Assembly (NCBI GenBank): GCA_964575495.1
Contig: CAZNRV010000207.1
Span: forward strand, 1-27,232
Direction of reading: 5' to 3'
Origin: an uncultured bacterium
Lineage (GTDB): Bacteria > Hydrothermota > Tepidihabitantia > Tepidihabitantales > Tepidihabitantaceae
DNA: 27,232 nucleotides
In this document: positions 1 to 27,232 of the stretch, one piece after another
How the letters are laid out: each line of letters begins with the position of its first letter
Numbering within the stretch: the first letter of the stretch is position 1
Notes under the pieces: model-generated
Told to the model about the DNA's origin: nothing
What the model saw: the letters and a program-made list of their open reading frames with translations, nothing else
Databases searched by the model: none
Position numbers and translations under genes: made by a program

Positions 1-2
1 TA

Positions 3-773
3 GTGAGCGGTGAGATTAACCGCGACCTGAAGCCAAGCGAACTTTTCTTTAATATGGTGCGGGAGGGAAAACGCACCTCTGGATTTTTCGCAAGACTTTA
101 CGCCCGTTTGCCCAGGGTTGCTAAAGTATGGCTCCTGGTCGGGCTTGGTCTTTTCTTTGTTATTGGGGTAGTGGGTAGTCTGTTCAAGGGCAGGTTTTTT
201 GCATGTGGTCTGGGAATTTTGACATCAGGTTTTGCGGGTGCGGGGATTTCCACTCTTGCCATTCTTTTGTATCAGGTGCGGTTCGGTTCGGTCTATTCAG
301 GCGTGGCGCTGCTTCTGGCAGGTTTTATGTTCGGGACGGCGCCGGGTGCCTGGCTCGCAGGGAAAATGGCAAGATGGGTTGAGATGGAAGGGGTTGCCGG
401 AGTTATGTTTTTTAGTGCCGAGCTGGTTTTGATTGCGGTCCTGGGCGGTTTGATGCTCCTGGGTGGGGGTGGAGGTAAGGGGTTGTTTTTGCTTCTCCTC
501 TTTGTTGCCGGGATGTGTTTGGGCTGGCAGTTCGGGATTGCAAGTATTGAGAGGCAGCAATCAGGTGCGGTTTCAGGTGGCAGAACCGCAGGCCTCTTAA
601 GTATCCTTGACTTCACCGGTGGTGCGCTGGGCGGGATTTTAACCGCGCTAATTCTCTTGCCGGTTTTTAAAGTGACAGGTGCACTCCTGGCGATTGCCGG
701 ATTGAAGTTGGTGAGCGCATTGTGCCAATTATTGACAATGGCAGGTTCTAAATTTAGAATCCAGCGTGGCTAA
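3..773 (+). CDS. 5'-truncated polytopic membrane protein, probably the C-terminal membrane region of a fused MFS/spermidine-synthase-like protein
   Basis: The frame is open at the window edge and has about 6 hydrophobic helices. Motifs LYQVRFGSVYSGVALLLAGFMFG and LSILDFTGGALGG resemble the C-terminal TM region of fused spermidine-synthase-like proteins (recalled, not searched). Confidence 0.5.
   Translation: MSGEINRDLKPSELFFNMVREGKRTSGFFARLYARLPRVAKVWLLVGLGLFFVIGVVGSLFKGRFFACGLGILTSGFAGAGISTLAILLYQVRFGSVYSGVALLLAGFMFGTAPGAWLAGKMARWVEMEGVAGVMFFSAELVLIAVLGGLMLLGGGGGKGLFLLLLFVAGMCLGWQFGIASIERQQSGAVSGGRTAGLLSILDFTGGALGGILTALILLPVFKVTGALLAIAGLKLVSALCQLLTMAGSKFRIQRG
732..760 (+). promoter_or_regulatory. 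sigma70-type promoter inside the 3' end of the upstream gene, probably giving a leaderless transcript
   Basis: TTGACA (732-737), 17-nt spacer, TAGAAT (755-760), then 5 nt to GTG at 766. Confidence 0.7.
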
Positions 774-2139
774 ATTTAAGGTTAACGCCCGAAAAAATAG
801 TTTTTGGTTAATGAACTATTTTGTCCTCTTTGCGCTCCTGGGTGCGGGTTATGCTCAGGATGCCACCACACTCCCGAGTCTCGGTGGGGTTAACATTCAG
901 AGTCTGTTGCAGCCTTCGGTTCCAAATGTGCCCAGCCTGATTGGGGTGGAAAGCCCGATAATTTCCGAGAAGTATGTCCTGATGCCCGGGGATAAACTGT
1001 TAGTGACGGTAATCGGTAAATTGACATTTTCCTATCAGAGCCTGATTACCTATGAGGGCAAGGTGACGATAAATCTGCCTTTGAGTCCGATGACGCCATC
1101 CTATGATGTCACGAGTCAGCATACCCTTTATCAGGATGTGGTGGATGCTGTTACGGTTTCTGGGCTGACATTGCGTGAGGCGCAGGATACCTTGACCAGG
1201 GCGATGCACAAGTATTTCAAGGATGCCGAGGTGAAACTGACCTTAATCGGTTTGAGGTCGGCGATTGTGTTTGTCACCGGTGAGGTGCAGAATCCGGGTG
1301 CGTACAACGCATCACCGGTTGAGCGGGTTTCGCAGTTAGTGGCGCGGGCAGGCGGGCTTTCGCCCCTGGGGTCCAAGACTAAAATCTCTTTGATTCGGGG
1401 CGGGTTGCCCCATGCCAATGTGGATATTGAGCGGTTTGAGAATGAGGGTGATTTGAATGCCAACCCCTTCATTGAGTCGGGTGATGTTATCTATGTTCCG
1501 CCGGTTGAAGGGCTGGTAACGGTAAGAGGCGCGGTTTTTGGTAGGGGCGAGTATCGCATCAGGGCAAGTGCATTGACAACCGAGAAGGAGCGGATGAGCG
1601 AAGGGGTTTATGAGTTGAAACCGGGTGAGCGCGTCTTTGATGTGATTCGCAAGGCAGGTGGCATTACACCCTGGGCGGACTTGCATAACTGCTATGTTGA
1701 GCGCCTGGTTTTAAACAGCGGCGGCAAAAGGCAGCGGATTCCGATTGACCTCCATCGCGTCGTCTTTGAGCAGGATTCCAGTCAGAACATTGAACTGGTT
1801 AATGCCGATATCGTTGTGGTGCCGCCGGTAAATGCCTTTGTTTATGTGGAGGGTGAAGTCAATAAACCCGGTTCGCTGCTTTACACTCCCAACCTGCGGG
1901 CAGGTGACTATATCGGCCAGGCGGGTGGACCGGCCGAAAATGGCAATCTCAGCGGGGTGAGTATCATCCGGAATGGCAAAAGGCTCCCGGGAAAACACAA
2001 CCCGGTGCTTGAGCCGGGTGATATTGTGATTGTGCCCAGATACGGGATAAAATGGTGGCAGGACTATGTTAATATCATCGCCGATGTCGGCATTCCTACC
2101 GTCTCGCTGATATTGACAATCATCGCGCTCCAGCGTTAG
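766..2139 (+). CDS. SLBB-domain polysaccharide biosynthesis/export protein (Wza/KpsD-like)
   Basis: Signal peptide; Poly_export-like segment (YVLMPGDKLLVTVIG...G.TL.EAQ); three SLBB repeats (VFVTGEVQNPG, VTVRGAVFGRG, VYVEGEVNKPG with LEPGDIVIVP); C-terminal hydrophobic helix. Confidence 0.85.
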   Translation: MAKFKVNARKNSFWLMNYFVLFALLGAGYAQDATTLPSLGGVNIQSLLQPSVPNVPSLIGVESPIISEKYVLMPGDKLLVTVIGKLTFSYQSLITYEGKVTINLPLSPMTPSYDVTSQHTLYQDVVDAVTVSGLTLREAQDTLTRAMHKYFKDAEVKLTLIGLRSAIVFVTGEVQNPGAYNASPVERVSQLVARAGGLSPLGSKTKISLIRGGLPHANVDIERFENEGDLNANPFIESGDVIYVPPVEGLVTVRGAVFGRGEYRIRASALTTEKERMSEGVYELKPGERVFDVIRKAGGITPWADLHNCYVERLVLNSGGKRQRIPIDLHRVVFEQDSSQNIELVNADIVVVPPVNAFVYVEGEVNKPGSLLYTPNLRAGDYIGQAGGPAENGNLSGVSIIRNGKRLPGKHNPVLEPGDIVIVPRYGIKWWQDYVNIIADVGIPTVSLILTIIALQR

Positions 2140-2711
2140 TAGTGCCTTTGGCACCTGCTATAATAGACCGAAGACGGAAGACGGATGACCGGTCCCCGGT
2201 CTTCGGTCATCCCTATCCTCGGAGATATGAAGTGATGGAGTGATGAAGTCTTCATCCCTTCATCCCCTAATCCCTTCTTCTTTCCGTCTTCTATCTTTCT
2301 GACCCGGCGGCTGTGCCGACCACCAGCAAAATCGGTCCCTAAGAAAACCCGAACGACGCCCTTTGCCTGAGCGGCTGTCAAAAAATCAGCACCGAGGCAC
2401 AGCACATTAGCGTTATTATGCTCGCGGGCGAGTCGCGCCATCCTGGTATTCAAGCACAGCGCAGCGCGAACAGACCTGACCTTGTTGGCGGCGATGGACA
2501 TCCCGATGCCGGTAGCGCAAATCAGAATTCCCCGTTGAGCCTGGCCTCTTGCGACCGCCTCTGCCACCGCCAGGGCGAAATCAGGATAGTCAACCCGTTC
2601 CGGGGTGAATGTCCCTCTGTCATCCACCTTAAACCCGAGCCGCTTAAGATAGAGGGCAAGTTTCTCCTTCAAAGCAAAGCCGCGATGGTCAGCACCAAGC
2701 GCAATTGTCAT
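2136..2711 (-). CDS. rpiB: ribose-5-phosphate isomerase B with a repeat-encoded C-terminal extension
   Basis: [57 protein letters not shown]. The start overlaps the ilvE stop (ATGA). Confidence 0.95.
2139..2158 (-). repeat. mini-hairpin module GCAGGTGCC(A/G)AAGGCACTAC, copy 1
   Basis: The reverse complement is 19/20 identical to 27196-27215; stem GTGCC/GGCAC with a 3-nt loop. Confidence 0.75.
2159..2208 (+). repeat. 50-bp palindromic heptamer-based repeat, family A copy 1
   Basis: TATAATAGACCGAAGACGGAAGACGGATGACCGGTCCCCGGTCTTCGGTC; 10-bp inverted arms GACCGAAGAC/GTCTTCGGTC; 49/50 identical to 4711-4760. Confidence 0.9.
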
Positions 2712-3637
2712 CTGACAAATGTCAGCCAGCCGTATTTGTCTTCCCTTTTCAGGTCAATGATGGCAAAGAACTCCTGCTGCAGTTTCTTGGTTACGGGTCC
2801 GCACCTGCCATTGCCGATGAGAATGTGGTCAACCGAGCGGATGGGCGTAACCTCAGCCGCGCTGCCGGTGAAGAAAAGTTCATCCGCAAGATAGAGCATC
2901 TCCCGCAGCATCATCGTCTCCTTCACCTCATAGCCCAAATCCCGGGCAAGGGTGATGATGGTATCACGGGTGATGCCGGGCAGAATCGTGGCGTGCAATG
3001 GCGGGGTGAAGATGATGCCATTGCGGACAACAAACAGATTTTCGCCTGACCCCTCAGACACAAAGCCAAAAATATCAAGGGCAATGCCTTCCACAAAACC
3101 ATAGGTCAGAGCCTCCATCTTGATCAACTGCGAGTTCATATAGTTGGCGCAGGTCTTGGACATCGCCGGAAAGGTGTTGGGTGCCATCCGGTTCCAGGAT
3201 GAAACCATCACATCCACCCCCTGGTCCAGCGCCTCAGGTCCTAAATACTTGCCCCATTTCCAGGTGATTAAGGCAACATCAACCGGACAGCTGAAGGGGT
3301 TCACGCCCAATTCCTTATAACCGCGATAGACAATCGGACGGATATAGCATTCATCAAGCTCATTCCTTTTGATAAGTTCCAATGTTGCCTGATTAATCTC
3401 CTCCTTGGTGAAGGGGATTTCCATTCGGTAGATCTTTGCCGAATTGAACAGGCGGTTGGTATGGTCAGATAGCCTAAAGATTGCCGGTCCTTTGGGGGTT
3501 TTGTAACAGCGCAAACCCTCAAATACGCCGGTGCCATAGTGAATCACATGGCTGCAGATGTGAATCTTGGCATCTTCCCAAGGGACATAGCTCCCGTTCA
3601 TCCAGATATATTTTGACTTGGACTCTTCTAAGCCCAT
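2708..3637 (-). CDS. ilvE: branched-chain amino acid aminotransferase (PLP fold type IV)
   Basis: [55 protein letters not shown]; AAGGAGG Shine-Dalgarno just upstream of the ATG. Confidence 0.97.
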
Positions 3638-3650
3638 TTTGCCTCCTTAT

Positions 3651-3680
3651 AAAAACAATAGCGGAACCTTTCGGCTCCGC
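3651..3680 (-). terminator. hairpin plus U-rich tract between tRNA-Met and ilvE
   Basis: Minus strand reads GCGGAGCC-GAAA-GGTTCCGC followed by TATTGTTTTT (GNRA loop). Confidence 0.55.
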
Positions 3681-3739
3681 CACGAGGTTTTATTAATGTT
3701 AATTAACAGTATCAACAGGTTAACGCTCAAGTTTTTTTG

Positions 3740-3812
3740 TGGTGGCGAAGGGAATCGAACCCCTGACACGTGGATTATGATTCCACTGCTCTGCCATCTG
3801 AGCTACGCCACC
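3740..3812 (-). tRNA. tRNA-Met (CAT), probably elongator; CCA not encoded
   Basis: GGTGGCG/CGCCACC acceptor stem, A73, D-loop AGATGGCA, anticodon arm GTGGA-ATCATAA-TCCAC, T-loop TTCGATT. The G1-C72 pair argues against an initiator tRNA; Ile2 is not fully excluded. Confidence 0.93.
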
Positions 3813-3821
3813 CATTTTTTC

Positions 3822-3849
3822 ATTCTAACAAACGCAATGTTCAAGTCAA
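3822..3849 (-). promoter_or_regulatory. sigma70-type promoter of the tRNA
   Basis: Minus strand: TTGACT, 16-nt spacer, TAGAAT with an extended -10 TG, 9 nt upstream of the mature tRNA 5' end. Confidence 0.65.
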
Positions 3850-3853
3850 CCGG

Positions 3854-3903
3854 AATAATAGACCGACGACGGAAGACGGATGACCGGTTCCAGGTCCACG
3901 GTC
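3854..3903 (+). repeat. family A repeat, copy 2 (diverged)
   Basis: AATAATAGACCGACGACGGAAGACGGATGACCGGTTCCAGGTCCACGGTC; 44/50 identical to copy 1, same orientation. Confidence 0.85.
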
Positions 3904-3965
3904 TACTGTTGACCGGGCTGGGCTGAAAGGTAAAATTGGGCATTGATTTTACTGACAGGTGCAAG

Positions 3966-4715
3966 ATGGAAAAGCCCTTGATTATTTTGACGAATGATGA
4001 TGGAATTGAGGCAAGGGGTCTCAAGGAGCTGTTTGCGGCGACAAGGGGGCTGGGCAAGAGGTTTGTAGTTGCGCCGGCAAAAAATCAATCTGCGGCAAGC
4101 CATTCCTTTTCCCTGCGCAAGCCGATTATGGTTGAGAAGAGAAAGCCGGGCTGGTTTGCGGTTTTCGGCACACCAACCGACTGTGTGCTCATCTCGCATC
4201 ACGGGATATTCAGGCGTTCGATTGACTTGGTGATATCCGGGATAAATGACAGCGCCAATTTGGGTGATGATGTGCTGTATTCGGGCACGGTGGCGGCGGC
4301 GATTGAAGCGGCGCTTTTGGGGATACCGGCGATTGCGATTTCCTATCTTGTGGACAAAAGGAATTTTTCGTGTGTGGCGGGTTTGCTACGCACACTGGTG
4401 CCGTTGCTTTTGAACGGGCTTTTGCCCAAGAAGTGTCTCTTGAATGTGAATATTCCCGCAGGGGAGATCAAGGGTGTGCGGGTGACGAGGTTGGGCAAAA
4501 GAATCTATAAGGATATGGCGATTAAGGGACGGCTGCCAGATGGCGGTGTCTGTTATACGATTGACGGCGAGATGGGTTTTGCACCGACGCGCGGCTCGGA
4601 TTTTGAGGCGGTTTATGCAGGCTATATTTCGGTTACGCCCTTATATCTGGATATGACCCATCATTCTGAAATGCGGCGCTTGGAGAAGGCGTTTAAAAAG
4701 GCAGGCCTGATATAA
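3966..4715 (+). CDS. surE: 5'/3'-nucleotidase SurE
   Basis: ILTNDDG, VVAPAKNQSAASHS, GTPTDCV, DLVISGIN, YSGTVAAAIEA, ISVTPL. The ATG at 3966 is preferred over the track start at 3936 because the conserved N-terminus begins there. Confidence 0.95.
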   Translation: MEKPLIILTNDDGIEARGLKELFAATRGLGKRFVVAPAKNQSAASHSFSLRKPIMVEKRKPGWFAVFGTPTDCVLISHHGIFRRSIDLVISGINDSANLGDDVLYSGTVAAAIEAALLGIPAIAISYLVDKRNFSCVAGLLRTLVPLLLNGLLPKKCLLNVNIPAGEIKGVRVTRLGKRIYKDMAIKGRLPDGGVCYTIDGEMGFAPTRGSDFEAVYAGYISVTPLYLDMTHHSEMRRLEKAFKKAGLI

Positions 4716-4760
4716 TAGACCGAAGACGGAAGACGGATGACCGGTCCCCGGTCCTCGGTC
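4711..4760 (+). repeat. family A repeat, copy 3
   Basis: 49/50 identical to 2159-2208; its leading TATAA contains the surE stop codon; it lies between convergent genes. Confidence 0.9.
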
Positions 4761-4765
4761 TTCTT

Positions 4766-6745
4766 TTACCTCTCCCTCACCACCCGGCGACAGGCTACAG
4801 AGTTGCCCTGGGCATCGGTTGCCCAGACCGCAATTGTGTTTATTCCCTTGATGGGTTGAAATGCGCTTGAGAAGTGTTCCTCGGAGGAGTCAAAGATGCC
4901 GTCTTCGGGTTCTAATGGTTGCCAGTCCCCGGCATTGAATGAGATGCGGCAGGAAACAATGGGTGAGAGGTTGTCTCTGACGGTCCAGCTCACGCGGTTG
5001 CCAAAGACCCTGATTTCTGAAAGCAATGGCGGGGTGTTGTCAACAGAGAAGGGCGCAGAAAGTCGTTCGCTCCTCTTTGCGGTTTTGTCCGAATGGTCAG
5101 GCGCATCAAGGGCAACAAGGCGCAGGCGGTACCAGCCATCCGGGATGGTGCGGGTGTCAAACTCATACCGGGGTTCAGCAAGATTCTTCTGCAGCACAAT
5201 CCAGGAAGTTTCGCGCTCGGGTTGGAGATAAAGTTCAAATATTAGCGAGTCGGAATCAGGGTCATCTGCATCCCAGGTCACCTGCCTTTTGGGCTGGGCG
5301 GAACCGCGCCGGGCAAGAGGTTCTGAAGGCTGGCTTATCTCGAGTTTGGAGATAACCGGCGGGCGGTTTACCGAGCTGTAATAGATGTCAACCCGCTCCA
5401 GTTCCGGGCTATTGTTAGGGAAGTTTGAATAGAGCCGGCAGCGCAGCTGGATAAACCGGGCAGGCGGGGAGAGGGTTTTGCCTTTTATTTCCTGCCAGGT
5501 CGTCCAGAGGGAATCGGGCAGTTCATTGTTGCCGGAGCGGGTGTCAATCTGGATTTCGGTTCCCTCTGGGGTCTGGGCGCGCAGGTCGATTCTGCCGAAA
5601 CGGGCAGGGTTGACGCAATCAAACACCGGGCTGGTAACAAAGCCGGAGTCGGCATAACCAAGTTTGCTTGAATAGAGCCTTGCCGGATTGGCGGTGCCGA
5701 GATAGAGGCGGTTGTTAAGGGAGAGGCAGGAGACCACCTGAGGCTCATTAAGCCGGCAGAGGATGGCGGGCTGACCGGTAGTGTCAAGGGTATAAACAAT
5801 TCCGCGGTTGCCGGTCAAAACGCACAGTTGGTTATTGAATCGGGCAAGGCTGAAGATGACCGATTCTGGACAGACCCACTGCCATTTGACGATGCCGTTA
5901 TTGTCAAGTGCATAGACGACCGGCTGGTTTGGACCCGGGTTGGAAGCGGATTCACCGCCGGGATTGGCACAAACATAGACCGTGCGGTTGTCAGCGGTAA
6001 TGGCGCGGACTTCAGCAAGCGGGGTGTCATAGAGAACAGTAACCTCTGGGCGAGCCCCGAGGCTCACAAACTTTAAATGATAGACTGTGCCGGCGGGTGA
6101 TGTGCCGAGCAAAAGCTCCCTGTCGGGGGAAAGCCAGTAGAGGGTAGTGATATGGGCAGAGGGGACGGTGAAGAGGACCTCTGAACCCCGGTCAGGGGTA
6201 ATGCGGAAAAGTTTGCCATTCGGTCCGGTGGCGCAGAGAAGGGATTTATCTGAAGACGCAACCAAGGCGTGGATGTAGGATTCTTTTGTGGCAAAAAGCG
6301 ATTCTGGTTTTGCACTGGGGAGGAGGCGATAGATGATTCCTTGTGGGCTGGTGCCGAAATAAATGGTATTGTCAGGGGTTGTTGTCACCGTTAGGATTTC
6401 GCCGGCATCTTCACTGAATAATGGTTGTGCCTGACGGACACGGGTGCCAAGCCGGTAGAACCCGCTCTGGTTGCCGGTGCCGAGATAGATGTTGCCAGAG
6501 CGGTCGGCTCCAATTGACCAGATTGTCACATCAGCAAGCGAACAGACCGCAGCGAATTCCGGCGAGAGTCGGATACTGCCCTGAACAGGTAGATGGATGT
6601 TTTTTAACTCAATCTGGTCAAGATTAGAAAACAACTGTTCGTTCGGGACAAAGGTGAATACTCCGGCAGGGGCAGGGTTAAACGGGAGCTGGGCAAGGAG
6701 CAAAATGACCAATGACGAATGGCGAATGACGAATCGGAATTTCAT
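4766..6745 (-). CDS. exported beta-propeller protein with C-terminal Ig/FN3-like domains
   Basis: Repeated beta-propeller blades (IYLGTGNQ, IYFGTSPQG, LLCATGPNG, LLLGTSPAG, LYLGTANPA); C-terminal VTWDADDPDSD, YRLRLVALD, VDNTPP typical of Ig/FN3-like domains; overlaps the S55 gene stop (ATGA). Confidence 0.65.
   Translation of the reverse strand: MKFRFVIRHSSLVILLLAQLPFNPAPAGVFTFVPNEQLFSNLDQIELKNIHLPVQGSIRLSPEFAAVCSLADVTIWSIGADRSGNIYLGTGNQSGFYRLGTRVRQAQPLFSEDAGEILTVTTTPDNTIYFGTSPQGIIYRLLPSAKPESLFATKESYIHALVASSDKSLLCATGPNGKLFRITPDRGSEVLFTVPSAHITTLYWLSPDRELLLGTSPAGTVYHLKFVSLGARPEVTVLYDTPLAEVRAITADNRTVYVCANPGGESASNPGPNQPVVYALDNNGIVKWQWVCPESVIFSLARFNNQLCVLTGNRGIVYTLDTTGQPAILCRLNEPQVVSCLSLNNRLYLGTANPARLYSSKLGYADSGFVTSPVFDCVNPARFGRIDLRAQTPEGTEIQIDTRSGNNELPDSLWTTWQEIKGKTLSPPARFIQLRCRLYSNFPNNSPELERVDIYYSSVNRPPVISKLEISQPSEPLARRGSAQPKRQVTWDADDPDSDSLIFELYLQPERETSWIVLQKNLAEPRYEFDTRTIPDGWYRLRLVALDAPDHSDKTAKRSERLSAPFSVDNTPPLLSEIRVFGNRVSWTVRDNLSPIVSCRISFNAGDWQPLEPEDGIFDSSEEHFSSAFQPIKGINTIAVWATDAQGNSVACRRVVRER
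6704..6738. repeat. tandem heptamers inside the N-terminus of the beta-propeller gene
   Basis: Plus strand AATGACC AATGACG AATGGCG AATGACG AATCGGA, read on the minus strand as RFVIRHSSLVI. Confidence 0.8.
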
Positions 6746-8460
6746 TTTACCTCCAGTTCAAAGTTTGCCGAGCCGATGAGGACCCGGTCCAATTTCACCA
6801 CCTGTTTAAATAAAAGGCTTGAAACTAAGGGCTGAATTTCGCCAGTTGATTTGCTGGCACCAAGCACCTGCCGCAGAGATGGTGGCGGCTGGGGAAGTTC
6901 TTTGTCACCGACAGTCAGACCCGCGGTGCGGAGAAAGCCGGCAACAATCAGCTCATCTTCACTGCCGGTTTCTGAAAGCAGTTGCAGGAGTTTTTTCAGG
7001 GATGTAGGCTCAAGGGTTTTGCCTGCACGTGCAATTTCTGCAGTGAAAAACTCATCCCGACTGGTGATAGTGATGAGAATTGTGCCGGTCGGGGTGGTGG
7101 CAGGAATCGGAATGGCAATTTCCTTTTCGCTTTCATCACCCCGATAGTCACGCAGGCGCAGCCATACCGAAAGGGTTTCACCGGGTTTGAGCCTGGTGCG
7201 GTCAGGACGGGCAGAAACCAGCTGGGCGTTTTTTCTGCCGGGTGTGAAATGAAAGTCAGTTTCAACCCGATTGATTGCCAATTGCTCAAGTGGATTGTCA
7301 AAAAGCAGGGTCAGTTCGGTATTGATTTTGTTAAACATTGCTGAAAGCGGGTCAGCACCGGTAAAGATATGTCTGATTTCGACAGGAGCCTCTTGTGGTT
7401 TTAACCAGAGTCTCATCCTTGATTCGATGGTATATTCCTCCATCAACCCTTCACTTTCAAGAATGATATTTATCAGACCGATGGGCAAAAAATTCGGAGT
7501 GAGTTGTTCTTGATCAACAACCCGGAAGCGATAGGTGTCATTATTAACACTTGAGTGAAGATGGACATTGACTGGAATCAATGGTGCCTCGGGTCCAATG
7601 ATACCACTGATGCCGGTGGCGCGGTCCTGATTGATAATGCCGATTGGTCTGGTCGGGGAAAAAATCTTATAGGAGAGTTCAAGTGAAGGCAGCACGGTGT
7701 GAACCCTACCGCCGGTCATCGGTAATTGGACTGCGCCCGCAAGGAAGAGCGGGTGACCGAAGGCGAGGATTTTATTGCCTTCTCGATAAGTGATGGTGCC
7801 AACCGCCGCAGCCCGGACATCACCGTCAAGAAGCGCAACCCCGACTGCGCCACCAGGGACAAGGTCGGCGGTATCAATTTCGTCACCGACAACCCCGGCT
7901 GCAACCGGCTGGAAGCCAAGCCGGGTAAGGCTGGGGGTGATAATCTCTTTAAGGCGTTTGTTAAAGCCGGAGATGGCGAGAGGAACCGGTGGTAAATTAA
8001 GGTTTGAACGTTCTAATGGTGATGTTCGATTCTGGGCTTTGGTTTTGCCAGAGTCGGGCAACTCCCAGATTTTGAGCATTTCTTGTGCCGGGGTAATCCC
8101 GGCAATCGGCTCTTTGGCAAATGACCAGGCATACGCAACCGCACCAATCAGTTTGCCATCAATGTAAACCGGGCTGCCGGACATACCGGCGATGACGCCG
8201 GTGTTATCGAGACCGGCGCCGGAGAGCCGGGCAAGGATGAGGTCACCGCGGGGTGAGGTTTGGTGCATCACATCAATTATCTCAAACTGAAACTTTTCCG
8301 GTTTTGTGCCTGAAAACACTGAGTAGCCGCTGCCTTTCATTCCGGGCTTGATTTCAGCGACCGGCATAATTGTGACCTCAGCATAGGCAGGGGTCAGGGC
8401 AAAAGCAAACGCAGCAGCCAATGCAAAACCAAAAAGGCGAAGCCGGGGAAGGGAAATCAT
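6742..8460 (-). CDS. SpoIVB-type peptidase S55 domain protein, exported
   Basis: EIKPGMKGSGYSVFSG, GVIAGMSGSPVYIDGKLIGAVAYAW (serine motif), ILAFGHPLF; signal peptide from the ATG at 8460, which lies 1 nt after the ThiN stop (the track start at 8502 is less likely). Confidence 0.85.
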   Translation of the reverse strand: MISLPRLRLFGFALAAAFAFALTPAYAEVTIMPVAEIKPGMKGSGYSVFSGTKPEKFQFEIIDVMHQTSPRGDLILARLSGAGLDNTGVIAGMSGSPVYIDGKLIGAVAYAWSFAKEPIAGITPAQEMLKIWELPDSGKTKAQNRTSPLERSNLNLPPVPLAISGFNKRLKEIITPSLTRLGFQPVAAGVVGDEIDTADLVPGGAVGVALLDGDVRAAAVGTITYREGNKILAFGHPLFLAGAVQLPMTGGRVHTVLPSLELSYKIFSPTRPIGIINQDRATGISGIIGPEAPLIPVNVHLHSSVNNDTYRFRVVDQEQLTPNFLPIGLINIILESEGLMEEYTIESRMRLWLKPQEAPVEIRHIFTGADPLSAMFNKINTELTLLFDNPLEQLAINRVETDFHFTPGRKNAQLVSARPDRTRLKPGETLSVWLRLRDYRGDESEKEIAIPIPATTPTGTILITITSRDEFFTAEIARAGKTLEPTSLKKLLQLLSETGSEDELIVAGFLRTAGLTVGDKELPQPPPSLRQVLGASKSTGEIQPLVSSLLFKQVVKLDRVLIGSANFELEVK

Positions 8461-8461
8461 T

Positions 8462-9064
8462 TTAGATGCTGCTCTGGGCAGTTTGAACAAAATCACGGGC
8501 AATCTTCATCAGTTGTTCGGCAAGGGCAACAGGGTCTCTGCCGGTAAAAAGAAACATCGGTTCCTTTCCCCAGCCTTTTGTTTCATAAACGATTTCAGGT
8601 ACAACTCCGTTAGTTGATGATAAAATTGCTTGCACCTTCCAGGGAGCAGACATCCTATCTTTGCCGATAATCTCGCTTGGTTCTTTTGTTCGGTCAATAA
8701 TACCGATTTTTTTCCCTCTTTGCCGTGCCCATTCGGCAACAAACTGGTGAATCTTCTCGTTATAGCGGAAGTTCAGGGCGGAGCGGATTTGCCGGTCATA
8801 TTTGCGCAGTTCAATGATGAGCCGGGCAAGGTGGTCAGAGGCGCCGAACCGCACCGGACCCGCGGCTTTAGGAAGATTGTTAACCACGGTAATTCTGCCG
8901 TCAACCGCAGCAACATCATTAGGGGTTTTGGCATCAGGTAGGGCGAAGGCAATATTGGTCCTGACCTCAGGGATTAAAGGAACAACCTCAGGGGAGTGCT
9001 CGATTATTTCCACGGCGCGGTTCAGGCGCTCAATAACTGCCTCGTGGTCTTTGGAATAGTTCAT
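8462..9064 (-). CDS. thiN: stand-alone ThiN-type thiamine-phosphate synthase family protein
   Basis: LIPEVRTNIAFALP, DVAAVDGRI, VRFGASDHLAR, IRSALNFRY, GWGKEPM. The Arg of GRI and the His of ASDH are 21 residues apart, as recalled for the catalytic residues of ThiN. Confidence 0.85.
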   Translation of the reverse strand: MNYSKDHEAVIERLNRAVEIIEHSPEVVPLIPEVRTNIAFALPDAKTPNDVAAVDGRITVVNNLPKAAGPVRFGASDHLARLIIELRKYDRQIRSALNFRYNEKIHQFVAEWARQRGKKIGIIDRTKEPSEIIGKDRMSAPWKVQAILSSTNGVVPEIVYETKGWGKEPMFLFTGRDPVALAEQLMKIARDFVQTAQSSI

Positions 9065-9098
9065 AGTTATTAGTTTTCTGAGGTAACGAGGCAGAATG

Positions 9099-9764
9099 TC
9101 AAGGGTGAGTTCCAGCGCTGGGGCGACCCTTTACCGCGGCATCGATCAGCGCCAATATTTCCTTGAACTCCTTCATATTGAGCATCGTTACCCCGAGTCC
9201 GAGTGTAGGAGGGCGCCAGCGCACCTCAGACATAAGGCTCATGATTTCAATTCTTTCAATCCTGCCAAGGCGGCTCATAAATTTTTCCTGGAGCAGGTCG
9301 TAAAGGTTCTGCCAGCCTACCGGCGTTAGTTTGTTGGTGGAACCGACCAAGAGAATGCCTTCACTTTTCAGGCGCAGGGAAAGCGCATCCCGAAAGTAGT
9401 TTGTGAGTGCAATCTTGTTATGCGGTTCGGATATAAACCAGGCGCTCTTGAGTTCAGTGTCAAAAACAAGGTAGATTTCCTGATTGCCGAAGGTGCTGCG
9501 AAAGTTCTGCTGGAGCGGGGTTTTGTTTTTGAAGGCGTTTTCATAGAAGGTTTTGAGCAGCCCGGAGTTTGAGAGGATTTTCTGGGCGGGTTTGTCTGCA
9601 TAGATTTTTTCAAACCCATAGTTGGCCATAACAGTAACAAGCGGGTCACAGGAATTGAACAGGGGGAGACTACTTAGCATCAGCCCGCAACCAAATTTTG
9701 GGCTCAGTTGATTAAAGGAAATCTCCAGGGAACGTAGGTTCTCAAAACGCAAGCGTTCAGGCAT
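9099..9764 (-). CDS. hypothetical protein
   Basis: 221-aa ORF with an AAGGAGG Shine-Dalgarno, co-oriented between neighbouring genes; no confidently recognised motif. Confidence 0.7.
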   Translation of the reverse strand: MPERLRFENLRSLEISFNQLSPKFGCGLMLSSLPLFNSCDPLVTVMANYGFEKIYADKPAQKILSNSGLLKTFYENAFKNKTPLQQNFRSTFGNQEIYLVFDTELKSAWFISEPHNKIALTNYFRDALSLRLKSEGILLVGSTNKLTPVGWQNLYDLLQEKFMSRLGRIERIEIMSLMSEVRWRPPTLGLGVTMLNMKEFKEILALIDAAVKGRPSAGTHP

Positions 9765-9799
9765 AATTAAATCCTCCTTTCTGCCTTATGACATCCATG

Positions 9800-11476
9800 T
9801 CAGCGTATGAGGGTTGGGTTTAACCTGATTGCCTGCTCCAGCGCCTCAACCGCCTTTTCCTTCAACCCCTTGTCACGATAGGCGATGCCCAGGTTGTACC
9901 AGGCACCGGCATGCTTGGGGTTAAGTTCAATCGCCTTTTGATAGGCGTGGATGGCGCTTTCTATGTCGTTGAGTTCATAATAGGCGCGTCCCAGGTTGTA
10001 ATAGGCGGGGACCAGTTTCGGGTCGAGTTCCAGTGCGTCCTGATAGCAGGTAATCGCCTCATTGAGGTGATGCTGTTCGAGGTGGAGGTTGCCAAGGGCA
10101 AGGTAGGCAGCGGTGTAGTCGGGTTTGAGTTCTATTGCCATATGAAGGGCGGCAATGGCTTGGTTGGTTGTGCCCATTTTCTCATATGCCAGTCCCATAT
10201 TGTACCAGGCTTCGGGAAATTTCGGGCTGGTTTCTAATGCCTTGCGATAGGCGCCTATCGCCCGGTGCCAGTCGTTGGCAAGGGCATAGGCATTGCCCAG
10301 AACATGGTGGAGGGTGTCGGAATTGGGGGCGATTTTAAGTCCTTTTTCAAGGACGGCGATCGCCTTTTCGGGCAGGTTGTTGCGCAGATAGCAGAGTGCG
10401 AGTTCGGCGTAGGTCTCGATTGCATCCGGGATAAGTTCAAGGGCATGGCGGTAGTTTTCAATCACCTTGTCCCGGTGGGTTGAGCTGAAGTAGGTGTGGG
10501 CAAGGCTGGCAAAGGACAGGCCCATCAGTTCCGGGATGCTGAGCCTTTTGCCAGTAATCATCGGGGTAAAGGAGAGGGGTTCGTGTTTGATTGGGTTCCA
10601 GTAAACGCTGCGGTAATCCATCACCGTTTCAATGCAGATGGCACCGGATTCATAGATGTAGCAGACTTGAAACCCGAATTTGGATATGATGATGCCATCA
10701 AGAATGGTCAGTCCGAGGGCATTGCCAGCGGTCGGGCGGTCAGAGAGATAGGCATCAATGACTTTGGTCAGAAGAAAGCCGGTGGGTGCGACCCGCTCGG
10801 GTTTCAGTTCCCAGACCCGTTCCCGCACCGCGAGGAGGAGGCGAAACTGGGGTTCAAACCCGGCGCCTCTGCTGCTTAAGCCGGTCAGTTCCAGCGCCTG
10901 TTTTACTGGGGGCGCGGTAATTATCTTTTCGAAGAGGGTGTCGAGTTTTTGCCCGTATTGCTCAAATTCGGTGCGGGCACGCAGTCCGGCGATGATGAAC
11001 ATTATGTAGGCAAGGGCAGATGCCTCACCAATCAGGCTGGTGGCAAGTTCAAGTGCTTTGAGGAGTTTTTGGGTGGAATCGGCGATGTTGCGGGGCATGA
11101 GCGCGGGGCAGGAGTGGATTTCAAGAAGGCGGGTGGTTTCAGAAGCGGGCAGGATGCCGAGCGCGCGCTGGATGAGTTCATCACGGCGATTAACCTCGAG
11201 GTTTAGGTTGTGCAGCTGTTCGTGAACAAGGAGCGCCTCGGCATGGGCACGATTGATCTCCAATGTCCGGGCAAGCGGGTTGTCGGACTGGGTTGAACCA
11301 ATGCCGGAATGGTGGAAAGGCAGAGCCCTTATGCCAGTGAGCCAGGCTTTGAGCCGTTGCGGATGGTAAGGCGGCAGGTCTTGCGGAAACCGCTGCCGGC
11401 TTTGCTCAAGAAGCAGGTCAATACCGGTGATTGCTTCCTGCAAGGTCTCGACGCTATTCTCTTCGTAACTGTTCAT
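9800..11476 (-). CDS. TPR-repeat protein with a central transglutaminase-like/SirB1-like segment
   Basis: About 7 C-terminal TPRs (e.g. AWYNMGLAY...AIELKP, AYYNLGRAY...AIELNP); central LTKVID...TGNALGLTIL...KFG resembling Transglut_core2/SirB1 helices. Confidence 0.85.
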   Translation of the reverse strand: MNSYEENSVETLQEAITGIDLLLEQSRQRFPQDLPPYHPQRLKAWLTGIRALPFHHSGIGSTQSDNPLARTLEINRAHAEALLVHEQLHNLNLEVNRRDELIQRALGILPASETTRLLEIHSCPALMPRNIADSTQKLLKALELATSLIGEASALAYIMFIIAGLRARTEFEQYGQKLDTLFEKIITAPPVKQALELTGLSSRGAGFEPQFRLLLAVRERVWELKPERVAPTGFLLTKVIDAYLSDRPTAGNALGLTILDGIIISKFGFQVCYIYESGAICIETVMDYRSVYWNPIKHEPLSFTPMITGKRLSIPELMGLSFASLAHTYFSSTHRDKVIENYRHALELIPDAIETYAELALCYLRNNLPEKAIAVLEKGLKIAPNSDTLHHVLGNAYALANDWHRAIGAYRKALETSPKFPEAWYNMGLAYEKMGTTNQAIAALHMAIELKPDYTAAYLALGNLHLEQHHLNEAITCYQDALELDPKLVPAYYNLGRAYYELNDIESAIHAYQKAIELNPKHAGAWYNLGIAYRDKGLKEKAVEALEQAIRLNPTLIR

Positions 11477-11598
11477 AAAACAATTTCCACTGTCATTTCA
11501 ACCACAGATCAGTTACAGGATAACAAAAATTTAGCAAAGGTCAAATTAAATTATGAGCGGGTTGCGGTTCTGGGCAAGATTGGCAGGGGTTAACTTGT

Positions 11599-11627
11599 TT
11601 GACAAGGCTAAATATTTTTAATAATTT
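11599..11627 (+). promoter_or_regulatory. sigma70-type promoter, probably leaderless purH transcript
   Basis: TTGACA (11599-11604), 17-nt spacer, TAATTT (11622-11627), 6 nt, then TTG at 11634; no Shine-Dalgarno. Confidence 0.55.
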
Positions 11628-11633
11628 TACCTG

Positions 11634-12803
11634 TTGGATGAGATAAAACTGCGCTACGGCACCAATCCGCATCAGCGGTCTGCCCGTATCTATGTGCCTA
11701 GTGGCAAACTGCCCTTAAAGGTGCTCAACGGTGCACCCAGTTACATCAATATCATTGATGCCTTGAACTCCTATCAACTGGTAAAGGAGTTAAGGGAGCT
11801 CAGCGGTCTGCCCGCGGCGGCAAGTTTCAAGCATACCAGCCCGGCAGGTGCGGCAATCGCAAGGCCGCTTTCAGATGAACTCAGGCGCTCACTTTTTGTG
11901 CCCGAGCAGGAACTTTCTCCGCTTGCCTGCGCATATGCGCGCGCGCGTGGTGCGGATAGGATGGCGACCTTTGGGGATTGGGCTGGTTTTTCTAGTGTGG
12001 TTGATGTGCCGACCGCGCTTTTTCTGTCAAAGGAGATTTCTGACGGCTGCATTGCCCCGGGTTATGAGCCGGAGGCGCTTGAGATTCTGAAACAAAAAAA
12101 GGATGGGAAATACCCGATTCTTGAGATTGACCCCGAGTGGCAGCCGCCAACAATAGAGGCCAGACAACTTTTTGGTATCTTCCTTGAGCAGGAGCGCAAC
12201 AATGTCCGGATTGATGAGAACCTGCTTTCTGATGTGGTAACTGTGAAAAAGGCGATTCCGGAAAATGTCAGGCTGGATTTGCTCAGCGCGTATCTCACCC
12301 TGAAATACACCCAATCAAACTCGGTCTCAGTTGCCTATGACGGTCAGGTTATCGGTGTGGGCGCGGGTCAGCAGTCAAGGATTCACTGCACCCGGATTGC
12401 CTGTGCCAAGGCGGACAAGTGGTTTTTAAGGCTCCATCCCAAGGTTTTAAACATCAAATTCAGGAAGGGGACAAGCAAAGGGGAGAAGGCGACCGCAATT
12501 GATGTCTATCTGGAGGAGAACGCATCTTTTGAGGAAAAACGGAGCTGGGAAAGGCACTTTGCCGAACCGCCTGAGCCCATCACGGCTGAGGAGAAGATGG
12601 AGTGGCTTTCAAGGTTTGACGGCATCTGTCTGGCATCTGACGGGTTCATCCCTTTTCGGGACAATATTGACCGGGCGGCAAGGGGCAATGTCAAATACAT
12701 CATCCAGCCCGGGGGCTCAACCCGGGATGAGGGCATCATCCGTGCGGCTGATGAATACGGAATGGTGATGGTCTTTACCAAAATCAGGCTGTTCTATCAC
12801 TGA
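11634..12803 (+). CDS. purH: AICAR formyltransferase (short PurH lacking the N-terminal IMP cyclohydrolase domain)
   Basis: LRYGTNPHQ, AAASFKHTSPAG, LKYTQSNSV, GVGAGQQSRIHC, LASDGFIPFRDNI, IIQPGGS; 389 aa with no MGS-like domain. Confidence 0.9.
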   Translation: MDEIKLRYGTNPHQRSARIYVPSGKLPLKVLNGAPSYINIIDALNSYQLVKELRELSGLPAAASFKHTSPAGAAIARPLSDELRRSLFVPEQELSPLACAYARARGADRMATFGDWAGFSSVVDVPTALFLSKEISDGCIAPGYEPEALEILKQKKDGKYPILEIDPEWQPPTIEARQLFGIFLEQERNNVRIDENLLSDVVTVKKAIPENVRLDLLSAYLTLKYTQSNSVSVAYDGQVIGVGAGQQSRIHCTRIACAKADKWFLRLHPKVLNIKFRKGTSKGEKATAIDVYLEENASFEEKRSWERHFAEPPEPITAEEKMEWLSRFDGICLASDGFIPFRDNIDRAARGNVKYIIQPGGSTRDEGIIRAADEYGMVMVFTKIRLFYH

Positions 12804-13329
12804 AGGTCTCAATCCGGCAATTGGCTTCAAGTCGATTTTTAGCCTGGTTCTGAGATTAAAACCTTATTAAAAATCAGGGCTCAAGTCTAACCTTTTGCCT
12901 GCCTGCGTTTTTGCGCCTGTTGAGAAATCTTCGCTTCTGCCAAACCCCGGGCTTGAGCCCAAGACCGCCCTTAACAGAATTTCCAGCAGAGACCCAAATT
13001 AAGATTAAAGATTCAAGCCCAAAATCGGTAAAATAACCACTCTTATAACGGGGGTGGTGGAGGGGACGAGCCCTCATTTCCCATCGCCTTAAAAATCAAG
13101 CATTTATAAAATTATACCCTGAAATAACCAACTGCATTTTTAGGGGAATAGCGTTAGGTGCTATCAAAATTAAAGCAAAACAGCATGCCCAAGAAACTTC
13201 AAATTCCTTGACTTTCCCACATTCTTGCCAATTATCCCCTGCCTGATGCGGGAAATAACAGACAAGAATAACAGCAAAGCACAATTTAACCACGAATATG
13301 TCGAGTAGTTACTGTCAGGCGGTCTTTAA

Positions 13330-13616
13330 TGTAATCCTTGCCTAATTACTTCAAAGGCGCGGTGTTGTTTCAATGCCGGAAGGGCGATTGATGGCGCGGG
13401 AAACAAAATTCTGTTGATTGCACGCAAGAAGGGAGTTTCTAATGAATCTGAAAATAGACCTGCAGTCGCTATTAGTCTCTGGCGGAAAATAGGCCTCGTG
13501 CCACTTAATTCACTTGGCGAAATTGGACCTCAGCGCCGAGACATCCACGATGCCTTTACCATCAGTAGAGCTGAAACTGCATATCCTGTTTTCTGGGGCC
13601 ACGACGGTACAAAAAA
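13330..13616 (+). pseudogene. possible gene remnant, perhaps from a DNA methyltransferase/type IIG restriction-modification protein
   Basis: The frame is open from 13330 without a good start and reads ...LGEIGPQRRDIHDAF...AYPVFWGHD before running into repeats. The family resemblance is from memory only. Confidence 0.25.
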
Positions 13617-13622
13617 GGTAGA

Positions 13623-13858
13623 GGTAGAGGTAAAGGCGGTAGTTGCGAGGGCGCTCTGCCCGGGCAGGTGGCGAAAGCCACAAGCCCGTGGCAATCTGAT
13701 GCTTGAGATTGCTTCGCGGAGCCTGCCCCGAGCCTGTGTCCAGAAGGAGATTGCCACCTGCCTTTGGCAGAACGCAATGACACAGGCGTGGGAGCTCCTC
13801 GCAATGACACAGGCGTGGGGGCTCGCAATGACGGAAAGTGGGTAGAGGTAAAGGCGGT
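13623..13858. repeat. REP-like palindromic mosaic bounded by 18-bp direct repeats
   Basis: GGTAGAGGTAAAGGCGGT at 13623-13640 and 13841-13858. Inside are GTGGCAATC (13688) pairing with GATTGCCAC (13749), GAGATTGC twice, and CGCAATGAC three times (13773, 13800, 13824). Confidence 0.8.
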
Positions 13859-13932
13859 TCGTAGTTCTGGGTTCTTGGTTCGTAGTTTGGGAACTGGAAA
13901 CCTGGAACTTGGAACTTACCTACGTAGGCAGG
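13857..13932. repeat. family B GTTC/GAAC heptamer inverted repeat followed by the CCTACGTAGG palindrome
   Basis: GTTCGTA GTTCTGG GTTCTTG GTTCGTA ... GAACTGG AAACCTG GAACTTG GAACTT, then ACCTACGTAGGCAGG. Confidence 0.75.
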
Positions 13933-14003
13933 AGCGCTAAGGCTGTCAGTTTCTTCATAAGGTACTCCTTTTGGGAGTAAGTTTAATTAGCATTGTTGTT
14001 ATG

Positions 14004-15371
14004 TCAATCCCTTGATTTTATTCCCAGCGCCTCAATGATGACATCCTTGCCCGCATTGAGACGCCAGAGTGCGAAGTTGCCTAAAACCCTGATGGTGTAG
14101 CGGAGCGGTTTGCTGCCCGGTTCCTGCACCTTTAAAAGCAGAGGCAGGCAGGCAAAGCGGGCAAGTCCGGCAAAGAGAAACATTACATCGTAGTTGTAGA
14201 AGTCAAGACCAAGGATGGTTAAGTGAAAACGGGAAAGGAGCTGGGCAACCGTACCGGCAAGGATTGCGGCGATGAATGCACCGAGTCCGGTAACAACCGA
14301 GTAAATGGCAAAGTAACTTTCCTTGCGCGCCGGGTTGTCTGCCAAATCCAATAGCAGATTCCAGAGCCCAAGGCTGGCGCCGGTCCAGACAGTGCCGTTG
14401 AGGATTGCATCAATCCAGATGGGCAGGCGGAAATGGGGTGTGGCAAAGAGCCAGAGAAAGGGCATCAGACCGACAAGGGCAAAGTTGAAGACTGTAACCG
14501 GTCTTGAGCCGAACCGGTCAATCACCCTGCCCCAGAAGAGTTGAAAGAGGACGCCGATGACACCACCAATCATTGAGTAGATGGCGATTGCGGCAAAACT
14601 GAAATGCAGATTCTTGATGAGATGGACAAGATAGAATGGTGATGCCAAAGTGCCCGTGAGAAACCAGACCGCAAGGAAGATTGTTAGGCGGCGAAACTGG
14701 GGTTCGTGGAGCGGTCCGAGGAAAATTTCCTTCAAGCTTGGCTCTGGTCTTGGTGTCAGGGGTGGTTCAGGCTGGCGGGTTAAAAGAAGGGTTGAGACCA
14801 AACCGAAACTGACCGCAAGGGTAAAGGCAAGCGCATAGCCGGAAATCTCCTGATTCCCTGCCTTCAGCCAGTCCATTCCCCTGCCGGCAGCATAGGCGAC
14901 AAAGACACCGCTGACATTGAGAATCGCATTGCGCATCCCGAAAAACCTGCCCCTTCTTTCTTCGGGTACCAAATCGCTTATCCAGAATGTCCAGACCGTG
15001 CCGGCGATTGCCATCAGCACGCTTGAAAGCATCACCACGAGCAGGAAGAGTTCAATCTTAAACCTGATGCCGAGGAGGAGAAATGGGACAAACAACAGAT
15101 AGACGGTCCTGCCCAGCCCTGCGGTCCAGAGCACAACCCTTTTGCGCGCACCAACCCGGCGCACCAGATAGCCGGCAAGAAAACTGAATCCGCTGACTAG
15201 GGCTGGGATTGCAGTGAGCAGCGCAATCTGGAAGGAGTTCGCACCAAGAAAGAGCGCGAGACCGGCAAGAAACATCCCGCCCGCCAGGGTGGTATAAAGA
15301 GTGGCAAATGTGCCTTCAATGATGGAGATTTTCAGACCGCGGTTGATTTCGTTCGGGTTAAGCCCGTTCAT
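14004..15371 (-). CDS. MFS transporter
   Basis: About 12 hydrophobic helices; WISDLVPEERRGRFFG and WGRVIDRFGSRPV loop motifs; likely start MNGLNP at 15371, overlapping the lipA 3' end. Confidence 0.85.
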   Translation of the reverse strand: MNGLNPNEINRGLKISIIEGTFATLYTTLAGGMFLAGLALFLGANSFQIALLTAIPALVSGFSFLAGYLVRRVGARKRVVLWTAGLGRTVYLLFVPFLLLGIRFKIELFLLVVMLSSVLMAIAGTVWTFWISDLVPEERRGRFFGMRNAILNVSGVFVAYAAGRGMDWLKAGNQEISGYALAFTLAVSFGLVSTLLLTRQPEPPLTPRPEPSLKEIFLGPLHEPQFRRLTIFLAVWFLTGTLASPFYLVHLIKNLHFSFAAIAIYSMIGGVIGVLFQLFWGRVIDRFGSRPVTVFNFALVGLMPFLWLFATPHFRLPIWIDAILNGTVWTGASLGLWNLLLDLADNPARKESYFAIYSVVTGLGAFIAAILAGTVAQLLSRFHLTILGLDFYNYDVMFLFAGLARFACLPLLLKVQEPGSKPLRYTIRVLGNFALWRLNAGKDVIIEALGIKSRD

Positions 15372-16218
15372 CAGCAAAGATTTTTTCTGCCTGATAGGAA
15401 CTGCGAACCAAGGGTGCGGCAAAGATGTATTTAAAGCCCATCCTGCTGCCTTCCTGTTCAATTTCCTTGAACTCCTCTAATGTCCAGTAACGGGCAACGG
15501 GCAGACATCGCCGACTGGGCTGAAGGTATTGACCGACCGTGACAATATCACAACCAACGCTGCGCAAATCCGCAAATGTGTGCAAGACCTCTAACATTGT
15601 TTCGCCGAGTCCGAGCATCAAGCCGCTCTTGGTCAATAGTGTCGGTGCCATCTTTTTGACCTTTTTCAGCACCGCAAGCGATTGCCGGTAAGATGCCCTT
15701 GGGTCCCGAACCAGGGGTGAAAGCCTTTCAACCGTCTCGAGGTTGTGCGCAAAAACATCTGGTCCGGAATCAACCACGAGCCGCAGGAGATTTTCATTTG
15801 CACCGAAATCAGGGACAAGAACCTCAACTTTGAGTTCAGGGGTTTTTGATTTGAGCATTTTTACTGTTTGCGCAAAGATTCCTGCACCGAGGTCAGAAAG
15901 GTCATCGCGGTCAACCGATGTTAAAACCACATATTTTAAACCCAGTTCTTTGACCGCCTTTGCTACTGATTCCGGCTCGTCAGGGTCAATTTTGCCTTGG
16001 GGGTTGCCGGTTTTAACCGAACAGAACCGGCAGTTTCTTGTGCAGACAGTGCCCAAGAGCATTATCGTGGCTGTGCCTGAGTTCCAGCATTCACTAAGGT
16101 TTGGGCAGCGGGCAGAACTGCAGACCGTATTGAGATGGTGCTGAGAAAGGATGGCGTTGACCCTGTTGAACTCTTCGCCAGCAGGCAACCTGGTCTTGAG
16201 CCAAGCGGGTTTACGCAC
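15358..16218 (-). CDS. lipA: lipoyl synthase
   Basis: RKPAWLK, CX4CX5C (CSSARCPNLSEC), radical SAM CX3CX2C (CTRNCRFC), VLTSVDRDDL, HNLETV, TKSGLMLGLGE, VRSSY. Confidence 0.97.
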   Translation of the reverse strand: MRKPAWLKTRLPAGEEFNRVNAILSQHHLNTVCSSARCPNLSECWNSGTATIMLLGTVCTRNCRFCSVKTGNPQGKIDPDEPESVAKAVKELGLKYVVLTSVDRDDLSDLGAGIFAQTVKMLKSKTPELKVEVLVPDFGANENLLRLVVDSGPDVFAHNLETVERLSPLVRDPRASYRQSLAVLKKVKKMAPTLLTKSGLMLGLGETMLEVLHTFADLRSVGCDIVTVGQYLQPSRRCLPVARYWTLEEFKEIEQEGSRMGFKYIFAAPLVRSSYQAEKIFADERA

Positions 16219-16221
16219 CTT

Positions 16222-17502
16222 TTATGTGGTAATCTTCAAGGCGCGGCGCGGGCAGTTCCAGACACATTCAAAACAGCGGATGCATTCAGCCTGATTCGGG
16301 TCCTCAAAAGGTTCGATGTCGGTTGGGCAGACCTGGCGGCAGACACCGCAGCGGTTGCAGGTTTCAGTGTTGAGTTCCAGGTGCATAAGGCTGATTTTGT
16401 TGAATAAAAGGTAAATTGCGCCAATCGGGCAGATAAGGCGACAGAACGGGCGTTTAATGGTAATCGCAGCCCAGATGACAAAAAGGAGAATTCCGACCTT
16501 GAGATAAAAAAGCCAGCCCACAAGTGCGCGCAAGCCCTGAACCGGGTCCCAGAGAACCAAAGGGATTCCTGCCTCAAGTGTTCCCTGGGGGCAAAGTTTG
16601 CAGAACCACGGTTCAGCAGTAAGATAAGGCAGAGCCACGGCAACAAGTATTAGAAAGGCAAATTTCAACTTAGTTGCGGGCAAGAATACCTTCAGCACCT
16701 TGTCCAGCAATAAGACCAAAAGTGCTGTCATGAGCGTAAACGCCAGTCCAAGTTCGGCGCCGGCGAATGGACCGACCTGAAACGGCTTGCCGAAAAGGCT
16801 CAGCGCAAACCCGAGTGGCGCCGCAATTAATATCACCGGCACACCACCCACAAGACTGAAAAGGGTCATACCTATTATCCCAGTGGCTAACCCCAAGTTA
16901 ATCTCATACTTAAAGGCAATTAGAATTCCAAGCCCGATGCCCACAAGCATTCCACCAAGCCACCATCTTTCCGGTAATCTTAACTTTCCTTTAATAACGC
17001 TGTAAAGTAAAACCAGCATAAAAGGCAGCCAGGCAAAAATGAGCGCTTTCCAGATGGCAACTTGGACAAAAATAGCAAGCAGGACAACCGCAACCAAACC
17101 CACAGCGCCGACAACCACAAACGAAATCCAGCGTTTTGCCCTTGCCCGCGGTTCCAATTTAATTTTGTAGAGCAAATCCTGCCACAACCCGAAAGGGCAA
17201 ATCCAGGCGCAGGCAGTTCTGCCAACAAATGCGCCGATAAGGACAAAAAACCCAATTATTACCCAGGGGACATTCTGCCACCAGGCTGTGCCTTTCAGCC
17301 CAATAATCTGCTGGAGGGAACCGAGCGGGCAGGCAAAAACGGAAAGTGGTCCGCCGTAGCAGTTAAGAACCGGCTCAGGGATGGATTTGAGAAAGCCCGA
17401 ATATATGATTTTATTCTGAATATAGGCGAGGATGTAGCCGTTTAAGATAACGGTAGCGATAATCTGACCGAGCCGATAGGGTGCAATTCTTCTTTTAGGC
17501 AT
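16222..17502 (-). CDS. membrane 4Fe-4S binding protein (NapH/MauN-like polyferredoxin)
   Basis: Multiple TM helices; CX3CP motifs (CAWICP, FCKLCP, CRLICP), LNCYGGP...ACPLG, and two C-terminal CxxCxxCxxxCP motifs (CNRCGVCRQVCP, CIRCFECVWNCP). Confidence 0.9.
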   Translation of the reverse strand: MPKRRIAPYRLGQIIATVILNGYILAYIQNKIIYSGFLKSIPEPVLNCYGGPLSVFACPLGSLQQIIGLKGTAWWQNVPWVIIGFFVLIGAFVGRTACAWICPFGLWQDLLYKIKLEPRARAKRWISFVVVGAVGLVAVVLLAIFVQVAIWKALIFAWLPFMLVLLYSVIKGKLRLPERWWLGGMLVGIGLGILIAFKYEINLGLATGIIGMTLFSLVGGVPVILIAAPLGFALSLFGKPFQVGPFAGAELGLAFTLMTALLVLLLDKVLKVFLPATKLKFAFLILVAVALPYLTAEPWFCKLCPQGTLEAGIPLVLWDPVQGLRALVGWLFYLKVGILLFVIWAAITIKRPFCRLICPIGAIYLLFNKISLMHLELNTETCNRCGVCRQVCPTDIEPFEDPNQAECIRCFECVWNCPRRALKITT

Positions 17503-17509
17503 ATTTTAA

Positions 17510-17526
17510 GGGTCTACACGAGACCC
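17510..17526 (-). promoter_or_regulatory. SECIS-like hairpin for the small selenoprotein
   Basis: After the TGA: 11 nt (CTTTCCTGTAT), stem GGGTCT, loop CGTGT, stem AGACCC; G then U in the apical loop; loop starts 17 nt after the TGA. Confidence 0.75.
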
Positions 17527-17651
17527 ATACAGGAAAGTCATATCTGGGAGGCAAAACCGTGAATAACTGTCAGCATCCCCAGTTTGATGCCGAGAACAAT
17601 CGCTGCCGCACCAAGAACAGCAAAAGTAATGAGGATAAGCCGGCGCTTCAT
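17514..17651 (-). CDS. 45-aa membrane-anchored probable selenoprotein with a C-terminal UxxC motif (CD1871A-like); absent from the ORF track
   Basis: Manual translation gives MKRRLILITFAVLGAAAIVLGIKLGMLTVIHGFASQI-U(TGA 17540-17538)-LSCMGLV-TAG. The U-x-x-C-x-G ending matches the C-x-x-C-x-G ending of small CXXC proteins found upstream of 4Fe-4S membrane proteins (recalled). A SECIS-like hairpin follows the TGA. Confidence 0.85.
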
Positions 17652-17659
17652 AAAGTAAA

Positions 17660-17737
17660 TCTCAATCTCAAAGCACTAAACCCTAAACAAACCATAAGCC
17701 ACGAACTAAAAACCAATTCGGTCATTTCGAGCTTGTT
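17660..17737. repeat. degenerate heptamer-like run plus a GTCATTTCGAGC...GAGAAATC REP-like half element
   Basis: GTCATTTCGAGCTTGTTGAGAAATCC at about 17711-17736 has the same architecture as the GTCATTGCGAG...GCAATC element near 13700; adjacent low-complexity CTAAA/CAAA repeats. Confidence 0.5.
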
Positions 17738-17775
17738 GAGAAATCCCTCTCCTGCCCATTAGAATTTTTCATATT

Positions 17776-19227
17776 TTATATCCTGCTGATTAACTGCACC
17801 TTCACCCCGCGGAAAGGCGCCTCATACCGGCAGACTCCACCGGAACAGGTATAGCCTCCTTTTTCTGCGCCAATCCTTATCCTGAGCACATTGCGCTCAT
17901 TGATGTTGTAAACCGTCTCAAAGACAGGCCATGACTTTTGATTATCATACCGTTTCAGCGAATCCTTGTCCACGCCCTGCCAGCCAATAGTAAAAAGCCA
18001 CTTCTCGCCATATCCATAACTCAAGCTCACAGCCGGCTCGTGATATAACCAGCGCGCGCCTTTGGCAGTGTCGCTCGGTCTTTCATCAACCCAACCCAAC
18101 TCCGCCTCCAGCCCAAAGGTATGCTCGCCAAAAAGATAGTTAATCAGGAGAGCTGGGCGGTCGGTTATCCGCCCTTTTGTTCCCAATTCAATATTTCTCT
18201 GCAGCATATGATTAAACTTGCCTTCAAAAGTCCAGTTAGTGTTAGGCGAATACCGCGCCTTTGCCTCTGCTTCCAGCACGCCGGTGCTCGTGTCATCGTG
18301 GACAAAAAGCCTGCCCAGGTCCACACCTAAATAAAGTCCGGTTAAAGGCATCCCTGAGACCTCTAAACCAAATCCTCTTTCATCCACCCCCCGATTAACT
18401 GCCACCCCGGACTTAATCGGTGTGGGTTGGTCATTGTAATGGTAAATTCCCTCAGGAAAGCCCAGACGGGTGTAATCAACAAACTGACCGACAAGAGAAA
18501 CTCCGGCAAGGCTGGCGCTCGTATTTATTACATAACCAAAACCATTTTCTCTGCCGCCAATCCCCGGTCTTGTTCCTAACCGCCAGCACACCTCGCCCCC
18601 AATGCTCGCCAAACCGAAATCAAGCCTGACATCACCACCAAAAAGTTCGGTAAATGCCTTGGCGCTGGGGTCGACATCGCGATTAATCCGCACATATCTT
18701 GAGCCAAAACCTAAAAACCTCACTGGTCTTGAACTCAAATTAGCGCCTAAGATCTGGTCAGTGCTATCCAGTTCATTCATTAACTTATAACTGTTCTCCT
18801 GAAAAAACACATCCCTTAGCCTTCCGCCCAGAAGGGTGATTTCGCTGCGCAAAGGCAGCCTCAGAATCCCTCTCACACCGTGCAGGCTTTTGTAATGCCG
18901 GAAGTCGTCATCAGAATAGGTCGCGAGCGCGAGACCCTGACCAAAGGTGGCAAAAAATCTTCCGAGCCTGATTTCCAGCTCCTTCAGGTTATAGCCGATT
19001 GAATAATCAAACAGCCGCAATGGTCTACGCACCTCAGGGCTGTGCTTTGACGGTTCAAACAAAAGAATCCCTAATTCTGCATCAAAATCACCATAACGGG
19101 CTGTCAAATCAAGCTTATCCTCAAGATGGGTTGCCCACTGCTCTTGGTATGCCCAGAATTCTGCCCGGTTGCTACCCTGAATGGTAAAATTGGTAGCAAA
19201 GATGGTGGTGAGAAGGATAAAGGTCAC
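17776..19227 (-). CDS. probable outer-membrane beta-barrel protein with a C-terminal Cys pair (DUF6029-like)
   Basis: Alternating amphipathic beta-strand pattern throughout; RLGRFFATFGQGLAL; C-terminal GAEKGGYTCSGGVCRYEAPFRGV resembling the GG..C.GGVCR motif of DUF6029 (recalled). Confidence 0.7.
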   Translation of the reverse strand: MTFILLTTIFATNFTIQGSNRAEFWAYQEQWATHLEDKLDLTARYGDFDAELGILLFEPSKHSPEVRRPLRLFDYSIGYNLKELEIRLGRFFATFGQGLALATYSDDDFRHYKSLHGVRGILRLPLRSEITLLGGRLRDVFFQENSYKLMNELDSTDQILGANLSSRPVRFLGFGSRYVRINRDVDPSAKAFTELFGGDVRLDFGLASIGGEVCWRLGTRPGIGGRENGFGYVINTSASLAGVSLVGQFVDYTRLGFPEGIYHYNDQPTPIKSGVAVNRGVDERGFGLEVSGMPLTGLYLGVDLGRLFVHDDTSTGVLEAEAKARYSPNTNWTFEGKFNHMLQRNIELGTKGRITDRPALLINYLFGEHTFGLEAELGWVDERPSDTAKGARWLYHEPAVSLSYGYGEKWLFTIGWQGVDKDSLKRYDNQKSWPVFETVYNINERNVLRIRIGAEKGGYTCSGGVCRYEAPFRGVKVQLISRI

Positions 19228-19243
19228 CAGACCGCCTACCTAT

Positions 19244-19810
19244 TCATTTCTGTTCGTGCGGCCCCTCACCAGTTGGTTCCTCTTCTTTTTTCTCCTCGGG
19301 GAGCCATTTGCCCATCTCTTCGGCAATTCTTTTCTCATCGCCCTTCTTATAGCCGATATGGGTATAGACAATCTCGCCATCCATATTGATGAGATAGGCG
19401 GTGGGTTTAATGATGATATTGTATGCCTTTTTTACCTTCTGTTCCTGATCAAGTAGCACGATATAGGGCCATTTCTTGGCAGCAACAAACGCTTTAACCC
19501 TCGGTTCATCTGAAGGCTTATCAACCGAAAGCGCGACAATTTTCAACCCTCGCTCCTTTAGTGAATCATAAACTGGCACCAGCGCGTCCAGCTCTGCGAT
19601 GCAGTTCACGCAGGGTAAATCCCAGCATTCCATATAAACTGGGCCTGTCTTCAAAAGCTCCCAAAGGGTTACCTCATTTCCTTCGAGATCGGTCAGGGTG
19701 AAATCCGGCGCCTTTTCATACTCGGTCTCCTTACTTTCCGCCTCACTCCCGCCGTTTAGACCGAGAAGCAGACCTAAAACCACCAAAAACCTCCAACTGA
19801 ACCTAATCAT
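19244..19810 (-). CDS. TlpA-family thiol-disulfide oxidoreductase, exported
   Basis: Signal peptide; APDFTLTDLEG, WDLPCVNC (CxxC), IVALSVD, PTAYLINMDG; start overlaps the upstream stop (ATGA). Confidence 0.9.
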   Translation of the reverse strand: MIRFSWRFLVVLGLLLGLNGGSEAESKETEYEKAPDFTLTDLEGNEVTLWELLKTGPVYMECWDLPCVNCIAELDALVPVYDSLKERGLKIVALSVDKPSDEPRVKAFVAAKKWPYIVLLDQEQKVKKAYNIIIKPTAYLINMDGEIVYTHIGYKKGDEKRIAEEMGKWLPEEKKEEEPTGEGPHEQK

Positions 19811-20604
19811 CTTGTCTCCTCTCCTTCAACTCTCCGCTTAGTCACAGATTGAAGCACCGCCTTTGTGCTGAGGTCCTGAACCGAAACCGCCACTCCAACG
19901 TGTGTCTTCTGATAATCGCGGACATTAGTTACCAGCAGTGTATCAAAATCCTCTCCGAACTTCAGGTTTATTGGAATCCCGAAACTGTCGCCAATCACCT
20001 GACGGACCGTCATTGGTGCATAGGTTGTGTCGCCGATGAGTAACGAATAATATGGGACGCTGTCCTCATAGACAATTGCCACCAGCCTCAGGCTTGTCAT
20101 GGTGTCAATCACTGAATCGGTCGGTATAATTCTGACCCGGAGCCGCAGCGTCGCAGAGTCGATGCTGGTGTGAATGCTATCCAGTTCCATCTCAAGGAAT
20201 GTCTTGCGCGAGCGTGCGGCGTCAATCATATCCCGATATACCGGATAGAATGAGTCTGGAATCGTAACTTGGGGTGAACGCAATGAGCCGTTAAAGAAAG
20301 CTAAGGGCGCCTCCAGTCCGACACCATACCATTCATTCCTGGCGTTGCCTGCCGGCGAAGAAAGTTGCGGATGGGTTTCGGCCGAGTAATAAATCACAAA
20401 AGCCATAGAATCGCCATAGAGGTATTCCAGACTGTCAAGCGCCCGCGCCGCGGACGCACAGTAGTCTCATTCATCCAGTGGTGTTGAAAAGAGTTCAACC
20501 AGAACCACACGGTTTGCCTCACGGACAATCTGCGGTGCATCCGAACAAGAAATCGTTATCAGCACCAAAGCGATGGCGGCAAAAAGCAACAAGCGGTACT
20601 CCAT
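19807..20604 (-). CDS. Omp28-like thioredoxin-fold lipoprotein with selenocysteine (UxxC), 265 aa; joins track ORFs 20467..20766 and 19807..20406
   Basis: The two ORFs are in the same frame, separated by a single TGA at 20469-20467. Read-through gives MEYRLLLFAAIALVLITISC (lipobox)...RVVLVELFSTPLDE-U-DYCASAARALDSL...YGVGLEAPLAFFNG...RLVAIVYED...VAVSVQD...VLQS, typical of Omp28-like Trx folds. Confidence 0.85.
20431..20462 (-). promoter_or_regulatory. SECIS-like hairpin in the Omp28-like gene
   Basis: After the TGA: GACT, ACTGT, GCGTCCGC, loop GGC, GCGGGCGC, TTG bulge, ACAGT. This gives 5-bp and 8-bp stems with a G-first loop starting 17 nt after the TGA. Confidence 0.75.
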
Positions 20605-20611
20605 AAGATAA

Positions 20612-20639
20612 ATTTTAGTTACTGTTAGCTTACAGTCAA
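20612..20639 (-). promoter_or_regulatory. promoter of the selenoprotein cluster, probably leaderless, with an internal palindrome
   Basis: Minus strand: TTGACT (20639-20634), 16-nt spacer, TAAAAT (20617-20612), 7 nt, then ATG at 20604. ACTGTTAGCTTACAGT (20621-20636) is a 14/16 palindrome. Confidence 0.65.
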
Positions 20640-20713
20640 GGAAAACCCCTGACTCGGCACCAAGAATAAAGATATTACTTGACAGAGACTGGAAATGGGT
20701 CAATCTATTATTG

Positions 20714-22123
20714 ATGGCAAAAATGAGAATAAACCTGTTGCTGTCTGTTATTGTGTTACTCGGCACTGCGGCTGAATGGGACAGTATTATCAGGTTGACC
20801 GATAATAACCGCGCCCAGGTTTTGGGTTTAAGTTATCAGAAAAGCATAGCGGTTGGACCAGAGGGAAATGTCTGGGTGTTCTGGCAGGACCGGCGCTCAA
20901 CACCGTATCAAATCTGGATGCGTAAGTTTGACCGGGTGCGCCAGATGTGGCTGCCCGAATCGCAGTTGACCCGTGTGCCCGCACAGACTAATCCGCCTTC
21001 TGCTGACTGCGATCAGAGCGGTAATGTCCATCTCTTTTGGCATATTGAAGACGGTCAGTATGCGGGAATATGGTACAAAAAATATGAGAATGGTCAGGGA
21101 AGATGGCTAGACGATACTCTCCTGGTGTCCGCGATTCTGCCCTATCTGCGCAAGAATCCGGTGGTTGCAACCCAGCGCGGTGGTGATGCGGTTCATATCG
21201 TGTGGTTTGGCAATCCCGATACCGGCGGGAATTATCAGGTTTTTCACAGGGAGTGGCGCCCCGGTTCAGGCTGGCTGCCGTATGAACAGGTGAATACTGC
21301 CATCTGCCCGCATGAGGCCGTCTCGATCGCAGCTGACAATAATAATAACTTGTGCGTTGTTTGGTTGGGTCAGGATTTCGGCAATCAGCGCAATCAGGTT
21401 TTCTGTCGGCGCAGGATTAATAATATCTGGCAGAATGTGGAACTGGTCTCTGAATTTCCCAGCGATTTGGCTCAGTATTCTCCCTGCGTTGCTGCCAGCA
21501 TAAACAGCAACTGGCATATCGTCTGGCTGGGGAATGTTTCCGGTCAATTTTATCAGCAGGTTTACCATCGCTTACGTACCCCTGAAGGCTGGAGTCAAAT
21601 CTTTACGGTCAGCCGCGGTGTAAACTATCAGCAGGGAACACCATCAGCAGATTGTCGTGAGGAGAATGAATGCCACATTGTCTGGCGCGGCAGGACCCAA
21701 GCCTCACCTGACAGATATCAATTGTGCTACACTTTCAGGGATAAATATGGTAACTGGAGTCTGCCTGAACAGTTAACAGAAATTGACACCAGTAATGTTG
21801 ACCGGCCGGCAATCGTCTGCGACTCCGGTTATGGTCTGCATATTGTTTATCAGGATGAATCTTCAGGCAACCTTGATGTCTATTATCTTTACGGCTGGAT
21901 AGAGGGGATTGGCATTTCCGAAGATATAACTGACAGGAGTGACCGCACTCTCGTTATCCTGAGGTCATTCCCGGAGTTTGCAGAGGGCGCTAAGATTTAC
22001 AATCCTCTCGGACAGCTAACTGGTAAAAGCGCTGCTGGGCTGGGCAGTGGCGTTTATCTGATTGAAACTAACAGCGGCACCAGGCGGCTTGAAAAGATAA
22101 TCGTTTTGAGAAAACCCCGATAG
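20714..22123 (+). CDS. secreted beta-propeller protein with a T9SS/Por-like C-terminal sorting domain
   Basis: Signal peptide; repeated blades (VWVFWQD, VHLFWH, VHIVWF, LCVVWL, WHIVWL, CHIVWR, LHIVYQD); C-terminal KIYNPLGQ...LGSGVYLI...KIIVLR. Confidence 0.7.
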   Translation: MAKMRINLLLSVIVLLGTAAEWDSIIRLTDNNRAQVLGLSYQKSIAVGPEGNVWVFWQDRRSTPYQIWMRKFDRVRQMWLPESQLTRVPAQTNPPSADCDQSGNVHLFWHIEDGQYAGIWYKKYENGQGRWLDDTLLVSAILPYLRKNPVVATQRGGDAVHIVWFGNPDTGGNYQVFHREWRPGSGWLPYEQVNTAICPHEAVSIAADNNNNLCVVWLGQDFGNQRNQVFCRRRINNIWQNVELVSEFPSDLAQYSPCVAASINSNWHIVWLGNVSGQFYQQVYHRLRTPEGWSQIFTVSRGVNYQQGTPSADCREENECHIVWRGRTQASPDRYQLCYTFRDKYGNWSLPEQLTEIDTSNVDRPAIVCDSGYGLHIVYQDESSGNLDVYYLYGWIEGIGISEDITDRSDRTLVILRSFPEFAEGAKIYNPLGQLTGKSAAGLGSGVYLIETNSGTRRLEKIIVLRKPR

Positions 22124-22145
22124 CGATTTAAATTAGGTAGGTTTT

Positions 22146-23417
22146 CTACTTTTGGCGTCGGAAGCGGAGTTTGGCAGTTAGCGTCAGGTCGCTGTTAAAC
22201 AGACGGGCGGCAACAAAAACGGTCACCGCGGCAAACAGAGTGATGTAAACGAGCCCGGCAAAAATCAGGGAATAGTTGCTGAAAATTAAAGCCTGCGGCA
22301 CAAGGAAGGGATAGGAGAAAGGAATCGCCAGCAGAAATATTTTCAAAGGTAGTGACAAGGTCTGAATGTCAAAGAACATGGTAAAGAAGTAGGGGACCAG
22401 GCACAAAATCATTAAGGGGGCGATTGCCGCCTGGGCGCTCTTGGCATCCTCTGAGAAGACCGCCAAGAGTGTGGCAAGTGCCAGCGCGGCAAGGATGGCG
22501 AGGAAGAGGGTGATGCCGATTAAAATTATGCCTTCGGGGGTGAGATTTAAACCTAAGGTAGATGCGATGTTGGTGTTAACCGGCATCTCTTGTGGCCGCT
22601 CGGAAAATGCGGTAGTATAATATGCCATCGCTACCATAAAGATGGCCGAGATGACAAAAGCGGCAACCGCCGCACCTAACATTTTCCCTAAAACAATTGC
22701 CACCCGGTTGATAGGCACTGTCAGAAGTGTCTCTAAGGTTTTGTTTTCCTTTTCCTGTCCGATTGATGCGGCAATCATCTGACTGGAATAGATTATGACC
22801 ATTAAAAGGACGATTGGAATCAGAAATGTCTGGGAGATGACCAGCCGGTGGATAATTTCCGGGCTACCCCGCGCAACCTTGCTTTTGACAACGACATATT
22901 CGCCGGTCTTGAGCGGGTTCTGAATGTTTTCCGGCTCCAGTCCCGCCGCAATCTTTTTTAATTGGCGCCGGGAAAGTTCGGCATTAATCTGTGCGAGGGC
23001 GGACTTGACTTTGACACCCCGGATGCTTTGGGCAAAGGAAAATCCCTTGATAATTGAATAGGCTTCAACCGTCACCGGCTCAAACCGAGCAAACCGCTCA
23101 TCAAGGCTTTCGGGCAGAACTATGAGCAGGGCAAACTTCTCTTTTTGCGCCCGCTCAATAGCACTTTGCGTTTCCTCTTGGGTTCGGGTGATTAAAAGCC
23201 CGCTTTGCTGGAGCCGGCTGACTATAGTGTCAGCGATTGCTGACGCTGCTCTAACCAATACCAATGCGGGCTCGGGTGCGCCTGCCTTTTTCCTTTCGCT
23301 GCGAATTGCCCTGCCAATGAAAAGGAAAAGGAGCATTATTGCGAAAAAAGGGACAAGCATTTTGCGGGTCAAAAGCTCCCGCATCTCTTTAAGGATTATC
23401 GTTCCAAGGACTCTCAT
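22146..23417 (-). CDS. ABC-2 type exporter permease (NatB-like)
   Basis: IILKEMRELL N-terminus, large periplasmic loop, SIGQEKENKTLETLLTVPINRVAIVLGK motif, C-terminal TM helices. Confidence 0.9.
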   Translation of the reverse strand: MRVLGTIILKEMRELLTRKMLVPFFAIMLLFLFIGRAIRSERKKAGAPEPALVLVRAASAIADTIVSRLQQSGLLITRTQEETQSAIERAQKEKFALLIVLPESLDERFARFEPVTVEAYSIIKGFSFAQSIRGVKVKSALAQINAELSRRQLKKIAAGLEPENIQNPLKTGEYVVVKSKVARGSPEIIHRLVISQTFLIPIVLLMVIIYSSQMIAASIGQEKENKTLETLLTVPINRVAIVLGKMLGAAVAAFVISAIFMVAMAYYTTAFSERPQEMPVNTNIASTLGLNLTPEGIILIGITLFLAILAALALATLLAVFSEDAKSAQAAIAPLMILCLVPYFFTMFFDIQTLSLPLKIFLLAIPFSYPFLVPQALIFSNYSLIFAGLVYITLFAAVTVFVAARLFNSDLTLTAKLRFRRQK

Positions 23418-24136
23418 CGCTCTGCCTTAAGGAACACCTCTTCAAGATTGGCGCTGTTGTAGCGGGATTTCAGTTCCGCAGGCGTGCCCACCGCGATGAC
23501 TCTTCCCTCCCTGATTATCGCCACCCGGTCAGAGAGAAACTCAACTTCCAGCATATTGTGCGATGACAAAAGCACGGTTGTCCCTTTGTGGGCAAACTCC
23601 TTTATCCGCTGGCGGATTTCGGTTGCGTTTTCAACGTCCAGCCCTGATGTCGGTTCGTCAAGAATTGTTAGTTTTGGTTCGGTCATCAGGGCGCGGGCAA
23701 GCAACAGTTTGCGTGCCATACCTTTGGAATAGGTGCTTACTTTGTCCTCAATTCTTCTGCCGAGGTCGGCAAGCTCACTGCCTTTTGCTACCAGTCGCTC
23801 GCATTCAACCGTGTCTTTGGTATAAAATGTTGCCATAAACCGCAGGTAATTCAGACCAGAAAGGTTGCGATATGCTCCTGCCTCCTCGGGCAGGTAACTG
23901 ATAACCTTGCGCACGGCGCTTGCCTGTTTGACCACATCCAGACCGAAAACGCTCACTGAGCCTGCGGTAGGTTTTAAGAGGGTGGCAACGATGCGCAAAG
24001 TTGTGGTCTTGCCCGACCCGTTCGGTCCAATCAGCCCGAAGACTTCGCCTGGATTGATGTTAAAGGATAAGTTATCAACCGCTCGCAATGTGCCGTAATT
24101 ACGGACAAGACCTTTGACCGCAACCGCAGTTTCCAT
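23414..24136 (-). CDS. ABC exporter ATP-binding protein (NatA-like)
   Basis: Walker A GPNGSGKT, signature YSKGM, Walker B ILDEPTSGLD, H-loop SSH. Confidence 0.95.
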   Translation of the reverse strand: METAVAVKGLVRNYGTLRAVDNLSFNINPGEVFGLIGPNGSGKTTTLRIVATLLKPTAGSVSVFGLDVVKQASAVRKVISYLPEEAGAYRNLSGLNYLRFMATFYTKDTVECERLVAKGSELADLGRRIEDKVSTYSKGMARKLLLARALMTEPKLTILDEPTSGLDVENATEIRQRIKEFAHKGTTVLLSSHNMLEVEFLSDRVAIIREGRVIAVGTPAELKSRYNSANLEEVFLKAER

Positions 24137-24141
24137 GTGGA

Positions 24142-24169
24142 ATGATAAGTATTAAAAACCTGATTGCAA
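24142..24169 (-). promoter_or_regulatory. promoter of the ABC operon, probably leaderless
   Basis: Minus strand: TTGCAA, 16-nt spacer, TATCAT, 5 nt, then ATG at 24136. Confidence 0.6.
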
Positions 24170-24207
24170 GTTTGACGGCTGACCATTTTCGATATCACCG
24201 AAAAAAA

Positions 24208-24236
24208 TTGACATAAGAAAATTTTAATTATAAAAT
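24208..24236 (+). promoter_or_regulatory. promoter of the S8 protease gene
   Basis: TTGACA (24208-24213), 17-nt spacer, TAAAAT (24231-24236), 8 nt, then ATG at 24245. Confidence 0.75.
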
Positions 24237-24244
24237 TATTAAAA

Positions 24245-27100
24245 ATGAGGAATTTGAGAGAGTGTCTGATGAATGTCATCCTTGATAGTTGGTTCATAGT
24301 TCTTGGTTCTTGGTTTTTGGTTCGGAGAACTGGGAACTTGGAACTAAGAGCAGGGAACTGTCTGATGCTGGTACTCGTGCCAATATCCTTGGCATTGGCG
24401 GTTCATAGAGCCGATTTCGCTCCCAATCGCTTCATCGTTAAGTTCAAAGGCGAGGTTAAAGCTGCGGTTATTGCCGGCAGAGTTCACACCGGCATTACTG
24501 AAATTGACCGGCTTAATGCGGATTTAGGAATTACCGGCATCTCAGCGCTTTTTCCCGGACCCTTCAATGAATTTGCAGAACGGCTGGGACTCAACCGCGT
24601 GTATCTTTTGACCGCGAGCCAGGCACTTGACATCCAGACCGCGGTCCGGCGATATGCCTCGCTGGATGCAGTGGAGTATGCTGAACCGGATTTCTGCGGT
24701 CGGGCACTGGCGACTGCACCCAATGACCCAAACTACAGCGAACAATGGGGATTTAAAAACACAGGTCAATTGGTTGGCGGCACTGGTCATCCCGGAACCC
24801 CGGGCTGTGACATTGATGCGGAACTGGCTTGGGACATTGAACGGGGGAACCGTGACATCATCGTCGGTAATCTTGACAGCGGTGCAGATATCGACCATGA
24901 GGAGTTGGTGGCAAATTATCAGGCGAGTGTTCTCTGGCACAACTGGGCTGAGGTTCCCGGGAATAATGTCGATGACGACAGCAACGGCTATATTGACGAT
25001 ACCCTCGGTTGGAACTTTGAGGATAGCACTCAAGGGCACCCGAACGGCACCAACAATATTGATGACAACCACGGTCATGGCACCCATACCACGGGCACAA
25101 TTGCCGCCCATACGAATAATAGCACCGGTGGTGCCGGCACCGTTTGGTATGGCCAGGTAATGGCGGTGAAGGTGCTCAATGCCCAGGGCAAGTTCTGGTA
25201 TTCCCATTTGTGCAAGGGCATCTACTATGCGGTGAACAATGGCGCCCGGATTCTCAATATGAGTCTGGGCGGAACACCATATTCGAGCACGCTTGAGGCA
25301 GCGGTTAATTATGCCTGGAATTCGGGCCTGCTGCCGGTTGCGGCGATGGGCAACGATACGCTTAATGATGACAGCACCAAATTCTATCCCGCAGGCTTTG
25401 ACAATGTGATTGCGGTCGGTGCGACCGCCAATGATGATGAGCGCATGGTCAAAAACCACAACGGCTCACGGATGTACAGTATGTGGGGCTCGTGGATTGA
25501 TGTCACCGCGCCCGGCAATAACATCTACTCAACTATGAGGAACAACGGTTATGACTGGTGGTGGGGCACTTCAATGGCAGCACCCCATGTGACCGGCACT
25601 GCCGCACTGCTTTTGAGCCGCAACCCGGATTTAACTCCTGCTGAACTGAAGAACATCATTCAGGCAACTGCTGAGGATTTGGGTGCGCCTGGATTTGATG
25701 TGTACTTCGGTCATGGCCGGATTAACGGCTATCAGGCGCTGCTGCGGGTTGCATTTCTTCCAGGCTGGACCTCGGAGACGCTCCTGATGTCCGGCTATGA
25801 AGCCTGCTTTGAACCGGATAATGCGGTTTCAGGTGCCAATGTCCATCTGGTTTATTCGGACAAAGGTGGAGGTGGCAGGGCAAGAGGGCTTTATTATCTG
25901 CGCAGCACTGATGGCGGCAGAAGTTGGGGACAGGCGCGCCTGCTCACCAGTTATCAAACCAATCTGGCTGACTGGCATCCCAGGCTTGCGGTTTGGGGCA
26001 ATCGGGTTTGCGTTGTGTTTCATGACACCCGAGGGAGTTATTGCGGCGTCTTTTTCAAGCAGAGTACTGACAACGGTCAGAACTGGGGCAATGATTTCCT
26101 GGTAAGCGATTCCACTGTTGAATCCAATCGGGCAGATATCTGCCTTGCCCGCGACACGATTCATGTGGTGTGGAACTGCGGTTACCGGCGTAGCACCAAT
26201 GGCGGCACAGGCTGGGACCTTATTAATAATGGCGTCAGTGGCGATGCGATTGCGGCGAGCAACAGCCGGGTTTTTGTTGCCGGTCGTTTTTTGTCAGGTG
26301 GTTCATATCAGGTGACGGTCAGGCGTTATAACGGCACAGGGTGGGAACCGGCGATAGCGCTGGATACGAACTATAGCTGCTATCCCAATCCGGATGTGGC
26401 GACTGATGGTAATAATGTGTATGTAGTCTGGGATGAGGAAAGGGATGCAGACGGAATTTCTGAAGAGATTGCGCTGCGCCGGAGCACTGATGGCGGTGCC
26501 AGCTGGACCAAGCACCAGCATATTGCCAATGTGGGTGAGAACTATACCTATCGCAACCCCCGCATCTCAGCCGGTCAGGGCAAGGTCAATCTCGTCTGGT
26601 GGGGTGACCGGGACAAATACTGGTCCTGCGAGGTGTATTACAAGCGGAGCACCAACTCAGGTTTGAACTGGGGCAACACCTACCGGCTTTGTTATAACGG
26701 TAACAACGAATTGGATGAAATGCCTGCGGTCGGATTCCTTGCCGATACGGTGCATGTTGTCTGGGACAGAATGGCTTCGGGCACAAAGTCAATTTACTAC
26801 ATTCGCAAAGGGACAACCCAATCAGGTTTGCCTGCTTTTTCAACACTTAAGCCCAGGTTTTCTCCGGGGCTGAGCCCGAATCCGGTTCGTGGGTTGGCGC
26901 GGGTGCGCCTGGATGTGCCTGTCTCAGTACCAATTCAACTGTGCTTATTTGATGTAAGCGGACGGGCGCAAAACTGCCCTTTTTCCATTAACCGCGCGGA
27001 ACTGTGTCTTGACTGCAGAGAAATCCCGGCAGGAGTGTATCTGCTTGAACTGAAGGCAGGGCAATATCAGACAAGGGAGAAACTGATAGTCCAGCATTAG
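24245..27100 (+). CDS. secreted subtilisin-like S8 serine protease with propeptide, BNR/Asp-box propeller and T9SS/Por-like C-terminal domain
   Basis: Catalytic motifs LDSG, HGHGTH and GTSMAAP, oxyanion Asn in AAMGN; Asp-boxes (STDGGRSW, STDNGQNW, STNGGTGW, STDGGASW, STNSGLNW); C-terminal PNPVRG...LFDVSGR...PAGVYLL...KLIVQH. Confidence 0.93.
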   Translation: MRNLRECLMNVILDSWFIVLGSWFLVRRTGNLELRAGNCLMLVLVPISLALAVHRADFAPNRFIVKFKGEVKAAVIAGRVHTGITEIDRLNADLGITGISALFPGPFNEFAERLGLNRVYLLTASQALDIQTAVRRYASLDAVEYAEPDFCGRALATAPNDPNYSEQWGFKNTGQLVGGTGHPGTPGCDIDAELAWDIERGNRDIIVGNLDSGADIDHEELVANYQASVLWHNWAEVPGNNVDDDSNGYIDDTLGWNFEDSTQGHPNGTNNIDDNHGHGTHTTGTIAAHTNNSTGGAGTVWYGQVMAVKVLNAQGKFWYSHLCKGIYYAVNNGARILNMSLGGTPYSSTLEAAVNYAWNSGLLPVAAMGNDTLNDDSTKFYPAGFDNVIAVGATANDDERMVKNHNGSRMYSMWGSWIDVTAPGNNIYSTMRNNGYDWWWGTSMAAPHVTGTAALLLSRNPDLTPAELKNIIQATAEDLGAPGFDVYFGHGRINGYQALLRVAFLPGWTSETLLMSGYEACFEPDNAVSGANVHLVYSDKGGGGRARGLYYLRSTDGGRSWGQARLLTSYQTNLADWHPRLAVWGNRVCVVFHDTRGSYCGVFFKQSTDNGQNWGNDFLVSDSTVESNRADICLARDTIHVVWNCGYRRSTNGGTGWDLINNGVSGDAIAASNSRVFVAGRFLSGGSYQVTVRRYNGTGWEPAIALDTNYSCYPNPDVATDGNNVYVVWDEERDADGISEEIALRRSTDGGASWTKHQHIANVGENYTYRNPRISAGQGKVNLVWWGDRDKYWSCEVYYKRSTNSGLNWGNTYRLCYNGNNELDEMPAVGFLADTVHVVWDRMASGTKSIYYIRKGTTQSGLPAFSTLKPRFSPGLSPNPVRGLARVRLDVPVSVPIQLCLFDVSGRAQNCPFSINRAELCLDCREIPAGVYLLELKAGQYQTREKLIVQH
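24263..24367 (+). mobile_element. 87-bp family B heptamer element bounded by 9-bp direct repeats (MITE-like insertion)
   Basis: TGTCTGATG at 24263-24271 and 24359-24367, 96 nt apart (32 codons); inside are GTTC heptamers followed by inverted GAAC heptamers. Confidence 0.6.
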
Positions 27101-27152
27101 TTAGGTTCACTTCACTGCCCTTCTCATTACGAAATAAAAACAGGTCCATTCT

Positions 27153-27232
27153 CTTGGTTCATAGTTCTTGGTTCGGAGAACTGGGAACTGCCCTGGCAGG
27201 TGCCGAAGGCACTACCTGGAACTAAGAACAGG
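27153..27232 (+). repeat. family B element (truncated by the window end) carrying the mini-hairpin module
   Basis: GGTTCATAGTTCTTGGTTC-GGAGAACTGGGAACT matches 24291-24338 with two fewer heptamers; an extra 27 nt (27190-27216) precede TGGAACTAAGA. Confidence 0.8.

Follow-up and report, generated by a model that had tools for sequence, protein, structure and literature searches.

The window analysed here, a stretch of 27,232 nucleotides from an uncultured WOR-3 bacterium, carries seven genes on its minus strand whose products are, in order, an Omp28/HBP35-like lipoprotein, a TlpA-like thioredoxin, an outer-membrane β-barrel, a 45-residue peptide, a NapH-like membrane polyferredoxin, the lipoyl synthase LipA and an MFS transporter. 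The original prediction had described a co-directional run in this order, with genes mostly abutting or overlapping, and both points were confirmed: the lipoprotein stop and the TlpA start overlap in an ATGA, the spacings that follow TlpA are 16 nt, 124 nt, 11 nt and 3 nt, and the last two genes, lipA and the MFS gene, overlap by about 14 nt. The genes and features of the region are as follows:

20,612 to 20,639, minus strand: promoter-like site (TTGACT-16 nt-TAAAAT) just upstream of the first gene, a consensus match only
19,807 to 20,604, minus strand: Omp28/HBP35-like thioredoxin-fold lipoprotein with one TGA read through (Sec46, U-D-Y-C)
20,439 to 20,457, minus strand: SECIS-like hairpin of 8 bp with a 3-nt loop, 12 nt past the lipoprotein TGA
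19,244 to 19,810, minus strand: exported TlpA/ResA-like thioredoxin (C-V-N-C)
17,776 to 19,227, minus strand: DUF6029 (PF19494) outer-membrane β-barrel of about 24 strands, without plug domain
17,830 to 17,847, minus strand: C461-S-G-G-V-C466, in the turn of the last β-hairpin of the barrel
17,721 to 17,751, minus strand: copy of a dispersed genomic repeat of about 30 nt, inside the barrel-peptide gap
17,514 to 17,651, minus strand: membrane-anchored 45-residue peptide, Sec38, ending in Q-I-U-L-S-C-M-G-L-V, uncalled under table 11
17,510 to 17,526, minus strand: SECIS-like hairpin of 6 bp with the loop CGUGU, 11 nt past the peptide TGA
16,222 to 17,502, minus strand: NapH-like membrane polyferredoxin with a four-helix core, four Cys pairs and two 4Fe-4S motifs
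15,358 to 16,218, minus strand: lipoyl synthase LipA (TIGR00510, 377.9 bits against a cut-off of 310.25)
14,004 to 15,371, minus strand: MFS transporter, with its likely start at 15,371 (the longest open reading frame extends to 15,461)

The names Omp28, CD1871A and NapH denote resemblances; all three proteins so described fall below the curated family cut-offs. Promoter-consensus matches such as the one upstream of the lipoprotein gene numbered 12 in the region versus 6.5 expected. No terminator was found in the 124-nt gap between the barrel and peptide genes. The repeat within this gap has copies of 90-97% identity on at least seven other contigs of the genome, and relatives have no such gap, their barrel and peptide genes abutting or overlapping. 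The gap is not an ancestral intergenic region.

Probable selenocysteine coding in the lipoprotein and peptide genes

The lipoprotein gene contains an in-frame TGA at codon 46 (20,467-20,469), downstream of the lipoprotein signal Cys (Cys20), and the peptide gene contains one at codon 38 (17,538-17,540), within the motif U-L-S-C. In both genes the UGA is conserved among orthologues, with coding conservation on either side. Among relatives of the lipoprotein, 75 locus entries, representing 60 distinct sequences, have UxxC, and about six distant ones have CxxC, with Cys at the Sec position in L050, L053, L116, L118 and L119. The peptide core [C/U]-L-x-C-x-G is invariant among relatives; the 69 peptides first detected comprised 32 UxxC and 37 CxxC forms, a proportion that describes first detection only, the remaining Sec-clade peptides having been recovered afterwards.

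Both TGA codons are followed by SECIS-like hairpins whose compensatory changes lie well above those of shuffled and slid controls. For the lipoprotein hairpin 95.3% of cells are paired, with compensatory changes in 63 cells versus 16.3 in shuffles. The 3' arm of the peptide hairpin takes in the stop codon as well as non-coding bases; in this hairpin 97.1% of cells pair, and one pair occurs as GC, CG and UA without a mispair. The genome encodes selA, selB and selD, each scoring above its cut-off; a search for tRNA-Sec in the 91%-complete assembly, which has only 25 tRNAs, did not find one. Given that the TGA is kept in every relative, that distant homologues carry Cys, that the hairpins covary and that selA, selB and selD are present, both in-frame TGA codons very probably encode selenocysteine. 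This adds two selenoproteins, one of them a 45-residue peptide that gene callers miss, and corrects annotation across a candidate phylum in which the lipoprotein gene is split and the peptide gene uncalled.

Folds and conserved motifs of the five products

In its AF2 model (pLDDT 91) the lipoprotein has a confident thioredoxin fold with Sec capping the N-end of helix 1, and its best fold matches are HBP35 (5y1a, TMq 0.69) and Omp28 (2r2c). The curated Omp28 cut-offs were missed (17.6 versus 150 bits for NF033782, 22.1 versus 200 for NF045500), and a search for the Pfam Omp28 domain gave no match. Like HBP35 and Omp28, the protein combines an N-terminal thioredoxin fold bearing a dithiol motif with a following β-sandwich, but it shares only 12-15% sequence identity with them and the first Cys of its motif is selenocysteine; it is a lipoprotein rather than a T9SS cargo. 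HBP35 of Porphyromonas gingivalis is a cell-surface protein with thioredoxin activity (PMC2907840).

The TlpA-like protein has an N-terminal signal sequence and passes the Pfam cut-offs for AhpC-TSA and Redoxin, but stays under that of the ResA subfamily (82 versus 170 bits). Its closest solved relative is 2m72 (E 4e-19), with ResA structures next; its CVNC lines up with the CKPC of 2m72 and ResA, and the CxxC is conserved in 17/17 relatives. The barrel scores 64.5 bits on PF19494 (threshold 27) and was modelled by AF2 with about 24 strands (pLDDT 89), its nearest folds being the usher pores FimD/PapC, TonB-dependent barrels, LptD and MtrB. C461, G463, G464 and C466 are invariant in 22 barrel sequences with identities down to 20%. 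By the topology of the model this Cys pair would lie at the outer end of the last hairpin on the extracellular side, where it may form a structural disulfide.

The peptide scores 16 bits against the CD1871A family (NF040920), short of the curated cut-off of 32, and only 3 of 21 Cys-type relatives match that family, weakly. It nevertheless shares with CD1871A CXXC peptides a small N-terminal membrane anchor, a C-terminal CxxC and an adjoining NapH-like 4Fe-4S gene, and differs in that a Sec form exists. We also considered whether a radical-SAM enzyme might process the peptide as a RiPP precursor, and rejected this: lipA is a full-scoring lipoyl synthase and the only one present, most relatives have no radical-SAM gene at this place, and the peptide N-terminus is a membrane anchor.

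The four Cys pairs of the NapH-like protein comprise two CX3CP, one CxxCP and one CX9CP, and 16 Cys are invariant; invariant pairs lie on both predicted faces of the core. An insertion of about 160 residues is hydrophobic and unconserved, and a functional role for it was rejected on these grounds. The gene is the only one in the genome with PF12801, and its product scores far below the NapH/MauN cut-offs (52.8 versus 213 bits for TIGR02163, 51.5 versus 234 for NF007013). The four-helix core and two CX3CP motifs are shared with NapH, NosR and RdhC(PceC), and the two C-terminal 4Fe-4S motifs with NapH and NosR (PMC5928378); modules of this kind are thought to pass electrons to periplasmic enzymes (PMC5928378). 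The protein described here differs from them in its extra invariant Cys pairs on the predicted periplasmic loops, in lacking NapG/NapF, an FMN domain or a reductase partner, and in its own partners, which are a CxxC/UxxC peptide and, in relatives, a GltD-like flavoprotein. Neither the cluster nor any of the 73 loci with a NapH-like gene beside the barrel gene was found to contain genes for NapG, NapF or a periplasmic nitrate reductase. Cys/Sec motifs had been predicted in all of the first five products; they are present and conserved, which is not a chance pattern, and their redox activity is a prediction.

Conservation of gene linkage among relatives

Gene neighbourhoods were compared across WOR-3, TA06, Stahlbacteria and Latescibacterota, where 78 related loci, counted without redundancy, had sufficient flanking sequence. 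In 73 of these the peptide and NapH-like genes directly follow the barrel gene, with TlpA upstream in 72/73 and the lipoprotein in 64/73. This adjacency of barrel, peptide and NapH-like genes holds at barrel identities as low as about 35%, even as the surrounding genes change: the five-gene core is followed by lipA and the MFS gene in 28 loci, by a GltD-like gene in 19, and in most of the other 20 by enolase or succinyl-CoA ligase genes. The original prediction was to be refuted if its two halves proved unlinked in other genomes; the comparison came out in its favour, the halves being linked in these 73 loci across several candidate phyla. Most of this linkage may go back to a single ancestral arrangement inherited within related phyla.

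Exceptions to the arrangement also occur. One rearranged relative still keeps the NapH-like gene, about 4 kb upstream, one genome holds both modules apart, and a peptide/NapH-like/GltD-like group stands alone in one WOR-3 genome. Distant barrels in Chitinophagales, Coatesbacteria and Hydrothermota are adjoined only by a TlpA and/or Omp28-like gene, without the peptide or NapH-like genes. The TlpA-DUF6029-Omp28 trio of Bacteroidota belongs to the same three families and has the same invariant barrel Cys pair, and the solved structure that best matches the TlpA described here is 2m72; loci of that type differ in lacking the peptide/NapH-like module, in having Cys rather than Sec, and in gene order.

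lipA and the MFS gene follow the cluster in no clade but the window's own and are therefore probably incidental neighbours rather than parts of the system, in keeping with the caution voiced in the original prediction; lipA, the sole copy in the assembly, is probably a housekeeping passenger. Both were rejected as unsupported components, other clades carrying GltD-like, enolase or succinyl-CoA ligase genes at this position. A lipoate ligase gene lies near one rearranged relative, a single case.

A candidate reductive relay across the envelope

At a probability of roughly 55%, we favour reading the first five genes as a single operon whose products make up a reductive thiol/selenol relay spanning the envelope. 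The analysis established the gene content, the selenocysteine coding, the conserved linkage and the folds and motifs; from these we infer the topology, direction of flow, individual transfer steps, barrel role and final substrate. A cytoplasmic donor, in many relatives the GltD-like NAD(P)H flavoprotein of the adjoining gene, would reduce both 4Fe-4S clusters of the NapH-like protein, whose conserved Cys pairs would carry electrons through the inner membrane, the CX3CP pairs being placed at the cytoplasmic face and the CX9CP and CxxCP pairs at the periplasmic face. Electrons would then reach the U/CxxC tail of the peptide, anchored N-in and C-out, which would reduce the periplasmic TlpA-like thioredoxin; this would reduce the UxxC of the lipoprotein, which may work with, or be housed or exported by, the plug-less barrel. 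Complex prediction for the Cys-type peptide and NapH-like pair of a related locus (L088), run with alignments, gave a score of 0.06, which weighs neither way on binding. A Cys paralogue of the peptide in the same genome adjoins Omp28-like genes without a NapH-like or TlpA gene, and the partners may therefore act in an order other than that of this scheme. The original prediction had likewise proposed electron flow from the polyferredoxin to the lipoprotein and barrel for reduction or import of a substrate; its linkage of the two halves and its caution over lipA and the MFS gene stood, while electron transfer, redox activity of the barrel Cys pair and the substrate stay predictions.

Reducing power is known to enter the bacterial envelope through DsbD/CcdA, and to our knowledge it has no established route onward to the outer membrane or the cell surface. 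The proposed relay resembles the branches from DsbD/CcdA to TlpA, ResA, CcmG and Etrx in that an exported CxxC thioredoxin would take cytoplasmic reducing power for dedicated envelope clients. It differs in that the membrane part is non-homologous, consisting of an Fe-S protein and a micropeptide, that two carriers use selenocysteine, and that the chain would run on to an outer-membrane barrel and a lipoprotein. No DsbD_TM or CcdA gene was found in the cluster or in this 91%-complete assembly. CcdA/DsbD is, however, encoded in 4/5 complete chromosomes that carry the operon, and DsbD_TM in 89/151 WOR-3 genomes, two of the same genus among them. Because most relatives have CcdA/DsbD, the module is not simply a replacement for it, a general role that we rejected, and TlpA could be fed in the ordinary way. 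These genomes would suit two systems that work independently and have only their inherited gene order in common, with CcdA/DsbD serving TlpA, the barrel and the lipoprotein, and the peptide and NapH-like protein reducing or sensing something unrelated; the occurrence of each module alone, in the distant barrel loci and the one WOR-3 genome, points the same way. We nonetheless think such a division unlikely, as it sits poorly with an adjacency kept in 73/78 loci to about 35% barrel identity despite turnover of the flanks, with barrel and peptide genes that abut or overlap in relatives, and with the failure to find CcdA in this genome.

The direction of flow bears on a further alternative, in which an oxidising or quinone-linked path would draw electrons out of envelope thiols in the manner of DsbB or VKOR, using the NapH-like module the way NapH uses quinol. 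In some of the loci the GltD-like gene overlaps the NapH-like gene, which fits reductive flow from the cytoplasm outward, and the presence of this cytoplasmic NAD(P)H flavoprotein in 19 relatives argues against an oxidising path. TlpA/ResA-type proteins act as reductants, and a UxxC motif with Sec as the attacking residue is a typical reductase feature. The window's own cluster, on the other hand, has no GltD-like partner gene, and NapH proper is a quinol dehydrogenase, and what the CX3CP motifs do is not known (PMC5928378); even so, we regard the opposite direction as very improbable.

The end substrate could also be a metal or chalcogen rather than protein disulfides, for example through cupric reduction as in CcoG or through surface reduction and uptake of selenium or sulfur. 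The NapH-like protein has Fer4_5 and Fer4_18 domains in common with the CcoG class, but the CcoG model matches it with an E-value of only 0.0024. HBP35 binds hemin (PMC2907840), and on contig C265 paralogues of the peptide and lipoprotein adjoin selD; against this, the conserved core contains no metal-binding domain or transporter, and its three serial thioredoxin-type dithiol/selenol motifs suggest disulfide exchange. Such handling appears quite improbable. As a proposal about the end substrate, it overlaps in part with the relay reading.

Under the relay reading, the operon unites two widespread, unstudied gene modules in one plausible chain, and relatives point to a likely NAD(P)H-linked entry point in the GltD-like protein. 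With the plausible chain, its selenoproteins and this entry point in hand, the relay becomes directly testable with purified parts. No published description of this operon was found in the literature on CD1871A, Omp28 selenoproteins, NapH with thioredoxin, CcdA or selenocysteine, and WOR-3 selenocysteine.

With its large barrel, free of a plug and encoded together with a lipoprotein, the operon recalls MtrCAB and LptDE, and structural matches to the barrel include MtrB and LptD. The operon differs from MtrCAB in having no haems, and the resemblance, including any placement of the lipoprotein in the barrel lumen, is an analogy only. We tentatively raise the possibility, itself fairly unlikely, that the core is a haem-free electron conduit across two membranes, in which an Fe-S wire fed by NAD(P)H or ferredoxin would pass electrons to a micro-selenoprotein and the barrel would hold or expose the selenolipoprotein for disulfide/selenylsulfide exchange at the surface. 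If so, it would be a thiol-based counterpart of MtrCAB and would explain how the TlpA-DUF6029-Omp28 trio is fed in Bacteroidota-type organisms.

A conserved operon with two selenoprotein genes

The window contains a real, conserved and undescribed operon that encodes two selenoproteins, and full-text literature searches found no description of its five-gene system. The gene order and single co-directional run of the original prediction were both recovered:

14004-20639, minus strand: seven co-directional genes
19807-20604, minus strand: Sec-containing lipoprotein (265 residues), from two table-11 ORFs joined by reading TGA as selenocysteine (Sec, U)
17514-17651, minus strand: previously uncalled gene for a 45-residue peptide, revealed by reading TGA as Sec

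The other genes encode a TlpA/ResA-like thioredoxin (CVNC), a DUF6029 outer-membrane protein (the barrel), a Fer4_5/dicluster-motif membrane protein (NapH-like), a lipoyl synthase (lipA) that is a full-scoring match to its family, and an MFS transporter. A promoter-like site lies upstream of the first gene, and adjacent genes overlap or are spaced by 3-16 nt, except for 124 nt between barrel and peptide, where a terminator-like site was sought and not found. In relatives these two genes abut or overlap, and approximately 30 nt of the gap (17721-17751) recur, as short stretches of 90-97% identity, on seven or more other contigs of the same genome. This part of the gap is therefore a dispersed repeat that was inserted secondarily and not an old regulatory region. 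The barrel ORF begins with GTG and its true start is uncertain; the signal sequence as read (window 19176-19227) has only about 17 residues, none basic, versus 25-30 residues in relatives. Separately, the ~1.2 kb between convergent genes at 12842-14003 lacks a convincing ORF, has no Rfam family match at gathering score, and includes some two copies of a 27-nt tandem repeat (13773-13832) as well as one run each of a hexamer and a heptamer.

Both TGA-containing genes are taken to be genuine selenoprotein genes. In the lipoprotein, Cys20 of the lipoprotein signal is invariant and the Sec motif reads U46-D-Y-C, while the peptide starts with MKRR, forms a single hydrophobic helix and ends in Q-I-U-L-S-C-M-G-L-V. 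The TGA is conserved at related loci, with protein conservation both 5' and 3' of the codon. UxxC was found in 75 lipoprotein locus entries (60 distinct sequences), with CxxC in a few distant ones; among the 69 peptides first detected, 32 have UxxC and 37 CxxC. A hairpin lies 3' of each TGA. For the lipoprotein, 95.3% of cells were paired, 63 cells had double compensatory changes versus 16.3 in shuffles, and slid controls reached at most 54% pairing. For the peptide hairpin, whose 3' arm falls in the stop codon and non-coding bases, 97.1% of cells were paired, and one pair was seen as GC, CG and UA with zero mispairs. The read-through lipoprotein was modelled as a single confident thioredoxin-plus-sandwich protein (pLDDT 91) with Sec46 at the start of helix 1. 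In the source genome, a 1.7-Mb WOR-3 MAG that is 91% complete, selA, selB and selD all score above cut-off; tRNA-Sec was not found in this assembly, which carries only 25 tRNAs. Together, TGA conservation, Cys homologues, compensated hairpins and these sel genes make the two in-frame Sec codons read originally very probable. One selD copy, adjoining selB on contig C237 of this genome (10598-13639), has its own in-frame TGA, and a second selD-like gene is in two pieces, at the contig ends of C265 and C180.

Linkage and extent of the core

Searching with the barrel revealed 28 WOR-3 loci that share the seven-gene order, and only 248 barrel clusters among 1.84 billion representatives; a wider locus search yielded 79 further loci (WOR-3, TA06, Latescibacterota, Stahlbacteria). 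Linkage was counted after removal of duplicates, in the loci whose downstream flank reaches 1.5 kb or more (n=78). The two halves of the cluster, whose linkage in other genomes was the point on which the prediction had been staked, are joined in 73 of these 78 loci: the NapH-like gene lies beside the barrel with the peptide in between in all 73, TlpA is upstream in 72 and the lipoprotein in 64. Among six distant barrels, three are followed by a small peptide or gap and then a Fer4_5 protein, one locus is rearranged with the NapH-like gene ~4 kb upstream, and two have neither. At even greater distance, barrels from Chitinophagales, Coatesbacteria, Hydrothermota and some WOR-3 keep TlpA and/or an Omp28-like gene alongside, with no NapH-like or peptide gene beside the barrel. 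One WOR-3 genome with such a lone TlpA/barrel/Omp28-like trio has a separate contig on which the genes for the peptide, the NapH-like protein and the GltD-like protein are grouped (5777-8263 of locus L194). At two distantly related loci, L050 (622-1677) and L053 (5003-6039), a lipoate-protein ligase gene, or Rrf2 and OsmC genes, lie immediately 5' of the Omp28-TlpA-barrel genes, which may be due to chance.

Genes 3' of the core vary between clades, and the conserved unit therefore comprises five genes. The window's clade, with a Sec peptide and a long NapH-like protein, has lipA and usually the MFS gene after the core. At 19 loci (L051, L054, L055, L088 and 15 others), which carry a Cys peptide and a short NapH-like protein, the NapH-like gene shares its final bases with the gene for a 520-aa GltD-like NAD(P)H Fe-S flavoprotein, and the remaining loci have enolase, succinyl-CoA ligase or other genes. 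The lipA and MFS genes follow the core only in the window's clade and are most simply passengers, in keeping with the original caution that their linkage might be incidental.

Protein resemblances and a proposed electron relay

The structures that the lipoprotein model matches best are 5y1a (TMq 0.69), which is Porphyromonas gingivalis HBP35, and an Omp28 domain (2r2c). HBP35 is located at the cell surface and shows thioredoxin activity (PMC2907840). The lipoprotein sequence scores under the cut-offs for Omp28 and for the Omp28-selenoprotein. Among solved structures TlpA is most closely related to 2m72, followed by ResA, with the CxxC motifs aligned. The barrel, whose DUF6029 family was previously noted only as Wzi-barrel-like (PMC9603273), was modelled with ~24 strands and no plug (pLDDT 89), and its closest folds are those of usher pores, TonB-dependent barrels, LptD and MtrB. 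Its C461-S-G-G-V-C466 motif, invariant down to 20% identity, sits in the turn preceding the last strand, which usual barrel topology would place at the extracellular rim, and the pair may be no more than a structural disulfide. The NapH/NosR core of four helices, two CX3CP and two 4Fe-4S motifs (PMC5928378) is present in the NapH-like protein, which scores far under the NapH cut-off. This protein has additional invariant CX9CP and CxxCP pairs on two loops, predicted from hydropathy and the positive-inside rule to be periplasmic, and in the window an unconserved hydrophobic insertion of ~160 residues. What the peptide shares with the CD1871A family is limited to architecture.

A reductive relay is the best-supported reading of the five-gene core, plausible and testable though unproven. 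Electrons would pass from a cytoplasmic donor to the Fe-S clusters and membrane cysteine pairs, then through the peptide U/CxxC and TlpA to the lipoprotein UxxC at the barrel. Outward flow is favoured because relatives have an NAD(P)H flavoprotein partner, TlpA-type proteins are reductants, and Sec is used at attacking positions. The original interpretation is thus supported in part: the linkage of the two halves stands, the electron path stays a proposal, and lipA and MFS are probably not components. The order of relay partners may also differ from this scheme, given the arrangement on contig C265 (4263 bp, own genome, outside the window). There, a Cys paralogue of the peptide (49% identical, ending Q-I-C-L-S-C-M-G-L-V) is directly followed by two Omp28/HBP35-like CxxC genes, one encoding 588 aa and the other a lipoprotein. 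Next comes selD, and the 4.3 kb contain neither a NapH-like nor a TlpA gene. CcdA was not found in the window's own assembly. The module is nevertheless not a general stand-in for missing CcdA, which 89 of 151 WOR-3 genomes encode, as do four of five complete chromosomes with the operon.

Follow-up and report, generated by a model that had tools for sequence, protein, structure and literature searches.

The prokaryotic selenoprotein families catalogued in a review of May 2026 number 119 (PMC13188914). They include micro-selenoproteins with a C-terminal selenocysteine (Sec), namely UXX-star (NF041114 and NF041211) and KCU-star (NF033934), as well as TsoA, the 'LULAXC motif selenoprotein' (NF045695; Haft and Tolstoy 2025), and an Omp28-related family (NF045500, 'GOS_C'). 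The same review gives the constraints for bacterial SECIS elements (bSECIS), which are a loop of 3-9 nt, a stem of 4-16 bp, an MFE of -7.5 kcal/mol or below, a G within the first two loop positions and a UGA-to-loop distance of 16-37 nt (PMC13188914). The 45-residue peptide described here resembles UXX-star and KCU-star in having its predicted Sec near the C-terminus, and for this reason the SECIS must in each case sit at or past the stop codon. However, Sec lies two to three residues from the C-terminus in those families, whereas in the peptide it lies eight residues from the end, in the motif U-x-x-C, and the stop codon falls within the SECIS stem. TsoA is similar in its short motif, in which Sec is followed by Leu with a Cys nearby, but the spacing there is U-x-x-x-C as opposed to U-x-x-C. 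No match (E <= 0.01) was found between the peptide and the HMMs of UXX-star, KCU-star and TsoA. Moreover, the peptide family scored above the cut-off of no Pfam or NCBIfam (20.0) model and has no entry among the 119 catalogued families (PMC13188914), and would therefore be a new family of bacterial selenoproteins.

A further family of comparable build is CD1871A (NF040920), whose members likewise have ~40-45 residues, a hydrophobic helix at the N-terminus and CxxC at the C-terminus. To judge from the name these are Cys proteins, whereas the family described here has an invariant tail of its own, [U/C]-L-S-C-[MI]-G. The initial annotation had taken the peptide for a Sec-containing CD1871A family member; the Sec-containing part of this held, whereas membership of the family did not. 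The NF040920 profile aligned end to end (positions 2-37 of 38), but the window peptide scored 16 bits and its Cys relatives 14-23 bits against a cut-off of 32, and they are therefore distant relatives and not CD1871A members by the NCBI threshold. Literature searches for CD1871A, and for selenoproteins together with WOR-3, returned nothing. A profile search of 5.8 billion proteins with the peptide family gave 861 matches; among the 120 listed, none carried a Pfam domain and every protein named by its source was a 'hypothetical protein'. The ESM Atlas likewise gave 'hypothetical protein' clusters only.

Two kinds of described membrane system resemble the genes that surround the peptide. CcdA/DsbD proteins with ResA, TlpA or CcmG are similar in that the gene for a membrane component adjoins one for a secreted thioredoxin of the TlpA type, and in that Cys pairs are redox-active. 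Unlike these, the peptide module contains no DsbD_TM, its membrane component being an iron-sulfur protein together with a micropeptide, and the analogy is functional only. The Fer4_5 membrane polyferredoxins NapH, MauN, NosR and CcoG share CX3CP motifs and a C-terminal 2x[4Fe-4S] domain with the peptide's probable partner, but the latter differs from them in further invariant Cys pairs, predicted to lie in outer loops, and in having a CxxC/UxxC micropeptide dedicated to it. The window, by which we mean the whole stretch of 27,232 nucleotides that was analysed, comes from a genome (G000) belonging to candidate division WOR-3, going by homologues of the NapH-like protein. The features of the window that bear on the peptide are as follows.

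17514-17651, minus strand: gene for the proposed 45-residue membrane selenopeptide (ATG at 17651, stop TAG at 17516-17514), recognised from its translation and from orthologues in 37 related genomes
17538-17540, minus strand: TGA codon 38, predicted to encode Sec, first position of U-x-x-C, aligned with Cys in 24 + 42 homologues
17510-17526, minus strand: putative SECIS hairpin, 6-bp stem and 5-nt loop CGUGU (GGGUCU/CGUGU/AGACCC), starting 11 nt after the TGA
16222-17502, minus strand: NapH/MauN-like polytopic membrane protein with a C-terminal 2x[4Fe-4S] ferredoxin domain (Fer4_5 and Fer4 matches; NapH models below cut-off)
17776-19227, minus strand: DUF6029 outer-membrane barrel (Pfam PF19494) with C-terminal CSGGVC, inserted in WOR-3 between the TlpA gene and the peptide gene
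19244-19810, minus strand: secreted TlpA/ResA-like thiol-disulfide oxidoreductase (CVNC), next to the peptide/NapH-like pair in WOR-3
19807-20604, minus strand: Omp28-like lipoprotein with a second in-frame TGA (codon 46, 20469-20467; U-D-Y-C), first gene of the co-directional run

The initial annotation had described a 45-residue reading frame with an in-frame TGA in an apparent intergenic gap, missed by ordinary gene callers, and both points were borne out. The gene has the DUF6029 barrel gene (19227-17776) on one side of its gap and the NapH-like 4Fe-4S gene (17502-16222) on the other. Its minus-strand translation (17651-17517) begins with the basic residues MKRR and an ~18-residue hydrophobic helix, followed by KLGMLTVIHGFASQI, the TGA, LSCMGLV and the TAG, placing the predicted Sec at residue 38 of 45 within the C-terminal tail QI-U-LSCMGLV. 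Gene callers returned only a 37-aa ORF that ends at the TGA (17540-17538), and the public records of Sec forms are 36-37-residue truncations only (database entries P0001-P0003), such that annotation pipelines systematically truncate what is, at 45 residues, among the smallest selenoproteins proposed. Rfam gave no match within 17300-17900, and a scan for promoters and terminators around the peptide gene gave nothing telling. The sequencing runs found to hold the window sequence were of hot-spring DNA only, and none was RNA. General reassignment of TGA was also considered and ruled out, since TGA is a common stop in G000, where it terminates 262 of 702 long open frames.

Homologues of the peptide were collected in two ways. 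A six-frame search of 61 related genomes gave a match in 55. In 37 of these genomes, 45 loci had a single in-frame TGA at the same column, followed by LSCMGLV and a stop, whilst 24 loci from the same 61 genomes had Cys at this column with the same tail (QI-C-LSCMGLV). Fourteen genomes combine a single Sec form with a single Cys form, G000 itself among them (Cys form on contig C265, 225-356). The second collection, fetched via the NapH-like protein and partly overlapping the first, comprised 34 TGA loci and 42 Cys loci, the latter from other WOR-3 lineages, Stahlbacteria, Zixibacteria, TA06 and Chloroflexota/Anaerolineae. The alternation of Cys and TGA at codon 38 that had been anticipated was thus found in both collections. 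The reading frame is also conserved past the TGA: whilst N-terminal halves fall to ~40% identity, the tail is nearly invariant, and its codons vary synonymously. Among the 36 distinct Sec-form sequences the Leu codon after the TGA is CTT in 8, CTC in 3, CTG in 16 and CTA in 7, and the Cys codon is TGT in 12 and TGC in 24. These codons lie upstream of the hairpin and therefore RNA structure does not explain their synonymous variation.

In a maximum-likelihood tree of the NapH-like protein a single branch (SH-aLRT 98) separates the 34 Sec-linked rows from the rest, so that one change of state suffices, although the tree was rooted by its midpoint only. Given that Cys forms occupy all other branches, the simplest reading is a single replacement of Cys by Sec in the ancestor of the Sec clade. 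One genome, G019, departs from its relatives in carrying a Cys form (M-I-C-L-D-C-I-G) instead of a Sec form. A search for selA found none in G019 or in G027, both of genus g14 and ~92% complete, and G027 has two TGA forms.

A 6-bp hairpin starting 11 nt past the TGA, with G-U in its loop, had been reported for this gene and is present, the G-U occupying loop positions 2-3. The stop codon of the peptide, UAG, lies inside it, with the U being the last base of the loop and AG opening the 3' arm. Its dimensions (loop of 5 nt, stem of 6 bp, G at loop position 2, UGA-to-loop distance of 17 nt and MFE of -8.8 kcal/mol) satisfy the bSECIS constraints. Taken singly, the hairpin of the window has z = -1.9, and 10 of 200 shuffles folded equally well. 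When 43 distinct Sec-form sequences were aligned (A1), 97.7% of cells at the six proposed pairs proved to be paired. Pair 24-34, between the wobble base of a Gly codon and the first base past the stop, is C-G in 17, G-C in 14 and U-A in 11 sequences. In pair 25-33 the initial base of a Leu codon meets the last base of the stop, as C-G in 41 (CUN with UAG) and U-A in 2 (UUA with UAA). None of 500 shuffles reached the observed covariation score, sliding the partner arm by 1-3 columns destroyed the pairing, and RNAalifold independently predicted the same helix. Judged from its recurrence, along with the TGA and the tail, in the 45 loci of 37 related genomes and from its covariation, the hairpin is more than chance. 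In the same register, Cys forms had 3.2 of 6 positions paired compared with 5.7 of 6 in Sec forms, with a mean MFE of -6.4 versus -13.9 kcal/mol. The stop codons of Sec forms are TAG or TAA, and never TGA. By its geometry and covariation the hairpin is a SECIS, predicted to direct Sec insertion at codon 38 with the gene's own stop codon embedded in it. It would be a very compact natural SECIS in which the identity of the stop (TAG or TAA) covaries with a Leu codon, and as such useful for SECIS models and for the engineering of short Sec tags. Similar hairpin geometry is found after the TGA in G000's own selD and in the neighbouring Omp28-like gene. Moreover, the codon before the TGA is ATA in all 36 distinct Sec-form sequences (loci L019-L064), whilst Cys forms also use ATC, ATT, ATG, TTG and CTT at that position; recoding of the UGA may require the invariant ATA as its context.

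In the window, the AUG of the NapH-like gene follows 7 nt after the end of the hairpin, which could instead regulate translation of that gene, with the TGA a true stop and the product a peptide of 37 residues, as gene callers and public records have it. We consider this highly improbable. Such a product would be without the only invariant motif of the family, and the synonymous variation in codons between the TGA and the hairpin speaks for translation past the TGA. Cys homologues retain the same tail without the hairpin; conversely, many relatives keep the hairpin although tens of bases separate it from the next start or the NapH-like protein has a different N-terminal extension.

The genes required for Sec decoding by a SECIS were then sought. 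Together with tRNA-Sec, selA, selB and selD had been named as genes to confirm in the genome; selA, selB and a Sec-type selD were found in G000, each above its curated cut-off. The first lies on contig C133, whilst the other two adjoin one another.

Contig C237 of G000, 10598-12469: selB, above curated cut-off
Contig C237 of G000, 12731-13639: Sec-type selD with an in-frame TGA (motif C-A-G-U), adjoining selB

The hairpin of this selD has the loop AGUUG and starts 22 nt past the UGA. A second selD-like gene, without a TGA, was seen on contig C265 (3565-4263), past the Omp28-like genes located there. Among the 61 relatives, selA was found in 57. tRNA-Sec was not found in the G000 assembly, which is in 286 contigs and has only 24 tRNAs; it scored 72.8-74.2 bits (gathering score 47) in five better-assembled relatives with the Sec form, two of them of the same genus. 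The missing tRNA-Sec would suit read-through of the UGA by another tRNA, for example by near-cognate insertion of Cys or Trp. This explanation is barely credible, however, given that the hairpin fits the SECIS model, covaries and occurs in TGA forms only, that the full Sec machinery is present in G000 or its close relatives, and that TGA is a frequent ordinary stop. Taken together, comparison of the gene across its relatives indicates that it almost certainly encodes a 45-residue single-pass membrane protein in which UGA codon 38 is decoded as selenocysteine.

The peptide is, on the strength of its tail and gene order, the Sec form of a widespread and unnamed family of Cys-x-x-Cys-tailed micropeptides encoded directly upstream of NapH-like genes. 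The NapH-like gene is directly preceded by a micropeptide gene with the tail [U/C]-L-S-C-[MI]-G-[LI] at 76 loci (34 Sec, 42 Cys) out of 79. At one locus (L135) the peptide's stop overlaps the NapH-like start by 1 nt, and in some genera in which the NapH-like protein carries an N-terminal extension its start is still 26 nt after the peptide. Carriers of the micropeptide beside a NapH-like iron-sulfur membrane protein belong to at least four phyla. The NapH-like protein is the probable partner of the peptide. A complex prediction for the Cys-form peptide and NapH-like protein of L135 gave 0.21 against a mark of 0.34, which speaks neither for nor against binding. Against NapH (TIGR02163) the partner of the window scored 52.8 bits in its C-terminal part only, with a cut-off of 213, and all family models were far below cut-off. 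No nap, nos or cco genes were found near it in the window, and the literature on Mad6 yielded only a generic mention of a NapH domain.

In addition to its eight ferredoxin Cys, the NapH-like protein has eight further invariant Cys in four pairs (48/58, 98/102, 301/304 and 354/358 in the numbering of the window), which are invariant in 77 homologues. Hydropathy and the positive-inside rule, read on the 273-residue form in place of a computed topology, are consistent with two CX3CP pairs at cytoplasmic helix ends and the other two pairs in outer loops. For the peptide, the positive-inside rule alone, given the basic N-terminus, predicts that the N-terminus is cytoplasmic and that the tail faces outward. 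The NapH-like protein itself has three sizes: 273 aa in the basic form (L135:2998-3816), 426 aa in the window, where ~160 hydrophobic residues are inserted internally, and 543 aa at L099:2803-4434, where a membrane extension has been added at the N-terminus.

Our preferred reading, which we hold with slightly less than even confidence, is that the peptide is a redox-active small subunit of the NapH-like protein and that its Sec-Cys pair shuttles to periplasmic thioredoxin-fold proteins. The NapH-like protein would receive electrons at its ferredoxin domain in the cytoplasm and lead them past the four invariant Cys pairs on both faces of the membrane. The NapH-like protein would then reduce the Sec-Cys pair of the peptide, which in turn would reduce the neighbouring secreted TlpA-like and Omp28-like proteins via selenylsulfide/disulfide exchange. 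Since Sec occupies the first position of the pair, it would be the attacking nucleophile. The switch from Cys to Sec may in this way serve as a natural label for the reactive residue, which would be the first Cys of the CxxC tail. The Sec codon would then mark the working residue of a conserved and unstudied membrane redox module, whose proposed function becomes directly testable because the switch points to the reactive Cys of the tail.

The same Cys pairs lend themselves to another explanation, in which the Sec/Cys pair and the outward Cys pairs of the NapH-like protein form the ligand set of an extra cofactor on the outer face (an Fe-S cluster or a metal) and the peptide is structural. The four invariant non-ferredoxin Cys pairs, the obligate pairing of peptide and NapH-like protein, and the extreme conservation of the tail, as expected of a buried site, are all in its favour. 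Nevertheless, we regard it as unlikely, as a second paralogue of the peptide precedes Omp28-like genes without a NapH-like gene nearby, no structural support was obtained, and thiol oxidoreductases are listed with this pattern, in which Sec substitutes for the leading Cys of a CxxC (PMC13188914).

The second paralogue precedes Omp28-MAM-T9SS genes. It is a Cys form in small genomes and a Sec form in eight larger ones and, as read from these sequences, is a second, separate case of Sec/Cys alternation. On contig C265 of G000, the Cys paralogue (225-356) is followed by two Omp28-like genes, one of which has MAM and T9SS tail domains.

The gene neighbourhood was also compared among lineages. In the Sec clade the order is Omp28-like (U-D-Y-C), TlpA-like, DUF6029 barrel, peptide, NapH-like, lipA and MFS. 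Other WOR-3 families retain the TlpA, the barrel, the Cys peptide and the NapH-like gene, whilst in Chloroflexota, and likewise in two other lineages, TlpA-like, peptide and NapH-like genes follow in order without the barrel. A Zixibacteria locus has an Omp28/T9SS protein directly after the NapH-like gene. The Omp28-like gene of the window has the lipobox ITISC and a strong hairpin after its TGA, is split by ORF callers, and is syntenic in relatives; its match to the 'Omp28-related selenoprotein' model (NF045500) is weak (22 bits against a cut-off of 200). As such neighbours recur across lineages, thioredoxin-fold proteins and an iron-sulfur membrane protein can be considered the constant companions of the peptide. 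On this recurrence, the peptide is genetically locked to the NapH-like iron-sulfur protein and to thioredoxin-fold proteins. The CSGGVC of the barrel lies ~20 residues from its C-terminus, both in the window and at the distant WOR-3 locus L135 (1383-2858), and a Cys pair in an outer-membrane barrel is unusual.

A role in metal handling was weighed against these neighbours. CcoG is a cupric reductase, and TlpA reduces the copper sites of Sco and CoxB. By analogy, the U/C-x-x-C-M tail of the same selenopeptide could bind a soft metal such as Cu(I), with the NapH-like protein acting as a CcoG-like metal reductase and the TlpA-like protein keeping the Cys of the metal site reduced. Cys forms of the type [VI]-M-C-L-S-C-M-G, with Met on both flanks of the Cys pair, point this way, as does a match of the NapH-like protein to the CcoG model, itself weak (E 0.0024). 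UxxC selenoproteins are also listed in metal-binding families (PMC13188914). However, in none of the contexts scanned were metal-handling genes (copper ATPase, Sco, PCuAC or oxidase) seen, the constant neighbours being thioredoxin-fold proteins, and many members, all Sec forms (Q-I-U) among them, have Ile or Leu instead of the flanking Met. Soft-metal binding is therefore an improbable function for the tail.

Returning to the peptide as a redox subunit, a broader scheme is possible, albeit rather doubtful. The TlpA-like protein, the U/CxxC micropeptide and the NapH-like protein might together constitute an iron-sulfur-driven route for reductant across the membrane, independent of CcdA/DsbD, with the peptide as its mobile catalytic shuttle. 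A clade within WOR-3 would have exchanged the thiol of this shuttle for a selenol, and in WOR-3 the DUF6029 barrel and Omp28-like surface proteins would extend the route into a trans-envelope relay. CcdA/DsbD_TM (PF02683) was not found in G000 and is absent from the peptide and the NapH-like protein. A clean either/or distribution of the module and CcdA/DsbD was considered and rejected, since PF02683 occurs elsewhere in the genome in 39 of the 61 relatives, genomes of the same genus among them. The module is therefore not simply a stand-in for the classical reductant exporter. In three genomes of the same genus a CcdA/DsbD_TM gene was seen 8-11 kb from the locus of the Cys paralogue and Omp28 genes, on the same contig (G001:C2, G004:C14 and G005:C9).

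Follow-up and report, generated by a model that had tools for sequence, protein, structure and literature searches.

A probable exported selenoprotein with a UxxC motif and an Omp28-related thioredoxin fold in WOR-3 bacteria

An in-frame TGA splits an open reading frame of an uncultured WOR-3 bacterium at the position of a redox-active cysteine, and the question that arises is whether this codon ends a gene or encodes selenocysteine (Sec) in the active site of an exported protein. The locus lies on contig CAZNRV010000207.1 of the metagenome-assembled genome (MAG) GCA_964575495.1, and the window, that is, the whole stretch of DNA analysed, comprises 27,232 nt. In the ORF list, the gene is divided in two (20467..20766 and 19807..20406). 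As described in the first-pass annotation, the two ORFs are in frame and parted by a single TGA; they are located on the minus strand. Read through this TGA, the gene starts with an ATG at 20604-20602 and ends with a TGA at 19809-19807, which overlaps the start codon of the gene that follows (ATGA). The features of the gene and of its RNA are as follows.

19807..20604, minus strand: full-length coding sequence for the selenoprotein (265 residues and the final TGA), with read-through of codon 46 (TGA)
20467..20469, minus strand: UGA codon 46, read as Sec, first position of U-D-Y-C; TGA in 21/21 aligned orthologs and aligned with the first Cys of the CxxC motif in Cys homologs
20458..20460, minus strand: Cys49, the resolving residue of UxxC, unchanged among orthologs and distant homologs; in the model, part of the first turn of helix 47-66
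20439..20457, minus strand: SECIS-type hairpin with a G+C-rich 8-bp stem and a 3-nt loop (GGC), beginning 9 nt after the UGA
20429..20467, minus strand: outer 5-bp helix of a two-part hairpin, which folds in the window and is 72% paired across orthologs

Selenocysteine at codon 46

The active-site motif consists of VLVELFSTPLDE, the TGA of codon 46, and D-Y-C. It had been proposed that the TGA occupies the first Cys position of a CxxC motif that follows VLVELF; the position proved right, but the two are not directly adjacent, and six residues (STPLDE) intervene. Codon 46 is TGA, and never a Cys codon, in 30/30 related loci with 37 to 100% identity, which answers the question of whether orthologs carry TGC/TGT or TGA at this site. 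Likewise, a search of 251 WOR-3 genomes gave 24 matches of at least 240 bits, all of them with TGA at codon 46; WOR-3 also has other subfamilies that contain a TGA. Homologs do have Cys at the site: the U46 column is Cys in a paralog of the same genome (C265:2139-2897) and in most full-length homologs, and the more distant full-length homologs have R-C-x-Y-C-P at the active site.

Both parts of the reading frame are maintained. The dN/dS ratio is 0.12 upstream of the TGA (codons 20 to 45) and 0.21 downstream (codons 67 to 265), although these ratios are rough because dS is saturated (>1); instead of the relaxed selection that the first-pass annotation had considered for the 3' half, purifying selection was found. 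Furthermore, ATG67 is replaced by CTT, CTG, GTT, or ATT in 11/21 orthologs and, therefore, the 3' half is without a conserved start of its own. These data bear on the reading of the locus as two separate genes, a 45-residue lipopeptide ending at the TGA and a 199-residue protein starting from ATG67, or as a pseudogene. All public annotations call the two-part form, and the database relatives (34/34) are called as fragments of 163 to 210 amino acids that lack the N-terminal part, most of them beginning soon after the TGA. However, such a division would cut the thioredoxin fold and the CxxC motif in two, it leaves the TGA at one codon in every locus and the purifying selection on either side of it without explanation, ATG67 is not conserved, and one identical stop in a pseudogene would not persist across sequences with a dS of >1. 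Together with a covarying hairpin at SECIS distance, this makes two genes or a pseudogene highly improbable.

Across 23 distinct orthologs, 95.7% of the cells of the inner 8-bp helix of this hairpin are paired, with compensatory changes on both sides in 4/8 pairs; none of 500 shuffles equalled this pairing, and slid controls were far lower. The apical loop is GGC, GGU, GUU, or GGA, always with G first, and dS is reduced in codons 47 to 66 (0.93, versus 1.4 to 1.8). The two-part hairpin of 13 bp described in the first-pass annotation does exist in the window (5 + 8 bp, −25 kcal/mol), but only its inner 8 bp are conserved in orthologs. One pair of the outer 5-bp helix is unpaired in 21/23 orthologs; this helix is not conserved and, therefore, probably not required. 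Folded as a single sequence, the hairpin did not differ significantly from shuffles (z = −1.3), and an Rfam scan of positions 17400 to 20700 (E ≤ 10) revealed no SECIS family, only chance snoRNA matches.

The MAG encodes SelA (570 bits) and SelB (382 bits), both over the cut-offs, as well as SelD, also over the cut-off and itself with an in-frame TGA, so that the protein components of the Sec machinery, the lack of which had been raised beforehand as an objection, are present. A tRNA-Sec was not found in the MAG with RF01852 and ARAGORN, which returned tRNA-Ser only; just 24 tRNAs were recovered from the 286 contigs, and since tRNA recovery is poor, we do not take this as absence. Among 21 genomes (20 relatives and the MAG), 18 have a tRNA-Sec over the cut-off, including 6/6 of the genus of the MAG.

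The fragmentation of the MAG and the tRNA-Sec missing from it could be taken to mean that the TGA arose by an error in sequencing or assembly, or that it encodes another amino acid through a changed genetic code. Yet Logan contigs from two hot-spring runs (2017 and 2019, from different samples and studies) cover codon 46 without a difference, and a JGI contig (L028) encodes a protein with 100% identity, the 72 bases shown around the TGA matching letter for letter. An assembly error hiding a TGC or TGT is thus contradicted by independent contigs, and all orthologs keep the TGA as well. A changed code is at odds with the use of TGA as the ordinary stop in the selenoprotein gene and in several orthologs, exactly where other orthologs use TAA or TAG; moreover, homologs carry Cys at the site, not Trp or Gly, and selA, selB, and selD are present. 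We regard error or recoding as scarcely credible.

Our sequence comparisons indicate that 20604..19807 is a single gene, that its UGA codon 46 is read as Sec, and that the 8-bp SECIS hairpin assists in this. With a probability of roughly 0.88, the product is a genuine UxxC selenoprotein that is exported and belongs to the Omp28-related superfamily with a thioredoxin fold.

Protein architecture and known relatives

The predicted protein consists of an export signal and two domains.

20545..20604, minus strand: signal peptide and lipobox (MEYRLLLFAAIALVLITIS-C) with Cys20 as predicted lipidation site, a pattern match only
20212..20523, minus strand: thioredoxin-like domain, residues ~28 to 131; in the AF2 model, strand 34-40 and U46 just before helix 47-66
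19831..20205, minus strand: Omp28-type C-terminal beta-sandwich, residues ~134 to 258; strands 137-256, pLDDT of ~90, match to 2r2c

The lipobox ITISC noted upstream of the TGA is indeed there, as VLITIS-C with Cys20 at 20547-20545. In 21 orthologs, residues C20, S21, A23, and P24 do not vary, and most orthologs have the lipobox L-x-[SG]-C with S-[DE]-A-P after it. The product is probably exported and lipid anchored at Cys20. The earlier view of the locus as one gene for a lipobox-bearing, extracytoplasmic selenoprotein is backed by the conservation of the TGA, the Cys homologs, the hairpin, and the pattern of selection.

The best AF2 model had a mean pLDDT of 82.8, and the other four of the five models had values of 61 to 67. 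As had been expected in the first-pass annotation, the model places the redox pair at the N terminus of a helix: U46 precedes helix 47-66, and C49 is in its first turn. According to the model, the protein would combine a thioredoxin-like domain, with the redox-active U46-D-Y-C49 at the N terminus of the first helix, with an Omp28-type beta-sandwich following it. The best solved match to the whole model is HBP35 (5y1a; query TM of 0.71 over 250 columns), and the Omp28 domain 2r2c_A matches the single confident AF2 model with a target TM of 0.68 (E = 2.5e-4). Matches in the AlphaFold DB carry the names "Omp28-related" or "Thioredoxin domain." A profile search against PDB sequences gave thioredoxins only, which were not significant (E of ~0.5) and had their first Cys aligned with U46.

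At the level of sequence families, the designation "Omp28-like" holds in a remote sense, by way of the fold and the paralogs, but the HMM scores remain below their cut-offs. Pfam assigned no family to the read-through protein, with Glutaredoxin as a sub-threshold match only, and PF11551 (Omp28) did not match even at E ≤ 1. For the Omp28 lipoprotein model NF033782, the score was 17.6 bits (cut-off, 150), and for NF045500, which aligns with residues 30 to 255, it was 22.1 bits (cut-off, 200; E = 8.5e-5). Paralogs from the same genome whose alignment with the protein covers either its full length or its thioredoxin half match PF11551 at 32 and 60.6 bits. With the Omp28 family (PF11551, NF033782, 2r2c), the WOR-3 protein shares the C-terminal beta-sandwich and, as predicted, the nature of a lipoprotein.

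NF045500, named "Omp28-related selenoprotein," corresponds to the "Hypothetical protein GOS_C" with a UxxC motif (Zhang & Gladyshev 2008, PMC2398784), which is also listed in a 2026 review (PMC13188914). The hint that Sec in Omp28-like proteins might be novel is therefore not borne out: it has been catalogued since 2008. Searches for literature on Omp28 with selenoprotein or selenocysteine, and on WOR-3 with selenocysteine, by these terms, returned nothing relevant. The WOR-3 protein resembles NF045500/GOS_C in its thioredoxin-like fold with UxxC, where Sec stands in place of the first CxxC cysteine, in its abundant Cys homologs, and in the SECIS hairpin straight after the UGA. In contrast to NF045500, a model of 377 positions, it is shorter (265 amino acids), bears a lipobox, belongs to a hot-spring clade, has a two-residue insertion before U (STPLDE-U), and is encoded at the head of its own conserved five-gene cluster. 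Since its score is far under the cut-off, we consider the WOR-3 selenoprotein a new subfamily and not a member of NF045500. The cut-off of NF045500 was reached in 0/121 WOR-3 genomes, and a whole-genome search of the MAG with this model did not pick up the selenoprotein gene.

HBP35 of Porphyromonas gingivalis is a hemin-binding protein with reported thioredoxin activity (PMC2907840). As is predicted for the WOR-3 protein, it belongs to the cell envelope and carries a thioredoxin-like motif, and it matches the WOR-3 model over both domains. However, the two share only 13% identity, HBP35 has Cys and not Sec, and it is exported as cargo of type IX secretion, with a C-terminal sorting domain, whereas the WOR-3 protein is a predicted lipoprotein.

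The paralog at C265:2139-2897 is a lipoprotein of 253 amino acids (FFTWQR-C-VY-C-P) with 27% identity over the full length (E = 9e-17). It shares its architecture and lipobox context (C-S-E-A-P) with the selenoprotein, and the first Cys of its CxxC aligns with U46, with Cys instead of Sec. Its gene is found in a different cluster, together with those of a CLSC peptide, a 580-amino-acid Omp28-like protein, a 240-amino-acid protein, and selD.

A conserved five-gene cluster and possible functions

The selenoprotein gene is the first of a conserved five-gene cluster, the order of which is kept in 9/9 genome loci. The genes that follow it are listed here.

19244..19810, minus strand: TlpA/ResA-like secreted thiol-disulfide oxidoreductase (CVNC), with ATGA start overlap, adjoining the selenoprotein gene in 9/9 loci
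17776..19227, minus strand: DUF6029 putative outer-membrane barrel with C-terminal CSGGVC (Pfam PF19494, 64.5 bits)
17514..17651, minus strand: 45-amino-acid membrane-anchored UxxC selenopeptide, the translation of which ends Q-I-U-L-S-C-M-G-L-V
16222..17502, minus strand: NapH-like polytopic membrane protein with 4Fe-4S motifs, with which the conserved cluster ends (NCBIfam napH at 52.8 bits, under the cut-off; Pfam Fer4_5 and Fer4)

The TlpA/ResA-like protein matches Pfam AhpC-TSA (74 bits) and Redoxin (62 bits), and the NCBIfam ResA subfamily with 82 bits, which is below the cut-off. The DUF6029 gene is syntenic in 9/9 loci and is truncated by the end of the locus in L022 and L025; in the literature searched, DUF6029 appears only in a paper on polysaccharide export. 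The TGA and a covarying hairpin of the 45-amino-acid selenopeptide are conserved in 7/7 loci, and a Cys-form paralog of it (ICLSCMGLV) is encoded on contig C265. The NapH-like gene is syntenic in all 7 loci that extend that far. A role of its product as a substitute for CcdA/DsbD was considered and dropped: DsbD_TM is absent in the MAG and present in 2/5 close relatives, and with so patchy a distribution of CcdA/DsbD in relatives, no argument on the electron source is possible.

In our model, the selenoprotein would act as a selenol/thiol-disulfide oxidoreductase of the cell envelope, with U46 as attacking nucleophile and C49 as resolving residue. Tentatively, judging from gene order, its partner in the exchange of reducing equivalents may be the TlpA/ResA-like protein, to which it is translationally coupled, both as parts of an envelope redox cluster of five genes. 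A wider reading takes the five genes as a hitherto undescribed selenol/thiol electron relay across the envelope, in which two selenoproteins would help to pass reducing power from the Fe-S protein of the membrane to the outer membrane or the cell surface; it is speculative and, in our estimate, rather unlikely.

It is also conceivable that the protein is a real UxxC selenoprotein that does not take part in general thiol-disulfide exchange with TlpA but handles a chalcogen, a metal, or a heme ligand at the envelope, for example, in the uptake or detoxification of selenium or sulfur species or, as in HBP35, with heme. HBP35, the closest solved structure, binds hemin besides having thioredoxin activity (PMC2907840), and the cluster contains two selenoproteins. 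Furthermore, the Cys-form cluster (CLSC peptide, two Omp28-like proteins, and 240-amino-acid protein) directly adjoins a second selD, both in the MAG and in three genomes that represent three genera, among them the genus of the MAG itself; because of this adjacency, the five-gene system, if it is a relay, might serve selenium or chalcogen acquisition and not protein folding. However, the neighborhood of selD belongs to the paralog and not to the selenoprotein gene, and the ATGA coupling to the TlpA/ResA-like gene, with synteny in 9/9 loci, points to protein thiol chemistry. A function in ligand handling thus seems doubtful to us, and thiol-disulfide exchange remains our working model.

The advance is incremental: an Omp28-related thioredoxin fold with Sec was on record by 2008, and what is new is a misannotated WOR-3 branch. 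Where they are named at all, the public records (34 protein clusters) are called "hypothetical protein," and because all 34 are truncated at the N terminus, databases lack both the export signal and the active site of this family. An HMM built for it, combined with a SECIS model, would mend the annotation in ~10% of the sampled WOR-3 genomes (24/251). Within our sample, the hot-spring clade of WOR-3 always has Sec and never Cys at the site, and its gene shares a conserved envelope operon with that of a second, very small selenoprotein; this suggests that the uncultured phylum employs selenium in extracytoplasmic redox chemistry.

A single gene with a conserved in-frame UGA

Our data identify a genuine selenoprotein, encoded by one gene whose UGA is conserved and followed by a covarying SECIS hairpin; it has Cys homologs, and selA, selB, and selD are present in the same genome. 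The mechanical ORF list breaks this gene in two at the TGA. The first-pass annotation had described it as one Omp28-like lipoprotein split by the ORF caller, and frame, lipobox, TGA, and motif were all found as described, on the minus strand. Upstream of codon 46, the translated frame reads ...NRVVLVELFSTPLDE, then TGA; the U-D-Y-C motif indeed comes after VLVELF, but six residues lie between VLVELF and U.

20604 (minus strand): start ATG, opening the frame of the Sec lipoprotein
Residue 20 of the translation (minus strand): lipobox Cys after a hydrophobic signal, followed by S-D-A-P
20469-20467 (minus strand): in-frame TGA, codon 46, followed by D-Y-C-A-S-A-A-R-A-L
19809-19807 (minus strand): terminal TGA, reached after another 216 codons and sharing bases with the ATG that starts the next gene (ATGA)

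In the protein search, 34 clusters came up, each 163 to 210 aa long and each missing the query part upstream of the TGA; all stem from candidate division WOR-3 or unnamed MAGs. At the DNA level, 9 genome loci and 21 metagenome loci (37 to 100% protein identity) have TGA at codon 46 in 30/30 cases, in the context U-x-[Y/F]-C, and the upstream frame (...ANR-[IV]-V-L-x-E-[LIVM]-F...) and the lipobox are kept in all 30. In a sample of 251 WOR-3 genomes, each of the 24 matches of at least 240 bits has exactly one TGA, and the next tier (100 to 160 bits) consists mostly of stop-free Cys paralogs. The codon is spanned, with zero differences, by Logan contigs of two hot-spring metagenome runs that differ in sample, study, and year, and a JGI contig encoding a 100% identical protein has the same TGA within 72 identical surrounding bases. 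Recurrence of the TGA in independent contigs and in 30/30 loci excludes an assembly error, and conservation of the TGA with its flanking frame excludes a pseudogene. Reassignment of TGA is rejected as well, because the terminal codon is TGA in this gene and in about half of the orthologs, where the others have TAA or TAG.

Pairwise dN/dS is 0.12 for codons 20 to 45 and 0.21 for codons 67 to 265, and although these ratios are rough (dS > 1), both halves of the gene, including the 3' one, are clearly constrained. M67, the ATG chosen by the ORF caller for the 3' half, is CTT, CTG, GTT, or ATT in 11 of 21 orthologs, and therefore, the 3' half has no conserved start of its own.

Evidence for selenocysteine

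Homologs that use Cys have it in the U column. One of them, a 253-aa lipoprotein on contig C265 of the same genome (...VLVEFFTWQR-C-VY-C-P...), shows 27% identity along the full length (E = 9e-17). Searching 1.84 billion representative proteins with a profile gave 1435 relatives; the 12 best all lack their N-terminal part, and R-C-x-Y-C-P stands at the aligned site in the first relatives of full length.

Directly 3' of the UGA, the RNA folds into a hairpin of 5 + 8 bp (−25 kcal/mol), as the 13-bp two-part hairpin of the first-pass annotation, but only the inner 8-bp stem is conserved in orthologs, the outer 5-bp helix not being so. Taken alone, the hairpin of the window does no better than shuffled sequences (z = −1.3). 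In 23 distinct orthologs, pairing of the inner stem is 95.7%, and four of its eight pairs show compensatory changes (C-G to U-A; U-G to G-U, A-U, or C-G; C-G to A-U or G-C); this conservation was reached by 0/500 shuffles, and slid controls drop to 22 to 62% paired. In codons 47 to 66 (20400-20466, minus strand), dS is 0.93, about half of the 1.4 to 1.8 elsewhere in the gene, which is consistent with a SECIS structure constraining silent sites, since a coding stretch that also forms an RNA structure should diverge less at synonymous sites. The stem begins 9 nt past the UGA and its 3-nt loop has G first, which is the usual bacterial SECIS layout. A conserved G in the apical loop was stressed by Zhang and Gladyshev in 2008 (PMC2398784).

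Both selA (570 bits) and selB (382 bits) are encoded in the genome, and adjoining selB is a selD that itself contains an in-frame TGA. tRNA-Sec was not found in this MAG (286 contigs), in which ARAGORN recovers only 24 tRNAs; the recovered set also lacks, for example, those for Cys, Phe, Tyr, and Asn, and therefore, the absence of any one tRNA says little. Among 21 genomes (20 relatives and this MAG), 18 have tRNA-Sec above the Rfam cut-off, including all six of the same genus. The genome has two selD genes, located on contigs C237, C265, and C180:

C237:10598-13639: selD 1, with in-frame TGA, adjoining selB
C265:3565-4263 / C180:1-498: selD 2, stop-free, split over two contig ends

Fold, family, and relation to known selenoproteins

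Pfam gave no match above threshold for the read-through protein, and in NCBIfam, the Omp28-related selenoprotein model NF045500 (residues 30 to 255) and the Omp28 family lipoprotein model NF033782 reach 22.1 and 17.6 bits against cut-offs of 200 and 150; by score, the protein belongs to no curated family. An AF2 model from 21 read-through orthologs (mean pLDDT 82.8, pTM 0.80, a confidence reached by one of five models) has a strand at 34 to 40, a short loop, U46 directly ahead of a long helix (47 to 66) whose first turn carries C49, and a beta-sandwich at the C-terminal end. Among solved structures, Foldseek ranks Porphyromonas gingivalis HBP35 first (5y1a; query TM 0.71, 13% identity), and the C-terminal half is matched by 2r2c, an Omp28 domain structure (target TM 0.68). 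Matching AlphaFold DB clusters are named "Omp28-related outer membrane protein," "Thioredoxin domain-containing protein," and DUF1223, and two paralogs of the same genome score 60.6 and 32 bits with Pfam Omp28 (cut-off 34.9). Together, sub-threshold scores, predicted fold, and paralog matches point to a remote relative within the Omp28-related thioredoxin-fold superfamily; of the proposed Omp28-like identity, remote relatedness stands, with both NCBIfam scores far under their cut-offs.

The suspicion that Sec in such proteins is new did not hold. GOS_C was described in 2008 as a protein with a Trx-like fold and unknown function, for which ocean metagenomes yielded 74 Sec sequences against 312 Cys homologs (PMC2398784), and NF045500 appears as "Hypothetical protein GOS_C" with the motif UxxC in a 2026 review of prokaryotic selenoproteomes (PMC13188914); hence, Sec in Omp28-related thioredoxin-fold proteins was already known. 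The Sec lipoprotein shares the UxxC motif and Trx-like fold but is missed by the curated models. New, modestly, is a distinct WOR-3 clade with Sec in every sampled case, truncated in all public annotation, whose gene heads a conserved operon with a second small selenoprotein.

Gene cluster and possible function

The cluster order (Sec lipoprotein, TlpA/ResA-like redoxin, DUF6029 barrel, 45-aa peptide, and a NapH-like membrane protein with 4Fe-4S motifs) is conserved in 9/9 genome loci as far as flanks extend.

19244-19810 (minus strand): TlpA/ResA-like redoxin, AhpC-TSA 74 bits, motif CVNC
17776-19227 (minus strand): DUF6029 putative outer-membrane barrel, 64.5 bits, C-terminal CSGGVC
17514-17651 (minus strand): 45-aa peptide with one hydrophobic/membrane helix, MKRR... 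start, ...Q-I-U-L-S-C-M-G-L-V end, own TGA

Identity across loci is 59 to 75% for the barrel, 52 to 74% for the Sec lipoprotein, and 65 to 84% for the TlpA-like protein, the most conserved of the five. The active-site region of the latter is unusual (M-E-C-W-D-L-P-C-V-N-C, three Cys versus the usual W-C-x-P-C), and the barrel ends ...G-G-Y-T-C-S-G-G-V-C-R-Y-E-A-P-F.... In 7/7 orthologous loci, the 45-aa peptide keeps its TGA along with a covarying hairpin (GGUCU-CGUGU-AGACC type) extending across the stop codon, and it is the operon's second selenoprotein; its match to the NCBIfam CD1871A CXXC family is weak (16 bits, cut-off 32).

From fold and motif, the Sec lipoprotein would be an exported, lipid-anchored thioredoxin-like oxidoreductase, with U46 as the attacking residue and C49 as the resolving one. 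Gene order suggests that it may exchange electrons with the translationally coupled TlpA-like protein inside an envelope redox cluster, to which we give a probability of roughly 0.4. CcdA/DsbD occurrence is patchy and, therefore, gives no argument on the NapH-like protein as electron source. The main functional rival, namely that it handles selenium, sulfur, or haem, is favored by the resemblance to HBP35 and by the selD linkage of a paralogous Cys-form cluster, yet we consider it unlikely. That cluster lies on C265 of the same MAG (L051:228-4263):

Peptide ending ICLSCMGLV
580-aa Omp28-like protein
253-aa Cys lipoprotein
240-aa protein
Second, Cys-type selD

Three genomes, each of a different genus and one of them this MAG, share its arrangement, which gives these envelope thioredoxin-like proteins a consistent link to selD. 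Further subfamilies of the lipoprotein in other WOR-3 families and classes (L064 to L071) have TGA at the first CxxC position, giving UxxC, and a similar G+C-rich hairpin. Many Omp28-like genes in the phylum hold one TGA; Sec forms are widespread there and probably old.

Follow-up and report, generated by a model that had tools for sequence, protein, structure and literature searches.

The 5′ end of a protease gene in the window (by which we mean the whole stretch of 27,232 nucleotides analysed here) carries a palindrome of heptamers between two copies of the 9-mer TGTCTGATG, which raises the question whether this repeat is the footprint of a transposon that has entered a signal peptide. The original prediction took the 9-mer for a target-site duplication (TSD) and the palindrome for a MITE-like unit. 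That both copies exist, 96 nt apart, and that the palindrome between them is real is borne out by our analysis: TRF reports two arrays of period 7 (24289-24323 and 24327-24360), and the RNA of the element folds strongly (+ strand -34.9 kcal/mol, z = -6.4; - strand -13.5). The locus comprises the following features.

24208 to 24236, + strand: sigma-70-like promoter of the protease gene (TTGACA, 17 nt, TAAAAT; 11/12 matches)
24245 to 24286, + strand: segment upstream of the element, aligned to the 5′ UTR of a sister species, with the in-frame ATG 24245, ATG 24269 and the left 9-mer
24245 to 27100, + strand: longest ORF (951 aa), encoding an S8 subtilase that has a propeptide, a BNR-like domain and, at its C-terminus, a T9SS sorting domain
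24263 to 24271, + strand: left copy of TGTCTGATG, 15 nt upstream of the left end of the repeat family
24287 to 24365, + strand: canonical heptamer-hairpin element, 79 nt, bounded by the family ends (~50 copies)
24338 to 24340, + strand: in-frame TTG in the right arm, a candidate start; GGAG at the tip of the hairpin precedes it by 10 nt
24359 to 24367, + strand: right copy of TGTCTGATG, the element terminus TGTCTGA overlapping the resident ATG
24365 to 24400, + strand: ATG 24365, start of the 911-aa product of one gene caller, then the conserved hydrophobic core and the ALA-V cleavage motif

The 79 nt at 24287-24365 are one copy of a hairpin-repeat family amplified in this lineage. A left arm of GGTTCNN units is followed by a GGA loop, a right arm of NNGGAAC units and the terminal TGTCTGA. 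About 50 such hairpins and more than 100 arm arrays are present in this 1.7-Mb genome of an uncultured WOR-3 bacterium, all built from GGTTCNN units and their complement and with the fixed ends AGTTGG...GGGAAC-T(A/G)TCCGA. The left end of the family, AGTTGGTTC, lies at 24287 in the protease copy; the right end GGGAAC-T(A/G)TCCGA was found in ~20 copies, after which the flanks are unrelated. GTTC/GAAC units make the element as a whole an imperfect palindrome, but its conserved termini, AGTTGG and TRTCCGA, do not form an inverted pair. The elements are arrays of 7-nt units, 40-90 nt long and with differing numbers of heptamers per arm, which sit mostly at gene boundaries and in 5′ UTRs and elsewhere adjoin start codons, namely those of pyrG and of a response regulator gene on contig C122. 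The strand that folds strongly shows no clear preference for the sense or antisense orientation (8 sense and 4 antisense between co-directional genes, 3 and 6 inside ORFs), which speaks neither for nor against a role at the RNA level. TRF reports period-7 arrays of several unit types within the window, which holds two further copies of this family:

13857 to 13915, + strand: second family copy
27157 to 27232, + strand: third family copy, cut by the contig end; its right arm contains a nested mini-hairpin of 30 nt, TGCCCTGGCAGGTGCCGAAGGCACTACCTG

The mini-hairpin is present in at least nine family copies. A pattern search gave 66 hits in this genome versus 0-6 in most relatives, and the family occurs at low copy number in the sister species (G003) and in other genera. 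These counts document a recent burst of heptamer-built hairpin repeats in this one WOR-3 genome, a 91%-complete draft of 286 contigs, many of which end in these repeats. Two other genomes, G015 and G023, also count among those with bursts, in contrast to their repeat-poor relatives. An Rfam search with the element matched no family (the sole hit was a meaningless miRNA with E = 0.66), and the literature that we searched contains no description of these repeats in WOR-3.

The element is truly mobile. Its dispersal by copying, rather than by slippage alone as the original prediction had already doubted, is confirmed by a copy on C31 at an unrelated locus and by clean empty sites in the sister species. 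The C31 copy is 96% identical to 24287-24368 (82 nt) with its variant heptamers in the same order, and this exact order is common to the window, C31 and C131 (96-97%). Filled and empty sites were compared with the sister species as the reference; junctions were taken from the ends of BLAST blocks, MAFFT alignments of such pairs being unreliable. Upstream of pyrG the insertion is precise (ambiguity 0-2 nt) and separates the stop of rpmJ from the start of pyrG, and the comparison with the empty site shows that TATCCGA arrives with the element. At 17647-17772 of the window a precise 126-nt insertion has an ambiguity of 0 nt. Two copies lie in frame within conserved genes: in rpoC 19 codons stand in place of 6 (net +13, compared with nine relatives), in rpoB 17 codons in place of 9 (net +8, compared with seven relatives), in both cases with intact flanks and with the element absent from the orthologs. 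At four intergenic sites on C237 (8137, 10327, 13737 and 15082) resident sequence has been replaced.

No TSD was found at any site for which the sister species shows the empty state, and flanking duplications are not in excess among the 44 testable copies (mean longest repeat 5.66 versus 5.50 in permuted flanks). Two candidates were looked at individually. The 8-mer repeat CGGATGGT at the rpoB copy was rejected as a TSD, its spacing of 59 nt being one that would shift the frame, and an apparent duplication of ~15 nt at C237 15910-15987, which belongs to another repeat family, looks like a continued 8-nt array unit. A search of the 91%-complete draft for a cognate transposase gave no Y1/RAYT, DDE_Tnp_1, rve, IS110 or TnpB protein; PF01797 (Y1/RAYT) did match in control genomes, and no reverse transcriptase was found in the draft either. 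IS copies are often missing from assemblies.

As for the 9-mer itself, the right copy owes seven of its nine bases to the end of the element: TGTCTGA (24359-24365) differs by one mismatch from the TGTCCGA variant of the family end. Because the family shares this right end, and because the terminal heptamer arrives with the element at the pyrG site, TGTCTGA belongs to the element and not to the target. The right joint, TRTCCGATG against resident (GTC)CTGATG, accordingly makes the right 9-mer a composite of element terminus and resident ATG. At this end the C31 and C201 copies read TATCCGATG, and CTGATGCTGGTA is common to the window and the sister locus (L017). The left copy, on the other hand, lies 15 nt outside the element, these 15 nt align with the sister UTR, and other copies have no locus-specific flanking repeat. 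The probability of an exact 9-mer with one copy starting at the arm end is ~0.3-2% for a single locus, a figure to be read with the caveat that this locus was chosen for its repeat; among permuted flank pairs a repeat of 9 or more occurs in 1.8% of cases, and with 44 testable copies 0.3-0.8 such repeats are expected genome-wide. The 9-mer TGTCTGATG occurs 27 times in the genome versus 13 expected. An exact search of metagenome contigs for the predicted empty-site junction returned none, which is weak evidence as the protein collection holds no relative between 85% and 100% identity. Measured against the grounds for refutation named in advance (no empty-site allele and no duplications at other copies, or a start at ATG 24365), the TSD reading largely fails, and with neither TSDs at other copies nor a cognate transposase in the incomplete draft found, MITE-like mobilisation is not supported. 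The 9-base repeat beside the hairpin is probably not a transposon footprint and should not be used as evidence for MITE-type transposition.

The sequence between promoter and element can be traced in the sister species. The promoter is conserved there (L017/L002), and positions 24237-24286 align colinearly to the opening ~43 nt of the 5′ UTR in L017, with 29 of 41 columns identical. This alignment is significant against shuffles (p = 0.0013) and against GC-matched genomic 50-mers (p = 0.00075), and anchored tests give p = 0.003-0.009, with p = 0.009 for the 15 nt between left 9-mer and element. The best global alignments under all five scoring schemes place the upstream segment on the L017 UTR, whereas against the start of the L017 coding sequence it gives no significant match (p = 0.41). 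The left 9-mer matches the colinear L017 bases at 5 of 9 positions. Positions 24246-24286 are homologous to the sister UTR, and judged from these alignments the segment 24245-24286 is most likely a former 5′ UTR; since there is a single syntenic sister lineage (G003/L017), the direction of the changes in UTR and start cannot be fixed.

As the protein is an S8 subtilase that carries a propeptide at its N-terminus and a sorting tail of the T9SS type, it needs a signal peptide. A Sec signal has a positive n-region, a hydrophobic core of 7-15 residues and an AXA motif ~15-30 residues from the start. The closest orthologs (85% and ~60% identity) have ordinary signal peptides of 18-22 residues with conserved start and AAAGGAGGTTAAT site, and they lack the hairpin, so that the comparison with orthologs proposed earlier does reveal a hairpin-free state. 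In the window, the frame from ATG 24245 is open and gains 32 residues as predicted (MRNLRECLM, the 32 residues, LVLVPISLALA-V), and removal of the 96 nt does give a well-formed signal peptide of 20 residues, MRNLRECLMLVLVPISLALA. However, its placement within the signal peptide hinges for the element on the start codon, and two gene callers are split between 951 and 911 aa, so the annotated start of the protease is uncertain. By inspection only, the product from 24245 has two hydrophobic stretches with the AXA motif at residue 52, that from 24365 a 12-residue signal peptide without charge, and that from 24338 a regular signal peptide of 21 residues. As a candidate start, TTG 24338 would yield MELRAGNCLMLVLVPISLALA. 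ATG 24365 is homologous to an internal Met in the signal peptides of the orthologs.

Taken together, we think it rather probable that the element replaced the old ribosome-binding site, the start codon and the first 7-8 codons, and that translation now begins at ATG 24365 or TTG 24338. Once this species and its sister had separated, a family copy would have landed at the 5′ end of the subtilase gene, not by cut-and-paste transposition with staggered cleavage but by replacing ~55-60 nt of resident DNA, comprising the 3′ part of the 5′ UTR, the ribosome-binding site AAAGGAGG, the GTG start and those first 7-8 codons. The joints may have formed at short homologies, on the left at ATAGTTG, which is found in the sister UTR and in donor copies, and on the right at the correspondence between TRTCCGATG, where the element ends, and resident (GTC)CTGATG. 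The left 9-mer would then be old UTR and its identity with the right one a coincidence, and the start now used would lie next to the element. The open frame back to ATG 24245 can be seen as a by-product, as two of the three frames through the element are without stops. The single step of the replacement, the part played by microhomology and the choice of start codon are inferred.

A true insertion of 96 nt, made up of 15 nt of donor flank plus the hairpin and accompanied by a real 9-bp duplication of TGTCTGATG, is unlikely but would explain several details. The allele before insertion would have read ATG AGG AAT TTG AGA GAG TGT CTG ATG CTG GTA on a near-leaderless mRNA, and the signal peptide of the protease would now contain 32 extra residues, inserted in frame. 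The exact repeat and the open, maintained frame would follow directly, the -10 box ending 8 nt before ATG 24245 would suit a leaderless mRNA, and one gene caller picks the 951-aa product. Moreover, the excised peptide has its ATG at the same distance upstream of the conserved Met as L017 (8 codons), and its M-R-N...C resembles the V-R/K-N-x-C of the orthologs with ~60% identity. However, the 15 nt that would have to be part of the insert align with the sister UTR (p = 0.009) and are absent from other copies, and no other copy or clean empty site has a TSD. With 7/9 bases of the right copy given by the conserved terminus, a further coincidence of ~0.2% or a target preference would be needed; perhaps the likeness of the target to the element end guided the insertion. 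The ~70-nt UTR, ribosome-binding site included, would also have to have been lost beforehand in a separate and exact deletion, the predicted empty junction is absent from the metagenome contigs searched, and the resulting N-terminus, two hydrophobic stretches split by RRTGNLELRAGN, is not a canonical Sec signal.

It is quite improbable that nothing was inserted and that a small ancestral hairpin in the 5′ UTR grew in place by heptamer slippage or conversion, with nearby sequence lost later in separate events. The sister species does have TAGTTGCC-TTG-GGCAACTA at the same position, global alignments pair ATAGTTGCCTTGG...GCAACTAA of L017 with ATAGTTCTTGG...GGAACTAAG of the window, heptamer number varies between copies, and the low-copy presence of the family in the sister species and other genera indicates that it is old. 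The L017 hairpin, however, is without GTTC/GAAC heptamers, and the heptamer order shared with C31 and C131 points to recent copying from another locus rather than independent slippage. A hairpin misassembled into the gene, conceivable in a repeat-rich metagenome bin whose contigs so often end in these repeats, is hardly credible, as a second public record (JGI 3300010284 contig, L018) is identical across the region, both flanks are syntenic with the sister species, and rpoB and rpoC contain like elements in frame between intact flanks.

The wider proposal that the GGTTCNN hairpins and the other heptamer families of this genome are a new kind of bacterial mobile DNA, spreading without the staggered cut of transposases, is put forward as a tentative and rather doubtful one. 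Spread could proceed by hairpin-mediated template switching or by capture at breaks, with short resident stretches overwritten at microhomologies. If true, such overwriting would explain the landing at stop/start junctions, the takeover of ribosome-binding sites and the in-frame entry into the essential genes rpoB and rpoC. The element family itself is the interesting part of the finding: its repeats demonstrably move, abut start codons and sit in frame in rpoB and rpoC.

Several known systems share part of these traits. Elhai et al. (2008, cited in PMC3116915) reportedly described heptamer repeats (STRR) and small dispersed repeats (SDR) in cyanobacteria; like the WOR-3 repeats these are tandem 7-nt hairpin units with several unit families per genome and tiny nested hairpins, and TRF, genome census and folds show tandem, hairpin-forming 7-nt units of several families here, too. 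Unlike STRR, our repeats have the units GGTTCTT/GGAACTN, the fixed termini AGTTGG/TRTCCGA and in-frame copies in rpoB and rpoC, and they belong to another lineage. MITEs (Correia, Nezha, ERIC) have as their defining traits TSDs of a fixed length and the existence of a parent IS or transposase (PMC10969869). The heptamer hairpins resemble them in being small, non-coding, multi-copy inverted-repeat structures, often near gene starts and affecting 5′ UTRs, but among them no such TSDs were found, nor was a parent IS or transposase in the incomplete draft. REP/REPIN elements, which are mobilised by RAYT tyrosine transposases (PMC3116915, PMC3733652), are likewise hairpin-forming extragenic repeats in tandem clusters that insert without TSDs; the WOR-3 repeats differ in their heptamer build, in copies inside genes and in having neither a GTAG/CGTC tag nor a detected Y1/RAYT gene.

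A parallel in effect is provided by the Rickettsia palindromic elements (RPEs; Ogata et al. 2000, 2002), which, according to the summary in PMC10969869, are dispersed palindromic repeats of ~100-150 bp that encode a conserved peptide and lie in frame in protein-coding genes, essential ones included. Both RPEs and heptamer hairpins are short dispersed palindromes that add peptide without destroying the gene. RPEs are not built from heptamers, whereas here arrays of 7-nt units vary in unit number in the phylum WOR-3, and unlike RPEs the hairpins replace resident codons in coding regions. RPEs are not known to have an associated transposase gene, and given the heptamer build and the phylum we would expect no sequence relationship to the Rickettsia families. 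In-frame palindromes in conserved ORFs and absent from orthologs, as in RPEs, were found in rpoC and rpoB; the protease itself joins them only if translation starts at 24245. The heptamer hairpins can be regarded as a second, independent system of palindromic selfish DNA that remodels proteins and 5′ leaders, and its clean pairs of filled and empty sites offer a way to work out how insertion without TSDs takes place.

The protease gene considered here lies on contig C207 of a 1.7-Mb genome bin (G000; 286 contigs, 91% complete), whose closest named proteins belong to candidate division WOR-3. At its 5' end two period-7 arrays found by TRF, TTGGTTC units and then GAACTGG-type units, form a hairpin and separate two copies of a 9-mer:

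24245-27100, plus strand: S8 subtilase open reading frame of 951 residues, with propeptide, BNR-like domain and T9SS sorting tail
24263-24271, plus strand: TGTCTGATG, left copy
24359-24367, plus strand: TGTCTGATG, right copy
24287-24365, plus strand: canonical heptamer-hairpin element, delimited by the right and left ends of the family and by BLAST extents

RNA of the plus strand folds across the hairpin with -34.9 kcal/mol (z = -6.4), that of the minus strand with only -13.5 kcal/mol because of its many G-U pairs. The original prediction had described TGTCTGATG as occurring twice around the heptamer palindrome and the frame as staying open with a gain of 32 residues; both copies were located, and as translation through the hairpin gives the residues as listed, the open frame is confirmed. 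The gene callers differ: the window record has 951 residues, while L018, a second record from a JGI metagenome contig with identical DNA, has 911, starting from ATG 24365.

Hairpins of the GTTC...GAAC type number 46-51 in G000, with 125 and 137 arm arrays. A four-unit pattern gives 66 matches in this genome versus 0-6 in most of 40 relatives, for which a reversed-pattern control is about zero; the exceptions are G015 (26 matches) and G023 (14 matches), where the control counts are comparably high. In BLAST comparisons the similarity of other copies to the window locus begins at 24285-24287 and stops at 24359-24368, the copies on contigs C31 and C131 being 96% (82 nt) and 97% (63 nt) identical to the window copy. 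After sorting of all right ends, about 20 copies show GGGAAC, then T(A/G)TCCGA and then unrelated flank, and two right ends are TATCCGATG; the sorted left ends read AGTTGGTTC, with unrelated sequence before it. Because the left and right ends of the family are thus fixed, the canonical element is placed at 24287-24365. Judged by these ends, the right 9-mer is the terminal heptamer of the element (one mismatch) plus TG, and the left 9-mer is situated 15 nt outside.

The longest exact repeat common to the 45-nt left and right flanks was determined for 44 copies and compared with flanks randomly paired between copies. Its mean is 5.66 versus 5.50 in the permuted pairs, and repeats of 9 or more occur in 4.5% of the real and 1.8% of the permuted pairs. 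Six copies have a repeat of at least 8, which in four is element sequence; in the remaining two it is the 9-mer at the protease locus and an 8-mer flanking the element in rpoB, and 0.3-0.8 chance matches of this size are expected among 44 copies.

The two nearest relatives of the protease, both with 85% identity, are P0002 from an NCBI WOR-3 bin (locus L017, near-identical to L002 of the sister species G003; start MSKKSLVLMLVTILLARA) and P0003 (loci L013-L016; start MGAASIKKPFMLVLAITSLALA). Immediately 5' of the start codon they share a ribosome-binding site (RBS) and spacer, AAAGGAGGTTAAT. A group of orthologs with about 60% identity has the N-terminus V(K/R)N(A/T)CIALLALLAA..., and the hairpin was not found in P0002, P0003 or this group. 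The promoter TTGACA-17-TAAAAT is common to the window and L017; in L017 a 78-nt leader, the RBS and a GTG start come next. The segment 24237-24286, from immediately 3' of the -10 box up to the element, is colinear with the first ~43 nt of this leader (29/41 columns; p = 0.0013 in shuffles, 0.00075 against GC-matched genomic 50-mers). Anchored at the common GAGAG, 24263-24286 gives p = 0.003-0.008, and the 15 nt at 24272-24286, which a duplication would count as insert, give p = 0.009 at the colinear L017 offset. Alignment of 24245-24271 with the coding starts of L017, L013 and the outgroup is not significant (p = 0.35-0.46), and the leader placement is also that of the best global alignments, whichever of five scoring schemes is used. 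Since the leader alignment is significant and the coding-start alignment is not, the simplest reading is that old 5' UTR extends to 24286.

We therefore consider it probable that the element replaced resident sequence at the 5' end of the protease gene. The sequence lost would correspond to an L017 stretch that begins with ATAGTTG, stops short of CTGATG and comprises a small UTR hairpin, the RBS, the GTG start and seven codons. The left-hand ATAGTTG and the right-hand (TC)CTGATG both match ends of donor copies, which suggests that the joints lie at microhomology. The L017/L002 leader itself has two small perfect hairpins just 5' of the RBS, TTATCAT...ATGATAA and TAGTTGCC-TTG-GGCAACTA, the ends of the second resembling the heptamer family (TAGTT...AACTA).

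A true 9-bp duplication around a 96-nt insertion, as originally predicted, is unlikely. The 9-mers match exactly, the right copy begins at the arm end and the frame is kept; removal of one copy with the insert does leave a tidy 20-residue signal peptide, with an ATG that, like the L017 start, precedes the conserved Met by 8 codons, and its M-R-N...C is reminiscent of V-R-N-T-C in the outgroup. However, this likeness is short, the 9-mer carries less weight as it was the reason for choosing the locus, and frame-keeping is a ~1-in-5 event because the element can be read without a stop in two of its three frames. Evidence against a duplication comes from the homology to the UTR, the boundaries of the family, the match of the right copy to the element terminus and the way in which all other copies examined behave.

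If the mRNA starts near 24243, it would either be translated from a 5'-terminal AUG or carry a 120-nt leader. In the former case the precursor would have two hydrophobic stretches with RRTGNLELRAGN between them, unlike a normal Sec signal; in the latter the last 79 nt of the leader would form a very stable hairpin that ends at AUG 24365. Initiation at TTG 24338, a candidate start 10 nt 3' of a GGAG in the tip of the hairpin, would yield a regular signal peptide of 21 residues, and initiation at ATG 24365 one of 12 residues, none of them charged.

Sister species G003 shares ~78% DNA identity with G000, and synteny between the two covers contig C237 as well as the window. Its pyrG locus is an empty site, with CAGGGATAA to the left and GTGGCT to the right of the junction, where the rpmJ stop abuts the pyrG start (TAA GTG). 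In G000 a composite hairpin of 86 nt (C237, L043, 3983-4068), whose arms are GGTTC and whose core is of the GGTAAAG type, lies exactly between this stop and start; it ends in GGGAACTATCCGA, and the junction is ambiguous by only 2 nt. It follows from this pair that the family moves and can insert precisely without target-site duplication, and that TATCCGA is part of the element. The view that the palindromes are mobilised and do not arise by slippage alone is thus upheld; at the protease locus growth in place is improbable, and an artefact or another cause even more so. The only possible RBS left to pyrG in G000 is AGGGAAC of the element.

Between two genes of the window a 126-nt composite repeat (17647-17772) is inserted with 0 ambiguity relative to G003; it contains GAAC heptamers, reversed, as well as the motif GGTCATTTCGAGC, and has TTCAT at both ends. 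On C237 about 210 nt of repeats (12462-12696) stand immediately 5' of a GGAG ribosome-binding site. Replacements were found at C237 8137 (27 nt in G003 vs 73 nt in G000) and at two more sites (54 vs 260 nt; 53 vs 127 nt). A 923-nt gene region (G003:C27 5584-6506) corresponds to a 94-nt heptamer element at the same syntenic site (C237 13738-13831), where element end and flank share a 9-nt match (GGGTTGGTT); at 22133-22154 the window has 22 nt versus ~1 kb including coding sequence in G003:C13 8326-9339. Gene loss may be associated with repeats at these two sites. In the C122 response regulator gene repeats reach the start codon, TTG in G000 vs ATG in four relatives.

GGTTCNN hairpin elements also lie in frame in rpoC and rpoB (contig C256, L022, 600-659 and 5202-5240), where 19 and 17 element-encoded codons replace 6 (R-Y-Q-G-K-x) and 9 ancestral ones, respectively. 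The nine (rpoC) and seven (rpoB) relatives compared all lack the elements, and no flanking duplication is visible in either gene. The weakly folding strand is the mRNA strand in both genes. In the variable loop region of rpoC (C256 ~700-850, minus strand) two other heptamer families likewise contribute in-frame stretches, KDPGPKTDDGP from units of the GACCGAA/GACGGAC type and STFTSTF from units of the GGTAAAG/GGTAGAG type; neither stretch was found in nine relatives.

Cyanobacterial STRR are heptamer arrays with nested mini-repeats, and the heptamer-hairpin family is built alike. Functionally it resembles the RPEs of Rickettsia, in-frame palindromic DNA within conserved genes (PMC10969869). 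It differs from MITEs in the absence of target-site duplications, so that the proposed MITE-like nature is not retained, and from REPINs in that no RAYT is found in the 91%-complete bin. Neither a transposase nor a reverse transcriptase was detected in this incomplete bin, and our literature search found no description of such heptamer-hairpin repeats in WOR-3.

Many hairpins carry, at the same point of the right arm, a nested 30-nt mini-hairpin (TGCCCTGGCAGGTGCCGAAGGCACTACCTG; window 27189-27218 and at least nine other loci, e.g. C69 5735, C140 147, C241 103), apparently a case of one repeat inside another, as with cyanobacterial SDRs, which are cited in PMC3116915. Many have a further conserved repeat, CCGAAGG-N-GCGTGGCAATCT, on the right flank (C11, C21, C90, C131, C140, C181, C183), and upstream of many stand GTCATTGCGAGCGACC or heptamer arrays of GGATTTAG / GGTAAAG. 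The repeat families join into larger composite blocks, in which many contigs end. Another type, AGACGGA / CCGGTCC heptamer palindromes (family A), occurs within window 2159-4760, with TRF arrays at 2165 and 4717, and units of this type are also present in frame within rpoC.
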